32,000 nt of DNA, taken from assembly GCF_001735745.1 (NCBI RefSeq), contig NZ_CP017260.1:420001-452000 (forward strand), given 5' to 3'. Position numbers and translations under genes: made by a program. Source of the DNA: Formosa sp. Hel1_33_131. GTDB taxonomy: Bacteria; Bacteroidota; Bacteroidia; Flavobacteriales; Flavobacteriaceae. The notes under the pieces were generated by a model. That model ran no database searches. It had not been told where the DNA came from and saw only the letters and a list, made by a program, of their open reading frames with translations. This document shows positions 1 to 32,000 of the stretch, piece by piece; within the stretch, counting starts at the first letter, position 1; every line of letters begins with the position of its first letter.

Positions 1-253
1 CAATTCCTAAACCAATTTGCTCGTAGTATTTATGAGCAAATTTTGAATCAATGTGCTTCCCTACCCGATTGATTTTTACCAATACCTCCACTTCATGGTG
101 TACCTCATCAGAGAAGTCTGGAATAAAAAAGGGTTGTTTTTTTAAAAGGATAGCGGTATCAGGTTTCAAAAAGATGACCGGTTCTGTGGGCTTTTCATTT
201 TTGAGTTCTGAGATGTGTTGCGCATAATTACGCCCAATACAAATGAGCTTCAT
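1..253 (-). CDS. Fumarylacetoacetate hydrolase (FAH) family protein, N-terminal part; the gene runs off the left edge
   Basis: Own minus-strand translation from the ATG at 253-251: MKLICIGRNYAQHISELKNEKPTEPVIFLKPDTAILLKKQPFFIPDFSDEVHHEVEVLVKINRVGKHI... The CIGRNY..H..E......P..FLKP pattern is a typical N-terminus of FAH-fold hydratase/isomerase enzymes. It is absent from the ORF track because it is truncated by the window edge. Confidence 0.6.
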   Translation of the reverse strand, partial: MKLICIGRNYAQHISELKNEKPTEPVIFLKPDTAILLKKQPFFIPDFSDEVHHEVEVLVKINRVGKHIDSKFAHKYYEQIGLGI

Positions 254-1030
254 CTATTGCAGTTTATTGTTGAATGCACGCAACTTAATCGCTGTTAACA
301 CCTTTTTGGTGTAAAGTGGAAAATCTGCTGAAAGCAACCATCCAAAATAACCCGGTTCTTTTTCAAGAATTTCAGTGACTTTTTTGCCGTTGTGTTTTCC
401 GAAAGAGAAACACTCATCGCCTTCCTTATCATAGGCAATAAAACCAGCAAAATCCGCAAGTTTTTTGCGAGAACTAAAGTCTGCTAAAAAGCTTGTGTCA
501 TTTTCTAAATCCTCATAGCGGTCTAACTGCGCTTTTAAAACCTCATAAGTCGCCATGGTGTCGGCTTCTGCACTGTGTGCACCTTCGAGACTTCGATCGC
601 AATAAAACTTAAATGCAGCTGTCAGGGTGCGTTGTTCCATTTTATGAAAAATAGTTTGCACATCTACCGACTGTCGGTTTTTCATGTCAAAGTCGATGCC
701 TGCTCTTAGCATTTCTTCTGCTAATAAGGGAATATCAAAACGGTTGGAGTTAAAGCCTCCTAAATCAGAATCTTTAATCCATGTATTAATTTCTTTTGCA
801 AGTTCATTAAATGTAGGTTCATTAGCCACCTTTTCGTTAGTGATGCCATGCACCGCTATGACTACATCAGGAATTTGCATTTCTGGATTTACGAGCCAGG
901 TTTTCTTTTCCTCAGTACCATTTGGATTTACTTTTAAGATCGAAATCTCTACAATTCGATCTTTGGTAATACTGACTCCTGTTGTTTCTAAATCAAAGAA
1001 ACAGATGGGTTTATTTAGGTTTAATTGCAT
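254..1030 (-). CDS. DEDDh 3'-5' exonuclease (DnaQ / DNA polymerase III epsilon-like family)
   Basis: 258-aa ORF with exonuclease motifs in order: FFDLETTG (Exo I), GFNSNRFDIPLL (Exo II) and HSAEADTMAT (Exo III, H-x4-D). Confidence 0.8.
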   Translation of the reverse strand: MQLNLNKPICFFDLETTGVSITKDRIVEISILKVNPNGTEEKKTWLVNPEMQIPDVVIAVHGITNEKVANEPTFNELAKEINTWIKDSDLGGFNSNRFDIPLLAEEMLRAGIDFDMKNRQSVDVQTIFHKMEQRTLTAAFKFYCDRSLEGAHSAEADTMATYEVLKAQLDRYEDLENDTSFLADFSSRKKLADFAGFIAYDKEGDECFSFGKHNGKKVTEILEKEPGYFGWLLSADFPLYTKKVLTAIKLRAFNNKLQ

Positions 1031-1032
1031 AA

Positions 1033-2352
1033 TTATAGTGTTCTATTTTCGTCCCAAGCTTCTAGGTACTCTTTAACTGTTTTCAAGAATTGACCGCCTA
1101 AAGCTCCGTTCACAACTCTGTGATCATAAGAATGTGACAAAAACATACGTTGTCTAATTCCGATAAAATCGCCTTCGCTGGTTTCAATTACGGCAGGTAC
1201 TTTTCGAATGGCACCAAGTGCAAGAATACCAACTTGCGGTTGGTTGATAATGGGTGTTCCCATGATACTTCCAAACCCACCAACATTGGTTACTGTATAG
1301 GTTCCATCTTGAATATCATCTGGTTTGAGCTGATTGGTACGTGCGCGCAGTGCTAGATCATTCACACGCTTGGTCATTCCAATAAGGTTTAATTGATCTG
1401 CATTTTTAATGACAGGAACAATTAAGTTGCCGTCTTCCAAGGCCGCAGCCATTCCGATATTAATGTTTTTTCGTTTAATTATTTTAGCATCTTGAACAGA
1501 AATATTGAGCATTGGATGTACGGTTAGCGCATGCGCAACAGCTTCCAAAAATATAGGTGTAAATGTAATATTTTGCCCTTCTCGCGCTTTAAAAGTATCT
1601 TTAATTCCCAGTCTCCAGTTCCATATTTTAGTGACATCTACTTCGATAAAAGACTGCACATGTGCCGAGGTCTGAATGGAATCAGTCATGTGTTTAGACA
1701 CCAATTTCCCCATGCGAGACATTTCAATAATTTCATCTTCTCCGCGACTTACTACAGGGCTTGCTGTAGAGGGGCTCGGCGTGGATGATACGCTCGGTGC
1801 GATGGACACGCTTGGTGCTTTTACTTCAACTGGAGCAGCTTGTGATTTATTTGTTAAGTAAGATAGGATGTCATTTTTGGTGACTCTGCCTTCTTTACCA
1901 GAACCTTTAATGGCGTCTAATTCAGATTGAGAGACCCCTTCTTTTTTAGCTATATTTTTTACTAATGGCGAATAAAAACGTGCATCATTAGAACTAATTG
2001 GGCTTACCGTTTCTTGAACCTTTGCAATAGAGGACTCTAATTGCACCACCGCTTCGGGTTCAGTATCCACTACAGTTTCTGGAGTTGGAGCTGCACTTAC
2101 AGGAGCATCAGTTTCTGTTTCTATAATGGCGATGGTTTGTCCTACTTCGACAATGGCATCCACTTCAAATAGTTTTTGAATTAAAATTCCTTCAACTTCA
2201 CTCGGCACTTCACTGTCCACCTTATCCGTTGCAATTTCTAACACTGCTTCGTCGGCTTCGATCTTTTCTCCAACGTCTTTGAGCCATGCGGTTAGCGTGG
2301 CTTCGGCTACACTCTCACCCATTTTGGGTAATTTAAGTTCAAATTTTGCCAT
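1033..2352 (-). CDS. 2-oxoacid dehydrogenase complex E2 component (dihydrolipoamide acyltransferase)
   Basis: 439 aa. It has an N-terminal lipoyl domain (LEIATDKVDSEVPS with the lipoyl-lysine context), an Ala/Pro/Ser-rich linker, an E3/E1-binding segment (SPLVKNIAKKEGV...GSGKEGRVTKNDI), and a C-terminal catalytic domain with the active-site motif SYDHRVVNGA. Confidence 0.85.
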   Translation of the reverse strand: MAKFELKLPKMGESVAEATLTAWLKDVGEKIEADEAVLEIATDKVDSEVPSEVEGILIQKLFEVDAIVEVGQTIAIIETETDAPVSAAPTPETVVDTEPEAVVQLESSIAKVQETVSPISSNDARFYSPLVKNIAKKEGVSQSELDAIKGSGKEGRVTKNDILSYLTNKSQAAPVEVKAPSVSIAPSVSSTPSPSTASPVVSRGEDEIIEMSRMGKLVSKHMTDSIQTSAHVQSFIEVDVTKIWNWRLGIKDTFKAREGQNITFTPIFLEAVAHALTVHPMLNISVQDAKIIKRKNINIGMAAALEDGNLIVPVIKNADQLNLIGMTKRVNDLALRARTNQLKPDDIQDGTYTVTNVGGFGSIMGTPIINQPQVGILALGAIRKVPAVIETSEGDFIGIRQRMFLSHSYDHRVVNGALGGQFLKTVKEYLEAWDENRTL

Positions 2353-2423
2353 AGTTTTATGCGAATAGGTAAATTAATATAGGCTACAAAATTAACTAAA
2401 ATAGATGGAATTATTAAGAAATA

Positions 2424-3512
2424 TTAGAATTGTATTACGTCTCCTACACTATCAGCCGAATTACTCCCAAGAATATAGTTGCAATTTTTGGGTTGAATTT
2501 TAAAAATAGACTGTTTTGTATTAGAAGCCTGCATCTGGTCAATAATCGACTTAAAGGATAAACTCGAGGCATCCAAAATTATTTCAAAGTTGGAATCAAT
2601 TTCATCAACTGAAGAGATGATTTTTGGGTTTAATTTTTCAACTAATTGAGCGTTGGAATTCGTTGAAACTAAAACAGGCTTAAACTTGATTTCTGGTTGA
2701 TGCTGTTTAAATGGCTTAATGAGGGTAAATAGTTTAATTCCAAAAAAGACGCCTAAATCAAATAGCACATTGGATTTAAAATGTTTTTTGTAAAATATCT
2801 GCATGGCGCCATAAAAACGTTTGAAATAAATGGCATTCCTTCGTGTACTTTCTCCCTTATAATGGATCACTGTAGTGCCGCCATAATAATAGTTATCATA
2901 CCCTTTTTTAAGTGATTTAAAAGAAAAATCAATGTCTTCTCCGTACATGAAATAATCTTCATCAAAGCCCTCTAAGGAGTTATATAGTGAACGCTTCAAT
3001 ACCATAAAAGCACCAACTAAAACCTCTACTCTTGCAGTTTCATACTCCATAATATGATTGGCATAGTAGTGTTGAGAATTTCCTAAGACTTTTTTAATTG
3101 CAATATCAACAAGCGGAATATTTCGTTTGCTTTCTGGAAGGTATTTCCCAGAACCATCAATCAATCGACAGCCTATGACCCCTAAATTTGTTTGTTTCTC
3201 TGCAAAATCAAGAATGGATTCAAAGGTGTCTTCTGCAACGACCGTATCTGGATTTAGAATGCAGACATACTCGCCTTTTGCGACTTGAACGGCTTGATTA
3301 TTGGCTTTTGAAAACCCTATATTGGAGTTGTTTTCAATTAAAACCACAGAAGGAAATTTTTCTTTCACCATCGTGCAACTACCATCCTTGGAATCATTGT
3401 CTATGACAATAATTTCTGAAGGAATATTCTCTAAAGAAGCCTCTACACTCTGCAAGCACAGCTCGAGAAAGTAGCGAACATTATAATTTAGAATGACAAC
3501 GGAGAGTTTCAA
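2424..3512 (-). CDS. Family 2 glycosyltransferase
   Basis: 362 aa. The N-terminus LSVVILNYNVRYFLELCL...IVIDNDSKDGS...NIGFSKANNQA...LNPDT and the later DEDYFMYGEDIDFS form a canonical GT2 (GT-A, DxD) pattern. Confidence 0.8.
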   Translation of the reverse strand: MKLSVVILNYNVRYFLELCLQSVEASLENIPSEIIVIDNDSKDGSCTMVKEKFPSVVLIENNSNIGFSKANNQAVQVAKGEYVCILNPDTVVAEDTFESILDFAEKQTNLGVIGCRLIDGSGKYLPESKRNIPLVDIAIKKVLGNSQHYYANHIMEYETARVEVLVGAFMVLKRSLYNSLEGFDEDYFMYGEDIDFSFKSLKKGYDNYYYGGTTVIHYKGESTRRNAIYFKRFYGAMQIFYKKHFKSNVLFDLGVFFGIKLFTLIKPFKQHQPEIKFKPVLVSTNSNAQLVEKLNPKIISSVDEIDSNFEIILDASSLSFKSIIDQMQASNTKQSIFKIQPKNCNYILGSNSADSVGDVIQF

Positions 3513-3518
3513 AATAAA

Positions 3519-4136
3519 TTAGGATTTAAGAGAGAGTTCAAATGGAATTCTATTGGTAATACTTCGTCCAAGCGTGACTTCGTCGGCATATTCTAATTCG
3601 TCTCCAACAGAAATTCCGCGGGCGATGGTAGAGATGACGACCTCTGTATCTTGAATTTGTTTAAAAATATAAAAATTAGTGGTATCTCCTTCCATCGTAG
3701 AACTCAACGCAAAAATGAGCTCTTTAGTATTCCCCGTACGAACTTTTTCAATGAGACTGTTAATTTTTAAATCGTGAGGTCCTACGCCATCCATGGGAGA
3801 GATTTTACCGCCCAATACATGATAGACGCCTCTATACGAAGACGTACCCTCAATAGCCATGACGTCTCTGATGTCTTCCACCACACACACCACATCTTGT
3901 TGACGGTTGGTGTTGATGCAAATTTCACACAATTCGGAGTCACTAATATTGTGACAGTTCTTACAAAAATTAATATTTTGGCGCATCTTCTGCAAGGCTT
4001 CCGTCAAGTGAAGTGTTTGCGACTCTGGCTGACGCATCAAATGAAGCACAAGCCGTAAAGCGGTTCGACGTCCGATGCCGGGCAATTGCGCAACTTCGTC
4101 CACGGCGCTTTGTAATAATTTAGAAGAAAATTCCAT
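3519..4136 (-). CDS. recR: Recombination protein RecR
   Basis: 205 aa with a helix-hairpin-helix N-terminus ([12 protein letters not shown]), a C4 zinc finger ([16 protein letters not shown]) and a Toprim region ([14 protein letters not shown]...). Confidence 0.9.
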
Positions 4137-4208
4137 GACGCAAATTTAGATAAAATTAAACGAATTTATGTCATGAAATTAAACATCTCTAAACACTCAA
4201 AACAGTGC

Positions 4209-7199
4209 TTAGTTTATAATTAATTTTTTAGTGATTTCTTGATTTAATGTATTTACTTTTAGGAAATACAGTCCTTGTGGAGCCTGTAGTTCTATTTCAG
4301 GATTTTGGGATAGATCTCTGTTTTTCTCATAAAAAACCAACTTCCCAAGGGGATCAAAAATTTTGATTGTCACTGGATCGTTTAATTTCCAATTCAATTT
4401 AAAAGTTCCCGTTGTTGGATTTGGTGACACGATCAAATCTGATATTTGTAAATTGTCCACTCCTAAAGCGTCCGGATCAAACAAGTTAACACGCCAAAGT
4501 CCACGTCCATAAGTTGCAACGTATAGCTTACTATCTGCCGTATTTATTTCAAGTTCACGAACTTGAATATTTGGCAGTCCTGTATCATAAGACGTCCAAG
4601 TTGTTTCATTATTTCTGAGGTAATAGACTCCATAATTCATCCCTAAGTATAATATATCTTCATTGTAAGTCGTATCCCACACCAATGCCAAGGCACTAAA
4701 ATTTGGTAAGTCATGAGATTCAACACTCCAATTTTCGCCACCATCACTTGAAATATAAACCTTATCGTTGGAATTTGTTGCAATCGCTAACTTATTTGAA
4801 ATTGTAGGATGAATGGCAATCGAATTAATGTTTCCAGAAAATCCTGTTACTTGCGTCCAATCTCCTTCTGATCCTCCATTTGTGGTTTTGTAAAGGTTCT
4901 CTCCAAATGCAGCATATAGGGTATTGCTATCAGAGGGTGCTATTTTTAAATGATTTGCAGTACTACCAAAATCTTGAGAGATAGAACTCCAAGTAGCTCC
5001 TGCATCAAGGGATTTATATATTTCACGGTATCCAGAGTATAATGTAGCACCAACATTAGGATCCTGTTCAAAAGGGGTGACCCAGCTACCGTCTGGACCT
5101 TCAACATCATCAAAATATCCATGGTTGATCCAACTATAACTTGCTCCTTGATCGTATGATTTGTATAAAGTCCCATTTTGGGAGGTTCCATACAAAATAT
5201 TAGAATCTGAATGGTCTACAAATGACTCCATTCCATCAGCCCCTAACCAATCGTACCAGATGCCATCGGCTCTATAAACAGAAGTCCCATTATCTTGAGA
5301 TCCTCCGGAAACAATCACAGGATCTGTTTGACTGATTCCAATTTTATAAAATTGACGAATTCCCAAACCAGCGGTTAAATCGGTATAGTAAGTACTACTA
5401 ACATTCAGTGGGTCATTAGCAACAAAAATACCGCCATCACTCCCCACATATATTTTGTCATTATGATAAATCATAAGATCAATGTCTGCATGGCAGTACC
5501 CAATATTTTGATCTGCTGCATTTCCAGGCACCCATTGTGAAGTAATATTAAAATCGGTTCCACCATTTGTAGAACGCCATGATAAAATCCCTGCAATATG
5601 AACATCCTCTGCATCAGATGGGTTGACAATAACATCCATATCTCTTGGTGCCTGACCTCTATCGTCACTTGCATCAGATGTATACCCAAAATAATTTTTC
5701 CCTGTATGGTCTAATTTAGTAAAATTGGCACCACTGTCAGTAGATTTATAAAACCCTCCAAATATGCCGCCAGCTGCTTCTAGTATATACACAACATCCG
5801 GATTATCAGCAGAAACACCTATCATTTTTGGACCATTTGAAAAATCATTATCACTCAATTCAAACCCATTTTCGAAAATAATACCCAATGAAGAATCTTC
5901 AATGGATACGGCATCTAAAGTTGTGGGTTTTCCATAATTATTAGTCACTTCAAATGCAATATAATAATCGTCTGAAGCATCTGGTAAAGCTAATGTAACA
6001 TTTTGCCAATTTGGCACTGAGTCAGGATAGTTCGCTAATTCTATCCATTCACCATTAATAGATGTTTTGTAAAGTACTCGAAACCCATTTAAGTAGGGAC
6101 CAAGCCATCTAAGATTCGAAAAAGAAAAATTGAGTTCTGGCGATGCTGCATTACTCAAATCTAAAGCCGGAGTAACTAATCTTGTAATTGGATTCTCATA
6201 ACTTGGCAAGTAAAAATTCGCCATCATATCTCCTTGAACAGGACTAACAGAGCCCCAAGGATTTGATGCCCCAATAGTCCAATTTGTTTGACCTTGCACA
6301 TTTTCTTGAGTCCAAGGGCTAAACAAATCATCGTAAAAGGTTAAACCGCCATCCGTGGATTTAAAAAATAAATTTCCAGATGCGTAAATCGTATTGGTAT
6401 CTCCAGGCTTAAACTCTACGTCGTAGCCTCGACTAGAGCTACCGTGGATTTTCTCCCAATTGACACCAGCATCCGTAGATTGAAAAACTCCAGAAGATTC
6501 TGTTGAACAAAATAGTTGATTCGTATTCGATGGATTGATTAAAATTTTATTTACATTTCCATTTCCTGTATCGGCTAATTCGTTCCAAGTTGCCCCGGCA
6601 TCTGTAGATTTAAAAATAACACCACTATTACTTCCCCAAAAATAAATATTAGAATTTGTGGGATGGATCGTTAATGCATACACATTAATATTAGAGAGGT
6701 TATCTGTTAATGCATTCCAAGTCGCACTCCCATCTGTGGTTTTCCAAACTCCACCAGTTGGGGAACCTATAATCATATGATTCTCGTTATTAGGATCAAT
6801 TCCTATACTTGTGATTCGTCCCACTCCTGGATTCCACCCCGAAGTTTGATTCCACTCATAAGGCCCTAACTGTTCCCAATTGGCAACCCTACGTCTTTGT
6901 CCCAATTGCGTGGAATTATTTTTGTAAGAGTTATAACGTTCTAGTTCGTTATAGTAAAACGAAGGCGATTTTAAAAGTCCATTGTCATCTTGCATACGAA
7001 GTGCATCATACTCCCAACGTTTGTAACTTTTATAACCCGTTCCTCTACCTTTATCTCGATTTTCAAAATAAGCTTCTGCAGCATTTTGAACTTCTAAAAC
7101 TGTATATTGGTTTGAGTTCATCATCTCAAGATAGTCTTGAGCTTCAATAGATAAAAATGACAATAGGAAAACCCCTAAAATAAAGGTTGATTTTTTCAT
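4209..7199 (-). CDS. Secreted BNR/Asp-box repeat (sortilin-Vps10 / GH74-like beta-propeller) protein with a T9SS C-terminal sorting domain; the long paralog, carrying an extra internal domain
   Basis: 996 aa with an N-terminal signal peptide (MKKSTFILGVFLLSFLSIEAQ). It has many S-x-D-x-G-x-T-W type Asp-boxes (TTDGSATWNAL, STDAGATWNEL, STDAGVNWEKI, SLDAGATWSSI, SSDGGENWSV). The C-terminus (VSPNPTTGTFKL...IKIFDPLGKLVF...GLYFLKVNT...KKLIIN) is typical of Por/T9SS type A sorting domains. Confidence 0.75.
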   Translation of the reverse strand: MKKSTFILGVFLLSFLSIEAQDYLEMMNSNQYTVLEVQNAAEAYFENRDKGRGTGYKSYKRWEYDALRMQDDNGLLKSPSFYYNELERYNSYKNNSTQLGQRRRVANWEQLGPYEWNQTSGWNPGVGRITSIGIDPNNENHMIIGSPTGGVWKTTDGSATWNALTDNLSNINVYALTIHPTNSNIYFWGSNSGVIFKSTDAGATWNELADTGNGNVNKILINPSNTNQLFCSTESSGVFQSTDAGVNWEKIHGSSSRGYDVEFKPGDTNTIYASGNLFFKSTDGGLTFYDDLFSPWTQENVQGQTNWTIGASNPWGSVSPVQGDMMANFYLPSYENPITRLVTPALDLSNAASPELNFSFSNLRWLGPYLNGFRVLYKTSINGEWIELANYPDSVPNWQNVTLALPDASDDYYIAFEVTNNYGKPTTLDAVSIEDSSLGIIFENGFELSDNDFSNGPKMIGVSADNPDVVYILEAAGGIFGGFYKSTDSGANFTKLDHTGKNYFGYTSDASDDRGQAPRDMDVIVNPSDAEDVHIAGILSWRSTNGGTDFNITSQWVPGNAADQNIGYCHADIDLMIYHNDKIYVGSDGGIFVANDPLNVSSTYYTDLTAGLGIRQFYKIGISQTDPVIVSGGSQDNGTSVYRADGIWYDWLGADGMESFVDHSDSNILYGTSQNGTLYKSYDQGASYSWINHGYFDDVEGPDGSWVTPFEQDPNVGATLYSGYREIYKSLDAGATWSSISQDFGSTANHLKIAPSDSNTLYAAFGENLYKTTNGGSEGDWTQVTGFSGNINSIAIHPTISNKLAIATNSNDKVYISSDGGENWSVESHDLPNFSALALVWDTTYNEDILYLGMNYGVYYLRNNETTWTSYDTGLPNIQVRELEINTADSKLYVATYGRGLWRVNLFDPDALGVDNLQISDLIVSPNPTTGTFKLNWKLNDPVTIKIFDPLGKLVFYEKNRDLSQNPEIELQAPQGLYFLKVNTLNQEITKKLIIN

Positions 7200-7252
7200 A
7201 ATAAAGTTATAATTGGTTAACTTCGTAAAAGTAATCTAATTTACTTTAACAC

Positions 7253-8710
7253 ATGAGTTCCTTTTTAATTTTAACGCTCCTTTTAGGTTATTTTTTAGTT
7301 TTAATCCTCATTTCTTTCTTAACGGGAAAAAACGATTCTAATGTCGATTTTTTTAAAGCGGGTAAACAATCACCTTGGTATCTAGTGGCTTTTGGAATGA
7401 TTGGCGCGTCGCTGTCGGGAGTTACTTTTATATCTGTTCCAGGTTGGGTAGAAGCATCTCAGTTTAGTTATTTTCAAGTTGTCTTGGGTTATATGGTGGG
7501 TTACGTTGTGGTCGCTTTTGTGCTGCTTCCTGTGTATTATAAATTAAATTTAACATCCATTTACGAGTATCTTTTTCAACGCTTTGGATTTGTAAGTCAT
7601 AAAACGGGGGCCTTTTTCTTTTTTATATCCCGAGTTTTAGGTGCTGCATTTCGATTGTATTTAGTAGCGATTGTGTTGCAGCAATTTGTTTTTAGTGATT
7701 GGAATGTCCCTTTCGAAATCACTGTTATCATTTCAATTTTATTAATCTGGATTTATACGTTTAGAGGGGGTATTAAAACCATTGTTTGGACGGATACGCT
7801 TCAAACCTTGTTTATGATTACTGCGGTGGTATTGTCCATTTATTTTATTACGGATAGTTTGGGGTGGAGTTTCACAGAGTTTTTAGCCTCAGACGAACTA
7901 AAATCTTACAGTACTATTTTTAATACGGATAGCATTTTAGATAAAAATTACTTTCTGAAATCCTTTTTTGGAGGTCTGTTTGTTACGATTTGCATGACGG
8001 GATTGGATCAGGATATGATGCAAAAAAACTTGACGTGCAAATCACTTAAGGATGCTCAGAAAAATATGCTTTCGTTCAGTGTTGTACTTACATTCGTAAC
8101 CTTTTTATTTATGCTGCTGGGAGCTCTTTTGTTTATTTATGCCAAACAAAATAATATTGCGATTCCGTTATTGGACGGCAAACCCAAAACAGATTTATTA
8201 TTTCCAGAAATCGCCCTCAATAGTGGATTGGGAATCACGCTAGGCATCACTTTTATCCTTGGATTGATAGCCGCTGCGTATAGCAGTGCCGATAGTGCCC
8301 TGACTTCTTTGACGACGTCTTTTTGTGTGGACATCCTAGACATGAAAGACAAATCCGAACAAGAACAAAAAACGATTCGTAAAAAAACACATATCGGCAT
8401 GAGTGTGCTTTTGGTGGTGGTCATCATCGCGTTCAAATACACGCTAAACTCCAATGTGATTAGCAGCTTATTGACCGTGGCGGGTTATACCTACGGGCCT
8501 CTTTTAGGGTTGTTTGCTTTTGGAATTTTTACAGACTATAAAATAAAAGACCGCTATGTCTGGATGGTCGCCTTGGTTTCGGTTGCAATTGTATTTATGC
8601 TTGGGAATATACCCGCAGAAAACTTAGGGGGCTATGTGATTGGCTACGAGCTTCTGCCTCTTAATGGGCTCTTTACTTTTATAGGATTAATGTTGATTCG
8701 ACGTAAATAA
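7253..8710 (+). CDS. Sodium:solute symporter (SSS) family transporter
   Basis: 485 aa and highly hydrophobic with multiple predicted TM segments. The N-terminal pattern [34 protein letters not shown] is typical of SSS-family permeases. Substrate cannot be inferred. Confidence 0.75.
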
Positions 8711-8784
8711 CCTCAACTATAAAAGGCGACTTAATGTTAGATTAGCCGCCTATATATCTTCGAGTGTTACAGAAATATTAGAAC

Positions 8785-11313
8785 TTATTTTACAATCAAC
8801 TTTTTAGTGATTTCGCTATTCGCAGTGTTTACTTTTAAGAAATATAATCCTTTAGGAGCCTTTAATTCTATTTCAGGATTCTGTGATAAATCTCTGTTTT
8901 TTTCATAAAAGACTAACTTCCCTAGGGGGTCAAATATTTTTACAGTCACTAGTTTGTTTAATTTCCAATCTAGTTTAAACACCCCAGTTGAGGGGTTTGG
9001 AGAGACTTCTAAACCTGAGATATCAAATGCGTCCAATCCAGCACTATTAGGGTTGTATAAATCAACGCTCCAGAGACCACGCCCATAAGTGGCTGCATAT
9101 ATTTTTTTATCTGCAGAGTTTATCTCTAGCTCATTTACCAATACATTTGGTAATCCAGTGTTATAAGCGATCCAAGAGGTCGTGTTTTCTCTCAAATAAT
9201 AAATTCCATAATTCATTCCTACATATAAAATATCTTCATTATAAGTAGTATCCCAAACAAGCGCAAGTGCAGCAAAACTTGGAAGGTCAAGAAGCATTGA
9301 GGTCCATGTCGCACCAGCATCAGTAGAAACATAAATCTTATCGGACGAATTTGTTGCAATGGCTAGTTTGTTTGGATTTGTAGGGTGAATGGCAATGGAA
9401 TTAATATCCCCAGAAAACCCTGTCAATGACGACCAGTAAGATAATAAACTCCCTCCGCCTGTTGTTGTTTTAAAAAGACTGGATCCTAACGAAGCATATA
9501 TGACATCACTATCAGATGGTGCAATCTTCAAATGGTCCGCATTGCTGCCAAAGTTTTGTGAAATGGAACTCCAGTTCTGACCTCCATTAGTAGATTTATA
9601 TATTTGATCATATCCGGAATAAATAGTATTGGAGTCGCTTGGGTCTTGCTCAAAAGGGGTAACCCAATTACCTGACTTGCCATCAGGAGATGGAAGAAAA
9701 ATAATACTTTGTCCCTGATTGGTGGATTTATATAAACTTCCAAATTGTGAAGTTCCATACAAAATATTCGAATCAGAATGATCGACAAAAGATTCCATAC
9801 CATCCGCACCCAACCAGTCCTCCCAAGTTTTATCCGCTCTGTAAACAGAAGTCCCATTATCTTGAGCACCGCCAGTAACGATGACAGGGTTTGTTTGGCT
9901 AATTCCTATTCTATAAAATTGACGAATTCCCAAACCAGAAGTTAAGTCTGTATAATAAGTGCTACTAACATTCAACGGGTCATTGGCTACAAAAATACCG
10001 CCATCGCTCCCTACATATAGCTTATTGTTCTGATAAATCATAATGTCAATATCGGCATGGCAATAGCCTATATTTTCAGTCGTTGCAGTTCCTGGCTGCC
10101 ATTGAGATGTGATATTAAAATTGACACCGCCATCTGTAGAGCGCCACGAAAGTACGCCCGCAATATGGACATCATCTGCATCAGTTGGATTGACGACGAT
10201 ATCCATATCTCTTGGAGCTTGGCCACTGGTGTCATCCGCAGTAGAACTGTAACCAAAATAATTTTTTCCTGTGTGATCTAATTTGGTGAAATTTTCGCCA
10301 CTATCGGTGGACTTATGAAATCCTCCAAAAGCACCACCGGAAGCCTCAAGCAAATAGACAACATCTGGACTTGCCGCAGAAACACCAATCATTTTTGGCC
10401 CAATGTTAAAGTCATTAGCCCCTGAAATAAAGTTGTTATTTATTTTTGAAAAGGATTGACCAGAATCTGTGGACTTGAAAAAACCATTTCCTGATGCATA
10501 TACTACACTAAAATCTCCAGGTTTAAATTCTATATCATAGGCCGTGGTAGATTCAGAGTGAATTAAACTCCAATTGACGCCTCCATCAGTAGATTTATAG
10601 ACACCGTCATACCGGCTAGAACAAAACATTTTGCTTGTATCAGAAGGGTTAATTAAAATCTTATTGACAACTCCATTTCCTGTATCTGCTAATTGATTCC
10701 AAGTTGCACCAGCATCCGTTGATTTAAAAATGATGCCTGAAGAACTTCCCCAATAATAAATATTAGAATTAACAGGATCGATAGTCAATGCATACACAAA
10801 AATATTTGAGAGGTTGTCGGTGAGTGCCGACCAATTACTTCCCCCATCAACTGTTTTCCAAACACCGCCTCCTGGCGATCCAACAATAATATGATTGGCA
10901 TCTTTAGTATCAATAGCAATACTTGTAATTCTTCCGACTCCTGGGTTCCATCCAGACGTTTGATTCCAAGATGTGGGTCCTAATTGTACCCAATTTGAAA
11001 CCAAACTTGTCTGACTTGATGGTGTAACATTGTTTATTTCCGAATTGTACCGTTCTAACTCATCAATGTAAAATGAAGACGACTTCAAAAATCCATTTTC
11101 GTCTTGCATTCGAAGGCCATTATATTCCCAACGCTTAAAAGTTTTGTATCCAGAACCTCTACCAGTGCCTTTGATTTCAAAATACGCTTCAGCTTTATTC
11201 TGAATTTCCTGAACTGTAAATTCCTCTGAATTAATCATCTCAAGGTATTCCTGAGATTCAGCATATAAAAATGATAATAAATAGGTAAGTAAAATAAGAG
11301 TAGGCTTATTCAT
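8785..11313 (-). CDS. Secreted BNR/Asp-box repeat protein with a T9SS C-terminal sorting domain; the short paralog of 4209..7199
   Basis: 842 aa, collinear with the 996-aa protein over the signal peptide, N-terminal region, Asp-box propeller and a near-identical T9SS C-terminal domain (KIFDPLGKLVFYEKNRDLSQNPEIEL.AP.GLYFLKVNT). It lacks the internal segment of about 150 aa. Confidence 0.75.
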   Translation of the reverse strand: MNKPTLILLTYLLSFLYAESQEYLEMINSEEFTVQEIQNKAEAYFEIKGTGRGSGYKTFKRWEYNGLRMQDENGFLKSSSFYIDELERYNSEINNVTPSSQTSLVSNWVQLGPTSWNQTSGWNPGVGRITSIAIDTKDANHIIVGSPGGGVWKTVDGGSNWSALTDNLSNIFVYALTIDPVNSNIYYWGSSSGIIFKSTDAGATWNQLADTGNGVVNKILINPSDTSKMFCSSRYDGVYKSTDGGVNWSLIHSESTTAYDIEFKPGDFSVVYASGNGFFKSTDSGQSFSKINNNFISGANDFNIGPKMIGVSAASPDVVYLLEASGGAFGGFHKSTDSGENFTKLDHTGKNYFGYSSTADDTSGQAPRDMDIVVNPTDADDVHIAGVLSWRSTDGGVNFNITSQWQPGTATTENIGYCHADIDIMIYQNNKLYVGSDGGIFVANDPLNVSSTYYTDLTSGLGIRQFYRIGISQTNPVIVTGGAQDNGTSVYRADKTWEDWLGADGMESFVDHSDSNILYGTSQFGSLYKSTNQGQSIIFLPSPDGKSGNWVTPFEQDPSDSNTIYSGYDQIYKSTNGGQNWSSISQNFGSNADHLKIAPSDSDVIYASLGSSLFKTTTGGGSLLSYWSSLTGFSGDINSIAIHPTNPNKLAIATNSSDKIYVSTDAGATWTSMLLDLPSFAALALVWDTTYNEDILYVGMNYGIYYLRENTTSWIAYNTGLPNVLVNELEINSADKKIYAATYGRGLWSVDLYNPNSAGLDAFDISGLEVSPNPSTGVFKLDWKLNKLVTVKIFDPLGKLVFYEKNRDLSQNPEIELKAPKGLYFLKVNTANSEITKKLIVK

Positions 11314-11500
11314 AACAAAAAAAATAAAGATTAAGGAATTACAATGTAGTGAAAAATAATTAAACTATGAATCTAGCTCTAATTTCAATACTATTTCGTT
11401 CCTCATTTTTCATTACATAAACCAAAAGAGATAACCACTTATCACGCTTACAGATAGACTAGAAATATGTTTTACAACGCTTACTTAACACGAATTTAAT

Positions 11501-11866
11501 TTAATACTGATTTGTAGAAAGCAACACTAATGTACAAGCAACTTCATAATTTATAGAGGCTTCATTTAAAAGTTTATAAAATTCCGGGTTTTCAGTGCCC
11601 GGATTAAAGATTACGCGGGTGGGATTTAAATCCAAAATATAATCATAATAAGCTTCTTGACGTTTCGGATTCAAATACAAGGTGACTGTATGAATGTTTT
11701 GATAGGGCTGTAATTCCGTAGCGATCTCAATGCCACAAACTGTGCCTTTTTTCATTCCAAAAGCCTTGACTTCTATGGCATTTTCACACAAGCGAAGTAT
11801 TGCCATATTGGAGTAACGATCGGAGTTTAAAGAAGCGCCGAGAACGAGTGTATTTTTTTTGGACAT
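11501..11866 (-). CDS. CoA-binding domain protein (YccU-like)
   Basis: 121 aa. The N-terminal LVLGASLNSDRYSNMAILRL... pattern and the size fit small Rossmann-like CoA-binding proteins. Confidence 0.6.
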   Translation of the reverse strand: MSKKNTLVLGASLNSDRYSNMAILRLCENAIEVKAFGMKKGTVCGIEIATELQPYQNIHTVTLYLNPKRQEAYYDYILDLNPTRVIFNPGTENPEFYKLLNEASINYEVACTLVLLSTNQY

Positions 11867-11886
11867 GCTATTAATTATGTGTTAAT

Positions 11887-11917
11887 TTGAAATTAAAGAG
11901 TAACAATATTATTTTTG
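11887..11917 (+). promoter_or_regulatory. Putative Bacteroidota sigma-A promoter for the outer-membrane receptor gene
   Basis: TATTTTTG at 11910-11917 matches the TAnnTTTG -7 consensus, 46 nt upstream of the ATG at 11963. A TTG lies at 11887-11889, about 20 nt upstream, as a possible -33 element. This is a motif match only. Confidence 0.3.
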
Positions 11918-11962
11918 TTTCGTCTAATCTACAAAAGCCTATCAATCTTATCCCTCAAATAA

Positions 11963-14422
11963 ATGAAAAATCTCGCAGTACTACTTACTTTTTTAATGGT
12001 TTCTAATTTAGCTCTTTATGCTCACAACCCTTTAGACAGTGGCACTATCAGCGGGCGCGTGATCGATTCTAAATCAAACGAAACCCTTCCCTACGTTAAT
12101 ATCATCATCAAATCTCCGTTAGGTGAACTCATTACAGGTGGAATTACAGATCAAGATGGGGTTTTTGAAATCTCAAATATTAAAGAAACTACATTTATAG
12201 TCTCTGTTCAGTACATTGGCTATAAGACTTTAAACAAAGAAGTCACTCTGAATCGTGGCACAAAAAAACTCGATTTAGGAACTCTTGTCTTAGAAGAAGA
12301 CAACACTGCTCTTGACGAAGTTACGGTTATCGCAGAAACTTCTAGCATACAACAAAAAGTAGATCGAAAGGTCATCACTATTGGAAAAGATTTAGCAGCT
12401 AGCGGAACAGCCTCCGAACTTATGGTCGGCATTCCCTCTGTGAGTGTAGATCCTCAAACTGGAGACATTAGTTTAAGAGGAAATACAAACGTAAGAGTGA
12501 TGGTCGATGGGAAATTATCCAACATTCCAACGGCACAATTATTAAAGCAAATCCCGTCAACAGCTATTAAATCTATTGAACTTATTACCAATCCCTCTGC
12601 CAAGTATAACCCTGAAGGCATGAGTGGTCTGATCAATATTATATTGCACAAAAATACGATGCTCGGGTTTAATGGGAATTTTAGCATGGGGCTTTCCTAT
12701 GAAAAGTCTGCTAAATTCAACAGTGCCTTAACCACTAATTACCGAAACGGCAAGATCAACGTTTATGCGAATTACAGCAATAACATCTCTGAAAATAGAA
12801 ATCACGGTGTAATCCAAAGACCTGAAAATAATTCCAAACAATTATTTAATTTTAATAATGACAACAAAAATCATTTGATCAAATTTGGAGTGGATTATTA
12901 TATTAATGACAAACATACCCTATCCGTTTTTACAAATCAAAATAAATCCGACTCAAAAAATAACGGAGAATCGAATGCTATTTATGCAAACAATAATTCG
13001 CTTAATCAAACACAGTTGTGGTTGGACAAAGGAGATAACTCTACCAGTCAATACAACTTCGATTATAAAATTAATTTTGACGACGACGGTCACAACATAG
13101 AGTTTGAAATAGACCACAATACTTTTGACAGCAACAGCATTGCAGACTTTTCATATCCCATTGGCAACAGTACTGATTATATTGATGATAACGAGACAAA
13201 ACGAGAGCGAACAACTCTAAATCTTGACTATGCGAATGCACTCAATGAAAACTCAAAAATAGAACTGGGTTTACAAGCAAACCTTTTCAATTCGTTAATA
13301 GGCTATGCGTCCACAGGAGATACTTATGAGCTTTCGGGTATGCTCGTTCCTACCCCCAGTTCAGATTTTGAATATTCCCGAAATATTTATTCCCTGTATG
13401 GAAATTATAACAAAAAAATTGACAAATGGTCGTATCAGTTGGGATTGCGATTGGAAAATGTAGCTGTGACCGCCCTTGAAGAAAAAACAAGTCAACCCCT
13501 AACCATCACAAAAACGCCTTTTTCAAACGACTATTTTGAATTCTATCCGTCGGCTTATATTACGTATGCGCCTTCTGAAAAAAATTCCTTTCAAGTCAAT
13601 TACAGCAGACGAATCGATCGCCCTGGTATTGGACAAGTAAATCCCATAAAACAATGGAGTACGCCCTTGGTATCTTCGTACGGAAATATCAAACTTCAAC
13701 CACAGTTCACCAATTCTGTGGAGTTTAATTACACTCGAGATTTAGAAGGAGGTAGCGTCACTTTTGGAACGTTTTACAGACAAATTTCAAATGAAATTAA
13801 CAGAGCGTTATTTATTGATCGCTCCGACGTGAATTCGGGACGTTTGATTTTAACACATGATAATTTTGACAATTCTACGGCTTATGGTGTTGAATTATCA
13901 AGCAGCTACAAACCTACAAAATGGTGGAGTTTGAATGGTAGTTTTGATCTGTATTCTCAAACGCTCAAAGGAATTGCTGAACGCCTGAACGCTCCTCTAG
14001 AAACCGCAGTGGTCAACGACATCATCACTGAAATAAATTCGGTAGATAATATCGCCTGGAATTTTAGAGTTTACAACAGTTTTAAAGTGACTAAAAGAGT
14101 CAACCTTACCGCCTTTGGGTTTTATAGAGGCGCAAACTCAAATTTACAATTTAATGTGAAGCCAATGTACTTTGTAAACCTTGGGTCGCGTGTGAGTTTT
14201 CTTGACGGAAAAGGAAGTGTCAGCCTGAATTACAATGACATTTTAAACACTATGAAATTTGGCTTTGACGGCACCAGCCCTTATGTCCAAGAAGGTGAGT
14301 TTAACTGGGAAAGCAATACGATTTATTTAGGTGTCACCTATCGATTTGGAAGTACTAAATACAGTGCCAAGTCTCGAAAAAACAGAGCCAATGATGAGAA
14401 GTCTGGCGGTGGATTTATGTAA
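11963..14422 (+). CDS. TonB-dependent-receptor-like outer membrane beta-barrel protein with an N-terminal carboxypeptidase-regulatory-like domain
   Basis: 819 aa with a signal peptide. It has a CarboxypepD_reg-like segment (GTISGRVIDSKSNETLPYVNIII...TDQDGVFEI), a plug-like segment (VTVIAE...IPSVSVDPQTGDISLRGNTNVRVMVDGK) and a long beta-strand-rich C-terminus with alternating aromatic residues. Confidence 0.75.
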   Translation: MKNLAVLLTFLMVSNLALYAHNPLDSGTISGRVIDSKSNETLPYVNIIIKSPLGELITGGITDQDGVFEISNIKETTFIVSVQYIGYKTLNKEVTLNRGTKKLDLGTLVLEEDNTALDEVTVIAETSSIQQKVDRKVITIGKDLAASGTASELMVGIPSVSVDPQTGDISLRGNTNVRVMVDGKLSNIPTAQLLKQIPSTAIKSIELITNPSAKYNPEGMSGLINIILHKNTMLGFNGNFSMGLSYEKSAKFNSALTTNYRNGKINVYANYSNNISENRNHGVIQRPENNSKQLFNFNNDNKNHLIKFGVDYYINDKHTLSVFTNQNKSDSKNNGESNAIYANNNSLNQTQLWLDKGDNSTSQYNFDYKINFDDDGHNIEFEIDHNTFDSNSIADFSYPIGNSTDYIDDNETKRERTTLNLDYANALNENSKIELGLQANLFNSLIGYASTGDTYELSGMLVPTPSSDFEYSRNIYSLYGNYNKKIDKWSYQLGLRLENVAVTALEEKTSQPLTITKTPFSNDYFEFYPSAYITYAPSEKNSFQVNYSRRIDRPGIGQVNPIKQWSTPLVSSYGNIKLQPQFTNSVEFNYTRDLEGGSVTFGTFYRQISNEINRALFIDRSDVNSGRLILTHDNFDNSTAYGVELSSSYKPTKWWSLNGSFDLYSQTLKGIAERLNAPLETAVVNDIITEINSVDNIAWNFRVYNSFKVTKRVNLTAFGFYRGANSNLQFNVKPMYFVNLGSRVSFLDGKGSVSLNYNDILNTMKFGFDGTSPYVQEGEFNWESNTIYLGVTYRFGSTKYSAKSRKNRANDEKSGGGFM

Positions 14423-14431
14423 TTCTCTAAA

Positions 14432-15442
14432 CTACCATTTTATAATCACACTTCCCCAAGTGAATCCACTTCCAAAAGCGGCTAAAACAACTGTATCGCC
14501 TTCATTGACTTTCCCTTGTTCATGGGCTTCAGATAAGGCAATTGGAATGGAGGCTGCCGTAGTATTTCCGTATTTTTGAATGTTGTTATAAACTTGATCG
14601 TCCGACAATCCAAACCGCTTTTGAATAAATTGAGAAATCCGTAAGTTGGCTTGATGCGGGATGAGCATATCTATATCAGAAACTTCTAAATTATTTTTTT
14701 GCAAACCTTCACTGATCACTTCACTAAAGCGTTTGATTGCATGTTTAAAAACAAATTGCCCATTCATATAAGGATGGTAACTGAAATCATTGGGGTCATT
14801 TTCTTTAATAATATCAGTCACCCAACGTGTTCCCATTCCTGGTGCTTCGGTGGCAAGCTCAAGCGCATGTTTCCCCTCAGAATGTATGTGTGTCGATAGA
14901 ATCCCTTTTGTCAAATCTTCTTCGCGCGTCAATACAGCAGCTCCGGCACCATCGCCAAAAATGACTGAAATACTTCGACCGCGAGTCGATTTGTCAATCC
15001 CATGCGATTGCAATTCACTCCCTATCACAAGGATGTGTTTGTACATACCCGTTTTAATAAATTGATCCGCCACAGAAATTGAATACACAAACCCCGAGCA
15101 TTGTGCCCTGATATCCAAAGCCGCTACCGTATCTATTTCTAAAGCTTCTTGGATTTGCACCCCTGGCCCAGGAAAGTAATAATCGGGACTTAAAGTTGCG
15201 AATACAATAAGATCAATGTCTTCTTTTTCAATTCCGGCGTTTGAAATGGCCTTTTTGGCAGCTTCCAATCCCATTGTAAAAGTCGATTGTCCATCGCCAG
15301 GCTTTGCCCAACGGCGTTCTTGAATCCCCGTACGTTCTTGAATCCATTCATCCGTCGTGTCCATAATCTTAGACAAATCGTCATTCGTGACAACGTTTTC
15401 TGGCACATAATGACCTAAACCTATAATTTTTGAGTTGTACAT
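14432..15442 (-). CDS. fabH: 3-oxoacyl-[acyl-carrier-protein] synthase III
   Basis: 336 aa. The N-terminus has IIGLGHYVPENVVTNDDL...DEWIQERTGIQERR. The catalytic triad contexts are AQCSGFVYS (Cys), IPHQANLRI (His) and YGNTTAASIP (Asn). Confidence 0.9.
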   Translation of the reverse strand: MYNSKIIGLGHYVPENVVTNDDLSKIMDTTDEWIQERTGIQERRWAKPGDGQSTFTMGLEAAKKAISNAGIEKEDIDLIVFATLSPDYYFPGPGVQIQEALEIDTVAALDIRAQCSGFVYSISVADQFIKTGMYKHILVIGSELQSHGIDKSTRGRSISVIFGDGAGAAVLTREEDLTKGILSTHIHSEGKHALELATEAPGMGTRWVTDIIKENDPNDFSYHPYMNGQFVFKHAIKRFSEVISEGLQKNNLEVSDIDMLIPHQANLRISQFIQKRFGLSDDQVYNNIQKYGNTTAASIPIALSEAHEQGKVNEGDTVVLAAFGSGFTWGSVIIKW

Positions 15443-15561
15443 AGTGTAAGTTTGAGTAAAAGGTGTAACAAATATAAACTAAAATGTCAGTTTGTCACTT
15501 TTTAATATTTGGTATTTTTTTTGACTATAGATTTCCATATAACTTAAAAATCAACATAATT

Positions 15562-17475
15562 ATGTCAAAAGGTACGATTAATGTATCCGTAGAAAATATT
15601 TTTCCACTGATTAAAAAATTCCTCTATAGCGATCACGAAATCTTTTTACGTGAATTGGTGAGTAATGCCACAGACGCCACTCTAAAACTAAAACACTTGA
15701 CCAACATTGGTGAAGTGAGTGTAAAGTACGGAACGCCTAAAATCGAAATTAAAATCGATCAAGAGGGCAAAAAACTTCACATTATCGATCAAGGTTTAGG
15801 GATGACTGCGGATGAGGTTCAGAAATACATCAACGAAGTTGCGTTTTCTGGCGCCGAAGAGTTTTTAGATAAATATAAAGACAAGATCGATGATTCTGGA
15901 ATCATTGGTCATTTTGGACTGGGCTTTTACTCTGCATTTATGGTGGCTGAAAAAGTGGAAATTATTACCAAGTCATTCAAAGACGAACCTGCAGCACATT
16001 GGACTTGTGATGGCAGCCCACAATACACGCTTGAAGCTTCTGACAAAACAGAAAGAGGAACTGAGATTATTTTGCACATCGCTGAAGATTCTACTGAATT
16101 CCTTGAAGAAAGCCGTATCACGACGCTTTTAAACAAATACAATAAGTTCATGCCGATTCCAATTAAATTTGGAACCAAAGAAGAAAATGATGAAACGCAT
16201 GAACCTAAAACAACTACGGACAAAGACGGTAAAGAAACAACGGAACCTCAGCGTAAGGTTACGGTTGATAACATCATTAACAACCCAACGCCCGCTTGGA
16301 CCAAGCAGCCTTCTGAATTAGAAGATCCTGACTATAAAAGCTTTTACCGCGAGCTGTATCCAATGCAGTTTGAAGAACCTTTATTCAATATTCATTTAAA
16401 TGTAGATTATCCTTTCAACTTGACAGGGATTTTATACTTCCCAAAAATGGGGAATGACATGAATATGCAAAAGGATAAAATTCAATTGTATCAAAACCAA
16501 GTGTTTGTAACGGATAACGTTGAAGGCATTGTTCCTGAATTTTTAACGATGCTAAGAGGAGTGATTGATTCTCCAGACATTCCACTAAACGTATCTCGTT
16601 CGTACTTACAAGCAGATGGTGCGGTTAAAAAAATATCGTCTTACATCACTAAAAAAGTGGCAGATAAAATGAAATCCCTATTCAATTCTAATAGAGAAGA
16701 TTTTGAAGCGAAATGGAATGATATTAAAATTGTGATTGAATACGGGATGCTTTCCGAAGATAAATTCTTTGAGAAATCAGATGCCTTTGCATTGTATCCT
16801 TCAGTCGATGGAACGTATTATACCTATGAAGAGCTTTACAACAAAATCAAAGCGAACCAAACGGATAAGGACGATAAATTAGTCATTTTGTATGCGTCTA
16901 ATAAAGATGAGCAACACAGTTATATTGAAGCTGCAAAAACAAAAGGCTACGAAGTGTTATTGTTAGATTCGCCTATTGTGTCTCATTTAATTCAGAAATT
17001 AGAAAGTGAAAAAGAAAACACAAGCTTTGTACGTGTTGATTCTGATCATGTTGATAATTTAATCAAAAAGGATGAGGCGACTGTTTCTAAACTCAGTGAA
17101 GAAGACAAAACATCGCTTGAAACTATTTTGAAAGAAATTGTTCCTTCAGAAAAATTCATGGTACAATTAGAGGCAATGGACAGCAATTCTGCTCCCTTTA
17201 TGATTACACAACCTGAGTTTATGCGTCGTATGAAAGAGATGCAACAAACTGGCGGTGGTGGCGGTATGTTTGGAATGGGGAATATGCCTGAAATGCACAA
17301 CCTTATTGTAAACACCAACTCTGAATTGGTCAGTGAAATTCTAAACACCAAAACAAAGAAAAAACAAGAACGTTTGATCACACAAAGCTTGGATTTGGCA
17401 CAATTGTCTCAAGGACTTCTCAAAGGAGAAGCCTTGACCAATTTCATCAACCGTAGCTACGAAATGATAAAATAA
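15562..17475 (+). CDS. htpG: Molecular chaperone HtpG (Hsp90 family)
   Basis: It has GHKL ATPase motifs (LYSDHEIFLRELVSNATDA, IIDQGLGMT, GHFGLGFYSAFMV) and a long middle/C-terminal domain. I place the start at the ATG at 15562 (MSKGTINVS...), where homology to HtpG begins. The ORF-track start at 15484 adds 26 non-conserved hydrophobic codons. Confidence 0.9.
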   Translation: MSKGTINVSVENIFPLIKKFLYSDHEIFLRELVSNATDATLKLKHLTNIGEVSVKYGTPKIEIKIDQEGKKLHIIDQGLGMTADEVQKYINEVAFSGAEEFLDKYKDKIDDSGIIGHFGLGFYSAFMVAEKVEIITKSFKDEPAAHWTCDGSPQYTLEASDKTERGTEIILHIAEDSTEFLEESRITTLLNKYNKFMPIPIKFGTKEENDETHEPKTTTDKDGKETTEPQRKVTVDNIINNPTPAWTKQPSELEDPDYKSFYRELYPMQFEEPLFNIHLNVDYPFNLTGILYFPKMGNDMNMQKDKIQLYQNQVFVTDNVEGIVPEFLTMLRGVIDSPDIPLNVSRSYLQADGAVKKISSYITKKVADKMKSLFNSNREDFEAKWNDIKIVIEYGMLSEDKFFEKSDAFALYPSVDGTYYTYEELYNKIKANQTDKDDKLVILYASNKDEQHSYIEAAKTKGYEVLLLDSPIVSHLIQKLESEKENTSFVRVDSDHVDNLIKKDEATVSKLSEEDKTSLETILKEIVPSEKFMVQLEAMDSNSAPFMITQPEFMRRMKEMQQTGGGGGMFGMGNMPEMHNLIVNTNSELVSEILNTKTKKKQERLITQSLDLAQLSQGLLKGEALTNFINRSYEMIK

Positions 17476-17496
17476 GTCTCTTTATATTATTTTTGT

Positions 17497-17678
17497 AAAA
17501 AAGAGGTCGTCTAAAAAGTAGAATTTCTGTCATTCTGAACTTGTTTCAGAATCTCAATTAACTGAAATTCATTTTGTTTTAGAATCTGAAATAAACTTGT
17601 TTACCGACAGTCAGGATTTCCTGACGGTAGTCAGGTTCAGATTGACAAAGCAGAGTCTTTTTAGACGACCTCTTTTTT
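17497..17678. repeat. Intergenic structured element: a 22-bp perfect inverted repeat enclosing about 138 bp with nested hairpins
   Basis: AAAAAAGAGGTCGTCTAAAAAG (17497-17518) is the exact reverse complement of CTTTTTAGACGACCTCTTTTTT (17657-17678). Inside are attctgaa-cttgt-ttcagaat (17532-17552) and gtcagg-attt-cctgac (17610-17625). The right arm ends in a T-run, so the outer stem may also act as the htpG terminator. Confidence 0.7.
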
Positions 17679-17746
17679 TGGTTTAAACTTAAAAAAAATA
17701 AAAATAAGTCTCTAAAATAAAAACTTATATTAATTTAGAGCAAACT

Positions 17747-18355
17747 ATGAGCATGTCATTATTTGATTCATCCGAAATTATAAAACTTCCGCTTCAAGAT
17801 GCTAAAATCGAATACCATCCGCAGTTTTATGGTTTGGAAGAAGCCAGTGCACTGTTTGACGCATTGTATCAACATACGCCATGGATTGAAGAAGACATCA
17901 GAGTGTATGGAAAAGTGTATAAGCAACCGCGTTTGACTGCTTTTTTTGCCAACAACCAAAAGACGTATGGGTATTCAAACATTTCAATGACACCCCACCC
18001 CTTCACCCCGCTTTTGAATGCTATAAAAACAAAAGTTGAAGCAGCCACTCAAACGGAATTCTCGTCCTGTTTATTGAATTTATATCGAGATGGACAAGAC
18101 AGTAATGGCTGGCATGCCGATGATGAAAAAGAACTTGGACTCAATCCTGTGATTGCTTCTTTGAGTTTGGGTGCTGAACGGACATTTCATTTGAAACATA
18201 AAAAAATAAAAACTTTAAAACACAAACTAAATTTACAAAACGGCAGTTTACTACTCATGAAAAACGAAACGCAACACCACTGGCTGCATCAAATACCAAA
18301 AACTAAAAAGCCGCTTGCAAAACGAATCAACTTGACCTTTAGACTCCTTAAATAA
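17747..18355 (+). CDS. alkB: AlkB-family Fe(II)/2-oxoglutarate-dependent dioxygenase (nucleic-acid demethylase-like)
   Basis: 202 aa with HxD (NGWHADDE), a distal His (HHWLHQIPK) and the RxNxTxR motif (RINLTFR), which are characteristic of AlkB/ABH enzymes. Confidence 0.75.
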   Translation: MSMSLFDSSEIIKLPLQDAKIEYHPQFYGLEEASALFDALYQHTPWIEEDIRVYGKVYKQPRLTAFFANNQKTYGYSNISMTPHPFTPLLNAIKTKVEAATQTEFSSCLLNLYRDGQDSNGWHADDEKELGLNPVIASLSLGAERTFHLKHKKIKTLKHKLNLQNGSLLLMKNETQHHWLHQIPKTKKPLAKRINLTFRLLK

Positions 18356-18362
18356 CAGTACT

Positions 18363-19307
18363 ATGACCAAACATATCTTTCCTTTTCTTTGCCTTTTTAT
18401 CGGCATGACGACTTTCACTGATGCGCAAAATTTTTCTTCTACTGAAATTACAATCAACCGTTATGTGGATGGCACGCTATTAGTTCCAGAGTCCGTAGAA
18501 AATCCACCATTGGTCATTATTATTGCGGGCTCAGGCCCTACCGATCGAAATGGCAACCAGTCCTTCATGAAAAATGACATGTTAAAGAAACTGGCCGAAG
18601 GACTCTCTGAAAATGGGGTCGCAACTTTCAGATACGACAAGCGTGTGGTCAAACAACTCAAAGCAGGAATTTTTGATAAAAACATCCGTTTTGATGATTT
18701 TGTAACAGACGCCAAATCGGTGGTCACCTATTTCAAACCCTCTTATGACTCCATCATCATTGCAGGACACAGTCAAGGAAGCTTAGTAGGACTTTTAGCC
18801 AGCGAATCGGGAGTGGATGGATTTATCTCCTTAGCAGGTGCAGGGAATCCTATCGATCAAATTATTTTAGAACAAATTACCAAAACAGCGCCTTTTTTCA
18901 CTGAAGATACGAAGCGTGTCTTAGAAACCTTAAAAAGCGGAAAAACCACCGCAGATTTCCCTCCAGCACTCGCCTCTATATTCAATTTAGACATTCAGCC
19001 ATTTATGATGAACTGGATGGAATACAACCCCCAAGAACGTATTGAAAACTTAGAAATCCCTGTACTCATCGTGAACGGCACCAAAGATTTACAAGTGAGC
19101 GTAATGGAAGCTCAACTCTTAAAAGATCATAAAGCAGATGCTGAACTCGTTATTATAAAAAATATGAATCACCTTTTATTTGAAATTGATGGCGATGATT
19201 TGGTAAATACAAAATCATACAATGAACTAAATCACCCAATCATACCCCAAGTAATTACAAGTATGCTCAATTTTATACAAAAAGATAAAAGCACCATTGA
19301 AGAATGA
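18363..19307 (+). CDS. Alpha/beta-fold hydrolase, secreted or periplasmic
   Basis: 314 aa with a signal peptide (FLCLFIGMTTFTDAQ), the nucleophile elbow GHSQGS (GxSxG) and the later NGTKDLQV...NMNHLL, consistent with Asp/His triad positions. Confidence 0.7.
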   Translation: MTKHIFPFLCLFIGMTTFTDAQNFSSTEITINRYVDGTLLVPESVENPPLVIIIAGSGPTDRNGNQSFMKNDMLKKLAEGLSENGVATFRYDKRVVKQLKAGIFDKNIRFDDFVTDAKSVVTYFKPSYDSIIIAGHSQGSLVGLLASESGVDGFISLAGAGNPIDQIILEQITKTAPFFTEDTKRVLETLKSGKTTADFPPALASIFNLDIQPFMMNWMEYNPQERIENLEIPVLIVNGTKDLQVSVMEAQLLKDHKADAELVIIKNMNHLLFEIDGDDLVNTKSYNELNHPIIPQVITSMLNFIQKDKSTIEE

Positions 19308-19314
19308 TGCTTTT
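19287..19314 (+). terminator. Putative intrinsic terminator overlapping the hydrolase stop codon
   Basis: aaaagcaccat (19287-19297), a 6-nt loop, then atgatgctttt (19304-19314). The stem is 11 bp with one mismatch and ends in a short T-run. Confidence 0.4.
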
Positions 19315-19385
19315 AACTAACTAACCAACCAAAATATTACTAACAAAATAATATGTTTAATCTATTTTCAATTTCCGTGCCAAAA
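19303..19385. repeat. Direct repeat copy 1 (terminator-proximal segment, about 83 bp)
   Basis: aatgatgcttttaactaactaaccaaccaaaatattac...atgtttaat...cgtgccaaaat aligns by eye with 19620-19706 at roughly three quarters identity, with small indels. Confidence 0.6.
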
Positions 19386-19487
19386 TGTCTAGGTAATGGC
19401 TATTTAACTTAATTTTCACATAATGAACCGACTATGTTCCATATTTTAACATTCACTGGGAAGTAATGTAATGGATGTAGCATATTT

Positions 19488-19565
19488 GCTCTGAACTGCT
19501 TGCACTGAGCCTGCCTATCGGCAGACAGGTTTACCTACCGAAGGCAGGCGCAGTCGAAGTGTCTA
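19488..19565. repeat. GC-rich structured intergenic element (REP/MITE-like hairpins)
   Basis: gcctgcc (19509-19515) pairs with ggcaggc (19543-19549), with the inner ctgcc-tatc-ggcag hairpin. It ends in gcgcagtcgaagtg (19548-19561), which recurs inverted at 23251-23264. Confidence 0.5.
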
Positions 19566-19601
19566 AGTATGACTGTTTAAGATCAATAAATATTGATATG
19601 A

Positions 19602-19631
19602 AAAAGCATCATTTAAAAAAATGATGCTTTT
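19602..19631 (+). terminator. Putative intrinsic terminator hairpin (second copy)
   Basis: aaaagcatcat (19602-19612), the loop ttaaaaaa, then atgatgctttt (19621-19631). This is a perfect 11-bp stem followed by Ts. Confidence 0.45.
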
Positions 19632-19706
19632 AATCACTAACCAACCAAAATATATTACAAAAGATTATGTAATATGTTTACTAGTAAACAAACTTCGTGC
19701 CAAAAA
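19620..19706. repeat. Direct repeat copy 2 (about 87 bp)
   Basis: aatgatgcttttaatcactaaccaaccaaaatatattac...atgtttact...cgtgccaaaaat aligns with 19303-19385. Confidence 0.6.
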
Positions 19707-19745
19707 TTATTTTATTTATATTTGAGACCTAGAAACTAAAAAATT

Positions 19746-21062
19746 ATGATAGATACAACGCCATTTTTCACAGACGATACCATTGTTTTCGGGTTACTCA
19801 TGTCGGCCATTGCTCTGATATTTTATACAGAATCACGTCCAACCGGCTTTTGGCATAAATTTTATAAAATCGTTCCCGGACTGTTTATGGCGTACATGAT
19901 TCCAGCCCTATTCACCACTTTGGGATGGATTGCTCCAGACTGGAAAACCCTCACTCCTACTGGCGAACTGACCGAACACAGCAGCAACTTGTACTACGTA
20001 GCAAGTCGTTACTTATTGCCCGCTGCGTTGGTGTTGATGACTCTAAGCATCGATTTAAAAGCCGTTGTCAACTTGGGATGGAAAGCATTGATTATGTTTT
20101 TTACAGGAACATTAGGCATCGTCATTGGTGGCCCGATTGCGATTTTATTAATTTCTTTAGTTTCTCCAGAAACGGTGGGAGGTATTGGACCCGATGCGGT
20201 TTGGAGAGGCCTCTCTACCTTGGCTGGAAGTTGGATTGGTGGCGGTGCCAACCAAACCGCAATGCTAGAAATATATGGATACAATCAAAAATTATATGGG
20301 GGCATGGTGTTTGTGGACATCGTGGTTGCTAATATTTGGATGGCACTCTTACTCATTGGAATTGGAAAATCAGACCGGATTAATAAATGGTTACGAGCCG
20401 ACACCACTGCCATTGAAACGTTGAAAGATAAAGTTTCTACCTTCACTGAAAGTGTGAAACGCACCCCATCACTCACGGACATCATGATCATGATTGGGAT
20501 TGCATTTGGGACGGTGAGTTTTGCGCACTTAGGATCTAGCTATCTAGCACCCTTTTTTAGTGAATATGTCGCAACATTTGAATCTGAAACGACAAAAAAT
20601 ATATTTACTTTTTTAGGATCTTCTTTCTTTTGGATGATTAGTATTGCAACAATTATTGCTGTGGGACTTTCGTTTACCAAAGCTAAGAACTATGAAGGTG
20701 CAGGCGCGAGTAAATTTGGAAGTGTTTTTATTTACATCTTAGTCGCCAGCATTGGAATGAAGATGGATTTAACCATGATCTTTGACAATACAGGATTGAT
20801 TGCGATTGGAGTCGTTTGGATGACCATCCATGCAGTGCTGCTAATCGCCGTTGCAAAATTGATTCGAGCCCCTTACTTCTTTTTAGCTGTTGGAAGTCAA
20901 GCGAACGTAGGTGGAGCTGCTTCTGCGCCTATCGTAGCTGCTGCGTTTCACCCCTCTTTAGCGAGTGTGGGTGTGATTTTAGCCGTCTTTGGATATGCCA
21001 TCGGAACCATTGCTGCCATTGCGTGTACAATCCTTATGGAATTAGCGGCCGCAACTGCTTAG
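19746..21062 (+). CDS. Polytopic membrane protein, DUF819-like
   Basis: 438 aa with about 10 or more hydrophobic segments. The segment STLAGSWIGGGANQTAMLE resembles the conserved core of DUF819 (YjcL-like) proteins. The assignment is from memory of the family pattern and was not searched. Confidence 0.5.
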   Translation: MIDTTPFFTDDTIVFGLLMSAIALIFYTESRPTGFWHKFYKIVPGLFMAYMIPALFTTLGWIAPDWKTLTPTGELTEHSSNLYYVASRYLLPAALVLMTLSIDLKAVVNLGWKALIMFFTGTLGIVIGGPIAILLISLVSPETVGGIGPDAVWRGLSTLAGSWIGGGANQTAMLEIYGYNQKLYGGMVFVDIVVANIWMALLLIGIGKSDRINKWLRADTTAIETLKDKVSTFTESVKRTPSLTDIMIMIGIAFGTVSFAHLGSSYLAPFFSEYVATFESETTKNIFTFLGSSFFWMISIATIIAVGLSFTKAKNYEGAGASKFGSVFIYILVASIGMKMDLTMIFDNTGLIAIGVVWMTIHAVLLIAVAKLIRAPYFFLAVGSQANVGGAASAPIVAAAFHPSLASVGVILAVFGYAIGTIAAIACTILMELAAATA

Positions 21063-21093
21063 AAATAATTATATTTGAGTCTAAAAATCAATC

Positions 21094-21786
21094 ATGAACA
21101 ACAGCTTATACTTTATCCTTGCCATCCTCATCACGGCTTGTACACAGCAAACCCCTAAAAACACAACCGTTAGAGGAAGTATTAAAGGCTTTCAAAAAGG
21201 AACGCTCTACCTTCAAAGTGTGATTGATGGTGGATTTACAACCTTGGATTCTTTGGTGATGAATAGTACAACCGATTTTGAATTGGGCTGCGACTTGGAA
21301 GAAGCGGAGTTGTTATTCTTAAGTTTATCAAAAGAGGTGGATGCAGAACGCATTTCTTTCTTTGCTGATAAAGGACTTACAACTATAAACACAAGCTTAA
21401 AACGCTTCAAGTTCGATGCGAAAATAGAAGGCAGCAAACAACAAAAATTACTGGAATCCTATTACAAAAACATTGCCCGTTTCAAGGATCAAAAACTAGA
21501 ACTCATTGAGGCGCAGTTAAACGCTCAAAAAGATGGCTTCTCAGCACGTGCCGATTCGCTTCAAATTCAAATGGATAAATTAGTCCAACGCAGCTATTTG
21601 TACAGCATCAATTTTGCTGTCAATAATAAAGAGAGTGAAGTCGCACCTTTTGTAGCGGTTTCTGAAATTTATGATGCCAATGTGAAATACTTGGATACCA
21701 TAAACAAAATATTGCCTCCAAAAATTGCCAATTCTAAGTATGGAATTATTCTGGAGGCCTATATTAAATCTGTAAAGTCTGAGTAA
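21094..21786 (+). CDS. Lipoprotein with a DUF4369-like N-terminal domain
   Basis: 230 aa with a lipobox (AILITAC). This is followed by TVRGSIKGFQKGTLYLQS..., typical of the DUF4369 beta-sandwich often found at the N-terminus of Bacteroidota thiol-disulfide oxidoreductases. No thioredoxin domain is present here. Confidence 0.45.
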   Translation: MNNSLYFILAILITACTQQTPKNTTVRGSIKGFQKGTLYLQSVIDGGFTTLDSLVMNSTTDFELGCDLEEAELLFLSLSKEVDAERISFFADKGLTTINTSLKRFKFDAKIEGSKQQKLLESYYKNIARFKDQKLELIEAQLNAQKDGFSARADSLQIQMDKLVQRSYLYSINFAVNNKESEVAPFVAVSEIYDANVKYLDTINKILPPKIANSKYGIILEAYIKSVKSE

Positions 21787-21787
21787 T

Positions 21788-22054
21788 TTAGAGCTTGTTA
21801 ATCTTTTCGATTAAAGCTTTTCCTTTTGTTTCAAGATCGTTAGCGATCCCTTTGAAATGTGCTTTTTGATTTTCAACATCTTTAGCATTTACCATCGCAA
21901 TCAATTCATCAAAAGTTGAAATCGCCTCGTCAATGATCGCTTCACTTTTTTTAGTGTCTTTATCAGTATTGGCATATTCCCAAATATATACTGCTTCAAT
22001 GATATCTCCTAATACGTAATTGATATCTTTCTTTAAATTTCTAACGTTAGCCAT
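21788..22054 (-). CDS. Small conserved hypothetical protein (88 aa, helical, acidic)
   Basis: It is a clean ORF with an ATG start, a TAnnTTTG box about 20 nt upstream and no competing ORF. No function is recognisable. Confidence 0.55.
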   Translation of the reverse strand: MANVRNLKKDINYVLGDIIEAVYIWEYANTDKDTKKSEAIIDEAISTFDELIAMVNAKDVENQKAHFKGIANDLETKGKALIEKINKL

Positions 22055-22073
22055 TGTATTAATTTTTGTTTTT

Positions 22074-22081
22074 GCAAAATT
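22074..22081 (-). promoter_or_regulatory. Putative -7 box (TAATTTTG) for the 88-aa gene
   Basis: The minus strand reads TAATTTTG, an exact TAnnTTTG match, about 20 nt upstream of the ATG at 22054. This is a motif match only. Confidence 0.3.
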
Positions 22082-22242
22082 ACGTAATTTTAACTGAACT
22101 CGTTTACACTTTTTGAATTGTAACGAAAATTAGTCAATTTTTATCCAATTGAAGTTTTTTTTAGTTGCGTAGCTCCGTTGCGGAAGTTAAAAAAGACAAA
22201 AAGTGGGTGAACAAAGGCCATTTTTTAGCCGATTGAAAAAGC

Positions 22243-23220
22243 TTAAACGAGTTCAATATAAACTTCTAAAAGTTTTGCATGATTTGCAGAAATCAAAAAT
22301 CGTTCGATACAGGCAGGAATTAAAACCGTCTCCCCCATCGAAATTTCAGTGACAGTTCCGTCCACTTCCACAGTGGCTTTTCCTTCCACACACATATAAA
22401 TTATAAAAGAATCGTGTGTGTTTTCTTTTAGAATTGGTTCTTTGACGTCCAGCACATTCGTTGTGAAATATGGACAACTGACCAGTTCGGTAGAAGTATT
22501 TGAATTTTTGGAATACTTCACTCTGTAATTATCCGGCATATCAAAGTCAAAAGCTTCCAGCGCAATGTCATTGTGCAACTCCCGTTCATTGCCATCGGCA
22601 TCCACGCGGTCCCAGTCATACACGCGGTAGGTAATATCACTGGTCTGTTGAATTTCTGCCAAAAGCACCCCTGCTCCAATCGCATGAATTCTCCCTACTT
22701 CAATGAAATAGGTATCCCCTGCTTGGACGTTGTCAAAATTTAAGATGCTTTGCAGCGTTTTAGCTTCCAGATGTTTGAGGTACAAGTCTTGTGTCATCTC
22801 CTGATTAAAACCAACTATCAAATTGGAATCCGTATCCGCTTGAAGCACATACCACATTTCGGTTTTTCCAAAACTGTTGTGGCGTTCTTTCGCCAACTGA
22901 TCGTTGGGATGCAACTGAACGGACAAATCTTCTTTGGCGTCAATAAACTTAATAAGCAAGGGAAATTTTTTCCCAAACTGACGGAAGTTCTTCTCGCCTA
23001 ACAAGTCAGACGTATAAGTCTCCAAAAGGTTTTTTAGCGATGTACCTTCCAAAGGACCATTGGCAACCACAGAGGTATCGCCTTCCACGTCACTGATTTC
23101 CCAACTTTCGCCGGCATCCGTAGCCATGGTGGGTTTGTTTAAAAGTTGTTGTAGTTTTTGACCGCCCCAAATTTTATTTTTGAGAATCGGATGAAATTTT
23201 AAGGGATAAAGTGGTTTCAT
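22243..23220 (-). CDS. manA: Class I mannose-6-phosphate isomerase
   Basis: The N-terminus MKPLYPLKFHPILKNKIWGG is typical of type I PMI in Bacteroidota/Firmicutes. The cupin metal-site contexts are SVQLHPND...KTEMWY and RIHAIGAG. I place the start at the ATG at 23220. The ORF-track extension to 23268 reads through an intergenic repeat motif. Confidence 0.8.
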   Translation of the reverse strand: MKPLYPLKFHPILKNKIWGGQKLQQLLNKPTMATDAGESWEISDVEGDTSVVANGPLEGTSLKNLLETYTSDLLGEKNFRQFGKKFPLLIKFIDAKEDLSVQLHPNDQLAKERHNSFGKTEMWYVLQADTDSNLIVGFNQEMTQDLYLKHLEAKTLQSILNFDNVQAGDTYFIEVGRIHAIGAGVLLAEIQQTSDITYRVYDWDRVDADGNERELHNDIALEAFDFDMPDNYRVKYSKNSNTSTELVSCPYFTTNVLDVKEPILKENTHDSFIIYMCVEGKATVEVDGTVTEISMGETVLIPACIERFLISANHAKLLEVYIELV

Positions 23221-23317
23221 TAGTATTTTTATATTGACTTTTAAGAGCCACACTTCGACTGCGCTCAATGTAGATATGGCAACATTTACTTGAGTTTAAG
23301 TTATGAACTTCATACTA

Positions 23318-23728
23318 CTAGTTTCCAGAGTAAGTCACAAAATTACGAGGGGTTTCATAAAGCGTCACTTCCAAATCTAAATTAGATTCGAGGACAGCTT
23401 TTAGCTTATCGTAAATGACCACCACAATGTTTTCGGCAGTGGGGTTTAAATCTTTAAATTCAGGTACGTCCAAGTTTAAATTCTTGTGATCAAACGCATC
23501 TTCTACTTCCGATTTGATAAAGTTTTTCAGAATTTTAACGTCCATCACATACCCTGTTTCTGGATCGATCTCTCCCGTCACACTGACCGTAAGGTCGTAA
23601 TTGTGCCCGTGAAAATTAGGGTTGTTGCATTTCCCAAAAATGGCATCGTTTTTTTCAAAACTCCAATCGGGGCGGTACAATCTATGGGCGGCATTAAAAT
23701 GTGCTTTTCTACTTATGGTGACTTTCAT
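23318..23728 (-). CDS. queD: 6-carboxy-5,6,7,8-tetrahydropterin synthase (6-pyruvoyl-tetrahydropterin synthase family)
   Basis: 136 aa. KAHFNAAHRL...CNNPNFHGHNY...TGYVMD are the zinc-binding His and catalytic motifs of PTPS/QueD. Confidence 0.85.
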   Translation of the reverse strand: MKVTISRKAHFNAAHRLYRPDWSFEKNDAIFGKCNNPNFHGHNYDLTVSVTGEIDPETGYVMDVKILKNFIKSEVEDAFDHKNLNLDVPEFKDLNPTAENIVVVIYDKLKAVLESNLDLEVTLYETPRNFVTYSGN

Positions 23729-24248
23729 TGGTGGTGTTTATATGTTCGTAAAATTTTTCAAATATGATTTTAAACCATTCGGTGTACAGTGTTGGCTGCT
23801 GTTTGATATCGGCTTTGACGGCTTCCAAAGGCATCCATTTCCAGGCTTCCACTTCTTCCGTATTGATGACGGGAGCTGCTTCGTAAGAACCCACCATAAT
23901 GTGGTCCAATTCGTGTTCGGTGAGCCCATTGTCAAAAGGCGCTTTGTAAATAAACCAAGTGGTTTCTTTGAGGGGCGTCACAAAACCCATTTCTTCTTGC
24001 AAACGGCGTGTGCCGGCTTCCAAATTGGATTCTCCTACCCGTTGGTGGGAACAGCAGGTATTGGTCCACAACAGCGGCGAATGGTATTTATGAGCCGCAC
24101 GTTGTTGCAGCATCAATTCGTTTTGGGCATTAAATATAAACACCGAAAACGCTCGGTGCAATACCGCCTTTTCATGGGCTTCCATTTTTGGCATGGTGCC
24201 TATTTGTTCGTCCTGTGCATTCACAAGAATGACCTGTTCTTCCATCAT
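23709..24248 (-). CDS. idi: Isopentenyl-diphosphate delta-isomerase, type 1 (Nudix fold)
   Basis: 179 aa. HRAFSVFIFN...LLQQRA..K...PLLWTNTCCSH...E....A..RRL.EEMG is the canonical type 1 IDI core with the catalytic Cys and Glu contexts. It overlaps the queD start by 20 nt. Confidence 0.85.
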   Translation of the reverse strand: MMEEQVILVNAQDEQIGTMPKMEAHEKAVLHRAFSVFIFNAQNELMLQQRAAHKYHSPLLWTNTCCSHQRVGESNLEAGTRRLQEEMGFVTPLKETTWFIYKAPFDNGLTEHELDHIMVGSYEAAPVINTEEVEAWKWMPLEAVKADIKQQPTLYTEWFKIIFEKFYEHINTTNESHHK

Positions 24249-24712
24249 GCCACAAAAATATCAACTATATCTTTAAGTTTTACTAATTTCTTGCTAAAAA
24301 ACGGGTTTTGTAAGACGAGCCAAATTTCATGTTTCCATAAAAAATAATTATTTAATTGTAATATATTATAGTCTTGTTTAATGTTTGCCTACTTAAGATA
24401 AACACTGTCAGCTATTTATAAAAATAAAGCGCCATATTTTTTGGATATTAAATAAAATATTTTAATTTCAATTTTTGATTGAGACCCCAGTCTAAATCTT
24501 CAAAATGAATTTAACCGAATGGAGGGAGTGTTTTATATAAATTTTAGTGGAATGAGGGCACTATACATACCTACATGGAATGTATTATAACACTTATAAA
24601 AAAATAATTACCACATTAATGTTGTATAAACTAGTTAGCTGCAGGGGAAAAACGAACATACAACCATTGAAACCTTTCCAATGAAAATTAAATAATAATA
24701 AAAACTATTGAT

Positions 24713-25753
24713 ATGGCTATTAAACTTGACACAAGTACTATAACGATTGAAAATATCATCGTACATAGCATACCTAAACATCGAAAAAGTGACTTTTCTA
24801 TTAAACCACAATATAGTGAACAAGAAAGTTCTCTTCCTGATGCATTAAGAGTGTTTTTTAAGGACAAAATCATCAGCTCTTTGCAAAGTAATAAAGAATT
24901 ACGTGTTTGTTATAATCCTAAAAATGAATCTCCTGTTTCCATTTATATCAATCAAATAATTAATTCGGGTGGTACTGATTTAATTGAGCAGTCAAAATTA
25001 ATAACCAAATATTTATTTGAAGTACAAAACGGACAAAATGCATCAGGAATTTTGGTGATAATATTTGGAAAAATAAATGATAACAAAACTTGCATTATTA
25101 TCAAACTTGAAAGAGATGAAGGAGCACAATTAGTATTAGACCCTGTGACTAAATCTTTTAATATTAAGGATGTGCAAGATTTAATGCTTACAAAGAAAAC
25201 AAAAATATATAAAGTAGGCTTATTTATAAACAAGTCTGAACTTAAGATAAAATATGATGGCAGTACAGCTGATTTGCAAATAGATCCAAAAACAAAAAAA
25301 GAAGTTACAACTTGGTTTATTGAAAGATTTTTGGGATGTATTCCTCTTGAAGACCCAAGACATACAACAAAGAAATTTTACACCTACACAACTACTTTTA
25401 TAAAGACAATTGAGGATCCAATAAAACAAGCTAAATATAGACAAGACTTTAATTCGTATTTGCAGAAAAACTCACAAAGAATTAGTGCAAAGGAGTTCGC
25501 AGATGATTACATGGAAACTACTGATAAAAACAACTATAATAAATATCTAAAGAACAAAAACTTTAGAATGTCAGAGTTTCCCAAGGCTAATGATTATATA
25601 CAAAATAAAATAAAAACAATAACCATAACTTTTGCAAATGACATCGCCATTGTTGGTAAAAAAGGAACATTTGATAAAAATGTAAAACTGGAAAGTCAAG
25701 AAGATGGGAATACAAAAGCAGAAATTATTTCTAAAGTAAAAAGCATTTGTTAA
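24713..25753 (+). CDS. Divergent NdpA/YejK (NA37)-like nucleoid-associated-protein-family member (cassette gene A)
   Basis: 346 aa. Motif order is collinear with gene C and with NA37 proteins: IENIIVHSIPK near the N-terminus, ASGILVIIFGKINDNKTCIIIKLERDEG mid-protein, and WFIERFLGCIPLEDPRHTTKKFYTYTTTFIK. The stop TAA (25751-25753) overlaps the ATG of gene B. Family assignment is by eye and needs an HMM. Confidence 0.5.
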   Translation: MAIKLDTSTITIENIIVHSIPKHRKSDFSIKPQYSEQESSLPDALRVFFKDKIISSLQSNKELRVCYNPKNESPVSIYINQIINSGGTDLIEQSKLITKYLFEVQNGQNASGILVIIFGKINDNKTCIIIKLERDEGAQLVLDPVTKSFNIKDVQDLMLTKKTKIYKVGLFINKSELKIKYDGSTADLQIDPKTKKEVTTWFIERFLGCIPLEDPRHTTKKFYTYTTTFIKTIEDPIKQAKYRQDFNSYLQKNSQRISAKEFADDYMETTDKNNYNKYLKNKNFRMSEFPKANDYIQNKIKTITITFANDIAIVGKKGTFDKNVKLESQEDGNTKAEIISKVKSIC

Positions 25754-26736
25754 TGACTAATGTTCAGAATATAGCTGAATTATGGGATGAGGAACAGCCT
25801 AGTTATGAAAGATTAGGAGCACTCGTTAGTTCATTCATTAAAGATATTATTACAGATTACGAAATATTACCAGAGATTCATTATAGAACCAAGGAGCTAT
25901 TAAGCATAATAAAAAAGATAAAGAAAAAGAAAGTTCAGAAAGAATACTCTTATCAAGACTTAAAGGATAAATTAGGAATTCGTATAATTTGCACATTTCA
26001 AGAAGAAATGGATATTATTGATGAATTCCTTAAAGAAAACTTTGTCATTGTAAATGCAGAATATAAACTAGACAATTTAGATTTTAATAAACTTGGCTAT
26101 ATTTCTAATCATTATGATGCCAAAATAAATTGCATAATAAAAGGGTTTGAACAGTTTACAGAACTTAATAATTACATTTTTGAAATTCAGGTGAGGACAC
26201 TTAATCAACACGCATGGTCAAACGCTGCCCATTCACTTTCTTATAAGCAGGAATCAGAACTCCCCATTAAATTAAAAAGAAAAGTATATCGCCTACTTTC
26301 ATTGTATGAGCTTGCAGATGATGAATTTTCCAGTGTTAATGAAGTATTAAAGAAACAACATCAAAGTAACCCAACTTATGCATTACTAAAAAAATTAGAA
26401 GGTAAATTTTATAAATACGCAAAATTTGATTACGATAGGGAAATATCATTAAAGGATATAAACACCATACTAAATTACTTTGAAACAGAAAATGAACGGC
26501 AAGAATTAATCAATGATATTAATAATTTTATTATAAATAACGAGCAAAAAATTCAAAGAATTTATGAAGAAAATAGAGGTCGATACCACAAAATACTATT
26601 CCTGACTCAACCTGAAATTTTCATTATTTGGTATATGCTCCAAAACAATACTTTTACAATAGAAGATAATTGGGACAGCGATTTTGATAGCGAAGATATT
26701 GAACAAATTAAAACCCTCTGGGGAAATGAACTATAA
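25753..26736 (+). CDS. Stand-alone RelA/SpoT-domain nucleotidyltransferase (small alarmone synthetase / toxSAS-like) with an uncharacterised C-terminal extension of about 140 aa (cassette gene B)
   Basis: All synthetase motifs are present in order: YRTKELLSIIKK (RxKxxxSxxxK), DKLGIRII (D-x-x-G-x-R), GYISNHYD (GYxSxH) and FEIQVRTLNQHAWSNAAHSLSYK (E-x-Q-x-RT..QH.W....H...YK). There is no HD hydrolase, TGS or ACT domain. I use the ATG at 25753 (TAATG junction) rather than the TTG at 25747 in the ORF track. Confidence 0.8.
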   Translation: MTNVQNIAELWDEEQPSYERLGALVSSFIKDIITDYEILPEIHYRTKELLSIIKKIKKKKVQKEYSYQDLKDKLGIRIICTFQEEMDIIDEFLKENFVIVNAEYKLDNLDFNKLGYISNHYDAKINCIIKGFEQFTELNNYIFEIQVRTLNQHAWSNAAHSLSYKQESELPIKLKRKVYRLLSLYELADDEFSSVNEVLKKQHQSNPTYALLKKLEGKFYKYAKFDYDREISLKDINTILNYFETENERQELINDINNFIINNEQKIQRIYEENRGRYHKILFLTQPEIFIIWYMLQNNTFTIEDNWDSDFDSEDIEQIKTLWGNEL

Positions 26737-26739
26737 GAT

Positions 26740-27789
26740 ATGTTAGATTTTACTAATTGCAACATAGGCAACGTGATTGCCCATCAAATTGGAAATAAAA
26801 CCAATAAAGAAGGTATTATTATCTCAAATTTATTACTTGATACAAATGACCCAAGATTGAGGGAACTATTGATTAAATACTTTTTATTCCCATTCTCCAA
26901 TATGGAAGAGTTTTATTCATTTACTTTTTCTGATGGGAATTTTAACTTGAACCCGTTATATCAACTTACAAGTGATGTGTTTTCAAACGAGGGTAACTTC
27001 ATAGAAATAAGTAAAAGTATCGCTCAACATTTATACGAAGTATCGCTACACCCACAAATTAAGGCTGGAGATTTATTCGTCTCAACTTTTAATAATATTA
27101 AAGTTGATAATATATTGGTAAATGGTTTTGGTGTTTTCAAGTCTGAAAATAGACAACAATTTTTAAAATTAAATAAAAAGTCAAATGAATTTGCTTTAAA
27201 TTATGATGATGGTATCAATATTGAAAAACTTGACAAAGGATGTCTAATCTTAAATATAGGAAAAGAAAAAGGATACAAGGTTTATGTTATTGACAAATCT
27301 AATAAATCAAGTGAAGCTCAATACTGGAAAGATTTTTTTCTAAATATTCGACCTACTAAGACTGGATACCATCTTACAAATCAATTTCTAGGAATAGCGA
27401 AACAATTCGTGACAGAGCAATTAATAGAAGAATTTGAAGTAAATAAAACTGACCAAATTGATTTATTAAATCGCTCTGTAGATTATTTCAAAACTAACGA
27501 TAAATTTGAAAAAGAAGACTTTGAAAAATCAGTTTTTCAAAGTGAGGAGTTAATAAAATCTTTTAGAAGTTTCGATAACTCATATAGAGATAATAACGAT
27601 ATAGAACTTGCAAATAGTTTTGACATATCTTCACAAGCAGTAAAAAAGCAAGTTAGGGCTTTTAAAAAAGTATTGAAACTTGACAAGAATTTTCACATTT
27701 ACATACACGGAAATAAAGAACTAATAGAACAAGGAGTGGAAAAAGATGGTAGAAAATATTATAAAATTTATTATAATGATGAGAGTTAA
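26740..27789 (+). CDS. NdpA/YejK (NA37)-family nucleoid-associated protein, Bacteroidota type (cassette gene C)
   Basis: 349 aa. It has N-terminal IGNVIAHQIGNKTNKEG, a central SIAQHLYEVSLHPQIKAGDLFV, YWKDFFLNIRP and C-terminal LKLDKNFHIYIHGNKELIEQG...KYYKIYYNDE. These match my memory of Bacteroidota proteins annotated as nucleoid-associated protein (PF04245). The start is 3 nt after the gene B stop. Confidence 0.65.
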   Translation: MLDFTNCNIGNVIAHQIGNKTNKEGIIISNLLLDTNDPRLRELLIKYFLFPFSNMEEFYSFTFSDGNFNLNPLYQLTSDVFSNEGNFIEISKSIAQHLYEVSLHPQIKAGDLFVSTFNNIKVDNILVNGFGVFKSENRQQFLKLNKKSNEFALNYDDGINIEKLDKGCLILNIGKEKGYKVYVIDKSNKSSEAQYWKDFFLNIRPTKTGYHLTNQFLGIAKQFVTEQLIEEFEVNKTDQIDLLNRSVDYFKTNDKFEKEDFEKSVFQSEELIKSFRSFDNSYRDNNDIELANSFDISSQAVKKQVRAFKKVLKLDKNFHIYIHGNKELIEQGVEKDGRKYYKIYYNDES

Positions 27790-27866
27790 CCTCCTGTGCA
27801 AAGCCTCCCTAGTTAGCGCAACTAAGCTTAGTCAAAGTCATTAGGTAAAATTAGAAAAACAACAAA

Positions 27867-28640
27867 ATGAAAACAACCTTATCAATCATATTTTTATTCA
27901 TTTCAATGTTAACTTTTGGGCAAGAGAAATGGACTTATCAAAATGATAATATTTATAAAATTAACAAAGTTAAAGCTCGAAAGTGGTTTAATGGAAACAA
28001 ACTAACCGCAACAACCTTTTACAATAAAGAGGGACAAATGATAAAATTTCAGCACGAGCCATTTCTTGGCGGTGAGCAAAGAACTATTTATTTTGAGTAT
28101 AATGAAAAAGGGAAATTGATAAATCAAGTGGACACAACACGAAATATCAAACCTGATAAAAAGGCTTTAAAAAAATTAAAAAAAATGGGACTTGATTTAT
28201 CATCAAATTTCAGAAATAACAGACCAGAAATTGAAGTCTTGAAATTTAATATTGAATACGAAGATGACAAACTTATCAAATTAACTAAATTCAATGCTAA
28301 CGGGACATTAAACACCGTAGATCATTTTGAGAACAATGGACGAAAGCAAGTTCGTGAATGGTACAGAAATGGAGAAAAATATCAAGAAAGTATTACAGAA
28401 TACATAGATGACTTTCACAAAGAAAAATACTATGGTTGGGAAATTAGACCTAATCTTGAAAAGAGTAAGTGGAATTACTCTTTTGAATATGTATACGAAA
28501 ATGGAATAATAAAAGAGTTTACTCGATTCGATAATGGGCAAAAGAAAGAAACCACCAAGATGGAATATGATAATAATGGACTTTTAATTAAAGCTATTTA
28601 TTACACGACTGAAAGATTCGAATATGAATATTATAAATAA
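27867..28640 (+). CDS. Secreted hypothetical protein with degenerate YD/Rhs-like (or YwqK/MORN-like) repeats
   Basis: 257 aa with a signal peptide (IIFLFISMLTFGQE). It has recurring Y-x-Y-(D/N/E)-x-x-G-x-L-I units: YFEYNEKGKLINQ, IEYEDDKLIKLTKFNANGTL, YVYENGIIKEF and MEYDNNGLLIKAIYY. It is AT-rich like the cassette. Confidence 0.5.
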   Translation: MKTTLSIIFLFISMLTFGQEKWTYQNDNIYKINKVKARKWFNGNKLTATTFYNKEGQMIKFQHEPFLGGEQRTIYFEYNEKGKLINQVDTTRNIKPDKKALKKLKKMGLDLSSNFRNNRPEIEVLKFNIEYEDDKLIKLTKFNANGTLNTVDHFENNGRKQVREWYRNGEKYQESITEYIDDFHKEKYYGWEIRPNLEKSKWNYSFEYVYENGIIKEFTRFDNGQKKETTKMEYDNNGLLIKAIYYTTERFEYEYYK

Positions 28641-28653
28641 CATTCCCCTGCTG

Positions 28654-28690
28654 CCGCACGAATCCTTTCGTGTGGTTCGTACAAAAAACT
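28654..28690. repeat. Direct repeat copy 1 (hairpin plus conserved tail)
   Basis: ccgcacgaa-tcc-tttcgtgtgg followed by ttcgtacaaaaaact. The 30-nt segment aatcctttcgtgtggttcgtacaaaaaact (28661-28690) matches 30095-30123 with one indel and one substitution. Confidence 0.65.
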
Positions 28691-28806
28691 AATACCAATA
28701 TAAAGGACTGACTGCATCAAACCTTCAATTTCGTACAACAGCAAAGCCAATTTTCGGAACGATTTTTGAGACAGAAATTGTGTTGAATTCTACAAATAAT
28801 AAATAC

Positions 28807-29871
28807 ATGAAAAACAAGAAAAAAGTACGCATTCTCACCCTAGATGGCGGAGGCATTAGAGGCATCATTCCTGCTACTATTATTAAATACATCGAGGAAT
28901 ATCTAGAGAAAAAAATACCCGGAACCACTATTGCCGATCACTTTGACTTTATTTCTGGAACGAGTACGGGAGGCATCCTAACCGCTCTTTACTTAACCCC
29001 TCAGGATGGAGATCACACCAAAGCAAAATATGCTGCTTCAGAGGCATTGGATTTTTATGTAAAAGAAGGCTACGGTATTTTTAACGCCTCAAAGATTAGT
29101 AATTGGAAACGATTGTGGGGACTCAGAAGTGCGACCTTGTTTAGCCCTCGAAATTTAGAAAATTTACTTCAAAAGAAATTTGGAGACCTTCTGATCAGTG
29201 CGCTCATAAAACCCTGCCTTATTACCACTTATAATATGAATACCAAATCTTCTTTCTTTTTTACAAGCAATGAAGACACTTCTAAAAGGGAATTTTATGT
29301 ACGGGACGTTTTACGGTCAACCTCAGCAGCGCCAACCTACTTTCCTCCAGCAAAAATAAAAAATATGGCAGCAAACGTCCAAGAAAATAAGGCGTTGGCT
29401 GAAATGATAAATTTGGACGGAGGCGTATTTGCCAACAACCCTACAATGTGTGCATACGCAGAAGCTAGAAACACAAACTTTAAAGACCGAAATAACAATG
29501 AACCCTCCGCAAGTGATATGTACATTTTATCCATTGGTACAGGCGGAGGCGGCTTTGAACTTCAGCAAAAAGAAAAAAGCGCTAATTGGAGTCTTTTAAC
29601 ATGGGCAAAGACCATCCCAGATATTATGATGGATGGAAGTATTGATACCGTAGCGTTTCAAATGAATGAGATCAATGGAACCCTCCAGCCGAATGATCCT
29701 GGGGCCTATATGCGGATTGATACGCCAACAGAAGATCAAAATTACGCTGCTGACATGTCTGATGCTTCGCCAGAAAACATTAAAAAACTGATGAATGCCG
29801 GTATCAAAACTCTGGAATACGCAAAAGCAAATGGTTTGGATGACTTTCTAGATGGGCTTATAGATCAATAA
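28807..29871 (+). CDS. Patatin-like phospholipase
   Basis: It has the oxyanion motif ILTLDGGGIRGI, the nucleophile elbow GTSTGG (GxSxG) and the catalytic Asp motif DGGVFANNP. I prefer the ATG at 28807 (MKNKKKVRIL...) to the GTG at 28780 in the ORF track. Confidence 0.85.
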   Translation: MKNKKKVRILTLDGGGIRGIIPATIIKYIEEYLEKKIPGTTIADHFDFISGTSTGGILTALYLTPQDGDHTKAKYAASEALDFYVKEGYGIFNASKISNWKRLWGLRSATLFSPRNLENLLQKKFGDLLISALIKPCLITTYNMNTKSSFFFTSNEDTSKREFYVRDVLRSTSAAPTYFPPAKIKNMAANVQENKALAEMINLDGGVFANNPTMCAYAEARNTNFKDRNNNEPSASDMYILSIGTGGGGFELQQKEKSANWSLLTWAKTIPDIMMDGSIDTVAFQMNEINGTLQPNDPGAYMRIDTPTEDQNYAADMSDASPENIKKLMNAGIKTLEYAKANGLDDFLDGLIDQ

Positions 29872-29883
29872 GTTCTCTTACGT

Positions 29884-30096
29884 ATGAAACCTGTTAACAA
29901 TCCAATTTTTAATTATACCGAATTCGGTACAATTAAAAATCAAGTGGGATTAAACCGTTTTACGCTCTCTGTTAAAAAATGGATTAATGCTACAAATACG
30001 ATTGGAGTAGCTGCGAAAACAGGTAGATATGGAGGAACTTATGCTCATTCAGACATCGCTCGCTCTCGCACGAAATCGAAGATTCAACGAAGTTAA
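29884..30096 (+). pseudogene. KilA-N domain gene fragment, truncated at both ends
   Basis: The 70-aa ORF contains FTLSVKKWINATNTIGVAAKTGRYGGTYAHSDIA. This matches the conserved core of Bacteroidota KilA-N proteins (..F.LS...WI..TNAIGI..K.GRYGGT.AH.DIA.EF..). Full-length proteins are far longer. Similarity stops at about 30060, where repeat copy 2 begins. Confidence 0.6.
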
Positions 30097-30123
30097 TCTT
30101 TCGTGTGGTTAGTACAAAAAACT
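30067..30123. repeat. Direct repeat copy 2 (same stem with a 23-nt expanded loop, plus the conserved tail)
   Basis: cgcacgaaa (30067-30075), a 23-nt loop, tttcgtgtgg (30099-30108), then ttagtacaaaaaact. See copy 1. Confidence 0.65.
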
Positions 30124-30132
30124 CCGCTATCT

Positions 30133-32000
<1,868 letters not shown>

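Follow-up and report, generated by a model that had tools for sequence, protein, structure and literature searches.

Anatomy of the locus

The window, as we call the whole 32,000 nt stretch of DNA analyzed here, contains a cassette of three same-strand genes, designated A, B and C, in the following surroundings.

23709-24248, minus strand: NUDIX/idi-like gene flanking the cassette
24249..24712, plus strand: AT-rich intergenic region of 464 nt between the idi end (24248) and the start of A, presumed to hold the operon promoter
24713-25753, plus strand: gene A, 346 aa, a Pag1A-like protein of the NA37/YejK family
25753-26736, plus strand: gene B, 327 aa counted from its ATG, a Pag1B-like small alarmone synthetase
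26740-27789, plus strand: gene C, 349 aa, a second NA37/YejK-fold protein of a lineage other than that of A
28780-29871: patatin gene, effector-like, in the same island as the cassette
29884-30096: KilA-N relic ORF, in the same island as the cassette
30133-31947, minus strand: NAD-dependent ligA, flanking the cassette

The earlier note on this DNA had pointed out three ORFs with near-zero spacers, and all of them are present. The stop codon of A and the start codon of B share one base of TAATG at 25751-25755, and the TAA of B at 26734-26736 is separated from the ATG of C at 26740 by a 3 nt spacer. Genes A and B lie in different reading frames. The B frame is also open from an alternative in-frame start, TTG at 25747. 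No terminator-like sites were found in a scan of 24200-28900. Scanning the operon DNA for the sigma-70 consensus returned 34 sites against 26.4 expected, which is uninformative because the DNA is AT-rich and presumably from Bacteroidota, whose promoter types fall outside this consensus.

The description of the region as an AT-rich block between idi and ligA, together with a KilA-N relic and a patatin gene, was also borne out. The GC content is 0.27-0.29 from ~24500 to 28500 and 0.36-0.41 in the flanks. The KilA-N ORF is a true relic: sister strains encode an intact KilA-N protein (274 aa) at the equivalent position, and the ORF aligns with its residues 61-114. The whole island is common to the window and these strains. 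The domain order NA37, RelA/SpoT, NA37 given in the same note corresponds to Pfam matches above the cut-offs: gene A matches NA37 (PF04245) with E=9.5e-20 and 71.7 bits (cut-off 24.6), gene B matches RelA_SpoT (PF04607) with E=3.9e-17 and 63 bits (cut-off 27), and gene C matches NA37 over profile positions 1-319 of 325 with E=1.8e-33 and 116.7 bits, a higher score than that of A.

Genes A and B are related to PANGU type I pairs

An April 2026 preprint introduced operons of an NA37 nucleoid-associated protein (NAP) and a toxSAS enzyme, with experimental tests, as type I PANGU (bioRxiv 10.64898/2026.04.06.716658). In this system, breakdown of the chromosome by phage nucleases leads the YejK-like NAP Pag1A to activate the synthetase Pag1B. 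The genome degradation that triggers the response depends on T4 EndoII and releases the NAP from the degraded DNA. Pag1B, a RelA/SpoT homolog of the GRel subfamily, has a SYNTH (toxSYNTH) domain that an alpha-helical linker connects to an acidic, DNA-mimicking C-terminal domain ('DMK'); R258, R306 and H314 are interface residues. Inactive Pag1B is a tetramer, and its active form is an asymmetric 2:1 heterotrimer with the NAP. Activation by the NAP was observed in vitro, and the product is pppGpp. Pag1B does not modify tRNA and is non-toxic alone or with the NAP, and the system protects against phage by 3-4 log. Systems from 'F. futtsuensis', P. aeruginosa and E. coli have been characterized. 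By definition, PANGU is bicistronic; the sole three-gene form named ('Cluster 1 + SLATT') adds a SLATT protein, and a term search of the preprint text turned up no two-NAP variant (bioRxiv 10.64898/2026.04.06.716658).

As judged by sequence, A and B are full-length homologs of such NAP-synthetase pairs. Four independent reference operons, in which a NAP gene precedes a small alarmone synthetase (SAS) gene, were taken from Klebsiella, Ochrobactrum, C. botulinum and Streptomyces. The A-family profile matched their NAPs over the full length with E values of 1e-34 to 1e-49, and the B-family profile matched their synthetases over the full length with E values of 1e-28 to 6e-23 (6e-23 for Klebsiella), the identity of B to the Ochrobactrum and Streptomyces proteins being only about 25-29%. 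The 'FLGC' motif is common to A and the reference NAPs. In loci L031, L045 and L046, the order of the NAP and SAS genes and the overlap at their junction are identical to those of A and B. L045 lies on the Klebsiella plasmid NZ_CP092398.1 and has a gene for a small DUF4231 membrane protein 5′ of the NAP gene, whose match to SLATT_4 is sub-threshold (E=0.086); this operon may be the 'Cluster 1 + SLATT' form. The pairing of NA37 and RelA/SpoT proteins, which the earlier note had taken to be undescribed, has thus been published. The NAP-SAS core is already known, and the three-gene form with a second, co-inherited NAP is new.

The synthetase motifs of B are complete, as had been noticed: residues R45, K47, D72, G75, R77, Y116, H120, E144, Q146 and R148 are invariant in 56 homologs. 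The protein was also said to carry nothing else recognizable, and here the AlphaFold2 (AF2) model (pLDDT 84.9) revises the picture by predicting a two-domain architecture.

Residues about 1-165 of B: SYNTH catalytic domain in the AF2 model
Residues 172-203 of B: helical linker in the AF2 model
Residues about 207-323 of B: all-helical C-terminal domain, well conserved and confidently modeled by AF2

Pfam does not recognize the C-terminal domain, and a profile match relates it to that of the NAP-linked synthetases. The C-terminal 127 aa of B are acidic by net charge (-8), with a pI of 4.76. By analogy with Pag1B, this domain is presumed to be a NAP-binding 'DNA-mimic' domain. Foldseek searches of the PDB with the B model gave the alarmone-making SAS1/RelQ and RelP as the best matches (about 1e-9), whereas CapRel (7ztb) was matched with E=5e-5 and a TM score of 0.3 over about 185-189 columns in the catalytic region only; the modeled fold of B is nearer to alarmone synthetases than to CapRel. 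The only match of B in PADLOC and NCBIfam was a weak one to PDC-S33 via the SYNTH domain (E=9.5e-11), and the reference NAP-linked synthetases score similarly weakly on PDC-S33 via the same domain.

Protein A is basic (pI 9.2, net charge +12) and represents a small family of 189 profile matches, the contigs of which coincide with those of B. In 26 out of 26 intact loci, A is located directly 5′ of B with a gap of -1, 0 or +2 nt. Thus, A is a dedicated partner of B and the two are always found together; by analogy with Pag1A, it is presumed to be a DNA-bound sensor and activator.

The cassette is a mobile, defense-type module

A-B(-C) arrangements with equally tight junctions recur in 30 other genomes, and therefore the arrangement is not due to chance. 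The cassette family is found mainly in Bacteroidota but also in Cloacimonadota, Betaproteobacteria and a Kuenenia MAG. The 31 loci have no genes in common besides A, B and C, and the flanks are all different. Of 26 loci, at least 10 have type I and type IIG restriction-modification (RM) systems, type II methyltransferases, GmrSD/NsnA and YhcG/PDC-S02 as neighbors of the cassette, and 4 have relaxases or integrases. Because the flanks differ from locus to locus and RM, GmrSD, YhcG, relaxase and integrase genes lie nearby, we conclude that the cassette is a horizontally moving, defense-type module. This is the outcome of the gene-neighborhood comparison that the earlier note had proposed. The proposed PADLOC comparison retrieved no catalogued system: A and C have no matches in PADLOC 2023 or NCBIfam, and the cassette corresponds to no system in either, so that defense finders based on these collections miss it.

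Gene C is co-inherited with A-B but absent from some loci

The earlier note had called both A and C NA37-like, and the two turned out not to be equivalent: A is devoted to B, whereas C belongs to a general NAP lineage. Protein C has a pI of 5.8. The only significant PDB match of its AF2 model (pLDDT 86.4) in Foldseek is E. coli YejK (9be2; E=9e-8, 356 aligned columns), which surfaced by the fold search only; no structure of NA37 or Pag1A was retrieved when the PDB was searched by sequence or by profile. The origin of A and C by a recent tandem duplication was rejected, as BLASTP detects no similarity between them (E=0.22) and profile-profile comparison relates them with 92% probability at 19% identity over about 250 columns. 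The C lineage comprises more than 6,400 profile matches, >30 times the size of the A and B lineages, and the close homologs of C are mostly ordinary stand-alone chromosomal NAP genes of Bacteroidota.

Among the 30 related loci, C is present in 21, directly 3′ of B, from which it is separated by 0-9 nt in 20 cases. The other nine loci lack C, eight of them being intact bicistronic A-B operons, and the loci without C include a clade nested among ABC loci. One locus carries two tandem C-like genes, and at least one stand-alone C gene is a relic of the cassette after loss of A-B. The evolutionary distances of C correlate with those of B (0.85) and A (0.79), and C evolves at the same rate as A and B. 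These results indicate that C is a part of the operon that is co-inherited and co-evolving with A-B, but that the A-B core can do without it. We rejected the possibility that C is a resident NAP of the host beside which A-B was inserted: each locus has different genes 3′ of C, and the sister strains have the entire island in common.

The loss of C is accompanied in one clade by a stronger divergence of the B C-terminal domain than of the catalytic domain (identity ratio 0.76-0.84 vs 0.91), a weak signal, and A exhibits no region-specific change. At position 306 of B, at least 85% of ABC loci have Asn but AB-only loci rarely do, a difference too weak to interpret; besides this position, no residue in A or B was diagnostic of the presence of C.

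Proposed mechanism and alternative explanations

In our reading, to which we give a probability of about 0.6, the cassette was acquired horizontally and is an abortive-infection operon against phage, of the PANGU type I kind and with an additional NAP gene. The biochemical steps that we infer are as follows. A dimer of the YejK-fold protein A would clamp chromosomal DNA and would thereby be held away from B, which would stay idle as an inactive oligomer. Once an infecting phage has broken down the chromosome of the host, A would be released, bind the acidic helical C-terminal domain of B and dissolve the inactive oligomer. Active B would then convert ATP and GTP/GDP to (p)ppGpp-type alarmones, leading to nucleotide depletion, shutdown of transcription and translation, and abortion of the infection. 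C would be a YejK-fold protein recruited from an ordinary Bacteroidota NAP lineage, co-transcribed and translationally coupled with A-B, and is most likely an accessory part of the sensor. We infer its role to be that of a hetero-partner or a threshold tuner: it may serve as a weaker-binding second subunit of the asymmetric complex of two NAPs and one SAS, or it may compete for DNA or B and set the threshold of activation.

The earlier note had proposed that the NA37-like proteins neutralize or sense. If the cassette were a classical toxSAS toxin-antitoxin (TA) operon, B would be constitutively toxic and A and/or C, as protein antitoxins, would neutralize it until they are degraded or titrated. 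Stand-alone RelA/SpoT toxins with adjoining antitoxins such as FaRel and PhRel are well established (PMC7229694), B never occurs without A, and the tight translational coupling is typical of TA pairs. However, the characterized homologous synthetase is non-toxic both alone and with its NAP, and this NAP activates it in vitro, so that by analogy the partners of B are unlikely to neutralize it, while a sensing role agrees with the published PANGU mechanism. With a size of about 40 kDa and a YejK fold, the NA37 proteins also differ from the toxSAS antitoxins known so far. An essential antitoxin function of C in particular is argued against by its absence from the intact A-B loci and by its membership in a larger lineage of mostly ordinary stand-alone NAPs. 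We therefore regard the TA explanation as highly improbable. Even less probable is a physiological stress circuit that serves no immunity and couples the state of the nucleoid, such as DNA damage or replication arrest, to (p)ppGpp synthesis. The location of the window copy between core genes and an output that is the general stringent-response alarmone would fit such a circuit, but the patchy, cross-phylum distribution, the low GC content of the window copy, the variable flanks rich in RM and mobile-element genes, and the 3-4 log phage protection by homologous operons do not.

A-B may be the entire system and C a passenger with a 'stealth' or chromatin function, or a hitch-hiker, having no role toward B. 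The size of the mostly stand-alone C lineage, the locus with tandem C-like genes and the unchanged A after loss of C are in line with this, and C may contribute little to defense because A-B persists without C and C persists without A-B. On the other hand, the 0-9 nt spacing to B is maintained in several phyla amid unrelated flanks, the distances of C follow those of B at a rate equal to that of A and B, and the B C-terminal domain shows a weak sign of change upon loss of C, making a mere passenger rather unlikely. That C is a working third component, either as a heterodimer partner of A or as its competitor for DNA or for the acidic domain of B, is a tentative proposal, which we consider possible. 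Competition would give the system an activation threshold that is portable and independent of the host, and in either case the three-gene cassette would constitute a heteromeric or buffered chromosome-integrity sensor, whose logic has been described neither for PANGU nor for any toxSAS system.

Relation to known systems and implications

The window locus resembles PANGU type I in having an NA37 gene directly 5′ of, and overlapping with, the gene for a ~330-aa synthetase, in the modeled arrangement of B (N-terminal SYNTH domain, helical linker and acidic C-terminal domain), and in the defense-island or mobile-element contexts of the family. It differs in consisting of three coupled genes, with a further NA37 protein, very divergent from the first, as the product of the third; its family resides mainly in Bacteroidota. 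Both this locus and 'Cluster 1 + SLATT' are three-gene elaborations of the NAP-SAS core, but the additional gene encodes a membrane protein 5′ of the NAP in L045, the possible example of the former, and a second NAP 3′ of the synthetase in the window.

CapRel is a fused toxSAS, one polypeptide with a C-terminal antitoxin/sensor domain and a tRNA-binding basic patch; it responds to the capsid proteins of phage by pyrophosphorylating tRNA. B would share with it a RelA/SpoT-fold effector and a regulatory C-terminal domain for abortive infection; unlike CapRel, B relies on a separate, conserved partner gene, and its fold match to CapRel is weaker than those to RelQ and RelP. The toxSAS TA systems (FaRel, FaRel2, PhRel; PMC7229694) are also stand-alone synthetases in tightly coupled small operons on mobile DNA, but there the partner neutralizes the toxin, whereas the partner family of the cassette consists of DNA-clamping NAPs, an activator in the characterized homolog. 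The main text of Jimmy et al., 2020 mentions neither GRel nor NA37. The C model matches E. coli YejK/NdpA over its whole length, but the identity is only 13%, C has a family-specific basic C-terminal insertion, and it sits in, and co-evolves with, an immune-type operon.

Immunity set off by a protein that is released from the chromosome upon destruction of the host genome by phage, as in PANGU, is a very recent idea. The present locus extends its NAP-synthetase core as a compact mobile family of Bacteroidota and, occasionally, other phyla, in which about two thirds of the sampled members carry a second, co-evolving NAP from an ordinary chromosomal lineage. The coexisting two-gene, three-gene and orphan-C versions provide natural comparisons for the threshold and stoichiometry of the sensor, and the cassette may illuminate the YejK-type proteins, whose cellular role is poorly understood.

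Organization of the cassette in the window

The earlier note had proposed a cassette of closely packed genes, a RelA/SpoT synthetase between two NA37-like proteins, and the three ORFs were found where it had placed them, all on the + strand.

24713-25753, + strand: gene A, NA37 nucleoid-associated protein (NAP)
25753-26736, + strand: gene B, RelA_SpoT synthetase (SAS)
26740-27789, + strand: gene C, second NA37 NAP

The TAA of A and the ATG of B have one base in common (TAATG at 25751-25755), and the TAA of B (26734-26736) is followed three bases further on by the ATG of C. The domain assignments were borne out by Pfam with scores far over the curated cut-offs (A, NA37, E=9.5e-20; B, RelA_SpoT, E=3.9e-17; C, NA37, E=1.8e-33). 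So were the low-GC block (27-29% GC vs 36-41% around) and the flanks of the cassette, a NUDIX/idi-like gene on one side and NAD-dependent ligA on the other. The promoter scan that we used covers promoter types other than those of Bacteroidota.

Genes A and B resemble PANGU type I operons

PANGU is the name of a group of bicistronic defence operons with a YejK-like NAP at their core; its type I pairs the NAP, Pag1A, with Pag1B, a toxSAS of the GRel subfamily. From N- to C-terminus, Pag1B consists of a synthetase domain, a helical linker and an acidic domain described as 'DNA-mimicking' (bioRxiv 10.64898/2026.04.06.716658). [quoted passage not shown] A separate study, DefensePredictor, provides independent validation of an E. 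coli defence system with a YejK domain.

In the AlphaFold model of B (pLDDT 84.9), an alpha/beta catalytic domain is followed by a long helix of lower confidence (172-203), and residues 207-323 form an all-helical domain that is modelled with confidence. With a pI of 4.76 and a net charge of -8, this C-terminal part is acidic. The catalytic motifs are invariant among 56 homologues, and in catalytic fold B comes closer to RelQ and RelP, which make alarmones (~1e-9), than to CapRel, which modifies tRNA (5e-5). A search of 1.84 billion representative proteins gave 267 clusters matching B at E<=1e-30; the best 150 hits are mostly 315-340 aa long and align over their full length. A stand-alone synthetase family other than that of B is represented by a lone 378-aa RelA/SpoT-domain protein on the 3.5-kb ColE1-type Klebsiella plasmid pZZW20-3.5K (L033, 436-1572), which has no NAP gene beside it and gave the top score for the PADLOC candidate family PDC-S33 among the proteins scanned (1.7e-15).

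Searching plasmids by tblastn recovered four independent NAP-SAS operons with the gene order and overlapping junctions of A-B.

L031: Ochrobactrum
L032: Streptomyces
L045: Klebsiella IncFIB plasmid, DUF4231 gene upstream
L046: C. botulinum phage-plasmid

The A-family profile matches all four reference NAPs at full length (E 1e-34 to 1e-49). The B-family profile matches all four synthetases (E 1e-28 to 6e-23), starting near residue 5 and ending at 306-324, which takes in the C-terminal domain; this domain is acidic in three of the four and near neutral in the Klebsiella protein. The C-family profile matches two of the reference NAPs only faintly (2e-8 and 2e-6) and neither of the other two; lineage motifs such as 'FLGC' are common to A and the reference NAPs and are absent from C. 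The Klebsiella operon may be the 'Cluster 1 + SLATT' form of the preprint, its direct SLATT_4 match being sub-threshold (E=0.086). DUF4231 is presumably related to SLATT. The 'F. futtsuensis' that supplied one of the characterised PANGU systems is presumably Ferrimonas futtsuensis, a gammaproteobacterium.

From architecture and full-length homology to the four reference operons, we file A-B with the PANGU type I kind, B being a candidate member of the GRel subfamily. The biochemistry, including the contacts between A and B, would follow by analogy, and we give this overall explanation a probability of roughly 0.6. The window cassette differs from the bicistronic definition of type I in having three genes. 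The only three-gene elaboration named in the preprint has an added SLATT protein, and a term search of its text found no mention of a two-NAP form (bioRxiv 10.64898/2026.04.06.716658); such loci could still be included without comment in its Cluster 1. Scans of PADLOC 2023 and NCBIfam assigned the cassette to no catalogued system. The pairing of a NAP with a toxSAS is already in the preprint, and to that extent the proposal of an undescribed system is not supported.

Role of gene C and alternative explanations

A and C show no BLASTP similarity, which rules them out as recent duplicates. In a profile-profile comparison they align with 92% probability and 19% identity over ~250 columns, leaving the final ~70 residues unaligned. 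The C model (pLDDT 86.4) has one significant PDB match, to E. coli YejK (9be2), and the alignment runs over the whole length. The C family is also the largest, with >6,400 matches (A, 189; B, 351). Proteins with 60-64% identity to C are encoded by solitary genes in unremarkable chromosomal surroundings, and such genes nest among the cassette-linked Cs in the tree. In Pedobacter sp. UYP30 (L035, 4920-5000), a decayed B 3′ end, 'FDYEDHN*IKTLWEKKL*' against 'FDSEDIEQIKTLWGNEL*' in intact B, directly precedes the start codon of a stand-alone C, which is thus the survivor of a cassette that has lost A-B.

Scanning genomes for the cassette yielded 30 loci, chiefly in Bacteroidota. C is next after B in 21 of them, and the two genes are 0-9 nt apart in all but one of these. 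The other nine comprise eight with intact A-B and a rearranged, decayed copy (L022); among the nine are the basal branch of the B tree and a Flavobacterium clade that falls within the three-gene loci. A-B and C are therefore each able to persist alone. Across the 19 complete three-gene loci, the mean divergence of A, B and C is nearly equal and their distances correlate (A-B 0.92, B-C 0.85, A-C 0.79), a pattern that may reflect co-evolution and from which shared ancestry is not separated out. In the C-less clade, the C-terminal domain of B is more diverged relative to the catalytic domain (identity ratio 0.76-0.84 vs 0.91), and A shows no regional effect; coming from a single clade, the result is only suggestive of a tie to the loss of C.

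The earlier note had cast the NA37 proteins as neutralising and/or sensing partners of a growth-arresting toxin. The sensing role is in line with the published mechanism, by which the type I NAP senses the damage and activates the enzyme rather than neutralising it (bioRxiv 10.64898/2026.04.06.716658); since the NAP switches the synthetase on and Pag1B alone is non-toxic, a toxin-antitoxin module is very improbable. Within the PANGU-like explanation, C might be a second, specialised NAP subunit, plausible because of the asymmetric 2:1 complex. But C is dispensable in nature and near to host-type NAPs, with which an accessory role would agree at least equally: C might, for example, compete for DNA or for the acidic domain of B and so tune or insulate the activation threshold. 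That C is a mechanistically integral third component is doubtful. A gene that is simply carried along would also be compatible with the solo and C-less loci, and the correlated distances and the divergence of B in the C-less clade bear on it from the other side; this passenger reading is a serious rival, if an unlikely one.

The island around the cassette

Downstream of the cassette, the window contains three further features.

27867-28640: 257-aa ORF, signal-peptide-like N-terminus and repetitive YD-repeat-like sequence, inside the low-GC block
28780-29871: patatin-like phospholipase, CapV-like
29884-30096: KilA-N relic, 70-aa ORF corresponding to residues 61-114 of a 274-aa sister-strain protein

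No family matches the 257-aa ORF significantly; it is kept only in the sister strains and is absent beside other cassettes. The sister strains (L041, 11913-13780), ~99% identical over A-B-C, carry two extra genes between it and the patatin gene, which a ~1.8 kb deletion has removed from the window (28641-28790). Their products (443 and 131 aa), without significant Pfam or PADLOC match, might be patatin partners. The patatin resembles the CBASS effector CapV, under the NCBIfam cut-off (172.7 vs 200 bits), and matches the PADLOC 'Effector Phospholipase' model at 2e-63. Neither the window nor the sister strains have an adjoining cyclase that Pfam or PADLOC recognises, and the patatin may be an orphan or part of an uncatalogued system. 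The KilA-N ORF is indeed a relic, as had been suspected, of a protein that is intact in the sister strains and matches the PADLOC candidate PDC-S22 at 6e-129. The window copy of the island is a degenerate version of a larger defence-type island.

Genomic neighbourhoods of related cassettes

A lies directly upstream of B in 26/26 loci with an intact upstream region (gap -1, 0 or +2 nt), and one additional locus is rearranged beside a putative transposase gene. Besides A, B and C, no widely common flanking gene family was found among the loci. Sporadic neighbours are type IIG and type I restriction enzymes, type II methyltransferases, GmrSD/NsnA, YhcG/PDC-S02, relaxases and integrases. With such differing flanks and defence or mobile neighbours, the cassette therefore travels as a unit, and it tends to be sited in defence or mobile regions. 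The 30 loci include one each in MAGs labelled Candidatus Tenebribacter (Cloacimonadota; L015) and Azovibrio (Betaproteobacteria; L024), and a protein search added a third such MAG, labelled Candidatus Kuenenia (P0030/P0156); these cassettes outside Bacteroidota reflect either inter-phylum transfer or binning contamination.

Three Flavobacterium loci without C (L008, L009 and L010, ~2990-4950) have a conserved gene pair directly upstream of A, at a gap of 12-37 nt, encoding a ~180-aa hydrophobic, possibly membrane, protein and a ~465-aa protein with the P-loop motif GTPKSGKT. Neither product matches Pfam or PADLOC, and the pair may act as an alternative accessory module or form a system of its own. 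In a Chitinophagales locus (L005, 8183-9259), C is immediately followed by another C-like NA37 gene, an arrangement that prompts one to ask whether cassettes tend to insert next to resident NAP genes. No member of the C tree is more divergent than this extra copy, which may be a NAP belonging to the host itself.

Follow-up and report, generated by a model that had tools for sequence, protein, structure and literature searches.

Type I PANGU, described in a 2026 preprint, is an anti-phage system that consists of a YejK-like nucleoid-associated protein (NAP), Pag1A, and a GRel small alarmone synthetase, Pag1B (bioRxiv 10.64898/2026.04.06.716658). According to the model put forward for it, phage nucleases destroy the chromosome, a dimer of the NAP then clamps the acidic C-terminal 'DNA-mimic' domain of the synthetase, pppGpp is synthesized and the infection is aborted (bioRxiv 10.64898/2026.04.06.716658). 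In the course of this, the inactive tetramer of the synthetase is converted into a 2:1 heterotrimer. The model is based on biochemical work on Pag1A/Pag1B, on cryo-EM and on the genetics of phage escape, and it comes from a preprint that is not peer reviewed. PANGU is defined as bicistronic (bioRxiv 10.64898/2026.04.06.716658).

CapRel (CapRel SJ46, PDB 7ZTB) is another single-chain toxSAS enzyme with a C-terminal regulatory domain that is used in abortive infection. Its C-terminal pseudo-ZFD is a sensor of phage capsid proteins that also autoinhibits the enzyme in cis, and the active enzyme pyrophosphorylates tRNA. The housekeeping small alarmone synthetases RelQ/SAS1 and RelP/SAS2 are about 210–230 aa long, have no C-terminal domain (CTD) and are chromosomally conserved.

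Operon Structure and Genomic Context

The window analyzed here is a stretch of 32,000 nucleotides from the genome of Formosa sp. Hel1_33_131. It contains the following features (positions in the window):

24249–24712, + strand: AT-rich intergenic region of 464 bp, 5' of gene A, which presumably contains the operon promoter
24713–25753, + strand: gene A, NA37/YejK-like NAP, 346 aa, basic, pI 9.2
25753–26736, + strand: gene B, 327 aa, enzyme of the small alarmone synthetase type; the N-terminal RelA/SpoT synthetase domain is followed by a long helix and then by an acidic helical CTD
25753–26307, + strand: B residues 1–185, synthetase (toxSYNTH-like) domain, from Pfam PF04607, phmmer and Foldseek
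26347–26733, + strand: B residues 199–327, acidic all-helical CTD; proposed NAP-docking domain and putative counterpart of the Pag1B 'DMK' domain
26740–27789, + strand: gene C, second NA37 NAP, 349 aa, pI 5.8, of a lineage that differs from that of A

The open reading frame of B runs from an ATG at 25753 to a TAA at 26736 on the + strand and encodes 327 aa. It is the middle member of a tight three-gene operon, A-B-C, for which Pfam gave NA37, RelA_SpoT and NA37, respectively. The preliminary description had called B a stand-alone enzyme, which holds for its domain content, as no other RSH domains are present, but not for the gene and its position in the operon. The stop codon of A and the start codon of B share one base (TAATG, a 1-nt overlap), and the relatives of B begin at the equivalent Met in the alignment. 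C starts 3 nt past the stop codon of B. A sigma-70 scan gave 37 promoter-like sites vs. 29.6 expected, which is not above the shuffled background, and a scan across 24200–30200 found no terminator-like sites.

The operon is found in an island with a GC content of 0.27–0.29 vs. ∼0.38 in the flanks, which carry housekeeping genes, among them ligA and PTPS. No tRNA genes marking the island were found. With PADLOC, B was matched weakly as PDC-S33 (39.7 bits), and neither A nor C was recognized.

Related loci are few, with 36 among 185,579 species genomes, and belong to Bacteroidota, Campylobacterota, Cloacimonadota and one betaproteobacterium. Of 10 immediate neighbors sampled in other genomes, 9 were either RM proteins (type I, II or IIG) or candidates for a role in defence, and the content of the island differs between strains of the same species. 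The B family was not found in a scan of viral contigs. The A-B unit occurs rarely, has a horizontal distribution and is surrounded by defence genes.

This distribution bears on whether B might be a housekeeping or stress enzyme of the RelQ type, coupled to nucleoid proteins so as to tie alarmone levels to the state of the chromosome and with no role in phage defence. The housekeeping genes on both sides of the island would fit such a role, as would the occurrence of C-type NAPs as common stand-alone chromosomal genes in Bacteroidota. Against it stand the low number of loci and their patchy spread across phyla, the low GC of the island, its variable content within one species and the defence genes that adjoin the B family in other genomes. 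B moreover widely misses the cut-off of the GTPPhKinYjbM equivalog model for housekeeping RelQ/YjbM enzymes (62.3 bits vs. the NCBIfam cut-off of 320). We consider a housekeeping role highly improbable, and the earlier view of B as a synthetase outside the housekeeping group is supported by the rarity of the loci, the low-GC island and the defence genes nearby in other genomes.

The Synthetase Domain of B

Four RelA/SpoT motifs had been reported for the first part of B, and all of them are present: RTKELLSIIKK (residues 45–55), DKLGIR (72–77), GYISNH (115–120) and EIQVRTLNQHAWSNAAHSLSYK (144–165). Their key residues are invariant in an alignment of 19 sequences (55–74% identity). Pfam identified RelA_SpoT (PF04607) at residues 47–170 with an E-value of 3.9e-17 (63 bits vs. 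a cut-off of 27) and no HD, TGS, ZFD or ACT domains, the lack of which had been pointed out in the preliminary description.

A phmmer search of B against the PDB retrieved SAS1 of B. subtilis (E 1.3e-13), and Foldseek ranked SAS1 (1e-8) and RelP (about 1e-6) ahead of CapRel (3e-4). SAS1/RelQ and RelP, which have the motif set of the catalytic domain in common with B, are its closest solved relatives by both sequence and fold. As the motifs are invariant and these nearest relatives are alarmone synthetases, the synthetase core of B looks catalytically intact, in line with the suggestion that the nucleotidyltransferase is competent.

The synthetase fold is common to CapRel as well, and the choice of substrate is not readable from the motifs checked. 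B is also distant from the characterized proteobacterial enzymes, as profile comparison gave only about 22% identity to the NAP-coupled synthetases of Proteobacteria, and may therefore represent a sister subfamily to GRel. These points leave some room for the same NAP-triggered switch with another output, where B pyrophosphorylates the 3' ends of tRNA, as CapRel, FaRel2 and PhRel2 do, or makes (pp)pApp instead of (pp)pGpp. The nearest solved relatives are (pp)pGpp synthetases, however, and B has an N-terminal domain that is not basic (pI 6.1). Pag1B, furthermore, made pppGpp and gave no labelling of tRNA (bioRxiv 10.64898/2026.04.06.716658). We regard another output as unlikely and prefer (pp)pGpp as the candidate product.

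The C-Terminal Domain of B

The C-terminal half of B is conserved over its full length in the alignment of 19 sequences and has no Cys residues in its translation. Residues 186–327 have a pI of 4.6 and contain 27 acidic and 16 basic residues, and the CTD is acidic in all members of the family (pI 4.3–5.3). Structure prediction of B alone, as had been proposed, was carried out with AF2 and gave two confident domains linked by a low-confidence helix (pLDDT 82.6, pTM 0.51). The CTD by itself was confidently predicted as eight helices packed into a compact bundle (pLDDT 89.8, pTM 0.84). It has no match in Pfam, and its fold found no match with Foldseek in the PDB (best E 6.3) or in BFVD (best E 2.1). 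The impression in the preliminary description of a helical, Cys-poor and unrecognized region is thus well founded.

A search with the CTD alone gave 140 cluster representatives, nearly all of them 315–340 aa long and with the CTD at the same position, and RelA_SpoT was present in all eight of the CTD-bearing proteins that were sampled. The CTD is restricted to this synthetase architecture. The CTD profile matched the CTD of a Streptomyces protein with an E-value of 9.5e-20, while the matches to the CTDs of Klebsiella SLATT-NAP-SAS and of C. botulinum were weak but collinear. Against the profile of the Ochrobactrum-type family the CTD alone reached an E-value of 2.6e-3, and a full-length profile-profile comparison of the B family with the same family gave a probability of 99.3% (columns 2–324 vs. 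2–325). In the Ochrobactrum-type proteins the G-loop Tyr is residue 129, a number shared with Y129 in the Pag1B of F. futtsuensis; the G-loop Tyr of B is Y116.

By analogy with CapRel, a regulatory or partner-docking role had been put forward for this half of the enzyme. Partner docking is the best reading for the CTD, on the basis of its apparent correspondence to that of type I PANGU Pag1B, an acidic domain bound by the adjacent YejK-like dimer. The interface in Pag1B involves R258, R306 and H314. The CTD is most likely a docking domain for the DNA-binding nucleoid protein encoded next door. The analogy with CapRel itself was not upheld: the CTD has no Cys, Foldseek aligned CapRel with the N-terminal domain of B only, and a search with just the CTD matched neither CapRel nor any other solved structure. 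The partner proposed for B is also an operon-encoded DNA-binding protein of host type, whereas CapRel senses capsid proteins. If the NAP-clamp mechanism applies, the C-terminal half would be a partner-docking switch rather than an autoinhibitory sensor of phage proteins. It would not be an internal antitoxin either, since in PANGU the synthetase domain has no activity by itself and the NAP serves as the activator (bioRxiv 10.64898/2026.04.06.716658). A half of the enzyme that had been left unassigned would in this way gain a concrete and testable role, that of a docking switch for a DNA-bound sensor.

Gene A and the Comparison With Type I PANGU

The product of gene A matches the Pfam family NA37 (PF04245; E 9.5e-20, 71.7 bits vs. 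a gathering cut-off of 24.6). In all related loci with upstream DNA to check, the gene immediately precedes B, and the distances of A and B are strongly correlated (r = 0.91, Mantel p ≤ 5e-4). NAPs similar to A are found in two-gene NAP+RelA/SpoT pairs from Klebsiella, Streptomyces, C. botulinum, Ochrobactrum, Roseibium and Komagataeibacter. In BLASTP searches it aligned end to end with the NAPs of the two-gene pairs of Klebsiella (2e-32), Streptomyces (1.5e-31) and C. botulinum (1.5e-28), whereas C reached 4e-7 at best against the same three proteins. The Klebsiella pair is accompanied by a DUF4231/SLATT gene, as described for PANGU cluster 1 (bioRxiv 10.64898/2026.04.06.716658).

Searches of the PDB with the sequences of A, B and C found no NA37 or Pag1 structures. 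The likeness to the characterized Pag1A and Pag1B runs by their description and by intermediates, with plasmid-borne NAP+synthetase pairs as proxies. Judged by these alignments, A is the Pag1A-type partner, an orthologue of the effector-coupled, activator-type NAPs. Compared with the YejK/NdpA (NA37) NAPs in general, A and C belong to the same Pfam family but are encoded around an enzyme toxin in a mobile operon, and A represents a diverged, effector-coupled lineage.

The locus shares several features with type I PANGU. A YejK/NA37-like gene is found directly upstream of a synthetase of ∼330 aa, co-oriented and in one operon. The effector has an N-terminal SYNTH domain, a helical linker and an acidic C-terminal domain, here according to the AF2 models and the pI of the CTD. 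Association with defence islands, spread across phyla and co-evolution of NAP and synthetase are likewise common to both. There are also differences. Three genes make up this operon, as in 25 of 34 related loci, with the second NA37 gene, of another lineage, downstream of the synthetase; the two-gene form of PANGU is matched by nine relatives of this locus, which have A-B only. B falls in a Bacteroidota/Streptomyces-type branch whose CTD has only weak sequence similarity to those of Proteobacteria, and A is basic in most members of this branch. On the basis of these likenesses, B probably acts as the effector in an anti-phage system that works by abortive infection and is of the same kind as type I PANGU.

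All toxSAS enzymes studied before PANGU were toxins of toxin-antitoxin systems (bioRxiv 10.64898/2026.04.06.716658), and a classical system of this type would look much the same: a constitutively active toxin B, an NA37 protein, most plausibly C, as the antitoxin that binds the CTD, and a toxin freed when the antitoxin is lost or titrated during infection. The tight coupling and co-divergence of A, B and C could be explained in this way, and C, which has no assigned role, would find one. It is difficult to reconcile with the finding that neither Pag1B alone nor Pag1A together with Pag1B is toxic and that Pag1A is an activator (bioRxiv 10.64898/2026.04.06.716658). A is an orthologue of such activator-type NAPs, and nine relatives lack C and work, or have at least been maintained, as A-B pairs. 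A toxin-antitoxin system seems quite unlikely to us, and we prefer activation of B by A, as in PANGU.

Activation of this kind might proceed as follows. In the uninfected cell A would be located on the chromosomal DNA and B would be an inactive oligomer, as taken from the PANGU preprint. Once phage nucleases degrade the chromosome, A would be released, and a dimer of A would clamp the acidic, DNA-like CTD of B and free the active site. B would then move pyrophosphate from ATP to GTP, GDP or GMP, the presumed substrates. Depletion of NTPs together with (pp)pGpp would stop transcription and translation and abort the infection. The principle of defence with a NAP as sensor would thereby be extended to a well-populated branch in Bacteroidota.

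Gene C, a Second Nucleoid Protein

Gene C, a second host-type nucleoid protein gene in the operon, is new compared with PANGU, which has no counterpart of it (bioRxiv 10.64898/2026.04.06.716658). Its product covers the whole NA37 profile (PF04245; E 1.8e-33, 116.7 bits vs. a cut-off of 24.6) and is 60–64% identical to NAPs of Bacteroidota that are encoded by stand-alone chromosomal genes. A and C were considered as recent paralogues, which was rejected (BLASTP E 0.22). That the stand-alone C genes are decayed operons was also rejected, since no remnants of A or B adjoin them. In our best reading, C is a captured copy of a stand-alone Bacteroidota-type NAP and a conserved accessory of this branch. 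The conserved three-gene form exposes the capture of a host-type nucleoid protein by a defence operon.

The nine C-less loci among the 34 informative ones include the deepest branches of the B tree, and C is therefore dispensable in some backgrounds. Genomes with A-B only include those of Flavobacterium soli, Maribacter chungangensis and Aequorivita soesokkakensis. In a distance clustering, which is an identity-based UPGMA and not a proper phylogeny, C sequences from operons are intermixed with those of stand-alone genes. Together with the fact that C-type genes work as stand-alone genes elsewhere, this could mean that A-B is the whole system and that C is a passenger, a NAP gene that travels along or was the target of an insertion and has no part in sensing or control. 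However, the spacing between B and C is 0–10 nt in most loci, and C co-diverges with both B (r = 0.82) and A (r = 0.80). C has also been kept in the operons of Campylobacterota and Cloacimonadota, and its composition matches that of the island and not that of the host. A passenger role seems unlikely in view of these observations.

Our best guess, which is speculation, gives C a modulating effect on the sensor: it could bind DNA and be a second partner for A or for the CTD, or it could act as a buffer and so determine the activation threshold. The A-B and A-B-C versions that occur naturally within one family can be compared directly to learn how nucleoid proteins determine the point at which a safe state gives way to a suicidal burst of alarmone.

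A more specific proposal, which we put forward tentatively as a possibility, is a variant of PANGU with two sensors, a mobile defence system that bears its own host-type chromosomal NAP. C might then be part of the switch, e.g., in an A:C hetero-clamp on the acidic CTD, or it might stay on the DNA as a buffer or decoy and either determine the activation threshold or oppose DNA-mimic proteins of the phage. If so, the systems without C would depend on the resident chromosomal NAP, and a housekeeping-type nucleoid protein would be wired straight into immune signalling. The cryo-EM structure of PANGU contains an asymmetric Pag1A'/Pag1A'' pair (bioRxiv 10.64898/2026.04.06.716658), which the A:C hetero-clamp would mirror.

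Operon structure and synthetase domain

A tight three-gene operon, A-B-C, holds the RelA/SpoT gene B between two genes for NA37 nucleoid-associated proteins (NAPs). The operon and two genes that follow it in the window are:

24713–25753, + strand: gene A, 346 aa; NA37 (Pfam, E 9.5e-20); 1-nt overlap with B
25753–26736, + strand: gene B, 327 aa; RelA_SpoT (Pfam, E 3.9e-17)
26740–27789, + strand: gene C, 349 aa; NA37 (Pfam, E 1.8e-33); starts 3 nt past the B stop
27867–28640, + strand: 257-aa protein with hydrophobic N-terminus; no significant family match, weak YD-repeat and DUF4595 hints
28780–29871, + strand: patatin-like phospholipase resembling the CBASS effector CapV; CBASS_lipase (NCBIfam) 172.7 bits, below the cut-off of 200; PADLOC phospholipase effector E 2.3e-63

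The open reading frame of B runs from an ATG at 25753 to a TAA at 26736; the ATG overlaps the A stop codon by one base (TAATG), and the start Met is equivalent to those of aligned relatives. RelA_SpoT is the only Pfam domain in the protein. The four catalytic motifs named in the preliminary description were all found (R45-K55, D72-R77, G115-H120 and E144-K165), and their key residues do not vary in 19 relatives with 55–74% identity. At the sequence level this shows an intact synthetase core and bears out the predicted catalytic competence. B was also rightly described as a non-housekeeping enzyme: it scores 62 bits against the NCBIfam equivalog for housekeeping YjbM/RelQ (cut-off 320), and its family occupies 36 loci among 185,579 species-representative genomes. 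By sequence and predicted fold, the (pp)pGpp synthetases SAS1/RelQ and RelP come closest among solved proteins (phmmer 1.3e-13; Foldseek 1e-8), CapRel being far more distant (Foldseek 3e-4).

The C-terminal domain of B

B was modelled with AlphaFold2 from a 19-sequence alignment. The N-terminal domain and an all-helical domain at residues 205–323 are confident, and the region around residues 150–200, with a long helix at 172–203, is of low confidence. The pTM of 0.51 for the whole model fits two domains joined by a flexible link. Modelled separately, the C-terminal domain (CTD, residues 199–327) forms a compact eight-helix bundle (pLDDT 89.8, pTM 0.84). It is acidic (pI 4.6 for residues 186–327), as in each member of the family (pI 4.3–5.3), and gave no match to Pfam families, solved structures (best Foldseek E 6.3) or predicted viral structures. 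A CTD-only query against 1.84 billion cluster representatives returned 140 proteins, nearly all 315–340 aa long with the CTD at ≈200–325; the eight of these that were sampled all carry an N-terminal RelA_SpoT domain, and the short matches look like gene fragments. Given this uniform size and the shared RelA_SpoT domain, the CTD is an appendage dedicated to the B-type synthetase family.

The most invariant block of the B family, YRLLSLYELADDEFS (residues 179–193), lies within the only low-confidence part of the model (window 26200–26360, residues ≈150–203; pLDDT 52–62). Such low confidence would be expected if the segment undergoes conformational change or takes part in oligomer contacts.

Relationship to NAP-coupled synthetases

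PANGU, described in a preprint of April 2026, is a class of bicistronic operons around a YejK-like NAP (bioRxiv 10.64898/2026.04.06.716658). Type I pairs the NAP Pag1A with Pag1B, a toxSAS of the GRel subfamily whose helical linker connects an N-terminal toxSYNTH domain to an acidic C-terminal ‘DNA-mimicking’ (DMK) domain of unknown fold. Pag1B by itself is an inactive tetramer; the Pag1A dimer binds the DMK domain (KD 9.4 nM) in a strongly asymmetric 2:1 complex solved by cryo-EM, which converts ATP and GTP, GDP or GMP to AMP and (pp)pGpp and leaves tRNA unmodified. The SYNTH domain alone is inactive, so the DMK domain is no internal antitoxin. Pag1A stays on DNA until the chromosome is degraded by T4 nucleases, T4 escapes through denA mutations, and Pag1A deficient in DNA binding renders the pair toxic (bioRxiv 10.64898/2026.04.06.716658).

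PDB sequence searches with A, B and C returned no NA37 or Pag1 structure, and the comparison with Pag1A/Pag1B was made via intermediates, two-gene NAP+RelA/SpoT pairs. Such pairs were found with overlapping genes on an Ochrobactrum plasmid and in Roseibium and Komagataeibacter, and also on a Klebsiella IncFIB plasmid, a C. botulinum plasmid and a Streptomyces plasmid. The Klebsiella pair is preceded by a DUF4231/SLATT gene, as described for some cluster-1 PANGU operons, and in the Ochrobactrum-type proteins the G-loop Tyr is residue 129, as it is numbered in F. futtsuensis Pag1B (bioRxiv 10.64898/2026.04.06.716658). Against the NAPs of these pairs, A gives end-to-end alignments (E 2e-32 to 1.5e-28); the best E for C is 4e-7. 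Residues 41–327 of B align with the Streptomyces synthetase (E 3.6e-24), and the B family matches the Ochrobactrum-type family over the full length (profile-profile probability 99.3%). With the CTD alone, proteobacterial CTDs match weakly but collinearly (hhalign E 2.6e-3), as do the Klebsiella and C. botulinum CTDs by HMM, and the Streptomyces CTD matches strongly (9.5e-20).

From these alignments we conclude that A-B is a putative Bacteroidota/actinobacterial-type branch of the NAP-coupled synthetases. As an enzyme, B belongs to a kind already described in 2026. What is new is the variant architecture of three genes and two NAPs; the preprint makes no mention of two-NAP operons (bioRxiv 10.64898/2026.04.06.716658). 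The C-terminal half had earlier been likened to the autoinhibitory sensor of CapRel, an analogy that found no support (no Cys, no solved-structure match). A partner-docking role, also put forward, is probably right, by analogy, for an acidic, helical domain operon-linked to a Pag1A-type NAP.

By extension from the preprint, phage-induced chromosome degradation would set DNA-bound A free, and A would then clamp the CTD and draw B out of an inactive oligomer. The freed enzyme would pyrophosphorylate guanine nucleotides at the expense of ATP, and NTP depletion with an alarmone burst would abort the infection. Speculatively, C might modulate this switch.

Distribution of the B family and possible roles of C

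In all, 351 members of the B family were detected, of ≈326 aa; the 36 loci lie mostly in Bacteroidota genomes, the others in Campylobacterota, Cloacimonadota and a single Azovibrio. Wherever upstream DNA is available, an A-type gene lies immediately before B, and in these sequences the linkage to a Pag1A-type NAP appears obligatory. Of 34 informative loci, 25 carry a C-type gene directly downstream of B, and nine consist of A and B only (three in Flavobacterium and one each in Pedobacter alpinus, Aequorivita, Azovibrio, Maribacter, Aquimarina and Roseivirga); one locus is disrupted. Distance clustering of B places A-B-only loci on its deepest branches, so that the simplest history is a single gain of C with two later losses. 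Pairwise distances in 22 complete loci correlate strongly (A-B 0.91, B-C 0.82, A-C 0.80; Mantel p ≤ 5e-4); by this measure A, B and C travel as one unit. Nine of ten sampled immediate neighbours elsewhere are type I, II or IIG restriction-modification or candidate defence proteins, the latter being PDC-S02, a PDC-M62A/PtuA-like ATPase and a Schlafen/AlbA_2 protein. The A-B distribution is that of a defence-island system.

The NA37 family of C is far larger (>6,493 matches). Four sampled proteins with 60–64% identity to C are encoded by stand-alone genes in ordinary chromosomal contexts in Bacteroidota, and no remnants of A or B adjoin them; a fifth lies within an A-B-C operon. Stand-alone and operon-linked C sequences interleave in distance clustering, and C scores higher than A on the canonical YejK profile (116.7 and 71.7 bits, Pfam). 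The operon thus holds a copy of a host-type nucleoid protein. A is basic (pI 9.2) and C mildly acidic (pI 5.8); recent paralogy of the two was ruled out (BLASTP E 0.22). C may be a further DNA-bound partner, for A or for the CTD, a buffer that sets the activation threshold, or a passenger gene. Its tight spacing, its co-divergence and its persistence outside Bacteroidota all speak against a gene that is only a passenger. The nine A-B-only loci indicate that C is dispensable.

Other arrangements were also seen. A Chitinophagales locus (L005) has two tandem C-type NAP genes after A-B (5990–7039 and 7183–8259), the second with a mere 38% identity to C. The Flavobacterium A-B-only loci encode a conserved 462–474-aa protein on A's strand, ending 13–38 nt upstream of A (L008 2560–3948, L009 2529–3923, L010 2505–3929), with a P-loop-like motif (GTPKSGKTT) but without a match in either Pfam or PADLOC; it may stand in for C as an alternative third component. 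Stand-alone C-type genes (L041–L044, L046, L047) repeatedly lie just downstream of secreted-protein genes with a Por_Secre_tail (T9SS) domain, and one adjoins an AbiEii gene. A Vibrio filamentous phage (PQ189320, 8.1 kb; L039 3953–4963) encodes a 336-aa synthetase with 33% identity to the N-terminal domain of B (E 6e-32); the alignment with B does not extend into its C-terminal part, and no NAP gene is nearby.

The genomic island

The operon stretch has a GC content of 0.27–0.29 (surroundings ≈0.38) and is flanked by housekeeping genes, NUDIX, PTPS, PMI and ligA among them. In near-identical strains the island occupies the same chromosomal site with different cargo. Window 23319–28647 is 98.4% identical to L051 4579–9913, from same-species metagenome contigs, a segment covering A-B-C, the upstream PTPS and NUDIX genes and the downstream 257-aa gene; the outer flanks are ≈94% identical, and the difference suggests a recent exchange or sweep of the A-B-C segment. 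The 257-aa gene occurs solely in same-species contigs and is absent beside A-B-C operons elsewhere, and is therefore separate cargo. No cyclase gene accompanies the patatin-like phospholipase in the window.

Cargo varies from strain to strain. In the near-identical strains (L051–L055), two additional genes (443 and 131 aa, no Pfam match) lie between the 257-aa and patatin genes; these are deleted in the window. Past the patatin gene, related strains carry a 274-aa KilA-N gene (L051 13380–14204). The window retains a 138-nt stretch of it in the region of 29884–30096 (+ strand; 76.8% identity), overlapping a 70-aa ORF, which looks like a decayed remnant.
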